From Clostridia bacterium (GTDB taxonomy: Bacteria; Bacillota; Clostridia; Oscillospirales; RGIG8002): DNA of 64,000 nt. The position numbers and the translations under genes were made by a program. Of this stretch, positions 1-64,000 are shown piece by piece; positions within the stretch are counted from its first letter, which is position 1, and each line of letters begins with the position of its first letter. Below the pieces are notes generated by a model, which saw only the letters and a program-made list of their open reading frames with translations, made no database searches and was not told the origin of the DNA. The stretch lies in NCBI GenBank assembly GCA_017616855.1, contig JAFZXI010000077.1, positions 6,710-70,709 on the forward strand, in the 5' to 3' direction.

Positions 1-379
1 CGCCGCCAAGCTCGAAGTCGGCGCCGTATTGAACGTACCGTCCTGACGTTTTTGTGTAAAAGCGGAAGAAACCGCGGGAACCTAATTTGTCCTTCGCGTC
101 GGAGAAGCGCGCGTCGATCTCGTCATAAGACGTGCAGCGCGTCACGGCGGGCAGGTCGCCGGAGGCGACGACGTTCCGCGCCTTCGGGACCATATAGACC
201 GCGGTCAGCGAAATGCCGACGACGAGCAGCAGCGAAAGCGCCGCCATAGCGAAGCGGAACGCGGGGCGCTGCGAGAAGCGCGGCTTCGCCGTTTCCGCTA
301 CCTGCGGAGCGACCGGAACGTCCGGCGTTTCGGCGCTTGCCATAGCTTTATACTGTTTCTTGAATCTGTTGAAGTTCAT
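1..379 (-). CDS. membrane-anchored protein, N-terminal part only (runs off left edge); candidate anti-sigma partner of the adjacent ECF sigma
   Basis: Absent from ORF track because there is no stop in the window. Reverse-strand reading from ATG 379-377 gives MNFNRFKKQYKAMASAETPDVPVAPQ...FRFAMAALSLLLVVGISLTAVYMV... and stays open to position 1. GGAGG lies 8 nt upstream. It begins 20 nt after the sigma-factor stop and has one hydrophobic TM stretch. Confidence 0.55.
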   Translation of the reverse strand, partial: MNFNRFKKQYKAMASAETPDVPVAPQVAETAKPRFSQRPAFRFAMAALSLLLVVGISLTAVYMVPKARNVVASGDLPAVTRCTSYDEIDARFSDAKDKLGSRGFFRFYTKTSGRYVQYGADFELGG

Positions 380-399
380 AATAGCAACCTCCTCGGTCG

Positions 400-888
400 T
401 TAATTCAGGTCTGCGAGCAGCGGCTTGAGTTTTTTGACTATCTGCGCGTACTGCCAGCGGACGGTGGACGGGTTGGACGAAAGGATCTTCGCGATCTCTC
501 TGTGCTTGAAGCCGCCGAGCACCTTCAGGTCGAAAATCTCGCGCTCCTCGTCAGAGAGGGTCTCGAGCGCGCTGCGGATAACGACGTTGTTTTCCGCCGC
601 GGCTCCGGCGTCGCCGGCGTGCACCTCCGGCGCCTCCGTGGGAACGGTGCGGCTCTCGCTGCGGACGTGGTCGAGCGAACGGTACTTCGCGAGCTTCACG
701 AGCCAGCCGCCGACCTCGTCGGGAATGCGGCCTGTCCGCTCGCAGTTGTCCATCAGCTCGAGAAAGACGGACTGCATAACGTCTTCGGCGGCTTCCTTCG
801 AGCGCGTCACGCGCAGCGCCGTGTAATAAACGACGACGCGGTAACGCTCGTAGATCGCGGAAAACTGCCTTGAGGCGTATTCGGTCAT
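400..888 (-). CDS. ECF-type sigma-70 family RNA polymerase sigma factor
   Basis: ORF 400..933 with sigma-70 region 2 and region 4 character (…EDVMQSVFLELM…, …LSDEEREIFDLKVLGGFKHREIAKIL…). Start moved to ATG 888 (MTEYASR), which is preceded by GGAGGTG. Confidence 0.85.
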   Translation of the reverse strand: MTEYASRQFSAIYERYRVVVYYTALRVTRSKEAAEDVMQSVFLELMDNCERTGRIPDEVGGWLVKLAKYRSLDHVRSESRTVPTEAPEVHAGDAGAAAENNVVIRSALETLSDEEREIFDLKVLGGFKHREIAKILSSNPSTVRWQYAQIVKKLKPLLADLN

Positions 889-977
889 GTCTTTCTCACC
901 TCCGATCAACGGATCGATTCGTCTGACACCCATATAACGAGAGGGAAACGGTTTTTGTTGGAAAAAGTTCGAATATT

Positions 978-3005
<2,028 letters not shown>

Positions 3006-3207
3006 TTATACCATATCCGGCGCCATATATCAACATAAAAAAGGATAAGAACAAAAGCTCTTGTTCACAAAAAAACACTGCGGAGGATTGCGCCGATTGC
3101 TGTGAACAATATAGCGGTTGTAAATAACGTGATATTATGATATACTTAGTAATTGATACGCGGTAGTTATTGTTTCTCATTGAATTGTAGTTTCGGGAGC
3201 GCACGTA

Positions 3208-3927
3208 ATGAGGGTAAAGATTCGAGATTATTCTTATAAAGAGATAAACGAATTGCTCCGTCAGGGCGAGAGCGAATACTTTTTGACCGGCTGCATGGGG
3301 CAGTGTTTAATAGCCGCCGGAATGTCCGGAATAGAAGTTGTGATACAAGGGAGACCCGGCAACGGGCTCGGCGCATATCTGAACGGCGCGAAGATAACTG
3401 TCATGGACAATGCGTCGGATGCTGTCGGCGATACTATGAACGACGGCGAGATAATCGTTTTCGGAAACGTCGGCGACTCAGCCGGTTACGCTATGCGCGG
3501 CGGCAAGATCTTTGTCGAGCGCGACGCGGACTACCGCGCCGGGATACATATGAAGGCGTATCGAGATAAAGTCCCGCTTTTGGTTATCGGCGGGCGTGCC
3601 GGCAGTTTCCTCGGCGAATACCAGGCGGGCGGCGTTATAGTCGTCCTCGGGTTGACTGCTGAAGACGACGAGCGCATAGTAGGTCATTTTCCGTGCACCG
3701 GCATGCACGGCGGCAAAATAATACTGCGCTCCGACTGCCGGGACGTCGTTTTTCCGGAGCATGTGATCGCAAAGGCCGCTACGCCGGAAGATACGGAAGA
3801 AATAAAACAATACGTGTCCGAGTACTGCGAGTTGTTCGGCGCCGATCGGGACGAGATCATGAATTCGCCGTTTACCGTCGTAACTCCGTTGCCGCAGAGT
3901 TATAAGCGGCTTGACGCGGAAGAATAG
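3208..3927 (+). CDS. stand-alone GXGXG-motif protein (glutamate synthase alpha-subunit C-terminal domain-like)
   Basis: Repeated G-x-G beta-helix pattern (GRPGNGLGAYLNGAKITV…GNVGDSAGYAMRGGKIFV…) typical of the GltB domain 3 / FwdC family. No partner glutamate synthase subunits are in the window. Confidence 0.7.
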   Translation: MRVKIRDYSYKEINELLRQGESEYFLTGCMGQCLIAAGMSGIEVVIQGRPGNGLGAYLNGAKITVMDNASDAVGDTMNDGEIIVFGNVGDSAGYAMRGGKIFVERDADYRAGIHMKAYRDKVPLLVIGGRAGSFLGEYQAGGVIVVLGLTAEDDERIVGHFPCTGMHGGKIILRSDCRDVVFPEHVIAKAATPEDTEEIKQYVSEYCELFGADRDEIMNSPFTVVTPLPQSYKRLDAEE

Positions 3928-3950
3928 ATACGGCTTAATAGAAGTTATCA

Positions 3951-3978
3951 AAAAAGCGGTCCGGCGGACCGCTTTTTT
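3951..3978. terminator. bidirectional rho-independent terminator
   Basis: AAAAA-GCGGTCC-GGC-GGACCGC-TTTTTT sits between the convergent GXGXG gene and spoVM. Confidence 0.7.
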
Positions 3979-4011
3979 GCTTGCCCTTGCGCGCTTGTCA
4001 ACGGGCGCGTT

Positions 4012-4092
4012 TCAGGCCTCTTTTTTGATGCCGAACAGCTTTCTGAGCAGCCCCGCGAGCAGCCGCGGGCTCTTGAACACGACAACCTTCAT
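4012..4092 (-). CDS. spoVM: stage V sporulation protein M (26-aa amphipathic peptide)
   Basis: Too short for the ORF track. The reverse strand encodes MKVVVFKSPRLLAGLLRKLFGIKKEA. It has the same length as Bacillus subtilis SpoVM (MKFYTIKLPKFLGGIVRAMLGSFRKD as I recall it) and the same MK…K.P+.L.G..R…G..K pattern. GGAG lies upstream and terminator 3951-3978 lies downstream. Confidence 0.75.
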   Translation of the reverse strand: MKVVVFKSPRLLAGLLRKLFGIKKEA

Positions 4093-4140
4093 AAATCCGT
4101 AACTCCGTTCCGCCGCGTGCGGCAAATTGACACGGCTCCG

Positions 4141-4284
4141 TCAGCACCAAAGCGAAAAAAGTCCGCAAAGGAACAATAGGCACGCCAACACGATGACCGT
4201 GACCGCGGAGGGCAGCAGTGTCAGAAAAATCACGCAAAGCCCCATTCCGAGCGCAATATACCCGATGACATTTTTAGGGCCCAT
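4141..4284 (-). CDS. 47-aa hydrophobic membrane peptide, unknown function
   Basis: Too short for the ORF track. Sequence is MGPKNVIGYIALGMGLCVIFLTLLPSAVTVIVLACLLFLCGLFSLWC. GGAGGT lies just upstream of the ATG, and the gene sits directly upstream of spoVM on the same strand. Confidence 0.4.
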   Translation of the reverse strand: MGPKNVIGYIALGMGLCVIFLTLLPSAVTVIVLACLLFLCGLFSLWC

Positions 4285-4364
4285 AGCCGTCGACCTCCGT
4301 TCGATACTACATTATACGGAGCGGCGGCGGAAATGTTCACGATTTAATAAGGGAAATCGTTTTT

Positions 4365-4400
4365 TTGATAAAAAAAGAGGACCTCCGGAGGTCCTCTTTG
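4365..4400 (-). terminator. rho-independent terminator after gltX
   Basis: Perfect 11-bp stem AGAGGACCTCC/GGAGGTCCTCT followed by a T-run on the minus strand. Confidence 0.7.
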
Positions 4401-4417
4401 AGGTTATATCATTTGCG

Positions 4418-6070
4418 TCAGATGCATTCTTTGATGCGCGCGACGGAGCGTTCCTTGCCGAGCAGCTGCATGATGCTCCAGAGGTCGGGCGTGTTGCGGT
4501 GTCCGGTAACGGCGACGCGGAGCACCTCCGCGACGTCGCTGACGGAGCCGGGGAAGGCGTCGGGGTTTTCCTTATACGCGCGCATATCTGTCGCGAATCC
4601 GTAGGAAGCGGCGATATCCTTTACCTTCGCGAACCAGGTCTGTCCGTCGTCAGCGTAGTCGTAGGTTTTGAGGAAGTCGGTAAGTATCTTCGCGCGGATA
4701 TCGGGAGTCAGCGGGAAATCGCGCTCCGGCTTGAAGGTCTCGTCGAAGTAGTAGGAGAGCAGTTCGACCGCCTGGCTCGCGCAAACGAAGTCCTTGCGGC
4801 GCTTCTTGCCCGCGCCCATGCAGAGATCGAGCACCTTTATCACGTATTCCTTGTCGGCGAGCAGCTTCTCGAAGTCGGGTTCGTAGTTGTTTGCCCATTC
4901 GAGCAGGAAGTCGTAGAACTCCTCGCTCGTCAGCTTGGAGATGACGGTTTTGCTGACGTCATCGAGCTTCGGAATATCGAACAGCGCGCCGGACTGACCC
5001 ATTTTGCCGATGGAGAACTTGAAATCCTCGAGCTTTCCGTCGGGGTTTTTCAGCCACCATTCCTCGAAGTTGGAGTTGAGCAGCGTCATCAGATATGTTT
5101 TGACCGCGAGCGGATGATAGCCGAGCTTGCGGTAGTATTCGAGCGCGAGCTCGGGGTCCTTGCGCTTGGAAAGCTTGCGCTTCGTGCCGTTATCGATCTT
5201 CATCAGCTGGGCGTGATGGCCGTACTTAGGCGCCTTGAAGCCGAGCATGCGGAAGAGCTCGAGGTGAATCGGCAGGGAAGACAGCCACTCTTCGCCGCGC
5301 AGTACGAGCGTCGTGTGCATCAGGTGGTCGTCAATCGCGTGCGCGAAATGGTAGGTCGGTATGCCGTCGGATTTGAGGATAACTTCGTCGCGGTTGTTGG
5401 CGGTAACGGAAATCTCTCCCTTGATGCTGTCGCGGAAGACGTATTTCTGCACGCCGTCACCCGCGGAGCGCATTCTGATGACGTAGGGCGTTCCCGCGTC
5501 AAGCTTTTTAACGATCTCATCGTAAGAAAGCCCGCGGCAGCGTGCCCATTCGCCGTAGTATCCGGGGGTAAGCTTCAGCTCGCGCTGTTTTTCGCGTATC
5601 TCGTCAAGATCCTCGGCCGTGCAGAAGCACGGATAGGCAAGCCCCTGCGCGAGAAGTCTTTTAACATAAGCTTTGTATACCAGCTCGCGTTGACGTTGAT
5701 AGAAGGGGCCGTAGGTCTGATCGCCGTCCGTTTCGGCTCCTTCATCGAAGGTTATGCCGAAGTATCCGAGCGTGGAAATGACCGCTTCGACCGCGCCGTC
5801 GACCTTGCGTTTGAGGTCGGTGTCCTCGATGCGCAGATAGAAGACGCCTTTGCTCTGGCGGGCGATGCGCTCGTCTGCGAGCGCGGAGAAAAGGTTGCCG
5901 AGGTGTATGAAACCGGTCGGGCTCGGCGCGATACGCGTTACCTGCGCGCCTTCGGGCAGATTGCGCTCGGGGTAAAGCTCCGCGTAGTATTCGGGAGTCT
6001 TTGTTATTTTGGGGAAAAGCTTTTCGGCAAGCGCTTCACACTGCGCTTGAGTGAGGGGATTATTGCTCAT
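4418..6070 (-). CDS. gltX: glutamate--tRNA ligase
   Basis: Class I aaRS with a GltX-type N-terminus (RIAPSPTGFIHLGN = HIGH region) and KLSKRK (KMSKS). 550 aa. Confidence 0.9.
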   Translation of the reverse strand: MSNNPLTQAQCEALAEKLFPKITKTPEYYAELYPERNLPEGAQVTRIAPSPTGFIHLGNLFSALADERIARQSKGVFYLRIEDTDLKRKVDGAVEAVISTLGYFGITFDEGAETDGDQTYGPFYQRQRELVYKAYVKRLLAQGLAYPCFCTAEDLDEIREKQRELKLTPGYYGEWARCRGLSYDEIVKKLDAGTPYVIRMRSAGDGVQKYVFRDSIKGEISVTANNRDEVILKSDGIPTYHFAHAIDDHLMHTTLVLRGEEWLSSLPIHLELFRMLGFKAPKYGHHAQLMKIDNGTKRKLSKRKDPELALEYYRKLGYHPLAVKTYLMTLLNSNFEEWWLKNPDGKLEDFKFSIGKMGQSGALFDIPKLDDVSKTVISKLTSEEFYDFLLEWANNYEPDFEKLLADKEYVIKVLDLCMGAGKKRRKDFVCASQAVELLSYYFDETFKPERDFPLTPDIRAKILTDFLKTYDYADDGQTWFAKVKDIAASYGFATDMRAYKENPDAFPGSVSDVAEVLRVAVTGHRNTPDLWSIMQLLGKERSVARIKECI

Positions 6071-6084
6071 TTTGATTCTCCCTT

Positions 6085-8079
6085 TTATTTCGTATCGAAC
6101 TGGCTCGGGTGCTTCGCGAAGAAATCGAAGCGCGGCTCGAGCTCGGTCAGTTTGTGGTTTTCCTTGTCGGAGCAGAAGAAATAGACCTTCTCGAATATAT
6201 GCTCCCAGCTGAAGAACTCTTCGCCGAAGCCGAGTTTTTCAACGAGCAACTCGGTGCCGGCGGGGGCGACTGGATGCGTCAGCACCGCGCAGACGCGCAG
6301 CATATGGAAGGCGTCGATAAGCGTCTGTCGGCGGAGCGCGGCGTCATCGTTTCTGTCGGCGTCGCCCATGTTTTTCGCCCAGTATTTGTTGCAGTCGCGG
6401 ATGTACTTGTCGAGTATGCCCATAACAGAGTGCAGCTCGCATTTATACATCGCTTCTTCGTATTCGAGAATGATTCCGTTCGCCTCATCGACGACGTCTG
6501 CGCTCGGTTCGCCGCAGGGAATCACGCCGTCGTAGTGTTTCTGCGTGGTGTAGAAGCAGGAGCGGCAGAGACGGTTGAGGACGTTGGTCAGCAGGTTGCC
6601 TTCCTTGAGCGCGGGATCGCTGTCGGTCGGGTTCGCCTTGGGGTTGTACGGCTTCGGCTGGAAGCTGACGCTGCGGAGCCCGAGTCCGAGCGCGAGGAAG
6701 TGCGCGCGGAGCTGCTCGGCGGTGTAGTGATCGAGGAGCTCGGCGGCCATCGGCGGCTTTACCTTGCCGCTGCTGCTGGCTTTTTTGTCAAGGAAAAGAA
6801 TGTGGTAGTTCGCCACGAGCGTCGGCAGCGTGAGCTGACCTTCTTCGGGATCGGTGGTGAGGTTTTCTTTGCCTTGCTGTCCCATGAACATCGCCATTTC
6901 CGCGATGCCGTAGAAGTAGATGTTGTCCTGCCCGATGAATTGGAAGACCTCGCAGTCTTTGGAAAGCCACCATTTCTTCCATTCGTCGTCAGGCGCGCCC
7001 TTGGACTTAAGATAAGTCTTAGTGAACGAGATCGGCGCCCAGAGGGATTCCGGCCATACCCATACGGTCAGTCCGCTTTCGCCTTCGAGCGAAGGAGCGG
7101 GGACGCCCCATTCAATGTTGCCGGTGAGGCGGAAGGGGACGAGCGTTTTACCCGTGCGGAAGCGTATGCCGTTCTCGGTCAGTATCTCGCACGCGCGGTC
7201 GCGCACGGTCAGCTCGTCGAACTCGAGCACGAAGGAGGTTTTGCCTTCTTCCGTACGCATCGTGTGCTCCGGTAGTGAGGATTTCAGCGCTTCGTAGTCG
7301 GGGAGGTTTTCGTTTTTGACGTATATGACCGGTGGGATAAGGAATTCGTTTATCGTATCGGAAACGATGCGGCGGACGTTGCCCTTGTTTTTGAGCCCGT
7401 CGGTGTATTTCTGCATCAGCTCGCGGAAATCGGTCAGCGAGAAGTACCAGTTGGTAACGTCGCGCATCTCGGGCGTTTCGCCGGTCAGCGTGCTCTTCGG
7501 CGCGATGAGGTTCTCAGGCATGTACTGATGCCCGAGGTCGCATTCGTCGGCGTAACCCTTTTCGGAAGCGCAGCCCTGAACCGGGCAGCGCCCGACGACC
7601 TGCCTGCCGTTGAGGAAGACGCCGAGCTTTGCGTCGTAGAACTGCGACGTAACGAGTTTTTTCAGCCAGCCGTTTTTATAGAGATTGCGAATGAAGCGGT
7701 CGGACACCTCGCGGTGTATATCGCGGCTTTCTCCGAGTCCGGACGCGGCGAAAAGGTTGAGCGATATTTCATAATCCTTCAATGTCTGCTTCTGGCTCTC
7801 GTGGTTACCGCGCACGAAGTCTTCTATCGTGCCGCTGAACCTGCCGTCTTCGCAGAGCTTGCGGTATCCTTCTGCGATGGGGGAGCCGTAGCAGTCGGTG
7901 CCGGAAACGAAGATGACGTTATCCTTGCCTATGCGGTCGCGCAGGAAGCGCGCGTAAGCGTCGGCGGGGACGAAAACGCCGCCGATGTGTCCGAAGTGTA
8001 AGCTTTTGTTTCCGTAGGGCATGCCCGCGGTTATTACGGCGCGCTTCGGGAAGTGAGGCCGTTTGATGCTGTCTTCCAT
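6085..8079 (-). CDS. metG: methionine--tRNA ligase
   Basis: Class I aaRS with MPYGNKSLHFGHIGG (HIGH-like), a Zn-knuckle region (CPVQGCASEKGYADECD) and a KMSKS-like SSSGK. Start moved to MEDSIKRP (ATG 8079) with GGAGGT upstream. Only 14 nt separate it from gltX, so the two are probably an operon. Confidence 0.9.
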   Translation of the reverse strand: MEDSIKRPHFPKRAVITAGMPYGNKSLHFGHIGGVFVPADAYARFLRDRIGKDNVIFVSGTDCYGSPIAEGYRKLCEDGRFSGTIEDFVRGNHESQKQTLKDYEISLNLFAASGLGESRDIHREVSDRFIRNLYKNGWLKKLVTSQFYDAKLGVFLNGRQVVGRCPVQGCASEKGYADECDLGHQYMPENLIAPKSTLTGETPEMRDVTNWYFSLTDFRELMQKYTDGLKNKGNVRRIVSDTINEFLIPPVIYVKNENLPDYEALKSSLPEHTMRTEEGKTSFVLEFDELTVRDRACEILTENGIRFRTGKTLVPFRLTGNIEWGVPAPSLEGESGLTVWVWPESLWAPISFTKTYLKSKGAPDDEWKKWWLSKDCEVFQFIGQDNIYFYGIAEMAMFMGQQGKENLTTDPEEGQLTLPTLVANYHILFLDKKASSSGKVKPPMAAELLDHYTAEQLRAHFLALGLGLRSVSFQPKPYNPKANPTDSDPALKEGNLLTNVLNRLCRSCFYTTQKHYDGVIPCGEPSADVVDEANGIILEYEEAMYKCELHSVMGILDKYIRDCNKYWAKNMGDADRNDDAALRRQTLIDAFHMLRVCAVLTHPVAPAGTELLVEKLGFGEEFFSWEHIFEKVYFFCSDKENHKLTELEPRFDFFAKHPSQFDTK

Positions 8080-8112
8080 AATTACCTCCGGTAGTCGAGC
8101 ATATACAAGAAT

Positions 8113-8140
8113 ATTATACCAACATTGCGGCATTTTGCAA
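8113..8140 (-). promoter_or_regulatory. sigma-A-type promoter for metG-gltX
   Basis: Minus strand reads TTGCAA, 16 nt, then TGgTATAAT (extended -10). The leader is only ~35 nt. Confidence 0.55.
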
Positions 8141-8193
8141 TAGCAAATTGATAGCGGACCGCAAAAAGTAATAGGAAAAAATCACATTTGTTA

Positions 8194-8222
8194 TTGACAT
8201 ATTTTTCTTCTTTAGATATAAT
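8194..8222 (+). promoter_or_regulatory. consensus sigma-A promoter for tig
   Basis: TTGACA (8194-8199), exactly 17 nt, then TATAAT (8217-8222). Confidence 0.65.
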
Positions 8223-8309
8223 AGAAAAGCTTTTATACTGAGCGAGTATGCGTTTTGTCGCTCGGCTTTTGAGCGGCGAAACTATTTTTCATACTTTTGG
8301 AGGAAAAAC

Positions 8310-9710
8310 ATGGGACTCAAAAACAAAAAAGAAATCGAAAAGAACGTAGTTGAGCTCGAGATCGTCGTTACCGCAGACGAGTTCAAGGACGCCACCGAAG
8401 TGGCTTACAGAAAGATCGTCAAGGAAGTCAAGGTCGACGGCTTCCGCCAGGGCAAAGCGCCCAAGGGCATGATTGAGAAGAAGTACGGCAAAGAAATATT
8501 CTACGAAGAGGCCGTCAATTTCATATTCCCGTATTCCTACGACGCTGCTGTCAAGGAAGCGGGCATTACCCCCGTTTCGCAGCCCGACGTCGAGATCGTC
8601 GGCGACGTTACCGACGACGGCTTCACCTTCAAGGCGAAGGTCACGGTCAAGCCGGAGATCTCTCTGAAGGCGTATAAGGGACTGAAGGCGACAAAGCATA
8701 AGGTCACCGTTACCGCCAAGGAAGTCGAAGAAGAGCTTGAAGCCCGCCGCGAAAAGGTCGGCAGGCAGATTACCGTCGACGGTCCGGTCCAAAACAAGGA
8801 CACCGCCGTCATCAACTTCGAGGGCTTTATCGACGGAGTCGCGTTCCCCGGCGGCAAGGGCGAGGAGTATCCGCTCGTCATCGGCAGCGGCAGCTTCATC
8901 CCCGGTTTCGAGGAACAGCTCATCGGCGTCGAGAAGGGCGGAGAGAAGGACGTCGTCGTGACTTTCCCGAAGGATTACCACGAGGAATCTCTCGCGGGCA
9001 AAGAATCCGTCTTCAAGTGCAAGGTGCTTGATATAAAGCGCACTGAACTGCCCGCGCTCGACGACGAGCTCGCCAAGGACATCAGCGAGTTCGACACTCT
9101 CGACGAGCTGAAAGCCGATATCAAAGAGCATATCAAGGAGCATAAAAACGAGCACGCGGAAGCGGATTTCGAGGAAGAGCTTATGAACAAGCTCGCCGAT
9201 AACATAATCGGCGACATTCCGGAAATAATGTACGAGAACGAAGTCGACTACATGGTTGAAAACTTCGAGGACCGCCTTAAGACGCAGGGCATCGATCTCG
9301 ACAGCTACATTAAATACACCGCCACGACGCTCGAAACGCTGCGCGAAAACTTCGCTCCGCAGGCGAAGCAGCAGGTCCGCATCCGACTCGCGCTCGAAAC
9401 GGTAGCGAAAGAGGAATGTCTGAAGGCCGACGAGGACGAGATCGAAGAGGAATACAAGAAGATCGCGGATTCCTACAAGATGCCTGTTGACAGGATCAAG
9501 GCGATAATCCCGACCGACGGACTCGAAAAGGACATCGTCGTCAGAAAAGCGATAGACGTCGTTAAGGCGGCCGCCGTCGCCGGTGAAGAAAAAGCGGAGG
9601 AGAAGCCCGCCAAGGCGCCCGCAAAGAAACCCGCGGCGAAGAAGGCCGATGACAAGCCCGCGGCAAAGAAACCGGCAGCGAAAAAGCCCGCCGCAAAGAA
9701 AGATAAATAA
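8310..9710 (+). CDS. tig: trigger factor, with basic Ala/Lys/Pro-rich C-terminal tail
   Basis: Trigger-factor N-terminal domain, FKBP-type PPIase core (…VINFEGFIDGVAFPGGKGE…GSGSFIPGFEEQLIG…) and conserved position upstream of clpP-clpX. The tail ends …KPAKAPAKKPAAKKADDKPAAKKPAAKKPAAKKDK. Confidence 0.95.
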   Translation: MGLKNKKEIEKNVVELEIVVTADEFKDATEVAYRKIVKEVKVDGFRQGKAPKGMIEKKYGKEIFYEEAVNFIFPYSYDAAVKEAGITPVSQPDVEIVGDVTDDGFTFKAKVTVKPEISLKAYKGLKATKHKVTVTAKEVEEELEARREKVGRQITVDGPVQNKDTAVINFEGFIDGVAFPGGKGEEYPLVIGSGSFIPGFEEQLIGVEKGGEKDVVVTFPKDYHEESLAGKESVFKCKVLDIKRTELPALDDELAKDISEFDTLDELKADIKEHIKEHKNEHAEADFEEELMNKLADNIIGDIPEIMYENEVDYMVENFEDRLKTQGIDLDSYIKYTATTLETLRENFAPQAKQQVRIRLALETVAKEECLKADEDEIEEEYKKIADSYKMPVDRIKAIIPTDGLEKDIVVRKAIDVVKAAAVAGEEKAEEKPAKAPAKKPAAKKADDKPAAKKPAAKKPAAKKDK

Positions 9711-9752
9711 TCATTTCCGCGAATACATAACGTACAGAAAGGAAGAATGAGA

Positions 9753-10334
9753 ATGAGTTTAGTACCGATGGTAGTAGAGCAGACCAATCGCGGAGAAAGG
9801 TCTTATGATATTTTTTCCCGCCTGCTCAACGACAGAATAATCATACTTTCCGACGAAGTCAACGACGTCACCGCGAGTCTTGTCGTGGCGCAGCTGCTTT
9901 ACCTTGAGGGTCAGGATCCCGACAAGGACATCTCCCTTTATATCAACAGCCCCGGCGGTTCCATAAGCTCCGGAATGGCCATTTACGACACCATGCAGTA
10001 TATCAAGCCCGACGTCGCCACTATCTGCGTCGGTATGGCCGCGAGCATGGGCGCGTTCCTGCTTGCCGCGGGAGCGAAGGGGAAACGCTATGCGCTCCCG
10101 AATTCCGAGATTATGATTCACCAGCCCCTCGGCGGAACGCAGGGGCAGGCGACGGATATAAAGATCCACGCCGACCACATCATCCGCATTCGCGAGAAGA
10201 TGAACAAAATGCTTTCCGAAATGACCGGCAAGCCCCTTGACGTCATCACTGCGGACACCGAGCGCGACAACTTTATGACTGCCGAGCAGGCGAAGGAATA
10301 CGGCCTTATCGATAAGGTCATGGATAAGAGATAA
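9753..10334 (+). CDS. clpP: ATP-dependent Clp protease proteolytic subunit
   Basis: Strong ClpP identity (…[18 protein letters not shown]…INSPGGS…[14 protein letters not shown]…). ATG 9753 is preferred over 9747 on spacing from AAAGGAAG. Confidence 0.97.
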
Positions 10335-10361
10335 GTCGTTTTACGACGGAACGGAGAAGAA

Positions 10362-11678
10362 ATGGCTGAGAATAAGCAGGGCGGAAACAAGCCCATTTGC
10401 TGTTCGTTCTGCGGCAAGGAAACCGGCAAGGTCGACAGGATGATAATGGGGAACGGCGCGTATATCTGTGACGAGTGCATACTTGCCTGCCTTGACATCA
10501 TTTCCGCCGATATTGACGTTGAAGTGTCGTCCAAACGCGGAGGAAACTCCCGCGGCAAGTTCGCGCGTCCGGATAAGCTCCCGACGCCCGTCGCGATGAA
10601 GCGCAAACTCGACGAATACGTAATAGGGCAGGACGCGGCGAAAAAAGCGCTTGCGGTCGCGGTTTATAACCACTACAAGCGTATCTTTTTCAACGAGGCC
10701 GGAAAAGTCGATCTTCAGAAGAGCAATATCCTTATGCTCGGTCCGACCGGCGTAGGGAAGACGCTGCTCGCTCAGACGCTCGCGAGTATCCTCAAGGTCC
10801 CGTTCGCTATCGCGGACGCGACGACGCTGACCGAAGCCGGCTACGTCGGCGAGGACGTCGAAAACATCCTGCTCAAGCTCGTTCAGGCGGCGGATTACGA
10901 TATCGAGGCCGCCGAACGCGGTATCATCTATATCGATGAGATCGATAAGATCGCCCGCAAGAGCGAAAACCCGTCACTGACGCGCGACGTCAGCGGCGAG
11001 GGCGTCCAACAGGCGCTGCTGAAGATAATCGAAGGCACTGTTTCCAACGTTCCCCCGCAGGGCGGCAGGAAACATCCGCAGCAGGAGTTCATCAAGCTCG
11101 ACACGAAGAATATCCTCTTCATCTGCGGCGGTGCGTTCGACGGCATCGAGGATATTATCGAAAAGCGCAAGTGCAAGTCGATCCTCGGCTTCGGCTCGGA
11201 CATCAAGAGCAAAAACTCGATCGAGCGCTCGGTGATCCTGCGCGACGTTGAATCGCACGACCTTATCAAATACGGTCTTATCCCCGAGCTCGTCGGCAGA
11301 CTTCCGGTCGTTACCTCGCTCGACCAGCTTTCGCGCGACGATCTCGTCAGAGTAATCAAGGAACCCAAAAACTCCGCATATAAACAATACGTCGAGCTTT
11401 TCCGCATGGACAAGGTCGAGCTCGTATTCGACGATTCCGCTTTTGAAGCTGTCGCCGACCTCGCAATTAAGCGCAACATCGGCGCCAGGGGCGTACGCGC
11501 TATTATGGAAGGCGTGCTTCAGGAGTATATGTTCACGACGCCGTCGGATAAATCCATCTCGCGCATCGTCTTCAATGCCGGATGTGTGAACGGTACGGAA
11601 TCGCCGATTATCGAGCACCGTCAGCATCCGCTTCGCCAGACGTCCGTGACGCCTGAGCTGAACACCGAAGCGTCCTGA
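10362..11678 (+). CDS. clpX: ATP-dependent Clp protease ATP-binding subunit ClpX
   Basis: N-terminal C4 zinc finger (CSFCGK…ICDEC), Walker A GPTGVGKT and the ClpX pore/IGF region. Confidence 0.97.
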
Positions 11679-11692
11679 TGAACAAAACGAAT

Positions 11693-11725
11693 GCGGGGCA
11701 AGCGAACTTGCCCCGCGCAATTTTT
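11693..11725 (+). terminator. rho-independent terminator or attenuator after clpX
   Basis: GCGGGGCAAG-cgaa-CTTGCCCCGC followed by GCAATTTTT. Confidence 0.6.
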
Positions 11726-11736
11726 ACGGAGAAGAT

Positions 11737-14082
11737 ATGAAGGATAATCAGCATCAACTGAATATTGTCAGCGATATGCCTATGATCGCGCTTCGCGGCA
11801 TGGTGATGTTTCCGAAAACCGTGATGCATTTCGACGTCGCGCGCGAAGTGTCGCTCGCCGCGCTGAACTATGCTATGGAGCATGACTGCGAAGTGTTTCT
11901 CGTCGCCCAGCGCGATATAACCGTCGACGCGCCCGATGAGAAGCAGCTTTATCCGATCGGCTGTACCGCGAGGATTAAGCAGATACTTAAGAACCCCGAG
12001 GGCGGCGTGAGAGCCGTCGCGGCGGGTATTTCGCGCGCCGCGCTTCTCGGTATCACTACACACAAGCCCTTCCTGCGCGCAGACGCGGCTCTTTGCGACG
12101 TAAAACCGGTACACGGCGCCGCGGTGCGTCTTGAAGCGCTGCGCCGCAGTGCGATGGAGCTGTTTGAGGAGTATTCCGAGCTTGTGCCGCGCATGGCGCC
12201 GGATATGTACCTCAACGCGCTCGCGACCGAAGGACTCGGCGAACTGGCCGATTTCTTCGGCGAATACCTCTACTTCAAATACGAAGACAGACAGAATATT
12301 CTTTCCGAGTTCGATCCGGTCAAGCGCATAAAGCGCGTCATTTCCATATTCGAGAAGGAAATCGATATTCTCGAGCTCGAGAACGACATTCATTTCCGCG
12401 TCAAAGAGCAGATAGACAAAAACAACCGCGAATACTACATTCGCGAGCAGATACGCGTGCTCAACTCCGAGCTCGACGACGAGGAAGATCTCGACGAGTG
12501 CGACGCTTACGACGCGAAAATCAAGGCGCTGAAACTTTCGCAGGAGAACGAAGAACACCTGCTCAAAGAAGTCGACCGCTTGCGTAAAATGCCCGTCGGT
12601 TCGCACGAAGGCACCGTCGTTCGCACATATCTCGACACGGTGCTTGAGCTTCCGTGGAACAAGTTCACTAAAGAGAAACACGACCTCGCCGCCGCGAAAA
12701 AGCAACTTGACAAGGACCATTGGGGGCTCGATAAAATAAAAGAGCGTATTCTTGAGTTCCTCGCAGTCAAGCAGCTCGCGCCGGACATAAAAGGTCAGAC
12801 GATATGCCTCGTCGGGCCTCCCGGCGTAGGCAAGACCTCGCTGGCGAAGTCCATCGCGAAGACGATGAACCGCAAATACGCCCGCATTTCGCTCGGCGGA
12901 GTGCGCGACGACGCGGATATCCGCGGCCACCGCAAGACCTACATAGGCGCGATGCCCGGCCGCATAATGAACGCCGTCAAGCTTGCCGGAAGCAGCAACG
13001 CGCTGATACTTCTCGACGAGATCGACAAGCTCTGCAGCGACTTCCGAGGCGATCCCGCCGCTGCGCTGCTCGAGGTGCTCGACGCTGAGCAGAACTTCGC
13101 GTACCGCGACCACTACATAGAGCTGCCGTTCGACCTGAGCAACATCATATTCATCACGACCGCGAACACGACCGACAGCATCCCCGCGCCGCTGCTTGAC
13201 AGAATGGAGCTCATCGAGCTCGACAGTTACACCCGCGAGGAAAAACTGAATATCGCGCGCCGCCACCTGCTGCCGAAGCAGATGAAGCGCCACGGCTTGA
13301 AACCCTCGACCTTCTCCGTAACCGACGGCGCGATACTCGAGATAATTGATTATTACACCCGCGAAGCCGGCGTCCGCGAGGTTGAGCGCGAGCTCGCCGC
13401 GGTCTGCCGTAAGGCGGCAAAATCCTACCTTTCCGACGGTAAAAAGGTTAGAGTGGATGAAAAAACCGTTGCGAAATACCTCGGCGTTCGCAAGTTCCGC
13501 GAGAGCGACTTCGCCTCCGAAGGCGCGGTCGGAACCGTCAACGGCCTTGCCTGGACCTCCGTCGGCGGCGTGCTGCTTCCCGTCGAAGTCAGCGTGCTCG
13601 ACGGAAGCGGCAAGCTCGAGCTTACCGGCCAGCTCGGCGACGTGATGAAGGAATCGGCGAAGACAGCCGTCAGCTTCATCCGTTCGCGCTGCGACGCGCT
13701 CGGCATAGACAAGGACTTCTACAAGACGAAGGATATACACATCCACGCTCCCGAAGGCGCGGTGCCGAAGGACGGCCCTTCCGCTGGCATAACGATGGCG
13801 CTTGCGCTCGCGAGCGCGCTTTCCGGCCGCAAGGTCGCCGCCGGTATCGCGATGACGGGGGAGATAACCCTGCGCGGCAAGGTCCTCCAGATCGGCGGGC
13901 TGAAGGAAAAGTCGATGGCGGCTTACCGCCACGGCATAAAGCGCGTAATAATCCCGAAGGATAACCTGCCCGACCTTGAGGATGTATCTAAAACGGTCAG
14001 GGAAGCGACCGAGTTCATTCCCGTTTCGCATATGGACGAGGTGCTCGCGCTCGCGCTCGAAAAAGACGGGGTAAGCGTATGA
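11737..14082 (+). CDS. lon: Lon protease (LonA type)
   Basis: LON N-domain, AAA+ Walker A GPPGVGKTS, and a proteolytic domain with DGPSAG. Confidence 0.97.
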   Translation: MKDNQHQLNIVSDMPMIALRGMVMFPKTVMHFDVAREVSLAALNYAMEHDCEVFLVAQRDITVDAPDEKQLYPIGCTARIKQILKNPEGGVRAVAAGISRAALLGITTHKPFLRADAALCDVKPVHGAAVRLEALRRSAMELFEEYSELVPRMAPDMYLNALATEGLGELADFFGEYLYFKYEDRQNILSEFDPVKRIKRVISIFEKEIDILELENDIHFRVKEQIDKNNREYYIREQIRVLNSELDDEEDLDECDAYDAKIKALKLSQENEEHLLKEVDRLRKMPVGSHEGTVVRTYLDTVLELPWNKFTKEKHDLAAAKKQLDKDHWGLDKIKERILEFLAVKQLAPDIKGQTICLVGPPGVGKTSLAKSIAKTMNRKYARISLGGVRDDADIRGHRKTYIGAMPGRIMNAVKLAGSSNALILLDEIDKLCSDFRGDPAAALLEVLDAEQNFAYRDHYIELPFDLSNIIFITTANTTDSIPAPLLDRMELIELDSYTREEKLNIARRHLLPKQMKRHGLKPSTFSVTDGAILEIIDYYTREAGVREVERELAAVCRKAAKSYLSDGKKVRVDEKTVAKYLGVRKFRESDFASEGAVGTVNGLAWTSVGGVLLPVEVSVLDGSGKLELTGQLGDVMKESAKTAVSFIRSRCDALGIDKDFYKTKDIHIHAPEGAVPKDGPSAGITMALALASALSGRKVAAGIAMTGEITLRGKVLQIGGLKEKSMAAYRHGIKRVIIPKDNLPDLEDVSKTVREATEFIPVSHMDEVLALALEKDGVSV

Positions 14083-14663
14083 TAAACTGGCAAAACGCAA
14101 GCTTTGAGACCTCCTGCGGAGCGCCCTCGCAGCTCTTCGCGTCCGATCTGCCGGAGATAGCGTTCTCAGGCAAATCGAACGTCGGCAAGTCCTCGCTCAT
14201 CAATAAGCTCCTCAACCGCAAGGCGTTGGCGAAGACCGGCGCGGAGCCGGGCAAAACGCGGACTGTCAACTTCTTTAATATAGATAGTCAACTTCGTTTC
14301 GTCGACCTTCCGGGCTACGGCTACGCCAAGGTTTCTAAAGAAATCAAGGATAAATGGATGCGCCTGATGGACGCTTTCTGGAGCAGCGAGCGCGATACGC
14401 GGCTCGTGATACAGCTCATCGACCTGCGCAACGGACCGAGCGCCGACGACATAATGATGCTCGACTTTCTCAACCACTACGGCTACGAATACGTCGTCGC
14501 CGCGACGAAGGCGGATAAGCTCAGCAAGAGCCAACGCGCCGAAAACGCCGAAAAGCTCCGCGCGCTCAAGCAGCTTGAAGGCAAAACCGTCATAGAGTTC
14601 TCCACCCGGGAGGACGCGGGCAAGACCGCGCTCCTCGAACTGATAACCGAAAGGGTGAAATAG
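14079..14663 (+). CDS. engB: ribosome biogenesis GTP-binding protein YsxC/EngB
   Basis: G1 motif GKSNVGKSSLIN and G3 DLPGYG. ATGA overlap with the lon stop, and conserved lon-ysxC synteny. Confidence 0.9.
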   Translation: MINWQNASFETSCGAPSQLFASDLPEIAFSGKSNVGKSSLINKLLNRKALAKTGAEPGKTRTVNFFNIDSQLRFVDLPGYGYAKVSKEIKDKWMRLMDAFWSSERDTRLVIQLIDLRNGPSADDIMMLDFLNHYGYEYVVAATKADKLSKSQRAENAEKLRALKQLEGKTVIEFSTREDAGKTALLELITERVK

Positions 14664-14664
14664 C

Positions 14665-15966
14665 ATGTTCGTATCAGACCACGCAAAAGTAAACGCCGCC
14701 GGCAACCTCGAGTTTTCCGGCGTTGATACCGTCGCGCTCGCGCAAAAGTACGGCACGCCGCTTTACGTCACGTCCCTCGACGGCGTGAAAGCGTCCTGCG
14801 CGGAATTCACCGCCGCGCTCGACAAGCACTACGGCGGCAACGGAATGATCCTTTACGCGAGCAAGGCGAATTGCAACAAAGCGATCTGCAAGACCGTGTC
14901 GTCCTGCGGCTTCGGGCTCGACGTCGTATCCGGCGGCGAGCTTTACACCGCGCTGCAGGCGGGAGTCGACCCCGCGCGCATCTGCTTCCACGGCAACAAT
15001 AAGACTGAAACGGAACTGCGCCTCGCCATAGAAAACGACGTCGGACGCATATTCGCCGACTCGCTCGCCGAGCTCGACGACATCGAGCGCATCGCCGGCG
15101 AACTCGGCAAAAAAGCGAAGGTGCTCGTCCGCGCCAACCCCGGCGTCGAAGCGAGCACGCACGAATACATAATGACCGGCCAGGTCGATTCCAAGTTCGG
15201 ACTCTCGATAGACAAGGGCGACGCCCTCGCGGGCGTGCTGAAAGCCCTCGCGAGCGATAACATCGAGCTCGCGGGCATCGACTGCCACATCGGCAGCCAG
15301 ATATTCGAAGTGCTCCCGTTTGTCGACGAAGCCGAAATGCTTATGAACTTCCTATTCTCGATCCGCGAGCTTACCGGCGTTACGCTCGGCGAACTGAACG
15401 TCGGCGGCGGCTTCGGCGTGCGCTACGTCCCGTCGGACGACCCGCTTTCCGCGGACAGGATCATCGGCGCCGTCGCCGCGCGCGTAAAGCGCTTTTGCGC
15501 GGAAAACGACTTTCCCGAGCCGTTCCTCATGTTCGAACCGGGCAGGGCGATCGTCGCGAATAACGGCATAACACTTTATACCGTCGGCTGCGTAAAAGAA
15601 ATAGCAGACGTCCGCAACTACGTCAGCATCGACGGCGGAATGTTCGATAACCCGCGCTACGCGCTTTACGGAGCGCGCTACACCGCCTGCGTCGCGAACA
15701 AAGCGTCGCAGCCCGCGGACTACCGCGCCGCGATAGCCGGCAAATGCTGCGAAAGCGGCGACCTCATCGGTAAGGAAATAACGATCCAGCGCCCGGAGCG
15801 CGGCGATATCCTCGCCGTATTCACCACCGGCGCGTATAACTACTCGATGGCGTCGAACTACAACCGCAACCCGCGTCCCGCGATGGTCGTCATCGATGAC
15901 GGGGAAGACCGTATCGCCGTCCGCCGCGAGACCTACGCCGACCTCGTATCGTTTGACGAGGAATAA
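14665..15966 (+). CDS. lysA: diaminopimelate decarboxylase
   Basis: Orn/DAP/Arg decarboxylase family 2 fold with the PLP-Lys region (LYASKAN), GGGFG and CESGD motifs. Confidence 0.93.
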   Translation: MFVSDHAKVNAAGNLEFSGVDTVALAQKYGTPLYVTSLDGVKASCAEFTAALDKHYGGNGMILYASKANCNKAICKTVSSCGFGLDVVSGGELYTALQAGVDPARICFHGNNKTETELRLAIENDVGRIFADSLAELDDIERIAGELGKKAKVLVRANPGVEASTHEYIMTGQVDSKFGLSIDKGDALAGVLKALASDNIELAGIDCHIGSQIFEVLPFVDEAEMLMNFLFSIRELTGVTLGELNVGGGFGVRYVPSDDPLSADRIIGAVAARVKRFCAENDFPEPFLMFEPGRAIVANNGITLYTVGCVKEIADVRNYVSIDGGMFDNPRYALYGARYTACVANKASQPADYRAAIAGKCCESGDLIGKEITIQRPERGDILAVFTTGAYNYSMASNYNRNPRPAMVVIDDGEDRIAVRRETYADLVSFDEE

Positions 15967-16013
15967 TCGGTCCTACGCGCCGAAGGATCCCCCAAGTTAA
16001 ACAACGCATAACA

Positions 16014-16039
16014 GCTCCCTCGATCGAGGGAGTTTTTTT
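16014..16039 (+). terminator. rho-independent terminator after lysA
   Basis: CTCCCTCG-at-CGAGGGAG followed by TTTTTTT. Confidence 0.7.
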
Positions 16040-16167
16040 GCCAAAAATCGTCCAAACGGCCGGACAAACTTTTCATTTCAATAATTTTCATGATATAATA
16101 TGGATAAATGTGACCAAACACGCAGTTTTCTTGTGTATAAGAGTGAAAGGTCTTTCAGCAAAGGGGA

Positions 16168-16737
16168 ATGGAGTGCGGCGTGAACGATGAGAACATAGTC
16201 GCTCTGTTCTGGAACAGAGACGAAAGCGCGGTCGCCGAAGCGCAAAAGCAATACGGCAGCTATTGTCGCTGCATTGCCGAAAACGTGCTGGGCGACGCAC
16301 GCGACGCGGAGGAATGCGTCAACGACGCCATGCTTTCCGCTTGGAACAGCATACCGCCAAAACGCCCGGAAAACTTGAAGGCGTATCTCGGCATGCTCGT
16401 TCGCAACGCCTCTGTAAACAGACGCATCCGCAATAATGCAAAGAAACGTCTCCCAAAATCCATAGAATCGCTCGAAGAGCTTGGCGAGATCGCCGCGTTC
16501 CGCAACGTCGAGCAGGACGTCGGCGCGCGCGAACTATCGCGAGAGGTTTCCGAATACCTGCGTTCGCTCGGCGAAACCGAACGGAATGTATTCATCCGGC
16601 GATACTGGTATTACGATTCGATCGATGAGATATGCAAACGGTTCGGCTTCGGCAGCAGCAAGGTCAAAATGATGCTGAAGCGCACGAGGGACGGCCTGGC
16701 CGAGTATTTGAAAAAGGAAGACAACTATGGATTATGA
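16168..16737 (+). CDS. ECF-type sigma-70 family RNA polymerase sigma factor
   Basis: Regions 2 and 4 are visible (…DAEECVNDAMLSAWNSIPPKRPENLKAYLGMLVRN…, …ERNVFIRRYWYYDSIDEICKRFGFGSSKVKMMLKRTR…). The true start may be GTG 16180 (VNDENIV), which has better RBS spacing. Confidence 0.85.
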   Translation: MECGVNDENIVALFWNRDESAVAEAQKQYGSYCRCIAENVLGDARDAEECVNDAMLSAWNSIPPKRPENLKAYLGMLVRNASVNRRIRNNAKKRLPKSIESLEELGEIAAFRNVEQDVGARELSREVSEYLRSLGETERNVFIRRYWYYDSIDEICKRFGFGSSKVKMMLKRTRDGLAEYLKKEDNYGL

Positions 16738-17884
16738 ATTGATAAATGAAACGATAGGTCTCATTGATTTCGACCTTATCGAAGCGGCGGATGCTCTGCC
16801 GGAAAAAGCGAAAGCCAGGGCTTTCAAGCCGTGGTTGCAGTGGGCAGCAGCGGCGGTGATCGTCATCGTTATAGCCGTCGGGACGCCGCTCGCGATCTAT
16901 TCGATGGGCGCGTTCCAGGAGAAGCATTACGCGGAATACAGTTCCGATAGCGGCGGCACCGGAAGCGAAGAAGACAGCTCGGGCGTCGTACCGCCCGCCG
17001 ACGTCACCGAGCCGGATGGCAGCTCCGCTCAGGACCCGGAAAGCGGATCGAGCGAGGGCGAAAGCCGGCCGCATAACGCTTCCGCGCCACACGGCGGATC
17101 CGCGCAGAGCGGAGAAGGCGGCGGCTCCGCTCCGAACGGCGGGCAGACAATTCCCGACGAGCCGAATGATCCCGAACCGCCCCAAAACGAGGATCCTCCG
17201 GAGCTGAACGAGGGCGAATTCAAAAAATATGATATGCCCGCGGTCACATACAGAATTAATGGAGAAGAAAAGACGTTCGTCTATCAGAGTTCCACGCGTG
17301 TTAAAAAAACTGCAGGAGAAGATATAGACGGCAGTTCCGACAATTACGTCGTCGATCATTACATCGCCGACGATGGCGCTACCGTTTCGAAGAACGAGGC
17401 GTCAGAAGACCTTATTATGTATGAGAAAGCCGCTATTCTCATAGATACCGCACCGGATGAACGTATATCTGCAGAAGACGCGATCGAAATAGCGAGAAGC
17501 GCGGTCATGAATACCGATCTTCCGATCGGCAATCCGGACAGTTTTAACGCGACGGTTCGGTACTCGTTAAACAGCTATCTGATCACGTTCAAAACTGCGG
17601 AAGGGAGCGTTGAGGTCCATCTCGATAAAAACGGGGAGCTGCAGTTCATGTCGGTCAAAAAAGACGCTATGCAGCATCTGTCTTCAGAAAAAGTTTCCGC
17701 GGCGAAAGCCAAGATGAACGCGAAGCTTGCAGAGTTGAATAATGATCCGAACGAAAAGTACATTCTGGATCGCATGTACTTTGAAGAATGGGGAAGTTCG
17801 GTCTACGCGGTTTTCGACGTGCTCCATTACCCGGATAAAGACTCGGACGAATACAGTGTGTATCAGTATTATTGCGCCGTTTAG
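16727..17884 (+). CDS. single-pass membrane protein, putative anti-sigma factor with extracytoplasmic domain
   Basis: Overlaps the sigma gene by 11 nt. It has a short cytoplasmic N-terminus, a TM helix (WAAAAVIVIVIAVGTPLAIY), a long S/G/E/P-rich linker and a C-terminal globular part (PepSY-like …ISAEDAIEIARSAV…). Function is inferred from position only. Confidence 0.5.
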   Translation: MDYELINETIGLIDFDLIEAADALPEKAKARAFKPWLQWAAAAVIVIVIAVGTPLAIYSMGAFQEKHYAEYSSDSGGTGSEEDSSGVVPPADVTEPDGSSAQDPESGSSEGESRPHNASAPHGGSAQSGEGGGSAPNGGQTIPDEPNDPEPPQNEDPPELNEGEFKKYDMPAVTYRINGEEKTFVYQSSTRVKKTAGEDIDGSSDNYVVDHYIADDGATVSKNEASEDLIMYEKAAILIDTAPDERISAEDAIEIARSAVMNTDLPIGNPDSFNATVRYSLNSYLITFKTAEGSVEVHLDKNGELQFMSVKKDAMQHLSSEKVSAAKAKMNAKLAELNNDPNEKYILDRMYFEEWGSSVYAVFDVLHYPDKDSDEYSVYQYYCAV

Positions 17885-17943
17885 CGCTTCCGCGGACGCT
17901 GTTGCGCCCTTGAACGGCATTATCTGTAATATCATAGGAGGAA

Positions 17944-19998
17944 ATGATCATGAAAAAAGCATTGTCGCTTATCCTGACGCTCGTTCTATCGTTTGGCGTG
18001 TTCGCCGGCATATCGGCATCCGCGTATAACACAGAGCCGTACGCAATTCCTTTTGAGATGAGCGGATACAAGTATAATGCTTCTGCTGCGGAGTTTAAAC
18101 TCTGGATAGATAATGAATTATTCGTTATAAGCGACATAGCCGTTGATATGCGCTATCATCTTGAGGATGCCGACGGAGTCGTCGAGGAAGGCAATATCAG
18201 GGCGCGCGTCAATTACAGGCTCGTCTGTGAATTGATGCTTGCGGAAGGCGTGACCACGGACGGAATAGTAAAAGAAAGATTATCGCTGCATCAGGAGAGC
18301 TCGTACTATGATATTCACGCGTCTGATTTTTACTATGACGGCGAGTGGTTTGTGATCGTATTCGATCTTCCCGTCCTTGCCGAGGTGATCGAGGCTATCG
18401 ATTTCTATATGGAGGGCTATGAGATCGGTATGCACGTTGACGACATAGTCGTTTATACGGATAACGAGCTTGTGAAGAATTGCCGCGCCAATTTCTATAT
18501 GAGCAAGAATTCGGGCTCGCCGACCGTCCGCGAGACCGGAAAAATCAAGGGAAATATCAATTACAGCGTATCAGTGTTGTTTGAGATCCCCGACGACTAT
18601 ACCGTGCCGTACGGTTTTAAGATCCGCCTGAATCTCCCTGACGGCAGTTCTTACGGCAGCAGGAATACACTGAGGACCGACGAATACTATTCGGCGTCTT
18701 ATCAGCTCGTGAGGATCAAAACGCCCGGAACCAACATTATGGATATTAAGTTTGTCGCTTCCGGGTATGAATACGGCAAAAAAGCGGACGACCTGACCGT
18801 TACTACCGAAACCACGGGGATTACCATATCTTCGGTCAGCGTAAAGAAGCCAGTCGGTCGGCTGTCGGAGGTGAACTACGAGGAATTCCACGGGTATTTC
18901 GACTCCTATATTGAATACCAAGTCGAGGTTTACGCGGAGGTTGCAGAAGGGTATATTCTCTATGACGACCTGCCCGGCGGCTGGGTTTTGATGGATATCG
19001 GTAAATCGAGAGGGCGGTATATGAGCTACTATCCTTCGGGTGACGGTTATATATTTACGGTTACTGTTCAACGCCTTCTGAATCCCAATTTAGAGCAGAA
19101 GACCGGAGCGAACTTCAGCATCATCGGCTATGCGCTCGACGCCGACATAGGTGATATACGCGTTACCGTCGACGATGAGGAAATAGAGATCAACAACGTG
19201 GATATTATCGACGCCGCCGGAACGGAGTGCACCGGAAGCATCCGAGAGGGGATACAGTATCAGGTCGCAATCACCGTTTTTGCTCCCGGCGGATGGAACG
19301 TCTCGAAAGACACGGTTGCAAATTACACGATCAATACGGGCGAGTTTGCCGGCGTCGGTATAACGACGCTTGATGAGAGGATATTGACTTTCAGATTCAA
19401 GCTACCGGTATTTGGGGAGCTGATAGACGATCCGGATGATCCCGGAAACGGCCAGTACGATAAGCTGAGTTCCCTGGAGCTCGCATTAACGGGCTATGAG
19501 CTCGGCAACGACGTGAAGAACGTCGGTGTGATCTGCGATAATGAAGCCGCGGTCATACGCAGAGTGAGCGTCAATACGCCTGACGGCAAGGCGTATGACG
19601 GACCTATAGAAGCGGGCGTGCGGTATCAGGTGACCGTCACCGTGTTCGGACGCGGCGGCTGGCAGCTCAATGGTGAAACGTTCTCCGATTTCAAGCTTGA
19701 CGGCGTTTCTCCGTGTGCGACCGGTATCGAGACCGGTTATAGCGATACGTTCTCGTTCGTATACTACGTTTACGCTCTCGCTGCAAGCAACGACGTGAAT
19801 ACGATCGGCGATATGGACTGCGACGGTGAGGTAACCGTTTCAGACGCGCTGCGCACGCTGCGCATCGCCGCAAAGCTCGACGTTGCCGTGACTCCGAAGA
19901 GCACGAGAAGCGCGATCCTAGGCGACGCCGACCGCGACGGAGAGATAACCGTTTCCGACGCGTTGATTGTTCTCCGCAAAGCTGCAGGGCTTGCGTGA
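17944..19998 (+). CDS. secreted protein with five tandem ~116-122-aa modules and a C-terminal two-repeat dockerin
   Basis: Signal peptide (…LSFGVFAGISASA). A 'GY' motif recurs at residues 41, 158, 274, 395 and 517. The dockerin reads DMDCDGEVTVSDALRTLRIAAKL…DADRDGEITVSDALIVLRKAAGLA. Confidence 0.8.
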   Translation: MIMKKALSLILTLVLSFGVFAGISASAYNTEPYAIPFEMSGYKYNASAAEFKLWIDNELFVISDIAVDMRYHLEDADGVVEEGNIRARVNYRLVCELMLAEGVTTDGIVKERLSLHQESSYYDIHASDFYYDGEWFVIVFDLPVLAEVIEAIDFYMEGYEIGMHVDDIVVYTDNELVKNCRANFYMSKNSGSPTVRETGKIKGNINYSVSVLFEIPDDYTVPYGFKIRLNLPDGSSYGSRNTLRTDEYYSASYQLVRIKTPGTNIMDIKFVASGYEYGKKADDLTVTTETTGITISSVSVKKPVGRLSEVNYEEFHGYFDSYIEYQVEVYAEVAEGYILYDDLPGGWVLMDIGKSRGRYMSYYPSGDGYIFTVTVQRLLNPNLEQKTGANFSIIGYALDADIGDIRVTVDDEEIEINNVDIIDAAGTECTGSIREGIQYQVAITVFAPGGWNVSKDTVANYTINTGEFAGVGITTLDERILTFRFKLPVFGELIDDPDDPGNGQYDKLSSLELALTGYELGNDVKNVGVICDNEAAVIRRVSVNTPDGKAYDGPIEAGVRYQVTVTVFGRGGWQLNGETFSDFKLDGVSPCATGIETGYSDTFSFVYYVYALAASNDVNTIGDMDCDGEVTVSDALRTLRIAAKLDVAVTPKSTRSAILGDADRDGEITVSDALIVLRKAAGLA

Positions 19999-20044
19999 TA
20001 GGCGAAGAATAGGTGTATTTCATCTATAAATGGAGGAAACCACA

Positions 20045-21082
20045 ATGAAAAACCTTACAAAAAGACTCATCGCGATTATGATGACGATGCTCATGGTCGC
20101 GGCGCTGCTGCCGGTGACGGCATCAGCAGAATTCTGCGCGATAATACTTTTGGAAACGAAAGCGCAGCATACCGTCGCAGAACTTGAAGAGCTTCTCCCG
20201 GAAATCGAAATGTCGTCGTGCCATCACTTGGGCGGCGGAACGCTGTTCGAGATCTACTTCGACGCTGATTCTGACGAAGACGCAGTCGCTGCGGCGGATA
20301 TGCTGAACGCCAACCCTATCGTCAAGAAGGCGGAGTACTGCAAAGTCAGCTATCCCGATTATGACCCGTCGCAAGCGTCGTTTGAAATAGAATTCGTTGA
20401 AGGATTTTTTGCTGATTATCAGTCCGAAGTCAACCTTGGGAAAATCTTCCCCGAAATTGAGATTACAAATGCGGAATTGGGTGGGTATGGATATCGAATC
20501 GAGTTCCCCGCGGAAACTTTGGAAGCGGTAGATAAAGTGTACGAGATTCTCTCAAGCAGTCCGTTCGTTTCAGAGGTTTACCTTTGCGAAAAGAATAAGT
20601 ATTCTGGTTTCCATCCCATCGGTAGTTTCATCATTCAAATGAAGGGTGCGTATGATGCGGAAGAACTGCAAGCGCTTCTTCCTGAAATTGAAATCACGCG
20701 GGCGCGTGATTTGTATGAAGGCTTCCAATATCAGTTATTCATCAATGCGACGACCGTAAAAGAAACGGTTGAAGCTATAGCCGCAATTAAAGAAAACACA
20801 AATGTCGCAAGTCTGAACTGGGCTTATCCCGGTAAGCTTTTGCCGGGGTTTGCACCTAAAAAACTGGATGAGGGCAGTTATAAACCTTCGGAGCGTTCCG
20901 ATGTAACTGTTGCGACTGCGCTTAACGCTTTGAGGATAGCCGCAGATCTCACAGAGGTTAAAAACGGCGTTTACGATTACAGGCTCGCGGACGCGATATG
21001 GCAGTATGACTGCGACGGAGACAAGGAGATTACCGTTTCCGATGCGCTCCAGCTCCTCCGCAAAGCCGCGAAGCTTGCGTAA
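20045..21082 (+). CDS. secreted protein with three ~85-aa repeats and a C-terminal dockerin-like module
   Basis: Start set at MKNLTKR (TGGAGG upstream). Signal peptide ends …LLPVTASA. Three repeats each contain (L/F)PEIE(M/I). The C-terminus reads …VTVATALNALRIAADL…DCDGDKEITVSDALQLLRKAAKLA. Confidence 0.75.
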   Translation: MKNLTKRLIAIMMTMLMVAALLPVTASAEFCAIILLETKAQHTVAELEELLPEIEMSSCHHLGGGTLFEIYFDADSDEDAVAAADMLNANPIVKKAEYCKVSYPDYDPSQASFEIEFVEGFFADYQSEVNLGKIFPEIEITNAELGGYGYRIEFPAETLEAVDKVYEILSSSPFVSEVYLCEKNKYSGFHPIGSFIIQMKGAYDAEELQALLPEIEITRARDLYEGFQYQLFINATTVKETVEAIAAIKENTNVASLNWAYPGKLLPGFAPKKLDEGSYKPSERSDVTVATALNALRIAADLTEVKNGVYDYRLADAIWQYDCDGDKEITVSDALQLLRKAAKLA

Positions 21083-21113
21083 ACGATAGAAGGTTATTCT
21101 GGGGGTGACAGTT

Positions 21114-21599
21114 GTGAAAAAGCTTTTCGCATTACTGCTCGCCACGGCGATGACGCTGACGCTTTTTGCCTGCGTCAAGACTGATGAGCCGACCGCGTCC
21201 TCGAGCGAACTCGGCGGGCCAAAGCTTTATTTCCTCACGGATAGCGGGGAAGGGCAGATGTATTATAACGTGCTAGAGTTGCACCCGGAGGCGGAGTTCG
21301 ACGGGGCAGATAAGCCGATGGATGAAAAATATGTCGGCTACCTTTGGCGATGCCAACTCACACAGGATGATTTCGGTGAATGGACCAACGGCGATGCCGA
21401 GGAATTCCTGCGCGGAAAGACTTATCGATTCGAGCGCGAATATACCGAAGAACAGGTAGCGAAGTTCAACGAGCTCGGCCTAACGGTAAACAAGCTACAC
21501 ACACTGCTGAATGCAAGTTTCGACATTGAGGATATAATGGAACTGACCGCCGACCGTGTTAAGGAGTTGTTCGAGAAGGGCGAATGGGACGGAGTGTAA
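21114..21599 (+). CDS. lipoprotein, unknown function
   Basis: Start set at GTG 21114 (TGGGGGTGA upstream). Signal plus lipobox: KKLFALLLATAMTLTLFAC. No recognisable domain. Confidence 0.6.
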   Translation: MKKLFALLLATAMTLTLFACVKTDEPTASSSELGGPKLYFLTDSGEGQMYYNVLELHPEAEFDGADKPMDEKYVGYLWRCQLTQDDFGEWTNGDAEEFLRGKTYRFEREYTEEQVAKFNELGLTVNKLHTLLNASFDIEDIMELTADRVKELFEKGEWDGV

Positions 21600-21600
21600 C

Positions 21601-21648
21601 TCGCTCGCTGCGATGAAGATCCTCCGCATAGCCGCGAAGCTTGCGTGA
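21601..21648 (+). pseudogene. orphan dockerin C-terminal fragment
   Basis: Starting one nt after the lipoprotein stop and in another frame, it reads SLAAMKILRIAAKLA*. Positions 21620-21648 match the 3' end of the neighbouring dockerin gene (21054-21082) at 27 of 29 nt. Confidence 0.6.
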
Positions 21649-21672
21649 TAGTTCTTTCTTGGTCATGATATG

Positions 21673-21708
21673 AAAAAAGCCGCCTTCCGGTCCGGAAGGC
21701 GGCTTTCG
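21673..21708. terminator. bidirectional rho-independent terminator
   Basis: 13-bp stem AGCCGCCTTCCGG/CCGGAAGGCGGCT flanked by an A-run and T's, between the convergent lipoprotein gene and lysC. Confidence 0.7.
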
Positions 21709-21725
21709 TATGCGCTTTATTCAGC

Positions 21726-22928
21726 TTACAGCTCGAACTTGTCGTGGATTGCGATGACGGCGCGGTCGGCGTCGTTTTTCGCGATCAGCACCGAGATCTT
21801 TATCTCGCTGGTGGAGATCATCTGGATGTTGATGCCCGCGTCGTAGAGTGCCTCGAACATCCTGGAGGCGACGCCCGCGTGCGTTTCCATTCCGGCGCCG
21901 ACGATGGAGACCTTCGCGACGTCCTTGTCGACGAGGATTTTCTTATCCTTCAGCAGTTCGCTCTCGTGGAGCGCCTCGGCGGCGTAGTCCGCGTCGGCGG
22001 CGCTGACGGTGAAGGTCATGTCCTTCGTGCCTTCGCGGCCTATGGACTGCAGGATGATATCGACGTTGATGTCCTTTCTGCCCAGCAGGTCAAATATACG
22101 GAACGCGATGCCCGGAACGTCCGCGACTCCGACGACGGAGATACGCGCTATGCTCGTGTCTTTTGTTACGCCTTTAATCAGCATTTTTTCCATTTTTGTT
22201 ACCTCCACAACTTTGGTGCCCTTGGCTTTCGTCAAGCTCGATACGACCTCGAGGTTGACGTTGTATTTCTTGGCTATCTCAACGGAACGGTTCTGAAGTA
22301 CCTGCGCTCCGAGCGTCGCGAGCTCGAGCATTTCGTCAAAGCTGATCTCGTCGAGCTTGTGCGCGTTTTTGACGATACGCGGATCGGCGGTGTAAACGCC
22401 GTCGACGTCGGTGTAGATCTGGCAGAGCTCCGCTTTCAGCGCCGCGGCGATCGCGACGGCGGAGGTGTCGCTTCCGCCTCTGCCGAGCGTGGTTATGTTA
22501 TCGTATTTGCTGATGCCCTGGAAGCCGGCGACGATAACGATTTTGTGCTTATCCAGCTCCTCGAGGATGCGCTCGGTGTCGATGTTCTTTATGCCCGCGG
22601 AGCCGTGCTTCGAAGTGGTTTTCACGCCCGCTTGCCAGCCGGTGAGGGAAATGACGGGGTAACCCATCTTTTCGATCGTCATCGCCAGCAGCGCCATCGA
22701 TATCTGCTCTCCGGCGGAAAGCAGGACGTCCATCTCGCGCTTGGAGGGCCTTTCGTTGAGCTCCGCGGCCTTTTCGATGAGGTCGTCTGTCGTGTCGCCC
22801 TGCGCGGAAACGACGACGACTATCGAGTTGCCTTTATCGTATGCCTCTGTGATGATGCCGGCTACGTTCCGCAGGTGGTCGGCGTCCTTGACCGAAGAGC
22901 CGCCGAATTTCTGAACTATTATTGCCAT
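21726..22928 (-). CDS. lysC: aspartate kinase
   Basis: N-terminal KFGGSS motif, amino-acid kinase fold and two C-terminal ACT domains. 400 aa. Confidence 0.93.
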   Translation of the reverse strand: MAIIVQKFGGSSVKDADHLRNVAGIITEAYDKGNSIVVVVSAQGDTTDDLIEKAAELNERPSKREMDVLLSAGEQISMALLAMTIEKMGYPVISLTGWQAGVKTTSKHGSAGIKNIDTERILEELDKHKIVIVAGFQGISKYDNITTLGRGGSDTSAVAIAAALKAELCQIYTDVDGVYTADPRIVKNAHKLDEISFDEMLELATLGAQVLQNRSVEIAKKYNVNLEVVSSLTKAKGTKVVEVTKMEKMLIKGVTKDTSIARISVVGVADVPGIAFRIFDLLGRKDINVDIILQSIGREGTKDMTFTVSAADADYAAEALHESELLKDKKILVDKDVAKVSIVGAGMETHAGVASRMFEALYDAGINIQMISTSEIKISVLIAKNDADRAVIAIHDKFEL

Positions 22929-22948
22929 AAATATTTCTCCTTAACGGT

Positions 22949-24181
22949 TTAAAGGTCTATAACTCGTATGGTCGAGTATACGTCGATGCCTTCGGCTTTC
23001 AGTTGTTCGCATTTTGCCTTCAGTTCGCCCTCGGTCGAGAGGGGAGTGATGAAGGAAAGTTCGGCGTCGCCGTAACCCTCGATATAGTTTACGCTGCCGA
23101 AGACGGAAGCGACAAGCTTCGCGGTCTTTTCGTTGCGCAGGCAGCGGACGTAATAGGAGGTCTGGAACTTGTCAAAGTCTTCTACGCTGCCCTCGATGGC
23201 GTCGGACCAGTAGAGCATCTTGCGCGCGGAAATGTGCTTGACCGCGTCGATGACGTCTGCGACGACGGCGCTCGCCGTCGGCATTTTTCCTGCGCCCCTG
23301 CCGTAGAATATAACGTCGCCGATCGCGTCGCCCTTGACGAGTATCGCGTTGAAGACGTCGTCAACGTGCGAGAGCTGCGAGACCTTATTGAGTATGCAGG
23401 GGGCGACGAATATCTGCACCTTGCCGTTTTCGAGGCGGGACGCCGCGGCGATGAGTTTTATCACGCCGCCGAAGCTTTTCGCGGCTTCAACGTCTTTCAG
23501 AGATATATTCCTGATGCCCTCGGTGTAGACCTTGTCGGGGTAGATGTGGTGGCCGAAGGCGAGGGAAGCGAGAATGCATATCTTACGGCAGCTGTCCGCG
23601 CCGTCAACGTCGGCGGAGGGGTTGCGCTCGGCGTAGCCGAGCTCCTGCGCGTTGGCGAGGGCGGTCTCGAATGAGATGCCGTCGGTGATCATCTTCGTCA
23701 GTATGTAGTTCGTCGTGCCGTTGAGTATGCCGGCGATCTCGAAAAGCTCGTTAGCGGAGAGACACTGGCTCAGCGGGCGGATTATCGGAATGCCGCCGCC
23801 GACGCTCGCTTCAAACAGGAAGTTGAGGTTGTTGTCTTTGGCGAGCTTAAGCAGCTCCGCACCGTGCGTCGCGACGAGCTCTTTGTTTGAGGTGACGACG
23901 CTTTTGCCGTTTTCAAGGCAGCGCTTGACGTAGGAGTAAGAAGGATTCAGTCCGCCTATGACCTCGACAACGACGGCGACTTCGGGATCGTTGACGATCT
24001 TTTCGAAATCCTTAGTGAAGCGGTCGGCGAGAGGATGGTCGGGGAAGTCGCGTATGTCGAGAATGTACTTGATGTCAAGTTCCATACCCGCCTTGCGCTC
24101 GATACTTGTTCTGTTTTTAATGAACAGCTCGGTGACTCCTGAGCCGACCGTGCCGTGTCCGAGAACGGCTATGTATTTCAT
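22949..24181 (-). CDS. hom: homoserine dehydrogenase
   Basis: N-terminal NAD-binding motif (LGHGTVGSG), the homoserine dehydrogenase catalytic domain and a C-terminal ACT-like domain. Lies upstream of lysC on the same strand. Confidence 0.93.
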   Translation of the reverse strand: MKYIAVLGHGTVGSGVTELFIKNRTSIERKAGMELDIKYILDIRDFPDHPLADRFTKDFEKIVNDPEVAVVVEVIGGLNPSYSYVKRCLENGKSVVTSNKELVATHGAELLKLAKDNNLNFLFEASVGGGIPIIRPLSQCLSANELFEIAGILNGTTNYILTKMITDGISFETALANAQELGYAERNPSADVDGADSCRKICILASLAFGHHIYPDKVYTEGIRNISLKDVEAAKSFGGVIKLIAAASRLENGKVQIFVAPCILNKVSQLSHVDDVFNAILVKGDAIGDVIFYGRGAGKMPTASAVVADVIDAVKHISARKMLYWSDAIEGSVEDFDKFQTSYYVRCLRNEKTAKLVASVFGSVNYIEGYGDAELSFITPLSTEGELKAKCEQLKAEGIDVYSTIRVIDL

Positions 24182-24214
24182 GGCGTGCCTCTTTCAAAAT
24201 TATTTCGACTATAT

Positions 24215-24243
24215 ATTCTAACACAAACGAGGTGTGTTTGCAA
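24215..24243 (-). promoter_or_regulatory. sigma-A-type promoter for hom-lysC
   Basis: Minus strand reads TTGCAA, 17 nt, then TGtTAGAAT. Confidence 0.5.
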
Positions 24244-24363
24244 TTCTTTTTTTACCGTTTTTTGCCGATAAGGCAACATTTTTTCGCGCGCAATCGTTAT
24301 ATATTATGCTTGCGCTTTCGGTTTATTTGTGTTATAATTCTTTTCAGCGAAGGGAGCGGTATT

Positions 24364-25374
24364 ATGGCGCAGCATGCACATGCCAAAAAGCTGAATTACA
24401 GGAATATTATCCTCGCGGGCATCATAGTGGTTCTTATCATTGTTTTGGTGGTGCTTATAGTGTCGAGTTTAGGTAAAAAGACGCCCGAACCCGCGCCGAC
24501 TGTTCCTGACGCTTCCTCTGTTGCGGACGGTAGCAGCGTCTACGGCAGCGAGGTCAGCAGCGAGGAAATAAGCAGTTCCGAGGAGAGCAGCGAAGAAAGC
24601 AGTTCGAGCGCTCCGAGCTCGTCCGAAAGCTCGAGCAGCAAGCCGGAGAGTTCGTCATCTTCCGGAGGCACAACGACGCCGACGGGCAATTATGCCGCTA
24701 TGCCTGAGACTCCGTATAACTACGACACGACCGGCAAGACCGTCCGCAACGCGTTCGACGCCAACGGTGAGATCGACCTGCTTTTCCCGATCAACTCCAC
24801 CTATTATATCACCAGAAACTTCAAGGCGGCTAAGCTTGAGACCGTCGACGGCGACTATAAGATGGACTACCGCGCCGCGCCTCATTGCCGTGATATGCTC
24901 GCAGCGATGCGCTCCGAGCTGAACAGCAAGATAAGAGCGTTTTCGACATACCGTTCCTATTCCTATCAGGAAGGCAACTTCCAGCGCAAGGTCAATAAGC
25001 TTATGAATAAGGGCTACAGTAAGACCGACGCTTACAACACCGCCGCAACGATCGTCGCCATTCCCGGAACGAGCGAACATCAGCTCGGTCTTGCAATAGA
25101 CGTTTATATCGATTCGCTTTATAACAAATACGGCGAGCTCAACGAGCATTTCGAAGAAACGGATGAATACAAATGGCTGCAGGAGCACGCGTGGGAATAC
25201 GGTTTCATCCTGAGCTATCCGAAGGATAAGATAAAGGATACCGGCATTATCTACGAGCCGTGGCATTACCGCTACGTCGGCGTGGAAAACGCAAAGACGA
25301 TACGCGACAGCGGCATGCTGCTCGTGCAGTGGCTCGAATCGCAGAACATAGTCTACGTTTATAACGGCAATTGA
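24364..25374 (+). CDS. VanY-type D-alanyl-D-alanine carboxypeptidase (peptidase M15B), membrane anchored
   Basis: Start moved to MAQHAHAKK (GAAGGGAG upstream). N-terminal TM, Ser/Glu-rich linker, and zinc-peptidase motifs SEHQLGLAIDV and EPWHYRYVG. Confidence 0.8.
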   Translation: MAQHAHAKKLNYRNIILAGIIVVLIIVLVVLIVSSLGKKTPEPAPTVPDASSVADGSSVYGSEVSSEEISSSEESSEESSSSAPSSSESSSSKPESSSSSGGTTTPTGNYAAMPETPYNYDTTGKTVRNAFDANGEIDLLFPINSTYYITRNFKAAKLETVDGDYKMDYRAAPHCRDMLAAMRSELNSKIRAFSTYRSYSYQEGNFQRKVNKLMNKGYSKTDAYNTAATIVAIPGTSEHQLGLAIDVYIDSLYNKYGELNEHFEETDEYKWLQEHAWEYGFILSYPKDKIKDTGIIYEPWHYRYVGVENAKTIRDSGMLLVQWLESQNIVYVYNGN

Positions 25375-25396
25375 CGCATATACCGAATAATACGCT

Positions 25397-25433
25397 CCTC
25401 CGCGGCATAGATTGTCGCGGAGGATTCTTTTTT
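25397..25433 (+). terminator. rho-independent terminator after the VanY-type gene
   Basis: CCTCCGCG…CGCGGAGG stem followed by ATTCTTTTTT. Confidence 0.65.
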
Positions 25434-25448
25434 ATTCGGGGTGAGCGT

Positions 25449-26234
25449 ATGTTCGTAAAAACGGTAAAAATAAAGTCGGCGGCGGTGATAATAGCGGTTT
25501 TGAGTTTGGTTCTGGTTTGCTGCATCTGCGCCGGAAGCGTTGCGGCCGTCAGGACCGCGGCGGCGAAAAAGGAGCTGCCTATCTACAGCGTCGAACGCGG
25601 CGACAATAAGGTCGCCATCAGCTTCGATGCCGCGTGGGGGAATGAGCAGACCGCCGCGCTTATCGACATTCTCGGCAGGTACGGCGTAAAAACGACCTTC
25701 TTTGTCGTCGGCTCATGGGTGGATAAGTATCCGGAGTCCGTCAAGGCGCTCGACGCCGCGGGTCACGAGGTGATGAACCACTCCAACACGCACCCGCACC
25801 TTACGCGGCTTGACGTTGCCGGTATCGAAAAAGAGATCAACCTCTGCGCAGCGAAGATCGAAAGCGTGATAGGCAAGCGGCCGGATCTGCTTCGCCCGCC
25901 ATACGGCGATTATAACGACACGGTAATCAAAACGATCCGCCGGCTCGGCGTTTATCCGATCCAATGGGACGTGGACAGTCTCGACTGGAAGGGCATTTCC
26001 GCCGAACGCATAACCGAGCGCGTGCTCGGAGGCGTCAAAGACGGCTCGATCGTGCTGTTCCACAACGGCGGAGAGCATACCGCGGAGGCGCTTCCCGCCG
26101 TAATCGAAGGACTGCAAAGCAAGGGCTATGAGATCGTGCCGGTTTCGCAGTTGATTCTTCGCGAGAACTACATGATCGATCACACCGGCAGGCAAAAACC
26201 GGAGCAATACGTGAATAGCGTCTCAGAAAGCTGA
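25449..26234 (+). CDS. polysaccharide deacetylase (NodB homology domain), membrane/secreted
   Basis: Start set at MFVKTVKIK. N-terminal TM/signal, and NodB motifs (ISFDAAWG, HEVMNHSNTHPH, LLRPPYGDYN). Confidence 0.85.
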   Translation: MFVKTVKIKSAAVIIAVLSLVLVCCICAGSVAAVRTAAAKKELPIYSVERGDNKVAISFDAAWGNEQTAALIDILGRYGVKTTFFVVGSWVDKYPESVKALDAAGHEVMNHSNTHPHLTRLDVAGIEKEINLCAAKIESVIGKRPDLLRPPYGDYNDTVIKTIRRLGVYPIQWDVDSLDWKGISAERITERVLGGVKDGSIVLFHNGGEHTAEALPAVIEGLQSKGYEIVPVSQLILRENYMIDHTGRQKPEQYVNSVSES

Positions 26235-26265
26235 CAATAATACCTTCGGAAAGGTCGGTGGAAGC

Positions 26266-26823
26266 GTGAGGGTGATATCTGCGTCCGGAGGCGGCCGCGA
26301 AAGCGTGATAAGCGGAGTAGCCGCAGGACTTCGCAGAGCGGAGGTTTCGTTTTGTCGGGTATCACATAACGGGTGCGAGTGCTTCCTGCGCGGACGCCGC
26401 GGCGTCGGGTCCGCAATTGACGATGCCGGAGATGCGTACGGAGGCGAAATGCCCGTTTTGCTCGCATCCGCCGACCGTATCCCTTTTTTGCGCGGCTTCG
26501 ACGAAGCGGTCATCGTGCTTTGCGGCGGCGTTTCGGAGCCGGCGGAGTTCGACGGCAGAGCGTACGTCGTTACGGACGGCGAGAGGGAAGTGCCGGCGGG
26601 GTTAAAGCGATTTCCGCTGATTTCCTGCGGCATGAGCGCGAAAGATACCGTGACCTTTTCGAGCTTGCGCAGGGACGGAGGCATGATATGCCTTCAAAGG
26701 CAGATAACGACGTTTTCCGGCAGGATTGCCGAGCCGCAGGAGTATCATTTTGAGCGGTTCGGAAGCGAAGCGTTCCCGACGCTCGCGGCGTTTACGGTGT
26801 TATTGCTCTGCGACTGCGTTTGA
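26266..26823 (+). CDS. hypothetical protein
   Basis: GTG-initiated 185-aa ORF with genome-typical codon choice, followed by terminator 26827-26849. No motif I can name, and antisense ORFs of similar length exist. Confidence 0.4.
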   Translation: MRVISASGGGRESVISGVAAGLRRAEVSFCRVSHNGCECFLRGRRGVGSAIDDAGDAYGGEMPVLLASADRIPFLRGFDEAVIVLCGGVSEPAEFDGRAYVVTDGEREVPAGLKRFPLISCGMSAKDTVTFSSLRRDGGMICLQRQITTFSGRIAEPQEYHFERFGSEAFPTLAAFTVLLLCDCV

Positions 26824-26826
26824 TAT

Positions 26827-26849
26827 AAGGCGGCATTGCCGCCTTTTTT
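26827..26849 (+). terminator. rho-independent terminator
   Basis: AAGGCGGC-attg-GCCGCCTT followed by TTTT. Confidence 0.7.
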
Positions 26850-26916
26850 GTTTATCTTTACTTTTTCATGCTGAGGTGCTATAATAGAATCAAATCAATG
26901 AAGGGACGGCAATCAT

Positions 26917-27570
26917 ATGGACAGAAAAGAGATTCTTTCGATGGTGGACCACACCCTGTTAAAGCAAGGCGCGCGCCTTGAAGATATCAAAAAGCTGATA
27001 GACGAAGGCATCGAATACGGCACCGCGTCCGTTTGTATTCCTCCGTATTACGTGAAGGCCGCGGCTGAATACGCCGACGGACGTATCCCGATTTGTACCG
27101 TCATAGGATTTCCCAACGGATATTCAGTAGTCGCCGCGAAAGCGTGCGAGGCGATAGAGGCGATCTCGTCGGGCGCGTCGGAGATTGACACGGTGATAAA
27201 TATCTGCATGGTGAAAAACGGCGCCTATGATGAACTCCTTTCCGAACTAAAAATTCTCCGCAGAGTGTGCGAGGATAAGATACTGAAGGTCATTATCGAG
27301 ACCTGCCTGCTGACCGATGAGGAAAAGATCGAGATGTGCCGCGTCGTATCCGAATCCGGCGCCGACTTCATCAAGACCTCCACCGGCTTCGGCGGCGGCG
27401 GAGCGACCGTCGAAGACGTAGTGCTCATGCGCAAATACTGCGCCAATCACGTCAAAATCAAGGCGTCCGGCGGTATCCGCTCCTTCGAGGACGCCGAGAA
27501 GATGATAGAAGCAGGCGCGTCGCGCCTCGGCACGAGCTCGCTCGTGAAGATCTGCGTGGAGGAGAAATAA
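26917..27570 (+). CDS. deoC: deoxyribose-phosphate aldolase
   Basis: DeoC family with the Schiff-base Lys region (…DFIKTSTGF…) and the conserved …VKASGGIR… motif. Precedes deoB. Confidence 0.93.
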   Translation: MDRKEILSMVDHTLLKQGARLEDIKKLIDEGIEYGTASVCIPPYYVKAAAEYADGRIPICTVIGFPNGYSVVAAKACEAIEAISSGASEIDTVINICMVKNGAYDELLSELKILRRVCEDKILKVIIETCLLTDEEKIEMCRVVSESGADFIKTSTGFGGGGATVEDVVLMRKYCANHVKIKASGGIRSFEDAEKMIEAGASRLGTSSLVKICVEEK

Positions 27571-28686
27571 ATGAAACGTGTATTTCTGATCGTCCTTGAC
27601 AGCTTCGGCATAGGGAACGCCCCGGACGCCGCCGATTTCGGCGACAATGGCGCGAATACGATCAAGACGGTTTCGGCTTCGCCGAAGTTTGCGACGCCGA
27701 ATATGCGCCGTTTCGGGCTTTTCAATATCGACGGCGTTGAGTGCGGCGAAAAGGAAAAGAATCCGACCGCGGCATACGGGCGTTACTTCGAGCTTTCAAA
27801 GGGCAAGGATACCGTCAGCGGTCACTGGGAGATCGCCGGCATCGTTTCCGAAAAGCCGATGCCGACCTATCCGGACGGCTTTCCGCCTGAGGTCATCTCC
27901 GAGTTCGAGCGCCTGACCGGCAGGAAGGCGATCGTCAACAAGCCGTATTCCGGCACGCAGGTAATCGCCGAATACGGAAAAGAGCACGTCGATACCGGCG
28001 CGCTTATCGTTTACACTTCCGCGGACAGCGTCTTCCAGATTGCCGCGCATGAGGATGTCGTACCGCTCGAGCAGCTTTACGAATACTGCCGCATCGCGAG
28101 GAAGATGCTGACGGGCGAACACGCCGTCGGCAGAGTAATCGCGCGCCCCTTTGTCGGCACTGAGGGAAATTACACGCGCACGCCTAACCGCCACGACTTC
28201 GCGCTTCTGCCGCCGGAACCGACGATGCTCGACGATATCAAAGCGGCGGGCAAAGACGTCATCGCCGTCGGCAAGATCAACGACATCTTCGCCGGCAGCG
28301 GCGTCACCGAAGCGATCCCGACCAAGGGGAACACCGACGGAATGGCAAAAACGCTCGCGATAGCCGACCGCGATTTCGACGGGCTGTGCTTCGTCAACCT
28401 CGTAGACTTCGATATGCTTTACGGCCACCGCAACGACGTCGACGGCTACGCCGCCGCGCTGACGGAATTCGATAACTGGCTCGACGATTTCCTGCCAAAG
28501 ATGCGCAAGGACGACGTGCTTATGATAACCGCCGACCACGGCTGCGATCCCGGCTATCCCGGCACCGATCACACCCGCGAAGCAATCCCGCTGCTTATGT
28601 TCGGTGAGACTGTCGCTCCGCGCAACATGGGCACAAGCTCCGGATTCAACGGCATCGCAAAGCTCGTGAAGGATTATTTGAAGTGA
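27571..28686 (+). CDS. deoB: phosphopentomutase
   Basis: N-terminus MKRVFLIVLDSFGIG and the metal-binding regions (…LVDFDMLYGHRND…, …ITADHGCDP…) are typical of DeoB. ATG immediately follows the deoC stop. Confidence 0.9.
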   Translation: MKRVFLIVLDSFGIGNAPDAADFGDNGANTIKTVSASPKFATPNMRRFGLFNIDGVECGEKEKNPTAAYGRYFELSKGKDTVSGHWEIAGIVSEKPMPTYPDGFPPEVISEFERLTGRKAIVNKPYSGTQVIAEYGKEHVDTGALIVYTSADSVFQIAAHEDVVPLEQLYEYCRIARKMLTGEHAVGRVIARPFVGTEGNYTRTPNRHDFALLPPEPTMLDDIKAAGKDVIAVGKINDIFAGSGVTEAIPTKGNTDGMAKTLAIADRDFDGLCFVNLVDFDMLYGHRNDVDGYAAALTEFDNWLDDFLPKMRKDDVLMITADHGCDPGYPGTDHTREAIPLLMFGETVAPRNMGTSSGFNGIAKLVKDYLK

Positions 28687-28717
28687 TCTTATGTGGATAC
28701 AAAATAGGAGGGTAAAA

Positions 28718-29260
28718 ATGCCTAAATCGACGAAATGGTTTATTGTGTTTTTGGTATTTGGATTCCTGATAATTGCGGGTATAGTGGTATACTTATATAT
28801 GGACGCTCATCCCGATCATTCGGATGAAATTGCACTTCTTAAGAGGCCCGATGGACAGATTGGTACTTCGTGGATTTCAAAAGACGGCTCAATTACTTTC
28901 ACGATTTACGAGAATCAGCCATTTAAAATAAAAACCGCTAATGGGGACTATGTTTATTGTATGGGCGGATCGGCTGCAATCGGTAAATTAAAAACAGAAA
29001 ATACGGAAATCGATATTCAAGTCGATTTCGGACATATGATTTATGATTTTTATATATACGAATATAATCCGGAGGAAGATTCGCTGACAGATGATGATGA
29101 TGATGATGGAATCCCGAATTTCATATCATCAGATTCACAGCTATTGATGAGCGGAACCGCTTCTTATGAGGATAAAGCATTTACTGTTACAGTTGAAGAA
29201 AGCACCCTCTTTAATAGCGGAGAGATAATTGTATTTGAAAAAATAGAAAACGGAGAGTAG
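28718..29260 (+). CDS. AT-rich orphan membrane-anchored protein
   Basis: Start set at MPKSTKW (AGGAGGG upstream). N-terminal TM (FIVFLVFGFLIIAGIVVYLY). Contains a (GAT)6 run encoding DDDDDD. No recognisable domain. Confidence 0.6.
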   Translation: MPKSTKWFIVFLVFGFLIIAGIVVYLYMDAHPDHSDEIALLKRPDGQIGTSWISKDGSITFTIYENQPFKIKTANGDYVYCMGGSAAIGKLKTENTEIDIQVDFGHMIYDFYIYEYNPEEDSLTDDDDDDGIPNFISSDSQLLMSGTASYEDKAFTVTVEESTLFNSGEIIVFEKIENGE

Positions 29261-29279
29261 CGCACCGCAAAGGATGGCA

Positions 29280-29318
29280 AAAGAAACGCCGTTCGCTTTT
29301 TTGCGAACGGCGTTTTCG
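29280..29318. terminator. bidirectional rho-independent terminator
   Basis: 12-bp stem AACGCCGTTCGC/GCGAACGGCGTT with a TTTTTT loop and flanking A/T runs, between convergent genes. Confidence 0.7.
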
Positions 29319-29330
29319 TATGCGTATTTA

Positions 29331-30605
29331 TCATACCTTTGCGCCTCTCGAAGAGGTCTTGCCTTCGGTTTCGATCTCGCCGGCTTTCATAAGCGCGTTC
29401 TTTGTCAGCAGCGGGCCGACGAGTTCGTATATCAGCACCGCGAAAAGCACGATATTGCGTATCAGCAATCCGTCCTCGTCGCCGAGCTGCATCGCGGTAA
29501 CGGACATTCCGAGCGCGACGCCGGCCTGCGGCAGCAGCGTGATGCCGAGATGCTTCTTCGTGTTTTCGTCGCAATGCATCGCGCTTGCGCTGAAATACGT
29601 GCCGATATATTTGCCTGCCGAGCGGAAAATGATGAAAAGCAGTCCGATCAGTATGACGGCGACGTCCGCAAAGACGGATAGCTTCAGCTCTGCGCCGGAA
29701 ACGACGAAGAATATGATGAAAAGCGGCGCGGTCCAGCGGTCGCAGCGCTCCATAAGCTCCTCGGAAAAGTCGCAGAGGTTGCAGAACACCGTGCCGAGCA
29801 TCATGCAGGTCAGAAGCGATGAGAAGCCGAAATGCACTCCGCCTATCTCAAACTTAAGCATTGAAATGCCGACTGTTATGAAAACGAAGGTTATCGCGAG
29901 CGAAAGACGCTTCGAGCGCGAGTGGAAGAAGCGTTCGAGAAATGTCAGCAGCAAACTCATCAGCGTGCCGAGCAGGAGCGAGCAGACAATCTCGATAAAG
30001 GGTTCGACCGCAATCGACATCACGTCCGGCGTGCCTGTTTGCAGCGCACGCGCGATTCCGAATGAAACGGAGAAAATCACAAGTCCGACTGCGTCGTCGA
30101 GCGCGACGATGGGAAGCAGCAGGGAAGTCAGCGGTCCCTTCGCCTTATACTGACGGACGACCATCAGCGTCGCGGCGGGCGCCGTCGCTGAAGCGATAGC
30201 GCCGAGCGTCAGCGCCGCCGAAAGAGATATTTTATCCGGCATTATCAAATGCAAAACGATGAGCGCAACGTCGACGAAAATCGTCGCGACAAGCGCCTGG
30301 ACTATACCGATTACCGTCGCCTGCTTGCCCGTCTGCTTCAGCGATGAAAGGCGGAACTCATTTCCTATCGCGAAAGCGATAAACCCGAGCGCGACGTCGG
30401 AGATGATGCCGAGCGATTCCATCTGTGCGTCGCCGGAAAAACCGACGCCGGGGATGCCGAGCGCTCCGATGCAGAACGGCCCGAGCAGCACGCCTGCGAC
30501 GAGATACGCTGTGACGGCGGGGAGCTGCAGAATCTTAGCGAGACGCGACATCAGCAGTCCTGCGAGAACGGCAATCCCTATATTCAAAAGCAATGAAACT
30601 TCCAT
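29331..30605 (-). CDS. cation:proton antiporter (CPA/Na+-H+ exchanger family)
   Basis: A polytopic membrane protein of ~12 TM with Sodium/hydrogen-exchanger family character. Start set at MEVSLLLNIG (ATG 30605). Confidence 0.85.
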   Translation of the reverse strand: MEVSLLLNIGIAVLAGLLMSRLAKILQLPAVTAYLVAGVLLGPFCIGALGIPGVGFSGDAQMESLGIISDVALGFIAFAIGNEFRLSSLKQTGKQATVIGIVQALVATIFVDVALIVLHLIMPDKISLSAALTLGAIASATAPAATLMVVRQYKAKGPLTSLLLPIVALDDAVGLVIFSVSFGIARALQTGTPDVMSIAVEPFIEIVCSLLLGTLMSLLLTFLERFFHSRSKRLSLAITFVFITVGISMLKFEIGGVHFGFSSLLTCMMLGTVFCNLCDFSEELMERCDRWTAPLFIIFFVVSGAELKLSVFADVAVILIGLLFIIFRSAGKYIGTYFSASAMHCDENTKKHLGITLLPQAGVALGMSVTAMQLGDEDGLLIRNIVLFAVLIYELVGPLLTKNALMKAGEIETEGKTSSRGAKV

Positions 30606-30684
30606 AATATCCTCTTTTCTTACGCGCCGAATGCGCACAAGTGTTTATTATAGTACGTTTTCCTGATTTTGCAAGAGTTTTTTG

Positions 30685-30720
30685 ATAAAAAAATCCGCGC
30701 ACGGCTTTCCGTGCGCGGAA
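30685..30720 (-). terminator. rho-independent terminator after the HMA-HAD operon
   Basis: 11-bp stem TCCGCGCACGG/CCGTGCGCGGA followed by a T-run on the minus strand. Confidence 0.65.
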
Positions 30721-30735
30721 GTGTGTATTACGGCG

Positions 30736-31551
30736 TTATATTTCGCCGTTGATCATCTTATACAGCGCGTCCGCCACGCCGTCTTCGGCGTTTGAAAGCG
30801 TGACGTAATCCGCGACGGCGAGCAGCTCCGGAACGGCGTTTGCCATAGCGACGCCGAGCCCGGCGGCCTTTATCATCGGAATATCGTTCTTTTCGTCGCC
30901 GAAAGCGACGGTCTGCTCGCGCGGGATACCGTAGTATCCTGCAAGCTGGAGCAGCGCATCACCCTTTGAAACGTCCTTGTGCACGATTTCTATGTAGTTC
31001 GGCGAGGAACGGAATCCGACGACCCTGCCGGCGAATTGCTCGTCGACAAAGCGCTGATTGTCGTCTGTGAGCTCCGGGGAACTGACGTATATTATCTTCG
31101 TTATCCCATGCCTGACGATATCGTATATTTCATTCGGTGAGTCTATCACGGTAAGTTCCGCGTGCGGATAAAAGGATCTGTAAAAGGCGGTTTCGGGCGT
31201 CAACTTGCTGAAATAGAGGCGGTTATCCGACCAAACTATCATATCCGTGCCGCGCTCGGCGCCGGCTTCGTATGCTTTAACGGCGTCTTCGTTTTCAAGA
31301 TCGCGCCGGAATATTATTTCGCCGTCCGGCTTAATCAGCATCGCGCCGTTGTAAGTGATGACGGGGCAGGAGAGTCCGAGGCGCTCGATATAGCCCATAA
31401 CGACCGTGCTCTGAGCTCTTCCGGTGCATATGGTGAAAATCAGCCCCGCTTTTTCCGCGGCTTTTACCGCGGCGACTGAGGCGTCGGTGATTTTTGAGCT
31501 GCGGTCGAGCAGTGTGCCGTCGAGGTCGGCGGCGGCGAGTTTATACTTCAT
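30736..31551 (-). CDS. Cof-type HAD-IIB family hydrolase
   Basis: HAD motif I DLDGTLL near the N-terminus, plus C-terminal GDEKNDIPM. ATG 31551 (GGAGA upstream) is preferred. A GTG at 31575 would give a GTGA overlap with the upstream gene. Confidence 0.85.
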   Translation of the reverse strand: MKYKLAAADLDGTLLDRSSKITDASVAAVKAAEKAGLIFTICTGRAQSTVVMGYIERLGLSCPVITYNGAMLIKPDGEIIFRRDLENEDAVKAYEAGAERGTDMIVWSDNRLYFSKLTPETAFYRSFYPHAELTVIDSPNEIYDIVRHGITKIIYVSSPELTDDNQRFVDEQFAGRVVGFRSSPNYIEIVHKDVSKGDALLQLAGYYGIPREQTVAFGDEKNDIPMIKAAGLGVAMANAVPELLAVADYVTLSNAEDGVADALYKMINGEI

Positions 31552-31571
31552 TGGCGGTTTCTCCGTTGCGC

Positions 31572-31829
31572 TCACTTTTTGAAAATACCGAACAAACCCT
31601 TTTTCTCGTACGGCTTGCGGATTATTTCTTTGAGCTCGTAACCGGTCTCGGCTATTACTTCTTTTATCTTCTCGTCGGGTATATCGTCATCGGAGATTAT
31701 GACGGTTTCCTTGTCTGAATGCGATGACGATACCTTTTTGACGTCAAAGGCGTTGCGGACGGCGGCGTTGACGTGCGATTCGCACATTCCGCACATCATT
31801 CCTTCGATTTTGAGAGTTATTTCTATCAT
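31572..31829 (-). CDS. heavy-metal-associated (HMA) domain protein, CopZ-like
   Basis: 85 aa with the MxCxxC metal-binding motif (GMMCGMCESHV) in a ferredoxin-like HMA pattern. Confidence 0.8.
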   Translation of the reverse strand: MIEITLKIEGMMCGMCESHVNAAVRNAFDVKKVSSSHSDKETVIISDDDIPDEKIKEVIAETGYELKEIIRKPYEKKGLFGIFKK

Positions 31830-31854
31830 GGCGATTCTCCTTTCTTTCGCTGAT

Positions 31855-31883
31855 ATTTTACCAAATCAACACAATATTGTCAA
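31855..31883 (-). promoter_or_regulatory. sigma-A-type promoter for the HMA-HAD operon
   Basis: Minus strand reads TTGACA, 17 nt, then TAAAAT. Confidence 0.55.
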
Positions 31884-31916
31884 GTGCCGCAAAACCCGAT
31901 ATGGTACTGAAACGTA

Positions 31917-31951
31917 ATAAAAAACACGGCGCAGCGCGCCGTGTTTTTTTG
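31917..31951. terminator. bidirectional rho-independent terminator (ends the HD-GYP gene)
   Basis: AAAAAAA-ACACGGCGC-agc-GCGCCGTGT-TTTTTTT. Confidence 0.7.
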
Positions 31952-31971
31952 ATGAAAAATAACAGCGGGAA

Positions 31972-33255
31972 TCACTGTTTGGAGAGCTCCTCGAACTCTT
32001 TTCTGTGGTCGAGGAAAACCTTCGCGAGCTTCGGATCGAAATGTGAACCCGCCTCATCGGCGATAATGCTGAAGGCCTCTTCCGTTGACATCGCTTCTTT
32101 GTAGCAGCGTTCGGATATGAGCGCGTCGAAGACGTCGGCGATCGCCATGATTCTGGCGGAAAGGGGAGTTTTTTCTTCCGTGCGGCCTTCCGGGTATCCT
32201 TTGCCGTCCCATTTTTCATGGTGGTAGGTCGCTATATCGGAGGCAAAATCCTGATACGATTCGTCCGCGATACCGTTGAGCACCTCGCGCACAACGTCGC
32301 CGCCGACTGCGGCATGCCGCTTCATTATCGTAAACTCTTCTTCCGTCAGTTTGCCCGGCTTTTTGAGTATGCGGTCGGGAACAACGACCTTTCCGATATC
32401 ATGCATCGGCGCGAGTGTGTAAAGAAGCGCGATGAAATCGTCGGTTATCTCATCGCTGTAAACTCCGTCTTCGCGGGCGAACTCAGCCAGCGCTTTCGCG
32501 TAAGCGCTCGTGCGCGTGATGTGCTCGCCGGTCTCCATATCGCGGTTTTCGATGAGGTTTGCCAGTCCGGAAATGATGTGCTCCTGCATGGCGGACATCT
32601 TTTTCTGGTTCGAGACGAGCTCCGCTTGAATATCCTGTTGGACGAGGTCGTTATAGTAGATGTAGCAGATGCAAGCGCTGATCGCAACGGCGATATATGT
32701 GATATTGAGCTTGAATATCGTCATCGGAAGCATTCCGGCTATGAGCACAACGAGCACCATGCCGATGGTCAGTCTGTCTCTGTGGCGGAATCTCTTGCCT
32801 ACGATAATCATGCTTACGAGCAGGTAGGCCAGACTTGCGAAATAGAAAACTCCGTATATGAAGAAAAGCTTTCCGCGGTGATAGCCGTCCGCGTCGAAGT
32901 AAAACATCCATCCGAAAGGCGCGGCAATGGCTTCCACAAGCAGGTTAACGGAAAAGAATACGATGGCGGTTTTCCTCTGATTGTGGAGACCGAGCGCTCC
33001 GGAGAACAGAATGCCCAAAAGGGGAGAAAGCGAAAACTGGATGACCGTGATAATCGTCAACGGGATCGCAAACGACGGTTTATACTCGATGCCGTGGACG
33101 CAGAACTCCGCCGCGGAGCAAAGCATGACTGCGATGAACGTAAGCAGATACCACACCTTCTGGACCTTGGTGAAACCGGAATAGGTCAGAACGTGAAGCG
33201 TCATCGCGAGCATCAACAGCTCAGTCAAAAGAATTACGCAAGAATAGAAAGTCAT
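31972..33255 (-). CDS. membrane-bound HD-GYP domain protein (putative c-di-GMP phosphodiesterase)
   Basis: N-terminal polytopic membrane domain (~6-7 TM), then HD-GYP signatures (…HDIGKVVVP…, …HHEKWDGKGYP…). No clear SD or promoter upstream of ATG 33255. Confidence 0.85.
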   Translation of the reverse strand: MTFYSCVILLTELLMLAMTLHVLTYSGFTKVQKVWYLLTFIAVMLCSAAEFCVHGIEYKPSFAIPLTIITVIQFSLSPLLGILFSGALGLHNQRKTAIVFFSVNLLVEAIAAPFGWMFYFDADGYHRGKLFFIYGVFYFASLAYLLVSMIIVGKRFRHRDRLTIGMVLVVLIAGMLPMTIFKLNITYIAVAISACICYIYYNDLVQQDIQAELVSNQKKMSAMQEHIISGLANLIENRDMETGEHITRTSAYAKALAEFAREDGVYSDEITDDFIALLYTLAPMHDIGKVVVPDRILKKPGKLTEEEFTIMKRHAAVGGDVVREVLNGIADESYQDFASDIATYHHEKWDGKGYPEGRTEEKTPLSARIMAIADVFDALISERCYKEAMSTEEAFSIIADEAGSHFDPKLAKVFLDHRKEFEELSKQ

Positions 33256-33307
33256 TATGAATTTTCAAAAAATGTATAAATAAGGCGAGAGCGCGAATGC
33301 TGATTTC

Positions 33308-33394
33308 TCCGCTTCGCTGCGCTTGCGGATTTGGAGCTCCGTTTCGAATCCTTTCCGAATCCGACTAATAGAATGAGCCACCCGTTTGGGTGGC
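33308..33394. repeat. copy 1 of an ~87-nt direct repeat (contains the 19-nt core and half of a palindrome)
   Basis: Matches 33622-33709 with two substitutions and one small substitution/indel site, by eye. Confidence 0.85.
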
Positions 33395-33430
33395 GTTGAG
33401 TGGCCATGCGTGCGCTACTGCAAATCACAA

Positions 33431-33527
33431 CTTTCGATTCTCGCTTGCGCAACGCTCCGCCGGAGCGTTGCTGCCGAAGCCGCTGCGCGCCTTCGGAGCT
33501 CCGTTTCGAATCCCTCCTTCTCCGCCA
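33431..33527. repeat. variant repeat unit: two 10-bp hairpins, the 19-nt core, and an inverted copy of the tRNA-Ser 3' end
   Basis: Hairpin GCAACGCTCC-gcc-GGAGCGTTGC (33449-33471), hairpin CCGAAG…CTTCGG (33474-33496), core GGAGCTCCGTTTCGAATCC (33495-33513). Positions 33505-33527 equal the reverse complement of 33719-33741. Confidence 0.85.
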
Positions 33528-33553
33528 AAATAAAGAGCCGCCAGAATGGCGGT
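33527..33553 (-). terminator. intrinsic terminator inside the repeat array
   Basis: Minus strand reads ACCGCCA-ttc-TGGCGGC followed by TCTTTATTTT. Confidence 0.55.
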
Positions 33554-33567
33554 AACTGTAAATGGAT

Positions 33568-33718
33568 CGGAGGGATTCTCTTCTCGCTGACGCAACAGTC
33601 CACCGGACTGTTGCTCCCAAATCCGCTTCACTGCGCTTGCGGATTTGGAGCTCCGTTTCGAATCCTTTCCAAATCCGACTAATAGAATGAGCCACCCAAT
33701 TTGGGTGGCTCATTCTAT
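33568..33718. repeat. full repeat unit: two 10-bp hairpins, core, third complementary arm, and a ~17-bp-arm palindrome abutting the tRNA
   Basis: Hairpin GCAACAGTCC-acc-GGACTGTTGC (33592-33614). CCAAATCCGC (33617-33626) pairs with GCGGATTTGG (33639-33648), which can alternatively pair with CCAAATCCG (33669-33677). Core at 33647-33665. Palindrome AATAGAATGAGCCACCC…GGGTGGCTCATTCTATT (33681-33718). Confidence 0.85.
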
Positions 33719-33811
33719 TGGCGGAGAAGGAGGGATTCGAACCCTCGAGATGCTTTTGACACCTACACGATTTCCAATCGTGCGCCCTCGGCCAAGCTAG
33801 GCGACTTCTCC
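33719..33811 (-). tRNA. tRNA-Ser (anticodon GGA), CCA encoded
   Basis: Hand-folded cloverleaf. Acceptor GGAGAAG/CTTCTCC, anticodon arm CACGA-TTGGAAA-TCGTG, long variable arm (class II), T-arm GAGGG-TTCGAAT-CCCTC, discriminator G, CCA. Confidence 0.9.
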
Positions 33812-33844
33812 GAGTAACGCGCCCCGAAAGGGGCAACGCATATT

Positions 33845-33873
33845 ATTATACTTGCGGGTTTGCGTTTTGTCAA
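33845..33873 (-). promoter_or_regulatory. consensus sigma-A promoter upstream of tRNA-Ser
   Basis: Minus strand reads TTGACA (33873-33868), 17 nt, then TATAAT (33850-33845), ~33 nt upstream of the mature tRNA 5' end. Confidence 0.65.
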
Positions 33874-33896
33874 TCTATTTTTTCGCGTATCGACGA

Positions 33897-34682
33897 TTAT
33901 TTTTGATCGATGCCGAGGAGCTTTTCTGCATTCTTGTGAAGTATCATCTCGCGCTCGTCATCGGTAAGGTCGATGCGGTTGAATCTTTCAAACTCCGGCT
34001 CGAAGCTCCACATCGGGAAATCCGTGCCGAAAAGGAACTTGTCCGCGCCGTGAGCGCGAATGAAATCGCGCGCGAACTCCGGTGTTATATACGAAAGCGA
34101 GCTTGAAGTGTCCATATACACGTCAGTGCCGCAGAGCAGTGAGAGCGATTCGTTCCACGCGCGGTAACCGCCGAAATGCGCTCCGATGACCGTCAGTTTC
34201 GGGAAGTCGCCGATGACTTTTTTCAGTCGGGCGGGGGAGGACAAATCGGATCTGTCGTCGCCCATATGGAAAAGTATCGGCAGTCTGCCCTCGGCGGCTT
34301 CGTATATCCTGTAAGCGCCGGGGTCGTCTATGGCGAAGCCCTGAAACTCGGGGTGTATCTTCAGTCCCTTGCAGCCGAGCGAGATAACGCGGTCAATCTC
34401 TCCGGCGCAGTCCTCGAATCCGGCGTGTATCGAAGCGAAACCGAATACGCGGTCGTTGATTATGCCGGAAAGCCAGGTGTTAATGGAGATGACCTGGCGC
34501 GGCACCGTCGCGGTGGCGAGCAGGACGACCTTGCGCTCGGGGTCGCCGTCGAGAAATGCCTGCATGGTGGGCAGCTTGCCGTCCTCCTGCATGGGTATGC
34601 CGTAATAATCGCCGATGGCGTTGACGGCTTTCGTGACAATATTATCGGGAAATGCGTGGCAGTGGAAATCTATTATTTTCAT
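33897..34682 (-). CDS. amidohydrolase-2 family metal-dependent hydrolase (TIM barrel)
   Basis: N-terminal MKIIDFHCHAFP (metal-binding HxH) and overall amidohydrolase-2 pattern. Substrate unknown. Confidence 0.75.
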   Translation of the reverse strand: MKIIDFHCHAFPDNIVTKAVNAIGDYYGIPMQEDGKLPTMQAFLDGDPERKVVLLATATVPRQVISINTWLSGIINDRVFGFASIHAGFEDCAGEIDRVISLGCKGLKIHPEFQGFAIDDPGAYRIYEAAEGRLPILFHMGDDRSDLSSPARLKKVIGDFPKLTVIGAHFGGYRAWNESLSLLCGTDVYMDTSSSLSYITPEFARDFIRAHGADKFLFGTDFPMWSFEPEFERFNRIDLTDDEREMILHKNAEKLLGIDQK

Positions 34683-34706
34683 GGGGAGTCTTTCTTTTTC
34701 GGCGTA

Positions 34707-35723
34707 TCAGTCGCTCATAAGAGCGTTGTGGGAAATGGCGGAGAAGAGTCTTTCGTTCTCGAGCGCGATGCCGGTGCCTCTGACAACGCAGGAAACGGCG
34801 TCTTCGGCAACTACGGTCTGGATACCGGTGCGCTCGGTGAGCATATCGGCGAGGCCGCCTACCAGCGAGCCGCCGCCGGTAAGGTGGATCTTGTTCTTGG
34901 AGATGTCGGCGACAAGCTCCGGCTCGGTGCCTTCAAGGACGCGGCAGACGGCGTCGGAAATCGCGTTCGCCGGCTCTTCAAAGGCGTAAAGCATATCTTC
35001 GGAGTTGACCTCTATCGTTTTCGGGAGTCCCGTCATAAGGCAGCGCCCCTTTACGGGGATGGCTCTGACCTCGCGCGGCATATAGACGCAGCCGATGGCT
35101 TCCTTCGTATCCTGAGCCGTGCGGTCGCCGATAAGGACGTTGAACTTGCGGCGGATATACTTTATCAGCGCTTCGTCGAAGCGGTCGCCCGCGATTTTGA
35201 TAGAAGTCTTGTTCGCGACGCCGCCGAGTGAAATAACGGCGATGTCGGTCGTGCCGCCGCCGATGTCGACGACCATGTTGCCGCAGGGACGCGCGATGTC
35301 GATGCCCGCGCCGATCGCGGCGGCGATGGGTTCCTCGATTATGTAGACGTGACGCGCTCCGGCCTTCTTGACGGCGTTTCTGACCGCGAGGATTTCAACT
35401 TCCGTGATCGAGGAGGGAACGCATACCATGATGCGAGGCCAAAAACTCGTGTTGCCGAGGACCTTGCGGAGAAAATACTTTATCATCTTTTCCGTCAGGT
35501 CGTAGTCTGAGATAACTCCGTCCTTAAGCGGACGCACCGGCTCGATGGCGCCGGGAGCTCTGCCGAGCATCTGCTGCGCTTCAATGCCGACTTTTTTTAT
35601 TATTTTATTGACCTTATCGACGGCAACGACAGAGGGCTCGTTGAGGACGATGCCCTTGCCTTTGACGTAAATAAGCACCGTAGCGGTACCGAGGTCTATG
35701 CCGACGTCTGTGCCGAATGCCAT
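34707..35723 (-). CDS. mreB: rod shape-determining protein MreB/Mbl
   Basis: Actin-like ATPase motifs (GIDLGTATVLIY, DIGGGTTD, …LTGGGSL…). Confidence 0.93.
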   Translation of the reverse strand: MAFGTDVGIDLGTATVLIYVKGKGIVLNEPSVVAVDKVNKIIKKVGIEAQQMLGRAPGAIEPVRPLKDGVISDYDLTEKMIKYFLRKVLGNTSFWPRIMVCVPSSITEVEILAVRNAVKKAGARHVYIIEEPIAAAIGAGIDIARPCGNMVVDIGGGTTDIAVISLGGVANKTSIKIAGDRFDEALIKYIRRKFNVLIGDRTAQDTKEAIGCVYMPREVRAIPVKGRCLMTGLPKTIEVNSEDMLYAFEEPANAISDAVCRVLEGTEPELVADISKNKIHLTGGGSLVGGLADMLTERTGIQTVVAEDAVSCVVRGTGIALENERLFSAISHNALMSD

Positions 35724-35825
35724 ATATTTCTCCTTTCGCCGTTGAAACGGCTGCTTTTATGAGCGGGATGTTTATATCAACAAATTATTATAACGCGAAA
35801 ACGCTCCGAATGCAATAGGTGAGGC

Positions 35826-36572
35826 CTATTTTTTCCTTTTCTCCTGCTTTGTTGTGAAAAGCGTGATACAGTAAACTTCATTTGCTCCGTGAAGTTTAAG
35901 CATCTTGGCGCATTCACTCAAGGTCGAGCCGGTAGTGAAAACGTCGTCTATGAGCAGGACGTTTACGCCGAAAAGCTCGCCGCCTTCGTCATCTACGTCG
36001 AACACGCCGAAAACGTTCGCGTGCCGTTCGCTGTAGTTGCGGTTGCGCTGGCTCTGTGAGTTTTCGTCATGGTAGCGGAGCAGGCCGTTTTTGAGTTCAA
36101 CGCCTAATTCGGCGCACACAGCTTTCGCGAGAGTGCCGTTTGGGGATTTTCCGTAGCCGATCCGCGGCCCGCGAATTTTGTCGTCGATACGGGATTTGTG
36201 GTCCGGAACGCGAACGGCGAAGTCTATGCTTACTCCGGTGAAGTTTTCCCGTATCGTTTCCGCCATGTACGAAGCGAAGACTTCGGCGCGCCAGTCCTCG
36301 CGGTTCGTTTTGAATTTCAGCAGTCCCCGGATATACGGCTCGGCGTAATAAAACGGGGCTGCGGCCCGGTTGAACTCAAGCCCTTTTCCGCATTTGCAGT
36401 ACTTGCGCTCGCAGCCGCACTTACGGCAGAGGTTGCCTTTGACGTGCGGAAGATTTTCGCGGCAACGTTGGCAAACGGTTTCGGTCATTGGTATCAACTC
36501 GTCGCAGAAGGCGCACCTGTTGGGATAAATAAGATAGCCGAGTATCTTCAGCGGAGTAAGCTTGCGTTCCAT
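35826..36572 (-). CDS. comFC: ComF family protein (phosphoribosyltransferase-like competence protein)
   Basis: N-terminal Cys-rich zinc-finger region (CAFCDE…CQRC…CRKCG) and PRTase motif VLLIDDVFTTGST. Located downstream of recD2. Confidence 0.8.
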   Translation of the reverse strand: MERKLTPLKILGYLIYPNRCAFCDELIPMTETVCQRCRENLPHVKGNLCRKCGCERKYCKCGKGLEFNRAAAPFYYAEPYIRGLLKFKTNREDWRAEVFASYMAETIRENFTGVSIDFAVRVPDHKSRIDDKIRGPRIGYGKSPNGTLAKAVCAELGVELKNGLLRYHDENSQSQRNRNYSERHANVFGVFDVDDEGGELFGVNVLLIDDVFTTGSTLSECAKMLKLHGANEVYCITLFTTKQEKRKK

Positions 36573-36583
36573 TTTGCCCTCCG

Positions 36584-38776
36584 TTAAAGCGCTTCGAGTC
36601 GCAGGAACTGTGCGAGGGCTGTGTACCTGCGGCGTTCTTTGTTATTTTTGGTCATGTATTCCACGTCCTCGCGCGAACCGACGACGATGCACATGTCCTT
36701 CGCGCGCGTAACGGCGGTGTAGAACAGGTTGCGGTATTGCAGCTTTTTCGGCGCGGCGGTGGGGAAGATGACGTAAGAATACTCGCTGCCCTGACTTTTG
36801 TGCGCGGTTATCGCGTATGCGTGCTCGAGCTGCCCGAGCCATTCGAATGCGTATTGCGCCTGTCTGCCGTCGAAATCGATAGTTATGAAGGGTTCTTTTC
36901 CTATCGAGGTTATCATGCCGATGTCGCCGTTGTAGATGCCGGTGCCGACGCAGCCGTTCGCGGTTTTGTAAATAATGTCGTAGTTGTTTTTCGTCTGCAT
37001 GACCTTGTCGCCGACGCGGAAAACCGTGTTGCCGTAGGCGCGCTCTCCTTTGCTCGGCGAGGCCGGGTTAAGAACGGCTTGCAGACGGGCGTTCAGCGCG
37101 GCGGTGCCGCTTTCGCCGATACGGGTGGGGGATATGATCTGTATGTCGCGGAATGGGTCGGCTCCGTAGGCCTTGGGCAAACGGTTGACGCAGAGGTCAA
37201 CGACTATGTCCGCAATGGATGCCGCGTCGTTTCCGCGCAGGAAGAAGAAGTCGCGTTTCGTGTCGTTAAGCACGGGCATTTCGCCGTTCACGATGCTGTG
37301 TGCATTCGTGACGATAAGACTGTCTTCTGACTGGCGGAAGATAACGTCGAGGTCAACGCAGTGTATTATCTCGCTCTTGATTATGTCTTCGAGAATGTTG
37401 CCGGCGCCTACGGAAGGAAGCTGATTATAGTCGCCGACAAGCACGAGTCTGCAGCCCGGCTTTATCGCGCGCAGCAACGCGTCGAAAACGATGACGTCGA
37501 CCATTGAAAGCTCGTCTATAATAACGGCGTCGCATTCAAGCGGATTCGACTCGTCGCGAGTGAAAACCGGTATGTCATCGTCGTCATTGGGGACTACTTC
37601 GAGAAGGCGGTGGATGGTTTTCGCTTCCTTGCCTGTCAGCGCGGTCATGCGCATAGCGGCGCGTCCGGTCGGAGCTGCGAGCAGTATCTTCATGCCGTTG
37701 CGCTCAAACAGGGAAATGATGCCCCGGAGCGTCGTGGTTTTGCCGGTCCCGGGTCCGCCGGTAAGTACGAAGATGCCGTTTTCTGCGGCGGCGATTATCG
37801 CTTCCGTCTGTTTTTCGGAGTATTTGATGTTGTTTTCTTTCTCGATTTTCGGAAGCAGGTCCTTATATCTGAGCGCGCGGGTCTTGTACGAATTGAGCGC
37901 GTAAAGCCGCTCTGCGCAGTTGTTTTCCGCGGTGAAATACTCCGGCAGAAATATCTTTTCTGCTCCCGCGTCGCCGAAAGCGGTGAGGTATGCTTTGTCG
38001 ACGGAGTTGATAAGCGCTTCGTCAACGACAGATGGCGTTACAGTAAGCATTGTAGCCGTCAATTCGGTCAATTGTTTACGCGGGAGATACGTGTGTCCGT
38101 TCTGCAAATTGTAGCGCAGCATATAGCGCAAGCCAGCTTCGATACGCCTCGGGAACTCGCCGTCGAAACCGAGGCGCGCCGCGAGCGCGTCGCAGGCGGG
38201 GAAATCGAAGCCGCGTACGGCTTCGTATATCGCGTACGGGTTTCTTTCGACTGTATCCACGGCAGCTTCGCCGTATGCGTCGAAGATCTTTATCGCGTGG
38301 TTCGCTTCGATTCCGAGGTCAATCAGTGAAATTATCGTCGTTCTCGCGGAGTTTTCTCTCGCGAGCGCCGCGGCAAACTGCTCGGCTTTCGCGTATGTGA
38401 TGCCTCGCACTTTTGCAAGCTTGTCCGGATGATTTTCAATCACGTTCAGCGAATCGTTTCCGAATTTGTCCACGATTGCCTTTGCCGTTACCGGTCCGAT
38501 GCCTTTGATGGCGCCGGAGGAAAGGTATTTCATAATGACGTCGGCGCGTTCGGGAAGCTCTTTTTCGTAAGAAACGGAATTGAACTGTCTGCCGTATTTC
38601 GAGTGCACGACAAAACTGCCGGTGAGAGTCAGTATCTCGCCGGGGTTTACGTCCGCGAAAGTGCCGGCAACGGTGATTTCACCGCCGTCGGTCAGCAGTT
38701 TCAGTATTGTGTGGCGGTTCAGCTCGTTTACGTATATTACCGAGTTGACCGTCCCTTTGATGATCTCCGTTTCCAT
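36584..38776 (-). CDS. recD2: RecD2-type ATP-dependent DNA helicase
   Basis: SF1B helicase motifs (GGPGTGKTT, DELSMVD, LVGDYNQLPSVG), HhH region, C-terminal SH3-like/UvrD_C_2 part (…ITAHKSQGSE…). 730 aa. Confidence 0.9.
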   Translation of the reverse strand: METEIIKGTVNSVIYVNELNRHTILKLLTDGGEITVAGTFADVNPGEILTLTGSFVVHSKYGRQFNSVSYEKELPERADVIMKYLSSGAIKGIGPVTAKAIVDKFGNDSLNVIENHPDKLAKVRGITYAKAEQFAAALARENSARTTIISLIDLGIEANHAIKIFDAYGEAAVDTVERNPYAIYEAVRGFDFPACDALAARLGFDGEFPRRIEAGLRYMLRYNLQNGHTYLPRKQLTELTATMLTVTPSVVDEALINSVDKAYLTAFGDAGAEKIFLPEYFTAENNCAERLYALNSYKTRALRYKDLLPKIEKENNIKYSEKQTEAIIAAAENGIFVLTGGPGTGKTTTLRGIISLFERNGMKILLAAPTGRAAMRMTALTGKEAKTIHRLLEVVPNDDDDIPVFTRDESNPLECDAVIIDELSMVDVIVFDALLRAIKPGCRLVLVGDYNQLPSVGAGNILEDIIKSEIIHCVDLDVIFRQSEDSLIVTNAHSIVNGEMPVLNDTKRDFFFLRGNDAASIADIVVDLCVNRLPKAYGADPFRDIQIISPTRIGESGTAALNARLQAVLNPASPSKGERAYGNTVFRVGDKVMQTKNNYDIIYKTANGCVGTGIYNGDIGMITSIGKEPFITIDFDGRQAQYAFEWLGQLEHAYAITAHKSQGSEYSYVIFPTAAPKKLQYRNLFYTAVTRAKDMCIVVGSREDVEYMTKNNKERRRYTALAQFLRLEAL

Positions 38777-38918
38777 TATTTATCTCCGTGTTATTTGCTT
38801 TGGCAACGGTGCAGCCGTTGCTCTTCAGAAGCAGTATGCAGAGAATGATAGAAATAAACTCGAAAAAGCCGAATGCGGCGAAAAAGACTATAACATACAA
38901 CAAGACCGGCGCCGGCAT
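38679..38918 (-). CDS. possible small membrane protein overlapping the recD2 start
   Basis: ATG 38918 has AGAGGTGA upstream. The N-terminal 30 aa are strongly hydrophobic (MPAPVLLYVIVFFAAFGFFEFISIILCILLL). The last ~98 nt overlap recD2 in another frame, so the C-terminal part is doubtful. Confidence 0.25.
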   Translation of the reverse strand: MPAPVLLYVIVFFAAFGFFEFISIILCILLLKSNGCTVAKANNTEINNGNGDHQRDGQLGNIRKRAEPPHNTETADRRR

Positions 38919-38969
38919 AACATCACCTCTGTAATATTATACTCGGTACCGGTCGTTTGAGTGAGCCGT

Positions 38970-40142
38970 TTACTTGGCGAGCGCGAGGAGTTCGTCGACC
39001 TTGTCTGTCGCTTCCCAGCGGACGCCGAGGTCTTCGCGTCCCATGTGTCCGTATGCGGCGAGCTGAGCGTAGATCGGCTTGCGCAGGTCGAGCATTTTAA
39101 TTATTCCGTCGGGCGTGAAGTCGAACACCTTGCAGATGATTTCCGAGATCTTGTCGTCCGGTATCTTTCCGGTGCCGAAGGTGTCAACGAACACCGACAC
39201 GGGCTTCGCGACGCCTATCGCGTAGGCGAGCTCGATCTCGCACTTGGAGGCGAGGCCGGCTTTCACGACGTTCTTTGCGGCGTAGCGGGCGGCATAGGAT
39301 GCGCTGCGGTCGACCTTGGTCGGATCCTTACCGGAGAAGGCGCCGCCGCCGTGTCTGGCGTAGCCGCCGTAGGTGTCGACGATGATCTTTCTGCCGGTCA
39401 GGCCGGAGTCGCCGACCGGTCCGCCGACGACGAAACGTCCGGTGGGATTGATGAGTATGCGCGTTTTATCGTCAATCAGCCCCGCGGGAATCGTGGGCTT
39501 AATTACGTTTTCGATTATGCCCCGGCGGAGCGTATCGAGCGAGACGTCGGCGGTGTGCTGAGAAGAAACGACGACGGTGTCGATACGTGAGGGCTTACCG
39601 TCGACGTATTCAACGGTGACCTGGGTTTTTCCGTCGGGGAAGAGGTAGGGCAGAACGCCTTCCTTTCTCGCGGCGGTGAGCTTCTTGGCGAGCTTGTGCG
39701 CGAGGGAGATCGCGAGCGGCATAAGCTCAGGTGTTTCGTCGCAGGCGAAACCGAACATAATGCCCTGGTCGCCGGCGCCTCCGCCGAAGTTTTCGCTTTC
39801 GGATTTATCCTCGAGGGACTTGTTTACGCCCATGGCGATATCGGGAGACTGCTCGTCTATCGAAGTAACGACAGCGCAGGTGTCGGCGTCAAAGCCGCAT
39901 GCGCTCGTATATCCGATATCACGAAGTGCCTTTCTGACGATACCGGGTATATCGGCATAGGATTTGGTAGTGATTTCGCCCATAACGCTGACGATGCCGG
40001 TGGTTACCGTGGTTTCGCAGGCAACTCTGGCGGTGGGGTCGTTGGCGATTATCGCGTCGAGAACGGAATCCGATATACGGTCGCAGACCTTATCGGGATG
40101 CCCCTCGGTTACGGATTCACTTGTGAATAGATACTTGCTCAT
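38970..40142 (-). CDS. metK: S-adenosylmethionine synthase
   Basis: Near-canonical MetK sequence (…[16 protein letters not shown]…, [16 protein letters not shown]…). Confidence 0.97.
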
Positions 40143-40192
40143 AATGGTTCCTCCTGTATGTAAAATTGATATATTGTGGTATCCAACTAAAT

Positions 40193-40221
40193 ATAATACA
40201 ACTTATTGCGTACAATGTCAA
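40193..40221 (-). promoter_or_regulatory. sigma-A-type promoter for metK
   Basis: Minus strand reads TTGACA, 17 nt, then TATTAT. The leader is too short for a SAM riboswitch. Confidence 0.55.
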
Positions 40222-40222
40222 G

Positions 40223-40708
40223 TTAAAAAATACCTGCGACTCCGTAAGTGATGCAAGTTACCACGACGCCCGCTACGAGCACGCCGACGATAACGGCGAG
40301 AAGCGCCTTCCGGAAGCGTATACCGAGGAAGTTCGCGACGAGCGAGCCGGTCCATGCGCCGGTTCCGGGAAGCGGTATCGCAACGAAAAGCGCAAGTCCC
40401 AAAAATGACAGATTCTCGCGTTTTTCCGACTTGACTTCCGCGCGGCGTTCCGCCCAAAGCGCCATTTTGCGAGTAAGCTTGAAGCGCTTGAGCCACTCGA
40501 TGATTTTATGAATAAAGAGCAGTATAAACGGCGCGGGTATCAGGTTTCCGACAATGGATATCAAAAATGACTGCCAGAACGGAAGCCCGAGTACGCACCC
40601 GAGCGGTATCGCCCCGCGCAGCTCTATGATGGGAATCATTGAGCAGAAAAAGACTGCGAGCTGCGGCGGGAACGTTTGTGTAAAAAAGGTTTTGATTGCT
40701 TCTATCAA
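40223..40708 (-). CDS. small polytopic membrane protein (COG2426 / 'small multidrug export'-like family)
   Basis: TTG start with GAGGTG upstream. 161 aa, ~4 TM, family-typical …IPIIELRGAIPLG… and …AIPLPGTGAWTGSL… segments. Lies 22 nt downstream of ribU. Confidence 0.65.
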   Translation of the reverse strand: MIEAIKTFFTQTFPPQLAVFFCSMIPIIELRGAIPLGCVLGLPFWQSFLISIVGNLIPAPFILLFIHKIIEWLKRFKLTRKMALWAERRAEVKSEKRENLSFLGLALFVAIPLPGTGAWTGSLVANFLGIRFRKALLAVIVGVLVAGVVVTCITYGVAGIF

Positions 40709-40730
40709 GATTACACCTCGCGGTTATCCG

Positions 40731-41285
40731 TCAATCGTACGTTCCGACTTTTCGGAGTATCATAATGACGGGTTTGAAAAGAAGTCCGGTAACGGCGGCG
40801 TTGATGCCGAACTTTACGAGATTGAAGGGGATTATCGGGAAGGGGAGCAGCGTCACGACGATAGCGCGGTCGAGTCCGGTGTAAATGGGGGTAAAGATAT
40901 AGTTCATCGGCACCATGACGGCGGTCGCAATCAAAACTGCGGCTCCGAGGCCGATTATCGCGAACGGCAACGTCTTCCTGCGCTTGTAAATCAGTCCGCA
41001 AACGAGCGCGGCAGTGCCTGTTGCGACAATGTGCATTATTATTCCGAGGTTGAAGCCGCTGACCAAAAGCCCCTGCACGAGAGAAACCACAACGGTCAGA
41101 ACGACGGACCAGATCGGTGAAATCGCAAGCGAGCAGATGAATATCATTATATCCGCAGGATCGTATTCGAGATACGGCGCGGACGGAAATATCGGGATAT
41201 GAACCAGGTATACGAGAACGATCGAAATCGCGGCGAACATCGCCAGGATTACTACGGTTTGCAGGTCGAGCTTTGTTTTTTTCAT
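40731..41285 (-). CDS. ribU: ECF-transporter S component, riboflavin-specific (RibU-like)
   Basis: Start set at MKKTKLDL (GGAGGG upstream). ~6 TM, 184 aa. Specificity is inferred from the FMN riboswitch immediately upstream. Confidence 0.8.
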   Translation of the reverse strand: MKKTKLDLQTVVILAMFAAISIVLVYLVHIPIFPSAPYLEYDPADIMIFICSLAISPIWSVVLTVVVSLVQGLLVSGFNLGIIMHIVATGTAALVCGLIYKRRKTLPFAIIGLGAAVLIATAVMVPMNYIFTPIYTGLDRAIVVTLLPFPIIPFNLVKFGINAAVTGLLFKPVIMILRKVGTYD

Positions 41286-41302
41286 TTCGAGTCCCTCCAC
41301 AT

Positions 41303-41331
41303 AAAGAAATGCCCACGCAAACCGGGGCATT
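41303..41331 (-). terminator. expression-platform terminator of the FMN riboswitch
   Basis: Minus strand reads AATGCCCC-ggtttgcgt-GGGCATT followed by TCTTTAT. Confidence 0.65.
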
Positions 41332-41349
41332 ACTTAAGCGGAGAAAACC

Positions 41350-41486
41350 AAATCTTTTCTCGTCCGGACTAAGACCGAAAAGGTCAATACCGTCGGTCAC
41401 GGAATCACACCGTGTCGGCTCCGGGAAGCGCCGGAGTTAGCGGACTTTTACCGCCGGTGGGGAATCTCACCCCGCCCCAAAGATTT
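41350..41486 (-). promoter_or_regulatory. FMN riboswitch (RFN element) aptamer
   Basis: Minus strand reads AAATCTTTGGGGCGGGGTGAGATTCCCCACCGGCGGTAAAAGTCCGC…GGTGTGATTCCGTGACCGACGGTA…AGTCCGGACGAGAAAAGATTT. This matches the conserved RFN blocks, and P1 is closed by AAATCTTT/AAAGATTT. Confidence 0.88.
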
Positions 41487-41579
41487 ACAATGACAGTATA
41501 TTACCGCGCCGCCGAAATGTCAATAGAAAACGCCAAAATGTGCTATTTTTGATTTTTTTATTAAAATATCAAATTACTC

Positions 41580-41608
41580 TTGCAAATTATTTAAGCGGAA
41601 GATATAAT
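41580..41608 (+). promoter_or_regulatory. sigma-A-type promoter for yajC
   Basis: TTGCAA, 17 nt, then TATAAT. Confidence 0.55.
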
Positions 41609-41654
41609 AATAACATATGGTATTTAATGCCGAAAACCGTATTTGGAGGTTCAA

Positions 41655-42056
41655 ATGAAAAAGGTAATCATACTCATACTCACGTTCGCAATGCTTTTGC
41701 TCGGTCTGACCGGCTGCTTCGGCTACGGGGCGCAGCAGCAGCAAGCTGCGACGGGTTCGCAGGCGCAGGCGCAGACGGTTTCGTGGACCAGCTACCTGAC
41801 GCTGCTTATTCCCGTGGTCTTCATCGTTCTTATGTGGCTGTTCCTCATCAGGCCGCAGAGAAAGAAGGAAAAGAAAGCCAAGGAAATGCTCAAGTCGCTG
41901 ACGGTCGGCGATGAGGTCGTTACCATAAGCGGCGTCGTCGGCAGGATCGTTCAGGTCAAGGACGACGGCTTCGTTATAGAGTCCGGTGTCGACCGCACCA
42001 AGTTCAGAGTCAAGAGATGGGCGGTCCAGGAGAAGATAGTTCACGAGAGCAACTGA
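41655..42056 (+). CDS. yajC: preprotein translocase subunit YajC, with N-terminal signal/lipobox-like extension
   Basis: YajC core (…LIPVVFIVLMWLFLIRPQRKKEKKAKEMLKSLTVGDEVVTISGVVGRIV…). Start set at ATG 41655 (GGAGGT upstream). An extra N-terminal MKKVIILILTFAMLLLGLTGC plus a Q/A-rich linker precedes the core. Confidence 0.85.
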   Translation: MKKVIILILTFAMLLLGLTGCFGYGAQQQQAATGSQAQAQTVSWTSYLTLLIPVVFIVLMWLFLIRPQRKKEKKAKEMLKSLTVGDEVVTISGVVGRIVQVKDDGFVIESGVDRTKFRVKRWAVQEKIVHESN

Positions 42057-42111
42057 CGCTTAGGATAAGCCGTCATTATTTGTCCGCTTCCCGAATATAC
42101 ATATTCCGGAG

Positions 42112-42513
42112 GTGGACCGAATGGACGGAAAAAAGAAAGGGCTGTTTTCTGCTTTCGGGCTGAAAACGGTTTTGAAAGGCGTTTTGGCGGGGCTGATTGT
42201 AACCGCTCTGCTGTTGTTGCTTTTTGCGGGAGTAATGCTTTGGTTTTCGCTTCCGCTCGCGTGGGAATCCGTTTTGACGTACGCGGCGACTGCCGCGGGA
42301 GCGTTCGCCGGCGGCTTCGTCAGCGGCGTTCTGGCGCGTGAAAAGGGATTGAAGTTCGGTGCCGTTACAGGCGCGCTGATGTTTGCGGTCGCGTTTCTGA
42401 CGGGACTTATAGCGGGACGCGGCGTTCCGGCAGTCGGAGCGATTGCGATTTCCGCGGGAATATCCGTCGGCTTTGCCGCTTTGGGCGGCGCCGTCGGAGT
42501 AAACAAAAAATAA
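42112..42513 (+). CDS. small membrane protein (TIGR04086/YrzE-like)
   Basis: 133 aa, 4 Gly/Ala-rich TM segments, located next to yajC. The family assignment is from memory of the sequence pattern, not a search. Confidence 0.55.
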   Translation: MDRMDGKKKGLFSAFGLKTVLKGVLAGLIVTALLLLLFAGVMLWFSLPLAWESVLTYAATAAGAFAGGFVSGVLAREKGLKFGAVTGALMFAVAFLTGLIAGRGVPAVGAIAISAGISVGFAALGGAVGVNKK

Positions 42514-42540
42514 GAAAATCAAATAAAGGAGAAGATCAAA

Positions 42541-42684
42541 ATGAAGCGCATTAAGACGATTTCCGAGGGCACCCTCAAGAAAAACCGCGATAACCGCGGC
42601 TGCGGCGAGTGCCAGACTTCCTGCCAGTCCGCCTGCAAGACCTCCTGCACGGTCGGCAATCAGAAGTGCGAAAACGCGAAATAA
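42541..42684 (+). CDS. scfA: SCIFF (six-cysteines-in-forty-five) ribosomal peptide precursor
   Basis: Too short for the ORF track. Sequence is MKRIKTISEGTLKKNRDNRGCGECQTSCQSACKTSCTVGNQKCENAK (47 aa, 6 Cys, canonical GCGECQTSCQSACKTSCTVGNQ core). AAAGGAGA RBS. Lies directly upstream of its maturase. Confidence 0.92.
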   Translation: MKRIKTISEGTLKKNRDNRGCGECQTSCQSACKTSCTVGNQKCENAK

Positions 42685-42694
42685 GAACGCGAGA

Positions 42695-42735
42695 GGGCAT
42701 CGCCGGTCGACCGGCGGTGCCCGTTTCGGTTTTTC
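42695..42735 (+). terminator. intrinsic terminator/attenuator between precursor and maturase
   Basis: 14-bp stem GGGCATCGCCGGTC/GACCGGCGGTGCCC (one G-U) followed by GTTTCGGTTTTT. Confidence 0.65.
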
Positions 42736-42794
42736 GCAATATCAGTAACGATACGGCGTGCGCCGACCGGCGTTTCGTCCGTATTTAGCTATGG

Positions 42795-44174
42795 GTGATA
42801 GTTTTGGTACATACCTTCAGACAAAACGGAATCAATATCGCGCTTGACGTGGAAAGCGGCGCCGTTCATCTTCCGGACGACGTTTCGTTTGCCGTGCTTG
42901 CGGCGTTCCCGGACAAGCTCCCGACGGCAGACGAAGCAGTCGCCGCGCTCGGCGCCGAATACGGCGAAAATGCGGTACGCGAGGCGGCCGCGGAGATAAA
43001 AGAACTCGCGGACGACGACATGCTGTACACCTCCGCCGAAGTAATTCCGACGCCTGTTTATTCTTCGCTTATGCCGGTCAAGGCGATGTGCCTGCACGTC
43101 GCGCACGACTGCAATCTGCGCTGCGGTTACTGCTTTGCTTCGCAGGGCGATTATCACGGCGCGCGCGGGATAATGCCGCCGGAGACAGGGAAGAAGGCAA
43201 TCGATTTTATCGCCGCCGCTTCGAAAGGGCGCAAAAACATCGAAATCGATTTCTTCGGCGGTGAGCCGACGATGGCGATGCGAACCGTAAAAGAAACCGT
43301 CGCATACGCCAGAAGCATAGAAAAAGACAGCGGAAAGAATTTCCGCTTTACTATAACGACTAACGGGTTGCTTTTGAACGACGATAACATCGACTTCATA
43401 AACGCCGAGATGAGCAACGTCGTGCTCTCGCTTGACGGAAGGCGGATTGTCAACGATAATATGCGCAAATGTGTTGACGGATCCGGCTCGTATGATATCA
43501 TCGTTCCTAAGTTCAAAAAGCTGCTTGAAAAGCGCGGAAGCGACAAAAGCTACTACCTGCGCGGCACGTTCACGCGCGAGAACCTTGACTTTGCCTCCGA
43601 CTTTGAGCACATCTACGGACTCGGATTCGACGAGATCTCGATAGAGCCGGTCACGGCGACGCCGGACAAACCTTACGCGCTGCGCGACGAAGATCTGCCG
43701 CGTATCGCCGAGGAGTACGAAAAGCTGACGAATATCATACTCAAATTGCGCTCGGAAGGCAAAAAGGTCAACTTCTTCCATTTCATGGTCGACCTTGACG
43801 GCGGCCCATGCGCCGTCAAACGCCTGAAGGGCTGCGGCGCGGGCAACGAATACGTCGCCGTTGCTCCCGACGGAAGCATCTATCCCTGCCACCAGTTCGT
43901 CGGCATGGAGGAATACAGAATCGGCTCGCTCGACGAAGGCATCATCCGCGACGATATACGCCGCGTTTTCGCGCAGTCGAGCATAATGTCCAAGCCCGCC
44001 TGCAAGGATTGCTTCGCGAAATACAACTGCAGCGGCGGCTGTGCCGCGGGTAATATTTTCTACGGCGGCGGTATTGACTCGCCCAACACTCAGGCGTGCT
44101 TCATGCAGAAAAAGCGCCTTGAATGCGCTCTCGTGCTGAAAGCGGCGGAGTCGGGCGCTCACGTCGAGTTTTGA
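42795..44174 (+). CDS. scfB: radical SAM/SPASM thioether-forming SCIFF peptide maturase
   Basis: CNLRCGYC radical-SAM cluster motif, C-terminal SPASM Cys clusters (CGAGNEY…PCHQF…CKDCFAKYNCSGGCAA) and adjacency to the SCIFF precursor. GTG start. Confidence 0.9.
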   Translation: MIVLVHTFRQNGINIALDVESGAVHLPDDVSFAVLAAFPDKLPTADEAVAALGAEYGENAVREAAAEIKELADDDMLYTSAEVIPTPVYSSLMPVKAMCLHVAHDCNLRCGYCFASQGDYHGARGIMPPETGKKAIDFIAAASKGRKNIEIDFFGGEPTMAMRTVKETVAYARSIEKDSGKNFRFTITTNGLLLNDDNIDFINAEMSNVVLSLDGRRIVNDNMRKCVDGSGSYDIIVPKFKKLLEKRGSDKSYYLRGTFTRENLDFASDFEHIYGLGFDEISIEPVTATPDKPYALRDEDLPRIAEEYEKLTNIILKLRSEGKKVNFFHFMVDLDGGPCAVKRLKGCGAGNEYVAVAPDGSIYPCHQFVGMEEYRIGSLDEGIIRDDIRRVFAQSSIMSKPACKDCFAKYNCSGGCAAGNIFYGGGIDSPNTQACFMQKKRLECALVLKAAESGAHVEF

Positions 44175-44189
44175 TTTGAGGTAACGGAT

Positions 44190-44987
44190 ATGAGAAAAAT
44201 CGGATTTATCGGCTGCGGCAATATGGCGTCCGCGATGATAGGCGGACTCTTGAAAACCGGCTATTCTCCGGCGCTTATAAACGTATTCGACATCGATGCG
44301 GAAAAAGCCGCCGCTTTCGCGGAAAAGGGCGCGCTCGTACGCGCTGACGAAATCGACGTCGCGAAAAACAGCGACGTAGTCGTTCTCGCCGTCAAACCGC
44401 AAGTGATGAAGACGTTGCTCGAAAAGCTCGGTCGTGCGAATGAAAACGCCGTCTACGTCAGCATAGCTGCCGGCGTCAGCACCGCGAGCGTCAAGCGCTT
44501 CCTCGGGTACGACGCAAAGGTCGTGCGCGTGATGCCGAATACCTCGCTGCTTATGGGACTCGGCGCGACGGCGATCTCGCATTCGGCGCCTGTCAGTGGT
44601 GAAGAATTCGGGTTCGTGAAGGGACTTTTCACATCCGGCGGCATCGTTGAAGAGGTCGGGGAAGATATGATGAACGCCGTTATCAGCGTCAACGGCAGCA
44701 GTCCCGCTTACGTCTATTACCTCGCGAAAGCCGTCGTCGACGGCGCGGAAAAGCAGGGAATAGACCGCGAGACCGCGCTTCGCCTGTTTACGAAGGTGCT
44801 CGAAGGCGGCGCGAAGATGCTGACCGATTCCGGGCTCACGCCGGAAGAACTTATCGACCGCGTCTGTTCCAAAGGCGGCACGACGATCGAAGCGATAAAC
44901 GTCTTCGACGTGCGCGGCGTGGAAGACGCAGTCGTCGAGGGTATGGAGGCGTGCACGAAACGCGCCTGCGAGCTCGACTTGAAATAA
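44190..44987 (+). CDS. proC: pyrroline-5-carboxylate reductase
   Basis: N-terminal Rossmann motif (IGFIGCGNMASAMIGG) and the C-terminal P5CR dimerisation-domain motif (SKGGTT). Confidence 0.92.
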   Translation: MRKIGFIGCGNMASAMIGGLLKTGYSPALINVFDIDAEKAAAFAEKGALVRADEIDVAKNSDVVVLAVKPQVMKTLLEKLGRANENAVYVSIAAGVSTASVKRFLGYDAKVVRVMPNTSLLMGLGATAISHSAPVSGEEFGFVKGLFTSGGIVEEVGEDMMNAVISVNGSSPAYVYYLAKAVVDGAEKQGIDRETALRLFTKVLEGGAKMLTDSGLTPEELIDRVCSKGGTTIEAINVFDVRGVEDAVVEGMEACTKRACELDLK

Positions 44988-45040
44988 CAGTAATACTTTT
45001 GCTTGTCCCGTCATAACCATTATCGAAGGTGGGACATGCA

Positions 45041-45682
45041 ATGAAAAGGAAATTACCGCAAATAATCTTCACGCCCCGTGTCGGGCGCCGCAAAAACGCT
45101 AAAGACAAGCCCTTCGCGCGCTATCTTACTAACGGATACTTTCTGTTTCTGGCGGGGATAATCCTCGGCTGCATCGTCAGCATATTCGCAAAGCTGCCGG
45201 CGTTCATCGGAGGGAGCACACGGCTTACCGCGATACTTTCAAAAACACAGGAGTTTGATTTCGGCGGATACCTTTTCGAGTGCTTCGCGATCTGCATGAC
45301 CTCCGTCGCGATAGTGTTCGTGCTCGGTTTTACGGCCGCTGCGGCGCCGGTTATATACGCTGTTCCCGTGTTTCGCGGAATCGGCTTCGGGGTTATGATG
45401 ACTGAGATATACTCCGCGTTTGATCTGAAAGGCGCGCTGATCTGTCTCGTCGCGGTTATTCCTTACGCGGCGGTAACGGTAGTGTCGATATGCGTTCTCT
45501 CAATGGACGCGGTGCTGATTTCCGCCTCGCTCACACGCTTCTTATTCGCCGGCGACGTTTCCGGAGTCAACGGAACGCGCCTGCGCGCGTATTTTGTTAA
45601 ACTAATAATCTCATCTGCGGCCGCGGCGCTCGGCACCTTCGTTCATTGCGCGGGGGTGAAACTGCTGTTGCCGGTGATGTGA
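45041..45682 (+). CDS. polytopic membrane protein (possibly SpoIIM/DUF95-like)
   Basis: Start set at MKRKLPQ (AAGGTGGG upstream). 4-5 TM. The resemblance to SpoIIM is topology and size only, and I do not see its conserved motif. Confidence 0.45.
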   Translation: MKRKLPQIIFTPRVGRRKNAKDKPFARYLTNGYFLFLAGIILGCIVSIFAKLPAFIGGSTRLTAILSKTQEFDFGGYLFECFAICMTSVAIVFVLGFTAAAAPVIYAVPVFRGIGFGVMMTEIYSAFDLKGALICLVAVIPYAAVTVVSICVLSMDAVLISASLTRFLFAGDVSGVNGTRLRAYFVKLIISSAAAALGTFVHCAGVKLLLPVM

Positions 45683-45694
45683 AAGGACGTTAAA

Positions 45695-46531
45695 ATGGGA
45701 CTTCTCGGCAGATACTATGACCAGACCCGCGAGGGCAAAGGCGTTTCAAAAAGCGACCGCCGCGATAAAGGACTGTTCAACTTCTTCGACGTTTACACCA
45801 CGAACTTCTGGAAGCTGACTCTCCTTGCGCTTATTTGGCTGCTTTTCAGTTTGCCCGTCGTGACGATGCCCGCTGCGACCTGCGGTTTCGTCTACGTCAT
45901 ACGCAACATGGTGCGCAAAAAGGGCGTGTTCCTTTGGAGCGACTTTGTCGACACGTTCACGAAGTATTTCTGGAAATCTCTGCCGCTCGGGATCGCAGAT
46001 CTGGTCGTATATGCGCTTTCGTATATAGCGGCGCGGTGGTACGGAATCATGGGCGGACTTTTCCCGTTTGAAGAGGGACAGTTCGCGCAGGTCAATATGT
46101 TTTATCTCATCGGGTTCGGAGTCGTGTTCGCTTTTGCGGCGCTCTACACGATGATGCGTATGTATTCGTATATGCAGCTCGTTTCATTTGAATTCGGATA
46201 TTTCCAGATACTCAAAAACTCTTTCTATCTCGCTTGCCTCGGGTTTTTGAGAAACTTTTTCGTAATATTTATCCGCGCTTTCATCGTAGTTATCCTCTGG
46301 TATATCGCGACGATAGGGAATACGGTCGGTTTCGGTATCGTGATAGTTATTACCCCGCTGCTCGTCATCGGTTTCCGCGGCTATCTTATCAACTATAACG
46401 CCTTTGCGGTGATTTATAAGTACATCGTCGGCCCCTACGAAGAAGAGCAGGCCCAACTAAAAAAAGATGCCGGCGAAGAGACGGAAGAGTCCGAGCCGAT
46501 ATTTACGGACACCGGCAAAAGAGAAGAATAA
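45695..46531 (+). CDS. DUF624/YesL family membrane protein
   Basis: Typical YesL N-terminus (…FNFFDVYTTNFWKLTLLALIWLLFSLPVVTMPAATCGFVYVIRNMVR…) and multiple TM helices. Confidence 0.7.
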   Translation: MGLLGRYYDQTREGKGVSKSDRRDKGLFNFFDVYTTNFWKLTLLALIWLLFSLPVVTMPAATCGFVYVIRNMVRKKGVFLWSDFVDTFTKYFWKSLPLGIADLVVYALSYIAARWYGIMGGLFPFEEGQFAQVNMFYLIGFGVVFAFAALYTMMRMYSYMQLVSFEFGYFQILKNSFYLACLGFLRNFFVIFIRAFIVVILWYIATIGNTVGFGIVIVITPLLVIGFRGYLINYNAFAVIYKYIVGPYEEEQAQLKKDAGEETEESEPIFTDTGKREE

Positions 46532-46556
46532 CGACGCGGGCAGTACCTGCTTTCGC

Positions 46557-46589
46557 GGCGCTCTCCGTGCGGAGGGCGCCTTTTCTTTT
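46557..46589 (+). terminator. rho-independent terminator
   Basis: GGCGCTCTCCG-tg-CGGAGGGCGCC followed by TTTTCTTTT. Confidence 0.65.
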
Positions 46590-46751
46590 GAACGCGTCAA
46601 AAAAGCGCGTAAAACCGCGCATAATTCTTTAAAATATCTTGCTTTTTTCTGATTAGTATTGTAAAATTAATCTGTAATATCGTTCAGAAGTCGTTTTCGG
46701 CTCTGCTCGAGATATAATGAATCAGCAAACAACATAAAAGGAGATACGTTT

Positions 46752-48863
46752 ATGAAAAAACTGCTTTCCGTTTTTCTTGCGCTTTGCCTGATGCTTCCGT
46801 TCGCTGCGGTCCTGCCCGCGAGCGCGGCGTCGTTCGTCGGGACCTTTTTCCCGAACGGCATAGCGAAGCCCGAGCGTCCCATTGCGTATTATACGTGGCA
46901 TAACGATATGGACAATCTCGATGACTGGTGGATGTGCGATTTCTACCTCTATCAGGTAACGCCGGAATCCGTCAATAATTTCCTTATGGAGGATCTTATT
47001 ATTGAGAGCAACGGCGGTAATTTGTCCGACGAATACGGTCTGTATTGGTGGAACTCGCTCGTGCAGATCGATATGCGCGTCGATAACGGTCAGTGGATGT
47101 CCGCCGGTGAAGATGGCGCGTGGGATCTCCCGGAGACGTATTCGAGATTGACGCTCGAAACGAGAATCGGCTATTCTTCAAGCAATCTCTTCTGGTTCGC
47201 CAATACCGATTTCGATCTTTATGATTTCCTGCAGCCCGGTATGGTAGTCGGCGGAACGCTCAATGATGATAACGAATATATCGAAAGAGCGTACTTCGAT
47301 TTCGATAATCACTCCATCTCCTTCCGCACGCGCTATGCCATAAACTACTTTGAAGCTAAAGACGAAGCCGAACCGCAGGTGATACTCAGTCCGTGGTCCG
47401 GCGTTACGACCGTAGGCAAAAACGGCAACAACGTCGTTCCCGAGCTCCCGGACGAGCTCGAAGCGCCGGTCATTTCCGATCTGCGCGAAGGCCCCGAGGA
47501 GGAATACAACGTTATTTTCCAATTTAACAACGAGCTTCCTTCAAGCATTTCCCGGACGGAGATTGCGTCCTATATCAGCGGATACGGCGATTTCGGCGGC
47601 TTTTATGCCCAAATGCGCATAAACAACGGCGACTGGTTTGACGTCGACGTTGTCAACGGCGCGTGGTACAGCTCCGGCGTTCGCGAGGTGTGGTTCTACA
47701 AGGACGAAGTGCCGTATAACCCCGGCGATAAGCTCGAACTGCGAGTCAAGATTTCCGGCAACAATTATTATGAAGAAGGCAGCCCGTGGTCGAACGTTAT
47801 CTCCATTGCGGGCGATCACGTCAAGCCGTATATATCGCTCTCCGGCAACAGCTGGGCGAAAAACGGCGACGACATCAACTGGACCTGGGAATCCAACGCT
47901 GTTCCGGAATCTCTCTCGCTTGAAGTCAGCGAGACCGGCGAGGAGGGCAGCTGGACTACTCTGAAATCCATCGGTCCCGACGCGGAATTTACCGTTGATT
48001 ACAAGTCCGAGTATAAAGACAGCGGCAGATACTTCCGCGTCAAGGGCGTATTCGAGGGCGACGAGGTCGTTTACAGCCAGGCTTACTGGACGGAATGGAG
48101 CAACTATCCGTACTTCACCGTTTATCCGCAGGGCGCGACCGTACCGAGCGGTCAGAGTTATACTGTAACCTGGGACGTCGACCGCGAACACGTTTCCGCC
48201 TGGCTCGAAGAATACGACACGGATGCGGAGGATTGGAGAACGGTTCGCGAAGACCTCCCGAAGAGCTTCACTCTCGACGGTAAGTACAATCAGGTCTGCG
48301 AATATCGCGTCTGGGTGTCTTTCGACGGCTATGAACCGATATACGAATATTTCGCCGTCAACTGGAGCGGCTACTACTTCACGGAGCAGCCGGTAGGCGA
48401 AGCGGTGCAGATCGGACACGATAACGGCACCGGATGGGAACTCTCGCATGATCCCGATTCTATCCAGATAATGCGTGAAGAAAACGAGGACTGGATGGTC
48501 GACGATGAGCTTACCGCGCTTGTCGATCCCAATATCAATAACGACAGCATTACCGTTCACAACGACGGCTGGGACGGTTCGCTTCACCTGAAGGTCGTCG
48601 CGTGGTACGGCGACACGGCCGTTGAGAGCGATGATTTCTACCTCGGCTGGTACTATATGAAGGGCGACTTTGACGACGATCAGCAGATCACCGTTGCGGA
48701 CGCGCTCCGCGCCCTCCGTATTGCCGCCAAGCTCGTTGCGGGGACAAACTCCGATATGAAGATAGGCGATATCGATCTCGATCAGCAGATTACCGTTGCG
48801 GACGCTCTGAAGATCCTCCGCGTCGCGGCGAAACTCGCGGATTACAACACCCTTATCGCGTAA
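46752..48863 (+). CDS. secreted multi-domain protein with C-terminal two-repeat dockerin
   Basis: Signal peptide (…AAVLPASAA), Trp-rich beta-sandwich-like repeats, and dockerin DFDDDQQITVADALRALRIAAKL…DIDLDQQITVADALKILRVAAKLA. Confidence 0.8.
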   Translation: MKKLLSVFLALCLMLPFAAVLPASAASFVGTFFPNGIAKPERPIAYYTWHNDMDNLDDWWMCDFYLYQVTPESVNNFLMEDLIIESNGGNLSDEYGLYWWNSLVQIDMRVDNGQWMSAGEDGAWDLPETYSRLTLETRIGYSSSNLFWFANTDFDLYDFLQPGMVVGGTLNDDNEYIERAYFDFDNHSISFRTRYAINYFEAKDEAEPQVILSPWSGVTTVGKNGNNVVPELPDELEAPVISDLREGPEEEYNVIFQFNNELPSSISRTEIASYISGYGDFGGFYAQMRINNGDWFDVDVVNGAWYSSGVREVWFYKDEVPYNPGDKLELRVKISGNNYYEEGSPWSNVISIAGDHVKPYISLSGNSWAKNGDDINWTWESNAVPESLSLEVSETGEEGSWTTLKSIGPDAEFTVDYKSEYKDSGRYFRVKGVFEGDEVVYSQAYWTEWSNYPYFTVYPQGATVPSGQSYTVTWDVDREHVSAWLEEYDTDAEDWRTVREDLPKSFTLDGKYNQVCEYRVWVSFDGYEPIYEYFAVNWSGYYFTEQPVGEAVQIGHDNGTGWELSHDPDSIQIMREENEDWMVDDELTALVDPNINNDSITVHNDGWDGSLHLKVVAWYGDTAVESDDFYLGWYYMKGDFDDDQQITVADALRALRIAAKLVAGTNSDMKIGDIDLDQQITVADALKILRVAAKLADYNTLIA

Positions 48864-48886
48864 TCCGAACCGCGGGATTTGATCAC

Positions 48887-48923
48887 AATCCGGCCGAAGG
48901 GGAAACCCCTCGGCCGGATTTTT
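48887..48923 (+). terminator. rho-independent terminator
   Basis: AATCCGGCCGAAGGGG-aaa-CCCCTCGGCCGGATT followed by TTT. Confidence 0.7.
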
Positions 48924-48938
48924 AGTATATATGCGCTC

Positions 48939-48967
48939 TTGACTTTGATGCGTCGCGCAGATATAAT
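48939..48967 (+). promoter_or_regulatory. sigma-A-type promoter for the GH92 gene
   Basis: TTGACT, 17 nt, then TATAAT. Confidence 0.55.
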
Positions 48968-49009
48968 TAATATGTGACATATGATCATTTATTGGTGTGA
49001 GGTAGGCAT

Positions 49010-52000
49010 ATGAGATTATTCAGAAAGGCCATTGCGTTTATGCTTACACTCTGCCTTGCGGGCGGAGTGTTTACCGTTATTCCTTCGCTGCTTTCCAATG
49101 CCGAGGAGATTGATGAATATACCGCGTTATATACTTCTTTCGACGACGGAGCCGTCGCCGGGGAAAACTATTTCGGCATTCCGATGCGCGGATACTACGA
49201 CGAATCGCGCGCTATGAACGTTTATACTTCAACGACTAACGACTGGCTTATGTCGATGGTCAAAACGGCGGCAGCCAATCAGCCGACCGTTGAATCGCGC
49301 GGTCCTGAAAAACTGATAGACGGCGTCGCGTCTACGAGCTATTCAACAAACACTGATTTTCCGGTCGTTATAACATATACAATGCGCGAACCTGTCAAAG
49401 CTGTCGTTTATTCGATTACCTCGACGAACAATTACAATACCAACGCGCCTATGGACTGGAGCTTTGAGGCCTCCGCCGACGGCGAAGAGTGGACAGAACT
49501 TCATTCTATAAAAGGCGTTGAGTTTGCCAAGCGCTCGCAGACGAAGAAGTATTCGTTTGACAATGAGGAATACTATAAGTTCTATCGCATGGTTATAACG
49601 AAAAAAGCCGGCGGTGAAACCTCCGGTATAGTCCAGTTTTCCGATTTCATCATTCGCGAGAACGCCGGAGCGAACAATCTCAACACAGGCGCGCTGCTTG
49701 CCGAAATCGTCGAGGGCGGTCCGGCAAACACTTTTGTCGACACGGGAAGTAAGCCGTGGAACGGCGAGCACTGTATGCGTGTTACCGGCAAACACTCCGG
49801 CACCGGCAGGGGATATTCCAACGCGTATATTTTTGATCACCTGATGATTCCCGTCACTGAAAACACCTATTTCAGTTATAATATCCTTCCCGATTTCGAG
49901 GATATTCCCGATGCGTCACCTGCAGACAACTACGATTATGAATACACGAGTCAGTACGTTGCGCTCGATTTGCGTTTTACTGACGGCACCTACTTAAGCG
50001 ACCTCGGCGCCGTCGATCAGAACTATCACGGCATTTCCGCACGTGCTCAGGGTGAAACGAAGGCGCTGTATGCGCGCAACTGGAATATGATCGAAGTTCG
50101 CGTCGGCGACTGGGCGGCGGGCAAAACCATCGACAAGGTCGTTGTCGTCTATGACAAGCCCGCAAACGGAAGCGAAAGCGGCGCGAATGTACTGACCTAT
50201 ATCGACGACGTCAAAATCTGCGACCGCGCTCCGCTCGTATGCGACAGTCTCGTGGATTATACCGACCCGCGCCGCGGAAGCAACGATGGCGCCGCGCAGA
50301 CGAACCGCGGCCTGACTTATCCGGCGGTTTGCGTGCCGCACGCTTTCAATCTCTGGACGCCGTCAACTAGCGACGGGCACAGGCAGCTTTACAGATACCA
50401 TCCCTCTAACGTTATTCAGCATTTCATGATAACTCACCAGGCGAGTTTCCATTTGTTTGACTACGCCGCGTTCATGTTTATGCCGAACACTTCAATCAAG
50501 GATCCGACGAGGGGCGGGCTCAACTGCGCGTCGAGAAAATGCGATTTCGACCGCAATAACGAGATCTGCCACGCGAATTACTACTCCGTCGTGCTTGCGG
50601 AAGGATCGCCCGCGAGCGGCGTACGCGTCGAGATCGCGCCGACGGACCACGCGGGCATCGTGCGCTTCACATATCCCGAAAACAGCGCGAACGTAAATGT
50701 TATTCTCGACTCCGTATGCTCGTATATCGGTCGCGCCGGAATGGATGCGTCCTGGTCAATGAGCTTTTCCGACGACGGCGGGAGCTTCAGCGCGGTAATC
50801 GACTACGGATCAAACGAACTTGATACTTATTATCCGCGCATGTATCTTTACGGCTCCTTCGATCAGCTCCCGACGAGCAGCGTCGTTACGGATATTGCGG
50901 GACGAGACATCGGCGCCGCCGTGTTTGAGAAGGGGACGACCGAGGTCGTCATGCGCCTCGCGACTTCGTATATGAGCGTCGCTCAGGCGGAGAAAAACCT
51001 GCGCCTTGAAATCGCCGATACCGACACTCTTGAGGACGTAAAAGACAGAGCCGCGGCGCTCTGGAATGACATTCTCGGCGTTATCGAAGCCGAAGACATG
51101 AATGAGGAAGAGACCGTCGCGCTGTATTCAAATCTTTACAGACTCAACGTTTTCCCGACAAATATGAGCGAGAATACCGGCACAGCCGACGCGCCGCATA
51201 TCGCGCATCTCGATCTTTATCACAGTACGTTTACGAATCCCGTAATCAAAGACGGTCCGCTTTACACCACCAACGGATTCTGGGATACCTACCGCACCGC
51301 ATGGGCGGCTTACGCGCTGCTCACTCCGGAGCTCGACGGTGAGATGCTTGACGGTCTGTTGGCGCATTATAACGACGTAGGTTGGGTGGGACGCTGGCTC
51401 AATCCCGGCGGCGTAAATGCGATGGCGGGCACCAGTTCCGACGTCGTTTTCGGCGACGCGGCGGTGAAGGGTATAGAGTTCGATAAAGAAACCGCGCTGC
51501 TTTCTGCGCTCCGCAACGCGTCGACTCCGGCATCCGGCAACTTCGGCCGTCCGAACGTGACCGTTAATCCGTTTGCCGGTGTGGATAACTACGGTAACCT
51601 TTGCTGGCATCTCGAAAGCGCCGTCAACGATTACGGAATCGCACAACTCGCGAAATCGCTCGGTTACGAAGCTGAATATGATTATTATCTCGACCGCGCG
51701 AAGGATTATATGAACGATTTTGATGAAGAACTCGATTTCTTTGTCAAATACAGGTACGGCGCGTTTGTTTATAATTCCGAGAATTACAATCCTTACGACT
51801 GGTCACAGGGTTATATCGAGACCAACGGCTGGGGCACGGCTTTCTCCGTGACTCAGGACGCTAACGGGCTTGCGCGGCTTTACGGCGGCAAGGAAGCGCT
51901 CGCCGCGAAACTCGAGCAGCTGTTGAACGCTTCCAACAGATGGGAGCAGGGCACTTACGACTGGCAGTATGAAATGTATGAGGCGCGCGAGGTGCGTATG

Positions 52001-53086
52001 GGACAGTATCAGCACAGCAATCAGCCCTCGCACCATATCCTTTATATGTTCACTTACGCGGATCAGCCATACAGAACGCAGGCGCTTACACGCGAGGCGC
52101 TCGGGCGGTTGTTCGTCGGCAACCGCTTCGGCCAGGGCTACATAGGCGACGAAGACAACGGAGAGATGTCGGCATGGTATATCCTGAGCGCGCTGGGATT
52201 CTATCCTCTCAATATGGGCTCGGGCGAATACGCGATCACTTCGCCGCTATATAAAAAATACACTCTGCATTTGCCGACCGGCGACCTCGTCGTTACGGCG
52301 GAGAATAACAGCCCCGAGAACGTTTATATCCAGTCGATGACGATCGACGGAGTGCCTTATTACGATTGCTTCATTTCGCACGCCGAGTTGTTGAAAGCGA
52401 AGAAAATAACCTTCGTTATGGGCAATACGCCTTCCGACTGGGGCGTCGGCAGCGACGGCGCTTCCGTAACGGGGAAGCGCGAGAAACTGAATACCGCCGA
52501 GGATTTCTCCAAGGAAGCTGGCAAGACCTATTCCGGCATAACTTCGGGCGCGAGCATGTTTATCGACAGTTCCTCGACGCCCGCGGGCGTCAACGGCAAC
52601 GGAACGGTGGATTTCGAATTCGCGGAGCCGAAGAAGGTCGAGATGATAACCGTCACGTCGGGAAGAACGCAGAACATAAGTATCGGCATAAAGCTTTACG
52701 GCTCCGCAACGGGCGAAGAGGGCAGTTACGCCGAACTGATCAACGAGCAGAACGTAAACTATCAATGGACGCAGTACGTCAGACCTTTCAAGGTCGCCGA
52801 GCCCGCGGAGTACAAATACTACCGCCTTGAGTTCTCCGGCAGCGGCAGCTTCCAGATAGGCGAAGTTGAACTGCTCGGTAACTTCCACGAATATGAAGAA
52901 ATCGTTGCGGGCGATATCGACGCTGACGGCGACGCCACGGTTATAGACGCGCTGTCCGCGCTGCGTATTTCGCTGGGACTTCGTCCGGTGCGCGACGCGG
53001 TCGAGGTTGCCGATATGGATGCCGACGGCGCTATTACCGTCAGCGATGTGCTGCTCATAATGAAAAAGGCCGCGAGACTGATATAA
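49010..53086 (+). CDS. secreted GH92-family alpha-mannosidase-like enzyme with F5/8-type-C (CBM32-like) modules and C-terminal dockerin
   Basis: Signal peptide. GH92-typical blocks (…NGFWDTYRT…, …HSNQPSHH…, …GDEDNGEMSAWY…). Discoidin-like segments sit near the N-terminus and before the dockerin. The dockerin reads DIDADGDATVIDAL…DMDADGAITVSDVLLIMKKAARLI. Confidence 0.85.
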   Translation: MRLFRKAIAFMLTLCLAGGVFTVIPSLLSNAEEIDEYTALYTSFDDGAVAGENYFGIPMRGYYDESRAMNVYTSTTNDWLMSMVKTAAANQPTVESRGPEKLIDGVASTSYSTNTDFPVVITYTMREPVKAVVYSITSTNNYNTNAPMDWSFEASADGEEWTELHSIKGVEFAKRSQTKKYSFDNEEYYKFYRMVITKKAGGETSGIVQFSDFIIRENAGANNLNTGALLAEIVEGGPANTFVDTGSKPWNGEHCMRVTGKHSGTGRGYSNAYIFDHLMIPVTENTYFSYNILPDFEDIPDASPADNYDYEYTSQYVALDLRFTDGTYLSDLGAVDQNYHGISARAQGETKALYARNWNMIEVRVGDWAAGKTIDKVVVVYDKPANGSESGANVLTYIDDVKICDRAPLVCDSLVDYTDPRRGSNDGAAQTNRGLTYPAVCVPHAFNLWTPSTSDGHRQLYRYHPSNVIQHFMITHQASFHLFDYAAFMFMPNTSIKDPTRGGLNCASRKCDFDRNNEICHANYYSVVLAEGSPASGVRVEIAPTDHAGIVRFTYPENSANVNVILDSVCSYIGRAGMDASWSMSFSDDGGSFSAVIDYGSNELDTYYPRMYLYGSFDQLPTSSVVTDIAGRDIGAAVFEKGTTEVVMRLATSYMSVAQAEKNLRLEIADTDTLEDVKDRAAALWNDILGVIEAEDMNEEETVALYSNLYRLNVFPTNMSENTGTADAPHIAHLDLYHSTFTNPVIKDGPLYTTNGFWDTYRTAWAAYALLTPELDGEMLDGLLAHYNDVGWVGRWLNPGGVNAMAGTSSDVVFGDAAVKGIEFDKETALLSALRNASTPASGNFGRPNVTVNPFAGVDNYGNLCWHLESAVNDYGIAQLAKSLGYEAEYDYYLDRAKDYMNDFDEELDFFVKYRYGAFVYNSENYNPYDWSQGYIETNGWGTAFSVTQDANGLARLYGGKEALAAKLEQLLNASNRWEQGTYDWQYEMYEAREVRMGQYQHSNQPSHHILYMFTYADQPYRTQALTREALGRLFVGNRFGQGYIGDEDNGEMSAWYILSALGFYPLNMGSGEYAITSPLYKKYTLHLPTGDLVVTAENNSPENVYIQSMTIDGVPYYDCFISHAELLKAKKITFVMGNTPSDWGVGSDGASVTGKREKLNTAEDFSKEAGKTYSGITSGASMFIDSSSTPAGVNGNGTVDFEFAEPKKVEMITVTSGRTQNISIGIKLYGSATGEEGSYAELINEQNVNYQWTQYVRPFKVAEPAEYKYYRLEFSGSGSFQIGEVELLGNFHEYEEIVAGDIDADGDATVIDALSALRISLGLRPVRDAVEVADMDADGAITVSDVLLIMKKAARLI

Positions 53087-53100
53087 GCTTGCGAGAACAG

Positions 53101-53142
53101 AAAACACCGCCCGTCTGCAGTTGCAGGCGGGCGGTGTTTTTT
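53101..53142. terminator. bidirectional rho-independent terminator
   Basis: AAAACACCGCCCG…CGGGCGGTGTTTT long stem between the convergent GH92 and GH78 genes. Confidence 0.75.
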
Positions 53143-53152
53143 AGGTTGTTTA

Positions 53153-55600
53153 TTATGCTTTGAAGTTGTATCTGCCGGAGTCGATTTCGTGCGTTTTGCC
53201 GCCGAAAACGACGGTTCCCGTTACGTTCGGCGGGAGCGTGACCTCGAGCGTCGTTCCGTCCCGCGTCTTTTCCCATTTTGCGGCGACCTCTCCGAAAGGA
53301 GTGCCAACGGTTGCGGCTGTATTATCCATATCATTCCGGATGAACGGCTCAATCCGCACTTTTTTATATCCCGGCAATTCCGGCGAAATGCCTGCTAACC
53401 GCTTGACGAGCCACAGTGCCGGCGCACTGCCGAGGAAGGCGTGGTTCTGCGATCCGCCGCCGTTGAAATGCTCGGGGAAGGCGGTTGCTCCGCATTCGTT
53501 GATAAGATAAAGCCAGCCGCCCTTGTTTCTGTTTTTGAGCAATCTCATGGCGACGTCGCTTCTGCCGTTTTGCGAGAGGGCTTCGAGCAGGCACGCTGTT
53601 CCCATAAAGCCGCAGGTGGATGTGTGCTTGTGCTCGATATCGCTGACGAGGCTCGCGGTTACGGCGGTTCGCAGTTCGTCGGGACATATGCCGAAATAAA
53701 GAGCGTGAGCGTTTGCGCTCTGACTGTTATTGTCGTAGTATACGCAGTTTGCGTCTGATTTTAAGTATTTACCGTTAAGCGAACTGCGTATGGAGGCGGC
53801 AAGCGCGGCGAAACTTTCCGCGTCTTTGTCTCCGGCGGCGTCGCATAGTTTTGCGAGAAGGTACGCGCATCTGAAGAAGTATGCCGTTGCGAGGAAACGT
53901 GGACTTGCGGGTTCCGCCGCTATCCAGTCCTTATAACTCAAATAACGCTCCGATATCGTGAAGTCGTCGTCGCATATTTCTTCAAGCAGCGAAACCCATG
54001 ATTTCATCATCGGGAGAAAGCGCCTGATGAGCCGTTCGTCTCCGTATTGGTTGTAAAGCGTGAACGGTATAATCACTGCCGCAGCAGGCCAGTTTACGTC
54101 GATGCAATCGTCGGTTGAAAGCGGAAGCTCAACAGGTATCCAGCCGTTCCCGCGCTGAGAGTCGCGCATGCTTTCGAGCCATTGAGTGTAGAAGTTGCGA
54201 ACGTCAAAGTTTACGCATTCGGCTTCGCAGACTGCGTAAGCGTCGGCGGTCCAGCCGCGGCGTTCTCTTTCGGGGCAGTCCGTGGGAATGTTTATGAGAT
54301 TTGAAAGAAAGCTTCTTCGCGCGGTTTCGTATATTGCGTTGATCTCCTCGTCGGAGCAGGCGAAACGCGAGGCGTATTCGACGTCGGAACATATGCGGTG
54401 AGCCGTCAGCTCCGGCGTGTCGTCACAGCCGTGAATCACAACGTATCGAAAGCCGGTATACATGAACAGGGGAGTGTATTCTTCAATCCCGTCTGAAGCG
54501 AAAGTGTATCTGTTATATGCGCCGCGCCATGAGTCGAAGACGGGCGCTCCGTCCTCGAGCTTCTCAGAGTATCGTATTTCGACGGTTTTGCCGACTTTTC
54601 CTTTTATACGCAAACTGACGAATCCGGCAAGATTTGTGCCGAAATCGGCGATATAAGCATCGTTACGGGCGGTGATGCTTATCGGTTTGAGGCAGCTTGC
54701 GATTCTCACCGGAGAGGTATGCTGCCGCAAAAACAGCGGCGCGAGGTCGATTATAGGATTATTTTCTCCTGCGAACTCCCAGTCGGAATCGTCGAAGCCG
54801 GCTTCCGCCCAGCCCTCGAGCGCGCTGCGCGCGTCGTATTCTTCGTATTTGCCGTGCTGCATGCTTTCGCCGTAGCCGAGTGAATAACCGCCGCCGGTTT
54901 TCGTTTTCCATTCTTCACGGCGGCAGTCAACGTAAATCTCCGCGCCGTCGGTATACTTGATTTTGATAATTACAGACGAGGTGTTTGCGAGCATCAGCCC
55001 GATGGCGTTTTGCCCTTCCTTGAGCATATCCTTCACGTCGCGGCAAACGTATTGCGCGGTAAAGTATTCAGACGCGCCCGGGAAACAAACGAAACCATCC
55101 ACGCGCTTTCCGTTTATGAACGGCACGCATGAGTTGCCTTTGTCGCCGAACGCGCCGATAAACGCGTATGCGTAGCGTATTGTGTCTTTATTTTTTAGTG
55201 TGAATTCGTGCCTGTAAAAATGGACGCTCCCGTAATGCCAGATGCGCAGCCAGTCGCCGCGCCATTGGTGCGCTTTGAAAAAACCGGTGACAAACTTTGC
55301 GGTCACCGGCCGGGAAGGCGAGTCGGTTTCATCCCAAACCATAACCGTAAACGTGTATTCGCTCATCGGCGTCAGTTTGTTCTCGGGTTCAATTTCGATT
55401 CCAAACTGCCGGTCCGAAATCACTTTTCCGGAATCCCAGACGGTTTCGCCGTTTTCTCCGAAAACAGATATGCGATATGCGGTCTGGCGCGCGCCGTTAG
55501 TATCGGAGGCAAGCTTCCAGCCGATTACGGGATTCAGCTCATCGATGCCGAGCGCATTTTCTTGATATTCACATGTCGGCGAGTGGATAGTCAGCGGCAT
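53153..55600 (-). CDS. GH78-family alpha-L-rhamnosidase (no signal peptide)
   Basis: Characteristic N-terminus (…CEYQENALGIDELNPVIGWKL…RQTAYRISVFGENGETVWDSGKVISD…MVWD…) and a six-hairpin catalytic region. Confidence 0.85.
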   Translation of the reverse strand: MPLTIHSPTCEYQENALGIDELNPVIGWKLASDTNGARQTAYRISVFGENGETVWDSGKVISDRQFGIEIEPENKLTPMSEYTFTVMVWDETDSPSRPVTAKFVTGFFKAHQWRGDWLRIWHYGSVHFYRHEFTLKNKDTIRYAYAFIGAFGDKGNSCVPFINGKRVDGFVCFPGASEYFTAQYVCRDVKDMLKEGQNAIGLMLANTSSVIIKIKYTDGAEIYVDCRREEWKTKTGGGYSLGYGESMQHGKYEEYDARSALEGWAEAGFDDSDWEFAGENNPIIDLAPLFLRQHTSPVRIASCLKPISITARNDAYIADFGTNLAGFVSLRIKGKVGKTVEIRYSEKLEDGAPVFDSWRGAYNRYTFASDGIEEYTPLFMYTGFRYVVIHGCDDTPELTAHRICSDVEYASRFACSDEEINAIYETARRSFLSNLINIPTDCPERERRGWTADAYAVCEAECVNFDVRNFYTQWLESMRDSQRGNGWIPVELPLSTDDCIDVNWPAAAVIIPFTLYNQYGDERLIRRFLPMMKSWVSLLEEICDDDFTISERYLSYKDWIAAEPASPRFLATAYFFRCAYLLAKLCDAAGDKDAESFAALAASIRSSLNGKYLKSDANCVYYDNNSQSANAHALYFGICPDELRTAVTASLVSDIEHKHTSTCGFMGTACLLEALSQNGRSDVAMRLLKNRNKGGWLYLINECGATAFPEHFNGGGSQNHAFLGSAPALWLVKRLAGISPELPGYKKVRIEPFIRNDMDNTAATVGTPFGEVAAKWEKTRDGTTLEVTLPPNVTGTVVFGGKTHEIDSGRYNFKA

Positions 55601-55658
55601 AGCGCACCTCTCTTAGAAGAAACCGGAGACCGCGGCATTATCGCAATCTCCGGATTTA

Positions 55659-56474
55659 TTATTTCTTTTCGCTCTTGATGTACATTGATCCGACAATTGA
55701 ATTGACAAAGCCGGTGGGCAGGAGTTTGTTGAGAACCGCGAAGACTTTGTATTTGCCTCCTGCGACAGTCAGCGGTTTCGGACGCTTCTTTTCAGCAAGC
55801 TTGACGATGATTTTAGCGACCTTTTCCGGCGGCATGCCGTTGATTTCGTCCTTTTCCATAACGGCGACAGACGCCTTGACCGTATCAGAGTAAATGGTCT
55901 TTTCGCCGTCGTTTTTAATGCGGGCCGCCGTGAACCCTGTGCGAACGTCGCCGGGCATTACCGCGCTTACGCGGACGCCGAAGGGTTTGAGTTCGCTGCG
56001 CATCGCGAGCGTAAGCGAGTTGATTGCTGATTTGGAGGCGGAATAAAACGCCTGATAAGGAATCGAAAAGATTGCCGCCGCAGAGCTGACGTTAACTATC
56101 GCGCCCTTTGTTTCGCGAAGCAGGGGAGCCGCGTGCTTTGCGCAGACGAACTGCCCGAAGAAGTTGACGTCGAATTGGCGCTTTGCGTCTTCCGTATCGG
56201 TCAATTCGGTGGCTCCGGAAATGCCGAAACCGGCGTTATTGACGAGCGCGTCCAGTCGTCCGGACTCTTCCTTAATGCGCGAAAACGCGGCAATAACGGT
56301 GCTTTCGTCGGTAACGTCGGTCGCGATGTGCGCGATACGCTCATCCTTAGGGGCGGTACGGCTCAGACAGTAGACCTTGCAGCCGCGTGAAAGGAACATT
56401 TCCGCGGCGGCGAGCCCTATTCCGCTTGAAGCGCCGGTTATCGCGACGACTTTTTCGTTAAGCATTCTCTTCAA
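55659..56474 (-). CDS. classical short-chain dehydrogenase/reductase
   Basis: TGASSGIG cofactor motif, NNAG and YSASK catalytic motifs. Overlaps the upstream alpha-oxoamine synthase gene (translational coupling). Confidence 0.85.
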   Translation of the reverse strand: MKRMLNEKVVAITGASSGIGLAAAEMFLSRGCKVYCLSRTAPKDERIAHIATDVTDESTVIAAFSRIKEESGRLDALVNNAGFGISGATELTDTEDAKRQFDVNFFGQFVCAKHAAPLLRETKGAIVNVSSAAAIFSIPYQAFYSASKSAINSLTLAMRSELKPFGVRVSAVMPGDVRTGFTAARIKNDGEKTIYSDTVKASVAVMEKDEINGMPPEKVAKIIVKLAEKKRPKPLTVAGGKYKVFAVLNKLLPTGFVNSIVGSMYIKSEKK

Positions 56475-57642
56475 CCACTCTCTTTATAATGTCGAGCGCT
56501 TCGTCGATGATCGCCTCGTTGTGCGTGGCCATGAGACTCGTGCGGAGCAGGCATTCGGTGGGTGTCGTAGCGGGCGGAAGCACCGGATTGACGTAGACGC
56601 CTTCGTCAAAGAGTATCTTGCCGATTGTAAGCGTTCTTACTTGCTCGTAGGTATAGAAGGGAACTATCGGAACGCGCTTGTTGTCGGCGTCGCGGATCGC
56701 GAGGCCGCGTTTCTTCATTCCGTCGCGCAGATATTCGGCGAGGTCGCCGAGACGCTTGACGCGTTCGGGTTCGCGCTTCATGATTTCGAGGGCTTTCAGA
56801 GCGGTCGCACAGCAAGCGGGGGGGATTGAGGCGCTGAAAATGAAGGGGCGCGAGGTGTGTCTGACAAACTCGCAAACTTCGTTGCTGGCGGCCATGTATC
56901 CGCCGAGACTTGCGAGCGACTTGCTGAAAGTTCCCATGATAATATCGACTTTATCGGTCAAGCCGAAATAGCTTGCCGTGCCGCGTCCGCCTTCGCCGAT
57001 AACGCCGAGGCCGTGCGCGTCGTCAACCATGACTCTCGCCTTGTATTTCTCGGCAAGTTCGACTATTTCCGGAAGCTTGCACATGTCTCCGCTCATACTG
57101 AAAACGCCGTCGGTAACGATCAGTTTTCCGGCTTCAAGCGGGACCTCGGAAAGCTTCTTTTCGAGGTTGGCCATGTCGTTATGCTTGTATCTTATTATTT
57201 CCGCGTAGCTGAGTTTGCAGGCGTCATAGATGCTCGCGTGATTCTCGCGGTCGTTGAAAACGTAATCGTTTTTACCCGCTATCGCGGAAATTATGCCGAG
57301 GTTGGACTGGAATCCGGTTGAGAAGGTAACGCAGTCTTCTTTGCCGACAAAATCCGCGAGCTCGCGCTCAAGCTGATTGTGTAAATCAAGAGTTCCGTTG
57401 AGAAAACGCGAGCCGGAGCAGCCGGAGCCGTACTTTTCAAGCGCTTTAACGCCTGCTTCTATGACTTCTGGATGAACGGTCAGACCGAGATAGTTGTTCG
57501 AGCCGAGCATTATGCGGCGTTTGCCTTCCATAATGACTTCGATATCCTGCTTTGATTCCAATTCGTGAAAGTATGGGTAGATACCCATTTCCTTAACGTC
57601 TTTCACTAAATGGAAATCCCTGCACTTTTTGAACAGCGGCAT
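56458..57642 (-). CDS. PLP-dependent alpha-oxoamine synthase, serine-palmitoyltransferase-like
   Basis: AOS family (…LGSNNYLGL…, …GSGCSGSRFLNGT…, DDAHGLG, PLP-Lys in GTFSKSLASLGG). The GTFSKS and C-terminal …YVNPVLPPATTP…LLRTSLMATH segments resemble SPT more than Kbl or BioF, as I recall those families. Confidence 0.85.
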   Translation of the reverse strand: MPLFKKCRDFHLVKDVKEMGIYPYFHELESKQDIEVIMEGKRRIMLGSNNYLGLTVHPEVIEAGVKALEKYGSGCSGSRFLNGTLDLHNQLERELADFVGKEDCVTFSTGFQSNLGIISAIAGKNDYVFNDRENHASIYDACKLSYAEIIRYKHNDMANLEKKLSEVPLEAGKLIVTDGVFSMSGDMCKLPEIVELAEKYKARVMVDDAHGLGVIGEGGRGTASYFGLTDKVDIIMGTFSKSLASLGGYMAASNEVCEFVRHTSRPFIFSASIPPACCATALKALEIMKREPERVKRLGDLAEYLRDGMKKRGLAIRDADNKRVPIVPFYTYEQVRTLTIGKILFDEGVYVNPVLPPATTPTECLLRTSLMATHNEAIIDEALDIIKRVVEENA

Positions 57643-57670
57643 AATATGACCTCCAAATATTTATAAGTTG

Positions 57671-57699
57671 ATTATACACTTTTAAGTCTGATATGTCAA
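57671..57699 (-). promoter_or_regulatory. consensus sigma-A promoter for the AOS-SDR operon
   Basis: Minus strand reads TTGACA (57699-57694), 17 nt, then TATAAT (57676-57671), with GGAGGT RBS downstream. Confidence 0.65.
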
Positions 57700-57786
57700 T
57701 AAATATTTCGCGCCGCGTCCGGCTGTATTATTCGGCTAAAACATCACAGAATAATCCTATGAAAATCTGTGTTTCGGAGCGTGTTT

Positions 57787-60700
57787 ATGACGAATTCAGG
57801 GAATAGTAATCCGTTGTTTTCGGCGGGAGAAAAAGCGGGTTTTGAGTATAAGAATTGCAGAAAGGCCGTGTCGTTATCTGTCCTTCGCGGAAAGATGTTA
57901 TCCGATATGAAGCGAATCAGAAAAACATATGAAAAAGCGTCGCTCGGCGCGCTTCCGTCTACGAAAGAACACGCGCCCAGGGAATGGCTTTGCGATAATT
58001 ATTACCTCATCGACAGAGAGGGAAAGTCGACTGCTTCGTCGCTAAAACGCCGTGCGAAGGTAGCCGCCGCTCATGACTGTTTGCCTGTTGTGTTTCATCT
58101 TGCGTCGTCTTTGATCGAGGCGGCGGGAAAGGTCGGAAAAGAAGAGATAGAAGTATATCTTTCCGGCGTTCAACGCGAGTATTTGCTTTCTAACGCGGAA
58201 TTGTTTCTGTTTCGTGATATGCTGACAGCCGCCGTTGTTTCCGCGATAGCGAAAGAGTGTAATGCGATTGCATCTGGCGAAGGCGGCAGTGCGGAGCTTA
58301 TGTCATGCTGTGTCGGGACGCTTCGCGTTATGTCCGGAGCCGATATGTCGGAATGTCTCGAGAAGCTGAGCGCGTCGGAAGTGTATCTGCGCCGCGATCC
58401 CGCCGGCGTTTACTCTGATATGAGCGAGGAGACTAAAGAATACTACCGCGAGTGCGTTGCGGAAGGAGCGCGGCGCGAAGGCGTCGGCGAAGCTGAGTTT
58501 GCGAAGGCGGCGCTCGAAAAAGCCGAGCGCGCGACAGGAGGGAAACGCGAAAAGCACATAGGACTGTATATTGTCCCGGAAAAAAGCGCCGTATGCGGAC
58601 GGATATTTACGGCGGTCTACTATTCTGCGCCGTTTATTATCGCTGCGGCTGCGTGGTTATTGACGGGGAACGCAGTCTTTACGCTGATGCTGCCTGTGCC
58701 GTTATGGTGTTTATGGTATGCCGTGCAGGAAAACGTTGCGGGCGCATTTGTCAAGCGAAGGTTCGTGTGCTCGCTCGATCCGGAAAAGGTTGATGTAACG
58801 CGTATTACCATTGCAATTTCGTGTCTCCTTACGTCGCCTGAGCAGGTTAAGAGACTCGCTAAAAGTCTCCTGCAGGTTAAGCTTTCGGGAAGGGGCGTCA
58901 GATGCGGACTAGTTGCGGATTTAAAGGAAAGCGTGACCGCCGTGCGTCCGGAGGATTCTCATATACTCGCGGTCGCCGAAAAGGAGATTGCGAAGCTCAA
59001 CGACGAATTCGGCGGCGGTTTTTTCGCCGTTGTAAGAAAGCGCAGTTATTCGTCGGGGGAAAGGAAGTATATGGGACGGGAACGCAAGCGCGGAGCGATA
59101 AACGAGTTTGTCCGTTATATCAACACCGGAGTATCCGATTATGCTTCTTTGACCGGAGATCTTAAAGGCGTTGTCGGGAGCGAGTATTTGCTCACGCTTG
59201 ATGCTGATACTTCGCTGTCAATCAATGCCGCAGCTGAGCTTACCGCGGTTTTGGAACACCCTATGAACAAAGCGGTCGTGGTTGACAATGCTGTTAAATA
59301 CGGGTACGGAATAGCGGTTCCGAAGTTGACTACCGATATCGAATCTTCCTCACGCAGTTTGTTTTCCCGCATATTCGCGGGATCGGGCGGTTTGCACAGT
59401 TACGGGGGAGCAGGCGGAGATTTGTATATGGATCTTTTCGGAGACGGGCTATTTACCGGCAAGGGATTGATTGACGTAAAGGCATTTAATGCGGTTATTG
59501 ACGGAGCGTTTCCGGATAACAGAGTCTTAAGCCACGACATAATCGAAGGCGGCATACTACGGGCTTGTGTCGTCTCGGAAACGGAACTTTCGGATTCTTT
59601 TCCGACAACTGTAAAAGCGTGGCTGATCCGCGCTTCGCGTTGGATCCGCGGAGATTTTCAGAATGCGTTTTTTCTCAGAAGGAATCGTAAAAACGCAAAA
59701 GGCAATACAGTCAGAAACGAGTTCGGTTGTTCCGACAGATTCAAGCTGTTTGATAACATACGCCGCGCGGTTTCGCCGGTTTTCATCGCGTCGGCGTTCG
59801 CCGTTATTGCGTTTTCTGATTATCAGTATAAGCCGTTAGTTCTCATATTGCTGCTTGCTTCGGCTTCGGCGGGCGAGGTCGTTGCGACGCTCAGGGGCAT
59901 TTTTAAGCCGCGCATCGCGTTCAGGAGGTACATTACCCGAGGGTTTTCGGCGTTTATGGCCGGCTGCGCCAGAATAATACTCAATGTTATGATGCTGCCG
60001 CAGCTTGCGGCGATAGCGGTTTATGAGGTTGTAAAGGCGCTTTGGCGCGCGCTCGTATCTCATAAGAATATGCTTGAATGGCTGACCGCCGCAGAGGCCG
60101 AAAGCGGGAAAAGAAACGGTATGCTCGATTACTATCTGTATTTCCGCTTTACCGCGATTGCCGGAATAATGTCGATGCTGAGCGGCAGGATACCGCTTGC
60201 GGTCGTGGGAGCGCTTTGGCTGCTTGCGCCTGCGGTTTTTTGCGAAATATCGCGACCCGGCGTGTGGAAGACGCGTACACTGAACGCCGAAGACGAGGAG
60301 TTTTTGTATTCGTTTGCCGCTGCGACGTGGCGTTTTTTCGACAGATACGTCACCGAAGAAACAAACTATCTTCCGCCTGATAACGTGCAGTATTCGCCAT
60401 ACCGCGTCGCGATGCGCACGTCGCCGACGAATATCGGATTGTATTTGCTTTGCGTGCTCGCGGCCCGCGATCTCGGCTTTATTGACAGCAGGGATATGTG
60501 TGAGCGTTTGACGTCGACGCTTGAAACGCTGAAAGCGGCTGAAAAATGGCACGGTAACCTTTATAACTGGTACGACCTGAAAACTATGGAGCCGCTGAAA
60601 CCGGAGTACGTTTCGACTGTAGACAGCGGCAATCTGCTTTGCTGTCTTACCGCTTTGAAAGAGGGGGTTAAGGATTATTTTTGGGAGTGCCCGGAGTTGA

Positions 60701-63700
60701 AATCCGTTTCCGAGGCGTGTGAAAAACTCGCTTCCGAAGCCGATTTATCAAAGCTTTACGATGAACGCAGAAAACTGTTCTATATCGGATACGACGCCGC
60801 GGTCGGCGTTTTCGGAAACAATATGTATGACATTCTCATGAGCGAAGCGCGCATGACGAGTTATTACGCGATTGCGAAGAAGATTGCGAATAAGCGGCAT
60901 TGGGGTATGCTCGGCCGTTTATTCGCGGGCGTCGACGGCTACGTAGGACCTGTGTCCTGGACCGGTACGATGTTCGAGTATTACATGCCGCATCTTCTGC
61001 TTCCGGTCGTATCGGATTCACTCACCGACGAGGCGCTCCGCTACGCGCTCTATTGCCAGAAAAAACGCACTTCCGCGAGCAAACTGCCGTGGGGTGTTTC
61101 GGAAAGCGGATTTTACTCATTTGATATGGGGCAGAACTACCAGTATAAAGCGTTCGGCGTGCAGAAGCTCGGCTTGAAGCGCGGGCTTGACGAGGAACTT
61201 GTCATTTCGCCTTATTCGACCTTTTTAACGCTTCCTTTTGCTCCGGCGGATTCAACCGCGAATCTTAAAAAGCTCGTCAATATGGGAATGAACGGTGAGT
61301 TCGGATTATATGAAGCCGTTGATTTCACCGCCTCGCGTACGGGCGGCGGTTTTGCGATTGTTAAGAGTTATATGGCGCATCACATGGGCATGACGCTTGT
61401 TTCGCTGACTAACTGCCTTCTCGGCAACGTTATGCAGAAACGTTTTATGCGGGACACAGACATGCGCACGGCTCAGAAGTTGCTTGAAGAGGCGATATAC
61501 GACGGCGTTTCCCTTTATAAAGGCATCAGCGCCGCGGATGTCAGATACAAGGCGAGAAGACTCTCGGAGGAAGGCGTCGTCTGTTCTGAATGCAATCCCT
61601 CGAATCCTCGGGCGCTTTTGCTGTCGAACGGCGAGTTTTCAACCGTCATAACCGACGGCGGCAGCGGCTTTTCGAGATGGGACGGCATAGACGTTTCTGT
61701 TCACAGAAGGGACCTTGCGGCGAATCCTTCAGGCGTTTACGTGCTGCTGAAAGAGGAGAAAAAGCCGGCGTTTTCCGTTACCGCCGACCCCCTGCGCGAC
61801 TGCACTCCGCATAAGGCGGAGTTCGGCTCCGCATCGGCGGTTTTCACCGCTGTTAACGACGGGCTTGAAGCGGCGATGAGCGTCAGCGTTCACGGCAGGA
61901 TACCAGCGGAAATCAGGGTTATCAAGATTGGTAATACAGAAAAGCGAAAAAAGGATACGGAACTCTTGATTTATACTGAACCGGTTATGCAAAACGGGCG
62001 CGACCACGCCGCGCACCCTGCGTTTTCTGATCTGTTTATAATGTGCGAATACCGCGAGGTCGAGCGCTGCCTGTTGATGTGGCGCAGGGGTGAAGATGAA
62101 GAGGAGGAAGCGTGTGTCGCGTACGGGTTTGCCGACCCCGATACCGCGTTTGAATTCGAAACCGACAGAAGCGCCGTGTTGAATAAAGGTATGGGAGTAT
62201 TCTCAATCGGCGAGGCGTTTTCAAAGGAGTTTTCCTCCGCCGACGGAACGCCGGTGATTCCGTGCGTTGCGATACGGACTCGTTTTTCGCTTCGCGGAGG
62301 CGACAAGAAAAAGACGGTATTTCTTCAATGCGCCGGCAGGAACAGGGAAGAGGCGGTTTCGCGATTTATGCTCGTAAGGAAGCAGAGCGTGCAGAACATG
62401 ATGAAAACGTCATGGGAATCCGCGGGCAACATGGCAGCTTCGATTTCGTGCACGGCGTCGGAAAACCGCCTGCTCCAGACACTTTTGCCGCGCGTGTTTT
62501 TTGACACCCCTAAAACCCGGGCCACAGCTGAAGCCGTGCGTTTTAATACGCTCGGAAAAAAGGAGTTGTGGAGTCTTTCGGTTTCCGGGGACAATCCGAT
62601 AGTCGCCTGCGCCGTTTCCGGAAAAGATGATCTGGAACGAGCGGCCGCGCACATCAACGTACGCAGAATCGCTGCGGTTAAGGGCGCGAGATACGATCTT
62701 TGCATCATTTACGGAGAGGGCGGAGCATACGACGGTGAATTGCGCTCGGCGCTTGAGGATATCGCGTTCCGCAACGGCGGAAAAGGAATATATCTTATAG
62801 ACGCCGCGAAGGCGGGATATGAAAAGGTGCGTCTGCTTAAAGCCGCGAGCGTCTACGCCGAGGATTGCGGCGAAACAGATGTAAAAGAGGTTGCGTCTCA
62901 TAAGTCGGAGCCGTTCACGGTTTTGTGCGGGGAACCGCTTGCCGACGGCGCGGAAACGGAATCTTTCGTTCCGGGCGGAGCTTTTGAAAAAGACGCTTTT
63001 ACCGCATATCCGCAGAAAAGCAGCAGCCCGTTGCCGTGGTGTTTTCCTTTGGCAAACGAGTCGTTTGGTACGCTTGTTTCGGATTCGTCGCCGGGGTTTT
63101 CGTTTTTTCTGAATTCGAGGTTGAACCGTCTTACTCCGTGGAGCAACGACTATATGGCGGATAATATCGGCGAAAAGCTGTTTCTTAAAACCGGAGAGAG
63201 GTATTATGACCTGACTCACGGCGCTTTTGTGCGTTTCGGTAAAGGATATGCTGAGTACCGTGTTACCGCAGGGGGATTTTGCGTAAAAACCGTTGTATCC
63301 GTTCACGGAAAAATGCCGGTCAAAATAATCCGGGTTTCAGTAGAAAACGCGTCGACTGAGTTGGCTGAAACCTCGGTCGCGTATTATACCGAACCGCTTC
63401 CGGACGACAATGCGCAGTGCCTTGTTAAGTTATCGGAACGCGGCGGGATGCTCTTTGCGGAGAATCCTTATAACGACGATTATCCGGAAATGTGCGCCTG
63501 CCTTTCCTGTTCCGAAGAAGTGCATTATGTTACGGGGAGGGAAACCTTCCGTTCGGGAGAATGGTCGTCAAAAGGGAACATTACCGAAAAACCGTGCGCG
63601 GCAGCGATATCGGATATGAATATAAAACCGGGCAAGACCGCAACCGTTTCGTTTTTCTTTTCGATGGCAAGAGGTAAACGGGCCGCGGCGTATCCGCACA

Positions 63701-64000
63701 GGTTTTTTGCCGCGTATCCGGATAAAGCTTTCGATAATGCGGACGGCGGCGAACCTGCGTATAGGATTAACACGCCGTCTGAGGAACTTGACCGGCTGAT
63801 TAACTTTTATCTGCCGTATCAGGCGAAAGTGTCCAGGGTATTGAGCCGCACCGGATTTTCGCAAAACTCAGGCGCCTACGGATTCCGTGATCAGTTGCAG
63901 GACGTCTGCGCTATGATTTGTTCCGACCCGGATCTCGCGGAAAGGCACATATTGAAAGCGGCCTCGGCGCAGTTTGAGGAGGGGGATGTGCTTCACTGGT
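57787..64000 (+). CDS. giant GT84/GH94 multidomain protein (cyclic beta-1,2-glucan synthase-like); C-terminus beyond window
   Basis: Absent from the ORF track because there is no stop before the window end. I checked frame 1 at several points and found it open from 57763 to 64000 (>2070 codons). ATG 57787 has GGAG 7 nt upstream. GT84-type blocks (…ERKRGAINEF…, YLLTLDADT, LSHDIIEGG, RWIRGDFQN), TM stretches, then GH94-type blocks (…AMRTSPTNIGLYLL…, …YQYKAFGV…, …YGFRDQLQD…, …EEGDVLHW at the edge). Confidence 0.85.
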   Translation, partial: MTNSGNSNPLFSAGEKAGFEYKNCRKAVSLSVLRGKMLSDMKRIRKTYEKASLGALPSTKEHAPREWLCDNYYLIDREGKSTASSLKRRAKVAAAHDCLPVVFHLASSLIEAAGKVGKEEIEVYLSGVQREYLLSNAELFLFRDMLTAAVVSAIAKECNAIASGEGGSAELMSCCVGTLRVMSGADMSECLEKLSASEVYLRRDPAGVYSDMSEETKEYYRECVAEGARREGVGEAEFAKAALEKAERATGGKREKHIGLYIVPEKSAVCGRIFTAVYYSAPFIIAAAAWLLTGNAVFTLMLPVPLWCLWYAVQENVAGAFVKRRFVCSLDPEKVDVTRITIAISCLLTSPEQVKRLAKSLLQVKLSGRGVRCGLVADLKESVTAVRPEDSHILAVAEKEIAKLNDEFGGGFFAVVRKRSYSSGERKYMGRERKRGAINEFVRYINTGVSDYASLTGDLKGVVGSEYLLTLDADTSLSINAAAELTAVLEHPMNKAVVVDNAVKYGYGIAVPKLTTDIESSSRSLFSRIFAGSGGLHSYGGAGGDLYMDLFGDGLFTGKGLIDVKAFNAVIDGAFPDNRVLSHDIIEGGILRACVVSETELSDSFPTTVKAWLIRASRWIRGDFQNAFFLRRNRKNAKGNTVRNEFGCSDRFKLFDNIRRAVSPVFIASAFAVIAFSDYQYKPLVLILLLASASAGEVVATLRGIFKPRIAFRRYITRGFSAFMAGCARIILNVMMLPQLAAIAVYEVVKALWRALVSHKNMLEWLTAAEAESGKRNGMLDYYLYFRFTAIAGIMSMLSGRIPLAVVGALWLLAPAVFCEISRPGVWKTRTLNAEDEEFLYSFAAATWRFFDRYVTEETNYLPPDNVQYSPYRVAMRTSPTNIGLYLLCVLAARDLGFIDSRDMCERLTSTLETLKAAEKWHGNLYNWYDLKTMEPLKPEYVSTVDSGNLLCCLTALKEGVKDYFWECPELKSVSEACEKLASEADLSKLYDERRKLFYIGYDAAVGVFGNNMYDILMSEARMTSYYAIAKKIANKRHWGMLGRLFAGVDGYVGPVSWTGTMFEYYMPHLLLPVVSDSLTDEALRYALYCQKKRTSASKLPWGVSESGFYSFDMGQNYQYKAFGVQKLGLKRGLDEELVISPYSTFLTLPFAPADSTANLKKLVNMGMNGEFGLYEAVDFTASRTGGGFAIVKSYMAHHMGMTLVSLTNCLLGNVMQKRFMRDTDMRTAQKLLEEAIYDGVSLYKGISAADVRYKARRLSEEGVVCSECNPSNPRALLLSNGEFSTVITDGGSGFSRWDGIDVSVHRRDLAANPSGVYVLLKEEKKPAFSVTADPLRDCTPHKAEFGSASAVFTAVNDGLEAAMSVSVHGRIPAEIRVIKIGNTEKRKKDTELLIYTEPVMQNGRDHAAHPAFSDLFIMCEYREVERCLLMWRRGEDEEEEACVAYGFADPDTAFEFETDRSAVLNKGMGVFSIGEAFSKEFSSADGTPVIPCVAIRTRFSLRGGDKKKTVFLQCAGRNREEAVSRFMLVRKQSVQNMMKTSWESAGNMAASISCTASENRLLQTLLPRVFFDTPKTRATAEAVRFNTLGKKELWSLSVSGDNPIVACAVSGKDDLERAAAHINVRRIAAVKGARYDLCIIYGEGGAYDGELRSALEDIAFRNGGKGIYLIDAAKAGYEKVRLLKAASVYAEDCGETDVKEVASHKSEPFTVLCGEPLADGAETESFVPGGAFEKDAFTAYPQKSSSPLPWCFPLANESFGTLVSDSSPGFSFFLNSRLNRLTPWSNDYMADNIGEKLFLKTGERYYDLTHGAFVRFGKGYAEYRVTAGGFCVKTVVSVHGKMPVKIIRVSVENASTELAETSVAYYTEPLPDDNAQCLVKLSERGGMLFAENPYNDDYPEMCACLSCSEEVHYVTGRETFRSGEWSSKGNITEKPCAAAISDMNIKPGKTATVSFFFSMARGKRAAAYPHRFFAAYPDKAFDNADGGEPAYRINTPSEELDRLINFYLPYQAKVSRVLSRTGFSQNSGAYGFRDQLQDVCAMICSDPDLAERHILKAASAQFEEGDVLHW

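Follow-up and report, generated by a model that had tools for sequence, protein, structure and literature searches.

A stacked array of tRNA-tail copies beside a Clostridia tRNA-Ser(GGA) gene is best read as scars of recombination at a tRNA insertion hotspot

The intergenic segment between a tRNA-Ser gene and a gene encoding an HD-GYP protein raises the question of whether an array of repeated hairpins represents a regulatory RNA or has arisen in some other way. The segment is located in a stretch of 64,000 nucleotides from a Clostridia bacterium contig (JAFZXI010000077.1), which is referred to as the window throughout. A sequence-only reading of the window had proposed that the segment is a functional structured RNA outside the known RNA families, either a leader or riboregulator of the HD-GYP gene or a non-coding RNA linked to the tRNA. 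The two flanking genes were both found on the minus strand, as that reading had described, and their annotation is as follows.

33719..33811, minus strand: tRNA-Ser(GGA) with the CCA encoded (ARAGORN; Rfam RF00005, 52.2 bits)
33845..33873, minus strand: promoter of the tRNA-Ser gene, TTGACA-17-TATAAT, matching the consensus at 12 of 12 positions and kept in relatives
31972..33255, minus strand: HD-GYP gene (Pfam HD_5, 2.7e-30, and HD)

The tRNA was the sole match found in the region with Rfam 15 at both the gathering and permissive thresholds, in agreement with the earlier statement that no known RNA family is matched; weak matches to sX4, plastid and miRNA entries were due to the tRNA or to a palindrome. 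The array is present in two independent metagenome assemblies (L029 and L001), which excludes an assembly artefact. Folding was found to be far above that of shuffled sequences on both strands (z = -10.4 for the plus strand and -7.9 for the minus strand), as is expected of DNA full of inverted repeats.

Every sequence feature listed in the sequence-only reading was confirmed to be present. The 19-nt core (GGAGCTCCGTTTCGAATCC) was recovered in three exact copies on the plus strand, at 33333, 33495 and 33647, compared to a mean of 0.05 matches in shuffled sequence. The near-identical direct repeat was recovered as well, although it is 83 nt long with 94% identity (33308-33390 and 33622-33704) and not ~87 nt as had been given, and the palindrome described at 33681-33718 has perfect arms of 19 nt (33681-33699 and 33701-33719) and not of ~17 nt. 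Strong hairpins had been reported to precede the units on the minus strand, and these were recovered as the palindrome and two terminator-like hairpins found in a hairpin scan (33552-33538 and 33394-33377). The first hairpin of the units (hairpin 1) is formed by GCAACGCTCC/GGAGCGTTGC in unit B (33449-33471) and by GCAACAGTCC/GGACTGTTGC in unit C (33592-33614), and both versions show the pairing preserved by double substitutions that had been noted. Hairpin 2 of unit B can be read off the sequence as CCGAAG (33474-33479) and CTTCGG (33491-33496). In unit C, GCGGATTTGG (33639-33648) pairs either upstream with 33617-33626 or downstream with 33668-33677; the attenuator-like three-arm pairing described earlier is present there but is limited to this unit and shows no conservation.

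When read in the sense of the tRNA, the array consists of three head-to-tail modules, each with the order of tRNA 3' end or remnant, terminator hairpin, inverted T-loop copy with the core, hairpin 2 and hairpin 1. The annotated parts are listed below in this direction.

33681..33719, no strand: perfect palindrome with 19-nt arms, which acts as the module 1 terminator hairpin and joins the tRNA trailer (right arm) to the end of unit C (left arm) (repeat search)
33576..33680, plus strand: unit C, with hairpin 1 (33592-33601/33605-33614), three-arm hairpin 2 (33617-33626, 33639-33648 and 33668-33677) and core (33647-33665) with inverted T-loop copy TTCGAATCC (repeat search; covariance model R1, 95.8 bits)
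33569..33578, minus strand: direct remnant of the tRNA 3' end, 10 nt, GAATCCCTCC, at the start of module 2 (repeat search)
33528..33553, minus strand: terminator-like hairpin of module 2, CCGCC ATTCT GGCGG followed by CTCTTTATTT (hairpin scan)
33505..33547, plus strand: inverted copy of the tRNA-Ser 3' end in unit B, with 23 of 23 identical positions from T loop to CCA (33505-33527), and 43 nt with 86% identity when the first terminator arm is included (repeat search)
33433..33513, plus strand: remainder of unit B, with hairpin 1 (33449-33458/33462-33471), hairpin 2 (33474-33479/33491-33496) and core (33495-33513) (repeat search; R1, 92.3 bits)
33367..33394, minus strand: terminator-like hairpin of module 3, GCCACCC AAAC GGGTGGC followed by TCATTCTATT (hairpin scan; repeat search)
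33308..33366, plus strand: unit A, with core (33333-33351) and hairpin 2 arms (33325-33334 and 33354-33363, one mismatch), lacking hairpin 1 (repeat search; alignment)
33286..33312, plus strand: inverted copy of the tRNA 3' end in degenerate form, with 70% complementarity to 33721-33747, which is weak and could be due to chance (repeat search)

The repeat search shows that the units were built from the tail of the tRNA-Ser gene itself, a relationship that the first reading had missed. The tRNA linkage that it had suggested for the element is borne out, as the units carry copies of the tRNA-Ser 3' end. Units A and C share the layout of unit B with a diverged 'acceptor' part and a preserved terminator arm, and the left arm of the tRNA-trailer palindrome recurs at 33367-33383. 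The inverted part of the module comprises the T loop and the 3' strand of the T stem, which are joined at TTCGAA to the constant core ACGGAGCTCC, while the 10-bp hairpin of the module takes the form GCAA-NNN-TCC / GGA-NNN-TTGC. The head-to-tail modules occur with periods of 143-162 and 314 nt, and no further copy was found in the remaining 63 kb of the window.

Hairpin 1 was compared between the window and other genomes. For the two copies of the window aligned with L022 and L023, all cells are paired and three of the nine pairs show double changes. With L016 added, 98% of the cells are paired, double changes occur in five of the ten pairs and no shuffle attains the covariation score; the five sequences, each a hairpin with 4-nt flanks, were aligned by hand, and the L016 hairpin was picked by eye. 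Compensatory changes in hairpin 1 are, on these alignments, apparently real and extend to other genomes, but they are no proof of an RNA. Palindromes can persist by selection on DNA hairpins or terminators, and quasi-palindrome correction during replication can also keep them. Of the pairings noted in the earlier reading, those of hairpin 1 thus recur elsewhere; hairpin 2 and the three-arm arrangement have no counterpart in the aligned L022 or L023 sequences.

The same locus was compared in relatives over the stretch from the tRNA-Ser gene to a heavy-metal-associated (HMA) gene, using contigs that were reached via members of the MreB cluster (MreB at least 90% identical). An HD-GYP gene occupies this stretch in the window, L029 and L001, a sigma-70-like gene in GCA_016648615, and a 654-aa CapR/DUF4379/NUMOD gene on the opposite strand in four contigs (L023, L024, L027 and L028), while in L022 the stretch is empty with a single unit. 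Two further contigs, L033 and L035, end short of the HMA gene and only their tRNA-proximal side is visible: L033, with an MreB identical to that of the window, has a plain tRNA terminator followed by a 70%-identical HD-GYP allele with the array absent, and in L035 the module 2 terminator and inverted tRNA end directly follow the tRNA. The first unit differs in L030, and the more distant L037 and L038 have the terminator followed by other genes, with neither the HMA gene nor the unit.

A unit is found upstream of the HMA gene in relatives and also flanks an unrelated inserted gene. The L023 insert is bounded by direct repeats of ~125 nt, each containing a terminator and a unit, and a 19-nt direct copy of the tRNA 3' end lies just inside its left end, beginning midway through the T loop (AG|CGAATCCCTCCTTCTCCGCA). 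This direct remnant is less decayed in L023 and L016 than in the window. Comparison of the empty L022 with the occupied L023 gives a common breakpoint after CGCCGACGAG. These contigs show the tRNA-Ser site as a hotspot where single genes appear to have been inserted, replaced or lost among close relatives, and the HD-GYP gene is best regarded as variable cargo of this hotspot, seemingly without regulation by a conserved leader. The core has diverged in the aligned L022 and L023, and one nucleotide is deleted from the unit B core in both L001 and L029, from which the array itself is seemingly under no purifying constraint. An integrase or transposase was absent among the genes called within ~6 kb of the copies in the gene lists of the relatives of the window.

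A scan for the exact core in species-representative genomes and JGI metagenomes gave one true relative, a metagenome-assembled genome (MAG) labelled Treponema (L004 and, with the same sequence, L006). The other exact matches were set aside, with L002, L003 and L005 lying in apparently coding DNA with no tRNA nearby, and L007 and L008 also lacking a tRNA. Three of the four tRNA-Ser genes in L004 have an inverted copy of their own T arm 12-14 nt downstream, and these copies are cognate, with GTGGG following the tRNA with CCCAC and GGGGG following the tRNAs with CCCCC. Each of them joins ACGGAG(C/T)TCC at TTCGAA. Such a constant sequence next to a variable T stem is the junction expected from site-specific exchange. 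The core is identical in the Clostridia genome and the Treponema MAG despite the different tRNAs, which implies lateral spread or an unnamed constraint.

A covariance model of the units detected the L004 copies weakly and also pointed to a Clostridia contig, L016, in which the order downstream of a tRNA-Arg(CCT) is a palindromic terminator and then AGCGGATTCGAA, the inverse of the T loop and stem of this tRNA. The inverted copy is followed by a 10-bp hairpin (GCAAGGTTCC GGG GGAACCTTGC), a 21-nt direct copy of the tRNA 3' end starts at AG|CGAATCC, and the terminator and inverted copy recur with a period of 147 nt. In viral scans the 19-mer gave 0 matches and a 15-mer gave 39, none of which has the GGAG prefix or adjoins a tRNA tail. 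BLAST searches of phages and plasmids returned nothing meaningful, and no paper turned up when the literature was searched for the core.

On balance, the array was probably produced at the DNA level, by repeated recombination at the tRNA-Ser(GGA) 3' end, and is not an HD-GYP mRNA leader; scars of recombination or attachment sites at a tRNA insertion hotspot are the best-supported reading. The modules would be scars of the attachment-site type, left where exchanges had their crossover within the T loop. A tRNA 3' end, a terminator and a unit would arrive with every incoming piece and take the place of those already there, with a recombinase presumably acting in trans. The hairpins may persist as terminators, as palindromes recognised by the recombinase, or by self-correction of palindromes in replication. 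Sequence comparison supports recombination through the inverted and direct copies of the tRNA 3' end together with the terminator arm; the variable content between the tRNA-Ser and HMA genes with the L023 insert flanked by modules; the presence or absence of modules at strain level (L033, L035, L030, L037 and L038); and the same architecture at tRNA-Arg(CCT) in L016 along with the constant and variable junctions of L004. The indel and divergence seen in the core of relatives, the promoters that lie after the units in L001, L022 and L016, and the known wide occurrence of tRNA fragments as attR-type remnants count in its favour as well.

Several observations count against recombination. The absence of an integrase or transposase gene within ~6 kb of the copies is one of them, as are modules of only ~150 nt that mostly lack cargo and a 19-nt core without any difference between a Clostridia genome and a Treponema MAG. 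Classical integration yields direct repeats, which alone do not explain the inverted T-loop copy, and pairing of hairpin 1 through changes in five of the ten pairs would fit a functional RNA as well. The comparative sample is small, at about four lineages. The unexplained inverted T-loop copy, the core found in two phyla and the lack of a recombinase gene nearby leave room for a tRNA-trailer RNA or a new attachment site.

Attachment sites in tRNA genes reportedly leave partial tRNA copies, the attL and attR remnants of integrative elements, as described by Williams in 2002. The array resembles such remnants in having copies of the tRNA 3' end beside an intact tRNA with identity starting inside the T loop, in the strain-variable genes beside the tRNA and in the direct repeats that flank the inserted gene. 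Remnants of the attR type are known and widespread (PMC9897764). Unlike them, the array has no integrase nearby and its cargo is a single gene or none, and unlike classical att scars it is made of stacked modules of ~150 nt, each of which also includes the T loop in inverted form and a conserved hairpin. We know of no such inverted T-loop feature in tycheposon-type elements. The tycheposon-type hotspots of Prochlorococcus (bioRxiv 10.1101/2020.12.28.424599) are reportedly anchored at tRNAs in a similar way, with repeated att-like fragments and small cargo swapped between strains, but these elements reportedly encode their own recombinases. The G+C-rich hairpin with a T-rich tail that begins each module on the tRNA strand is like the intrinsic, partly bidirectional terminators found downstream of tRNAs, and A and T runs flank hairpin 1 in L022; the stacking, the conservation of the core and the inverted copies of the tRNA are not accounted for by terminators alone.

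Recombination sites that fold as single strands are known from the attC sites of integrons and from the attP hairpin of CTX phage, which is used by XerCD. By analogy with the way these work, two inverted half-sites tens of bases apart could fold into one duplex site, and the single-gene cargo, the strain-variable content and a structure conserved above sequence are further points of likeness. Unlike attC, the array has no R/L box consensus and no extrahelical bases, and no integron integrase or attI is seen. An integron attC was rejected for the hairpin since its arms GCGCAAC/GTTGCGC misfit RYYYAAC ... GTTRRRY, it is just 23 nt long and no integrase is nearby.

A bolder version of the recombination reading, which we hold only tentatively and consider unlikely, is that the modules form an undescribed family of short elements at tRNA 3' flanks, in which a GCAA-NNN-TCC hairpin and a constant junction sequence are combined with the T loop and T stem of the host tRNA itself in inverted form, and which occur at tRNA-Ser and tRNA-Arg genes in Clostridia and the Treponema MAG. 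A recombinase provided in trans would use them, folded or paired, as its attachment sites, with cassette-like exchange of single genes beside tRNAs as the outcome. If true, an attachment site used in trans would mean light-weight single-gene swapping beside tRNAs in gut and digester anaerobes; the genes involved at this locus encode c-di-GMP enzymes as well as a sigma-factor-like and a nuclease-like protein, among others. For annotation, the lesson of the locus is that hairpin repeats with apparent compensatory changes beside a tRNA can be recombination products and not regulatory RNAs.

Replication errors alone, where template switching at palindromes and unequal crossing-over copied the tRNA tail with no recombinase and no function involved and quasi-palindrome correction mimics compensation, would account for the long near-perfect palindromes centred on terminators in the window and L035, for the head-to-tail modules with their periods, and for the recombinase gene not being seen nearby. 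We regard this explanation as unlikely, as the junctions TTCGAA|A (inverted) and AG|CGAATCC (direct) recur in independent lineages and at different tRNAs, the constant sequence adjoining the junction is common to two phyla and gene-sized insertions at the site are flanked by modules. An invertible switch between the inverted repeats was also considered and rejected, as L035 is a deletion-type and not an inversion variant.

A functional structured RNA tied to tRNA genes could be a 3' trailer that pairs with its own T arm or acceptor end, with a role in processing, stability or termination, or a small RNA from the opposite strand. The paired state of hairpin 1 (98%, with double changes in five of the ten pairs) fits this explanation, and so do the covariation of the inverted segment with the cognate T stem in the window, L004 and L016 and the identical core across two phyla. 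The core in tRNA sense forms a small hairpin in which the single substitution of L004 falls on a bulged base, and two G-U-type pairs favour the plus strand. Against it, the hints on the strand disagree, and in the Clostridia copies a terminator stands between the tRNA and the inverted segment, and little of the segment should be co-transcribed with the tRNA. The unit is also absent in L033 and L037, the core has diverged in L022, two assemblies show an indel in the core of unit B, no Rfam family matches and most single-unit folds are no better than shuffles (z between -0.02 and -1.9). We therefore judge this RNA explanation to be rather improbable. A tRNA-like fold of the plus-strand units was rejected, with ARAGORN and the Rfam tRNA model both negative and the 5' acceptor strand missing. 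A primer-binding site of a retroelement was rejected too: the complementarity of unit B to the end of the tRNA extends over the CCA, but the L004 copies stop before the 3' terminus.

It is very unlikely that the array is a selfish REP, BIME or MITE repeat that is dispersed and lies here by chance. Such repeats are similar to the array in their short, palindrome-rich units and strain-variable copy number, and the short-read contigs of relatives break at the locus. Unlike them, the units are not dispersed but lie beside tRNA genes only. The other 63 kb of the window contain no copy, and the scans of JGI metagenomes and species-representative genomes gave the exact core in a single further lineage, with a tRNA gene adjacent in every case; there are no evident target-site duplications with terminal inverted repeats. 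Dispersal of this kind, which the first reading had named as an outcome that would speak against its own interpretation, is not what was found in the window or in the scans, where the core is rare.

The evidence on whether the array acts in cis as a leader or attenuator for HD-GYP comes from the position of the array, from homologues and from promoters. The array sits between the tRNA and the HD-GYP start codon, alternative pairings exist in unit C, and the window is without an 85-nt segment of L001 that carries a promoter and ribosome-binding site, so that HD-GYP transcription might start upstream; the scaffold gap of L029 falls exactly there, and the missing segment could be a real deletion or an assembly problem. 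HD-GYP homologues with 70-78% identity occur in unrelated contexts with ~160-600 nt of upstream intergenic sequence, and no tRNA, core or array was found upstream of them. Good promoters of the sigma-70 type lie downstream of the units in L001 (TTGAAA-17-TATAAT, then a ribosome-binding site), L022 (TTGACT-17-TATAAT) and L016 (TTGATT-17-TATACT), which places the units outside the mRNA of the downstream gene. The leader is accordingly rejected as extremely improbable, given that close relatives have the HD-GYP gene absent, replaced by one of several alternative genes or, as in L033, present and free of the array, that homologues elsewhere lack such an upstream region, that units also precede unrelated genes, that the L001 promoter lies downstream of the array and that the tRNA promoter is separated from the gene by three terminator hairpins on the minus strand. 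The interpretation given in the sequence-only reading is thus partly supported, with the repeats, hairpins, hairpin 1 pairing and tRNA link upheld and the HD-GYP leader not.

Finally, the contigs that were reached via an amidohydrolase neighbour all end within or at the tRNA and give no flank, which fits a repeat that breaks short-read assembly. A flank module used in trans as an attachment site would, if real, account for such assembly breaks at this tRNA in these organisms.

Array-like structures were also observed at tRNA genes in other genomes. The Clostridia contig L016 carries a tRNA-Arg(CCT) followed by two modules, and after them comes a GGDEF gene that has a promoter of its own.

L016 1836-2130: tRNA-Arg(CCT), then two modules with a period of 147 nt, in a layout like that of the window units.

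Two more degenerate core-like pieces (GGATT-GGAGCT and GGAT-GGAGCGAAAGCGAAACAGCGAA) were found in the Treponema MAG L004 at 2400-2540, 3' of tRNA-Ser(GGA), together with two hairpins, and this sequence arrangement suggests that a small array is present there as well.

Short-read contigs from many samples end within the tRNA-Ser gene or at its 3' end (L009-L013, L025, L030-L032, L035 and L039-L042), which is consistent with assembly graphs broken by the inverted and tandem copies of the tRNA tail. An 82-85-nt segment lying between the array and the start codon (ATG) of HD-GYP is found in the independent metagenome assembly L001 and is absent from the window (window 33240-33300 versus L001 340-440). 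A good promoter, TTGAAA-17-TATAAT, lies in this segment of L001 along with a ribosome-binding site. The other independent assembly, L029, has a 100-N scaffold gap where the window is without the promoter segment. The HD-GYP gene of the window may be promoterless, or else the window assembly may be wrong.

The close relative L023 has a gene inserted at the hotspot.

L023 7259-9223, minus strand: hotspot insert gene, 654 aa.

Its protein contains CapR/DUF4379 zinc fingers of the treble-clef type, in repeated copies, along with an I-HmuI NUMOD-like domain, which scores 23.9 bits and is under Pfam's cut-off. The gene may be of the nuclease or homing type.

Variant tRNA-Ser(GGA) alleles with other T arms were found in two strains where the flanking genes are unchanged.

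L032 6913-7003 and L042 2125-2217: variant tRNA-Ser(GGA) alleles (T arms GAGAG TTCAAAT CTCTC and GAGAG TTCGAAT CTCTC).

A short hairpin was observed in the tRNA-Ser leader.

Window 33812-33845, minus strand: hairpin downstream of the tRNA-Ser promoter and ahead of the mature 5' end.

Hairpins occur at the equivalent position in L010, L011, L013, L022, L023 and L037; examples from the window and these loci are GCCCC TTTC GGGGC, GCCAC TTT GGTGC and GCCG CGAAAA CGGC. The hairpin is kept in these relatives though the sequences differ, and so has the look of a conserved hairpin in the pre-tRNA leader.

Elsewhere in the window, an FMN riboswitch was found.

Window 41348-41488, minus strand: FMN riboswitch (RF00050), 92.4 bits, clearly exceeding the gathering score.

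Follow-up and report, generated by a model that had tools for sequence, protein, structure and literature searches.

The window (the whole 64-kb stretch of DNA that was analysed) contains a tRNA-Ser(GGA) gene with encoded CCA on the minus strand at 33719-33811 (ARAGORN; Rfam tRNA, 52.2 bits), which is preceded by a TTGACA-17-TATAAT promoter with 12 out of 12 matches in the promoter scan (33845-33873, minus strand). Downstream on the same strand, a gene encoding an HD-GYP (HD_5) membrane protein is located at 31972-33255, and the 460 nt between both genes are occupied by an array that consists of three hairpin-repeat units with a terminator at the boundary of each. Neighbouring genes encode RecD2, a ComF-like protein, MreB, an amidohydrolase, the HD-GYP protein, a HAD hydrolase, and a Na/H exchanger. 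The tRNA-Ser 5' leader (33812-33844, minus strand) forms a small hairpin, GCCCC-UUUC-GGGGC, of which the loop alone is changed in assembly L003; in relatives with an approximately 72-75% identical amidohydrolase (tails of L015, L016, and L017), UGCCA-CUUU-UGGCA is found at the same site. Judged from these sequences, this suggests that the leader stem is conserved across these relatives.

Read on the tRNA strand, the order of elements is tRNA, Term0, unit A, Term1, unit B, Term2, and unit C. Term0, a perfect 19-bp palindromic hairpin situated directly after the tRNA gene (33681-33719), is putatively a bidirectional terminator and carries the tail CAUUCUAUU on the transcribed strand. Unit A (33553-33680, minus strand) comprises a degenerate arm, AGUCGGAUUUGGAAAGGAUUCGAA, the core, and hairpins P1 and P2. 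It is followed by Term1 (33528-33552, minus strand), a predicted terminator hairpin CCGCCAUUCUGGCGG with a U-tract, and by unit B (33395-33527, minus strand) with an anti-tRNA arm, the core, and hairpins P1b and P2b. Term2 (33367-33394, minus strand; predicted hairpin GCCACCCAAACGGGUGGC plus tail) separates unit B from unit C (33259-33366, minus strand), which is a partial copy of unit A with 94% identity over 83 nt and a period of 314 nt. Every unit is built from a variable arm, the core GGAUUCGAAACGGAGCUCC, and GC-rich hairpins; in unit B the 19-nt core GGAGCTCCGTTTCGAATCC is located at 33495-33513 (plus strand), with further occurrences at 33333-33351 and 33647-33665. Term1 and Term2 were reported by the terminator scan on the minus strand, and a GC-rich stem followed by a U-tract is predicted for all three terminators. 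Array-like sequence, as a dispersed REP or MITE family with many genomic copies would provide, was not found elsewhere in the 64-kb window.

The 23-mer TTCGAATCCCTCCTTCTCCGCCA occurs at exactly two sites of the window, 33505-33527 on the plus strand and 33719-33741 on the minus strand, and no further site was found there with up to three mismatches. The sequence of the plus-strand site is that of the 23 nt at the 3' end of the tRNA-Ser(GGA) on the minus strand. Hence, the right arm (33719-33741, minus strand) consists of the T-loop, the T-stem 3' strand, the acceptor 3' strand, G73, and CCA, and the left arm (33505-33527, minus strand), which reads 5'-UGGCGGAGAAGGAGGGAUUCGAA on the tRNA strand and forms the 5' end of unit B, is the reverse complement of this tRNA 3' half in 23 out of 23 nt, 191 nt away. 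A two-site 23-mer match was obtained in none of 100 dinucleotide shuffles, which rules out a chance origin, with 6 of the 23 nt coming free due to the self-reverse-complementary TTCGAA. The perfect inverted copy that had been described in an earlier note on this DNA is therefore real, and so is its position after the U-tract of an internal terminator (stem 33552-33538, tail CTCTTTATTT), as the left arm begins directly 3' of the Term1 U-tract on the tRNA strand. The inverted arms reach 43 nt at 86%, past the CCA and into the terminator flank, which argues that the unit of symmetry is a DNA palindrome and not the mature tRNA. Further tRNA-end debris is present within the array, namely a further inverted copy, degenerate at 70%, of T-arm and acceptor 3' strand at 33286-33312 (plus strand) and a 10-nt same-strand copy of GAAUCCCUCC at 33569-33578 (minus strand), which is able to pair with the anti-tRNA arm across Term1.

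Among the three units, only unit B has an arm matching the tRNA. Where the other two units have 14 nt after TTCGAATCC, unit B has this arm, in agreement with the earlier note, which had seen it as replacing their third arm. Compared with units A and C, unit B differs in one contiguous block from the terminator to TTCGAA, and the following 19-nt core is identical; such a replaced block next to an unchanged core is the signature of a multi-base templated replacement. By manual alignment, the arms of units A and C are approximately 71% like that of unit B. They hold a 9-10-nt exact reverse complement of the neighbouring hairpin strand, which looks like a second copying event. If a tRNA with the 3' half TTCGAATCCTTTCCAAATCC existed, the arms of units A and C would be anti-arms to another tRNA.

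In L001, L034, L033, and L018, a TTGAAAT-17-TATAAT promoter and a GGAAGG ribosome binding site lie downstream of the repeats and upstream of the HD-GYP start codon. Approximately 67 nt, which in the sister strains hold this promoter and the ribosome binding site (GGAAGGCGAAATAATG), are missing from the window (33256-33275 compared to L001:373-444, L034:281-351, and L033:148-219), and its HD-GYP ATG follows TTTGAAAATTCATA without a Shine-Dalgarno sequence. The HD-GYP gene of the window may be silent or dependent on read-through, or the deletion may be an assembly variant. Since the promoter lies downstream of the repeats in the sister strains, the array is not normally a leader of the HD-GYP gene, and an HD-GYP leader or riboswitch was dismissed on these grounds. 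The "leader RNA" of the earlier note thus applies to the window with its 67-nt deletion only, and not to sister strains in which the HD-GYP gene has its own promoter.

Other assemblies of the locus were found via exact-protein look-ups and subsequently aligned. L002 and L001 are near-identical to the window (the HD-GYP protein of L001 is identical) and contain three units, with a 1-nt deletion in the core of unit B. L034 (98% in the HD-GYP DNA) contains two units, the anti-arm and core being joined to the body of unit C, and L033, of the same species, has a single unit in the form of a continuous palindrome. L003 shares an identical amidohydrolase protein upstream, is diverged downstream, and has no module. 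Copy numbers of one, two or three are therefore observed in same-species assemblies and zero in the more divergent L003. Here, a tRNA with the same 3' end is followed by a plain bidirectional terminator and a 70%-identical HD-GYP gene, and an inverted copy is absent. Absence of the copy from a close relative had been named in the earlier note as evidence against its proposal, and L003 presents this case.

The contig of L033 starts with CTCCGCCA, TAAGAG, CCGCCATTCTGGCGG, CTCTTTATTT, and TGGCGGAGAAGGAGGGATTCGAA, so that tRNA 3' end, Term1, and anti-arm are contiguous and the donor is 32 nt away across the terminator. As the contig contains only the last 8 nt of the tRNA, adjacency of the anti-arm to a full tRNA gene is presumed from this sequence. 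If the tRNA 3' half is added back, the 77 nt of tRNA 3' half, terminator, and anti-arm constitute a near-perfect palindrome which folds as one hairpin (-41.1 kcal/mol, z = -13). Term1 of L033 has a full 8-bp stem (GAGCCGCC/GGCGGCTC), whereas insertion of unit A has shortened the 5' strand of this stem in the window; thus, the L033 form looks older. Between L033 and the window, 1-3 mismatches per 100 nt occur in the last half of the HD-GYP gene and approximately 20 per 100 nt in one recombinant block, 5 out of 129 positions differ in the intergenic region, and the core carries two substitutions. Due to these substitutions and the 1-nt deletion in L001 and L002, the core cannot be regarded as strictly kept within the species. 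Invariance of the 23-mer was rejected as a sign of selection, since zero changes in 23 nt are expected at the 2-3% background divergence of L033 and such invariance is uninformative.

The locus is a recombination mosaic (window 31972-33255 compared to L033:217-1500 and L003:3001-4408). In L033, the HD-GYP gene is 97-99% identical to that of the window over its last half and approximately 80% over nt 100-600; in L003, next to the identical amidohydrolase protein and with an HD-GYP N-terminus of 70% identity, homology is lost precisely at the CCA of the tRNA. In L004 (3872-3975), an identical amidohydrolase gene is accompanied by a variant allele of tRNA-Ser(GGA), in which the T-arm differs and CCA is not encoded (GAGAGTTCAAATCTCTCCTTCTCCGCTA); the contig ends 13 nt after this allele. 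Metagenome contigs L005, L006, L014-L017, and L035, which stem from several assemblers, likewise end inside or just after the tRNA-Ser gene, a pattern that fits branching of strains at the 3' end of the tRNA. In the search for orthologous loci via amidohydrolase homologues, all contigs stop in or before the tRNA, and via HD-GYP homologues synteny is gone at approximately 70% identity. However the inverted copy arose, the locus marks rapid structural change beside a tRNA gene.

Exact-match scans with the 19-mer core covered genomes, metagenome contigs, and viral contigs. Out of 185,579 species genomes, a single one contains it, the Treponema MAG L009 (JAAYNH010000076), together with one metagenome contig (L011) that carries the same tRNA cluster as L009. 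Except for these, two genome matches and three metagenome matches were dismissed as chance matches to coding sequence, and none was found in viral contigs. The Treponema cluster (L009:1520-2440) comprises all four tRNA-Ser isoacceptors and a tRNA-Arg. The UCN readers tga, cga, and gga are each followed by a 12-13-nt spacer, an arm, and then ATTCGAAACGGAG, C or T, and TCCCGCTGAGCA; the AGY reader gct is without the module. None of these tRNA-Ser genes encodes CCA, and the arms stop within the acceptor stem and never reach the tRNA 3' end. In case of tga, the arm GCAGGTGGGATTCGAA faces TTCGAATCCCACCTGC of the tRNA with 16 contiguous pairs, and in case of cga and gga, the arm GGGGGG(G)ATTCGAA faces TTCGAATCCCCCTC with 13 and 15 pairs, respectively, including one U-G. 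GCAG of the tga arm complements CUGC, the acceptor 3' strand, and does not copy the 5' strand GCGG, which identifies the arms as complements, or inverted copies, of the 3' half of the tRNA.

In the register-fixed alignment, position 64 of the tRNA pairs as U-A, C-G or A-U in 6 out of 6 tRNA-arm combinations. For these six combinations, a small set of related members, the covariation score exceeds that of all 500 shuffles and peaks in register. Co-variation between tRNA and anti-tRNA, which had been proposed as a check in the earlier note, is thus found among the Treponema paralogues; templated copying predicts the same pattern. Between the Clostridia window and Treponema approximately 20-21 nt of the core (21 invariant positions) are shared and homology ends there; whole-unit homology between the phyla was consequently discarded, the common stretch being only about 21 nt. 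On manual reading, the 9-mer GGAGCTCCG equals nt 1-4 of tRNA-Ser joined to nt 69-73, and the core itself may be derived from tRNA-Ser. A gluconate 5-dehydrogenase gene beside the tRNA cluster (L009:2677-3489) encodes a protein 86-92% identical to proteins named after Bacteroides, Prevotella, Clostridia, and Bulleidia, a sequence similarity which suggests recent horizontal spread of this gene; loci of Treponema relatives found via this gene are without the tRNA cluster.

At the RNA level, minimum free energies of the window tRNA joined to the L033 trailer were -81.0 kcal/mol for the joined construct, -36.3 kcal/mol for the cloverleaf, and -19.6 kcal/mol for the trailer. In the predicted joined fold, the tRNA 3' half pairs with the anti-arm (-46.3 kcal/mol for the 23-mer duplex alone), and the same pairing is predicted for the 322-nt read-through RNA of the window. 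In a read-through RNA, the anti-arm would according to these models out-compete the cloverleaf and engage the tRNA 3' half in a 23-bp duplex, as a consequence of the sequence, any function of this duplex being putative. Due to its location beyond two predicted terminators, the anti-arm would be carried by rare read-through transcripts only.

Taken together, the 23-nt copy is most likely the outer arm of a palindrome that grew from the tRNA terminator and not a dedicated tRNA sensor. The anatomy, the strain series, and the energetics are results of the analysis, and from them we infer a mutational mechanism and an order of events. With a confidence close to but short of even, we propose that a terminator palindrome was lengthened by templated copying of DNA, either through template switching or through conversion between inverted repeats, and was later split by insertion of a unit. 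The starting point would have been a tRNA trailer with the small hairpin module GGAUUC-GAAACG-GAGcUCC, the first 9 nt of which complement any T-loop of the form TTCGAATCC. Templated copying, either by a replication template switch at the hairpin or by gene conversion between inverted arms, would then have rewritten the sequence from the terminator stem to the palindromic TTCGAA into the exact reverse complement of the tRNA 3' half. The product, a palindrome of tRNA, terminator, and anti-tRNA, presumably persists in one same-species assembly, L033. In the lineage of the window, a second unit with its own terminator would have been inserted between the tRNA and the old terminator, leaving the arms 191 nt apart, and a 314-nt tandem duplication would later have added the third unit. 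The adjoining arm was probably rewritten repeatedly to complement whichever strand was available, i.e., the tRNA 3' half (unit B, Treponema) or the neighbouring hairpin (units A and C).

Template switching is known to generate reverse-complement copies, perfect stems in one event, and expansions of inverted-repeat arms (PMC8794818; PMC13100816); palindrome extension at the DNA level was ranked first because template switching makes such copies. Two features of a template switch are present here, an exact reverse complement of a nearby donor and a segment that adjoins and extends a hairpin, and copy-less states for comparison are given by the paralogous units A and C (one block different, core identical) and by L003 (no module). 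Also in line with copying is the lack of recombinase, reverse transcriptase or transposase domains among the approximately 38 window ORFs tested, and variable copy number together with the tRNA-end debris at 33286-33312 and 33569-33578 points to a recombination-prone hairpin array. As in the template-switch quasipalindromes described (PMC8794818; PMC13100816), a reverse-complement copy lies by an existing hairpin, a contiguous multi-base tract is replaced between identical flanks, and a perfect long stem results. In contrast to these, the donor is the 3' half of a tRNA gene, the tract amounts to 17 nt plus the palindromic TTCGAA, and the event is deduced from paralogous units and strain variants instead of a reconstructed ancestor. 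The palindrome of L033 is imperfect in its A/U part (TAAGAG versus CTCTTTATTT), so that a single clean switch across the whole arm needs later indels, and the tie of the core to tRNA-Ser in two phyla is not explained by a purely accidental by-product. If the mutational reading is true, the locus is a clean natural case of templated copying in which a terminator hairpin swallowed half a tRNA gene. The 23-bp "antisense" would be a by-product of the mechanism, which cautions that selection is not required for perfect complementarity, or even for co-variation with an adjacent gene, to arise.

Less probable, and in our estimate rather unlikely, is a functional trailer module of tRNA-Ser, in which the conserved hairpin GGAUUC-GAAACG-GAGcUCC is combined with a variable arm selected to complement the 3' half of its own tRNA. 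In precursor or read-through RNA, the arm would invade the T-arm and acceptor and refold the cloverleaf as a long duplex, which would either mark the RNA for RNase III or decay or slow down maturation of the 3' end. The presence of the module at three UCN tRNA-Ser genes of L009, with 16, 13, and 15 contiguous pairs to the own tRNA, argues for such a role, as does the in-register covariation of position 64 (6 out of 6 comparisons, above all 500 shuffles). The cga and gga arms furthermore fit the tRNA, with a U-G wobble possible on the tRNA strand only, better than the 3' strand of the module, where G and G clash, but template switching too would give arms that match an adjacent tRNA. The duplex of the window tRNA with the L033 trailer is favoured (-81.0 versus about -56 kcal/mol for cloverleaf plus terminator), but in the window tRNA and arm lie two terminators apart, and two of its three arms (A and C) mismatch the tRNA. 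Selection for RNA pairing would better account for the association of the core with tRNA-Ser in both phyla. Against it, the exact core is rare, being present in one out of 185,579 species genomes and in one metagenome contig that shares the tRNA cluster; it also varies among same-species assemblies by an indel and by substitutions, and it is missing along with the whole module from L003. As the Treponema arms never reach the tRNA 3' end, the CCA complement in the window looks copied rather than selected. The cis-antisense in read-through precursors put forward in the earlier note keeps a place, favoured by the Treponema co-variation, a pattern that copying at the DNA level predicts as well; as a whole, the description given in that note held, and its functional ideas fared less well. 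If the functional alternative is true, tRNA-Ser genes of unrelated bacteria from gut and digester are equipped with a matching anti-tRNA trailer, which would represent a new layer of tRNA precursor control. It is even more doubtful that the data reveal a new tRNA-Ser cis-element in at least two phyla, consisting of an approximately 20-nt core and an arm matched to the own tRNA, which flips the cloverleaf of precursor or read-through RNA into a duplex or guides a very small tRNA-Ser-targeting element.

Debris of site-specific recombination is improbable. Here, a tRNA-Ser-targeting element would have crossed over at the palindromic T-loop TTCGAA, where orientation is ambiguous, leaving an element arm GGAGCTCCGT joined to the tRNA 3' half. 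In T-loop-class tRNA att sites the identity block extends from the T-loop to the CCA, and this extent, a homology break at the tRNA end, and a variable locus are common to the att sites of integrative elements and the locus described here. All copies in both phyla break at GGAGCTCCGT followed by TTCGAAT, strain homology ends exactly at the tRNA CCA, and many assemblies end in or just past the tRNA. In contrast to att sites, the repeat is inverted, as the earlier note had rightly stressed in setting it apart from a direct-repeat att scar, and the only direct copy comprises 10 nt; no integrase was found within 10 kb or among the approximately 38 tested window ORFs; and an element body is lacking, the units measuring 130-160 nt. 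The core is absent from viral contigs, phage and plasmid searches with unit 2 (core included) returned only tRNA-like or chance matches, the conserved part in Treponema is limited to approximately 35-45 nt without an element body, and the two "sites" of L033 flank only a terminator. The latter arrangement speaks equally against an invertible switch, in which the perfect 23-bp inverted repeats around a short segment would serve an invertase as sites for flipping 191 bp. Metagenome contigs do break nearby, but L002 and L034 span the segment in the orientation of the window and L001, which starts inside, agrees; recombinases are lacking among the tested window ORFs, and the promoter scan of 33528-33718 gave no promoter-like site, so that we give this explanation very little weight. 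Just as little probability is assigned to a primer-binding site for tRNA-primed reverse transcription or a sensor that, like a T-box, would recognise the 3' end of uncharged tRNA-Ser, both of which had been suggested in the earlier note. The arm starts with 5'-UGG and is complementary to the terminal CCA as well as to another 20 nt, resembling the primer-binding sites of retroviruses and LTR retrotransposons, which start with 5'-TGG and complement a tRNA 3' end including the CCA. Unlike these, the 23-nt match continues into the terminator flank, and complementarity beyond the tRNA end speaks against a primer-binding site as well as a sensor of mature tRNA; a retroelement is absent, and no reverse transcriptase was detected among the approximately 38 window ORFs. 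We know of no bacterial tRNA-primed element. With a T-box leader only the logic of pairing with the NCCA end is shared, but Stem I, specifier, and T-box sequence are missing, and the downstream HD-GYP gene has its own promoter in the sister strains. In addition, the Treponema tRNA-Ser genes do not encode CCA and their arms end within the acceptor stem, and Rfam (cmscan, E up to 10, 32500-34500) returned no T-box and no passing family other than tRNA.

Weak matches to the Rfam models sX4, plastid trnS-antisense, and permuted-tmRNA were below threshold and were set aside. In case of sX4 (RF02223, a Xanthomonas sRNA), the weak alignment covers tRNA-Ser and trailer, and in the consensus of the model the 3' strand of the T-stem is C-rich and pairs with a G-run further downstream. 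With 28.7 bits compared to a threshold of 70, mostly contributed by the tRNA part, the locus is not a member of this family. Sub-threshold sX4 matches are located at 33687-33828 (minus strand) of the window and at L009:1510-1629, 2042-2152, and 2267-2388, and trailers pairing with the T-arm may, following this hint, occur elsewhere.
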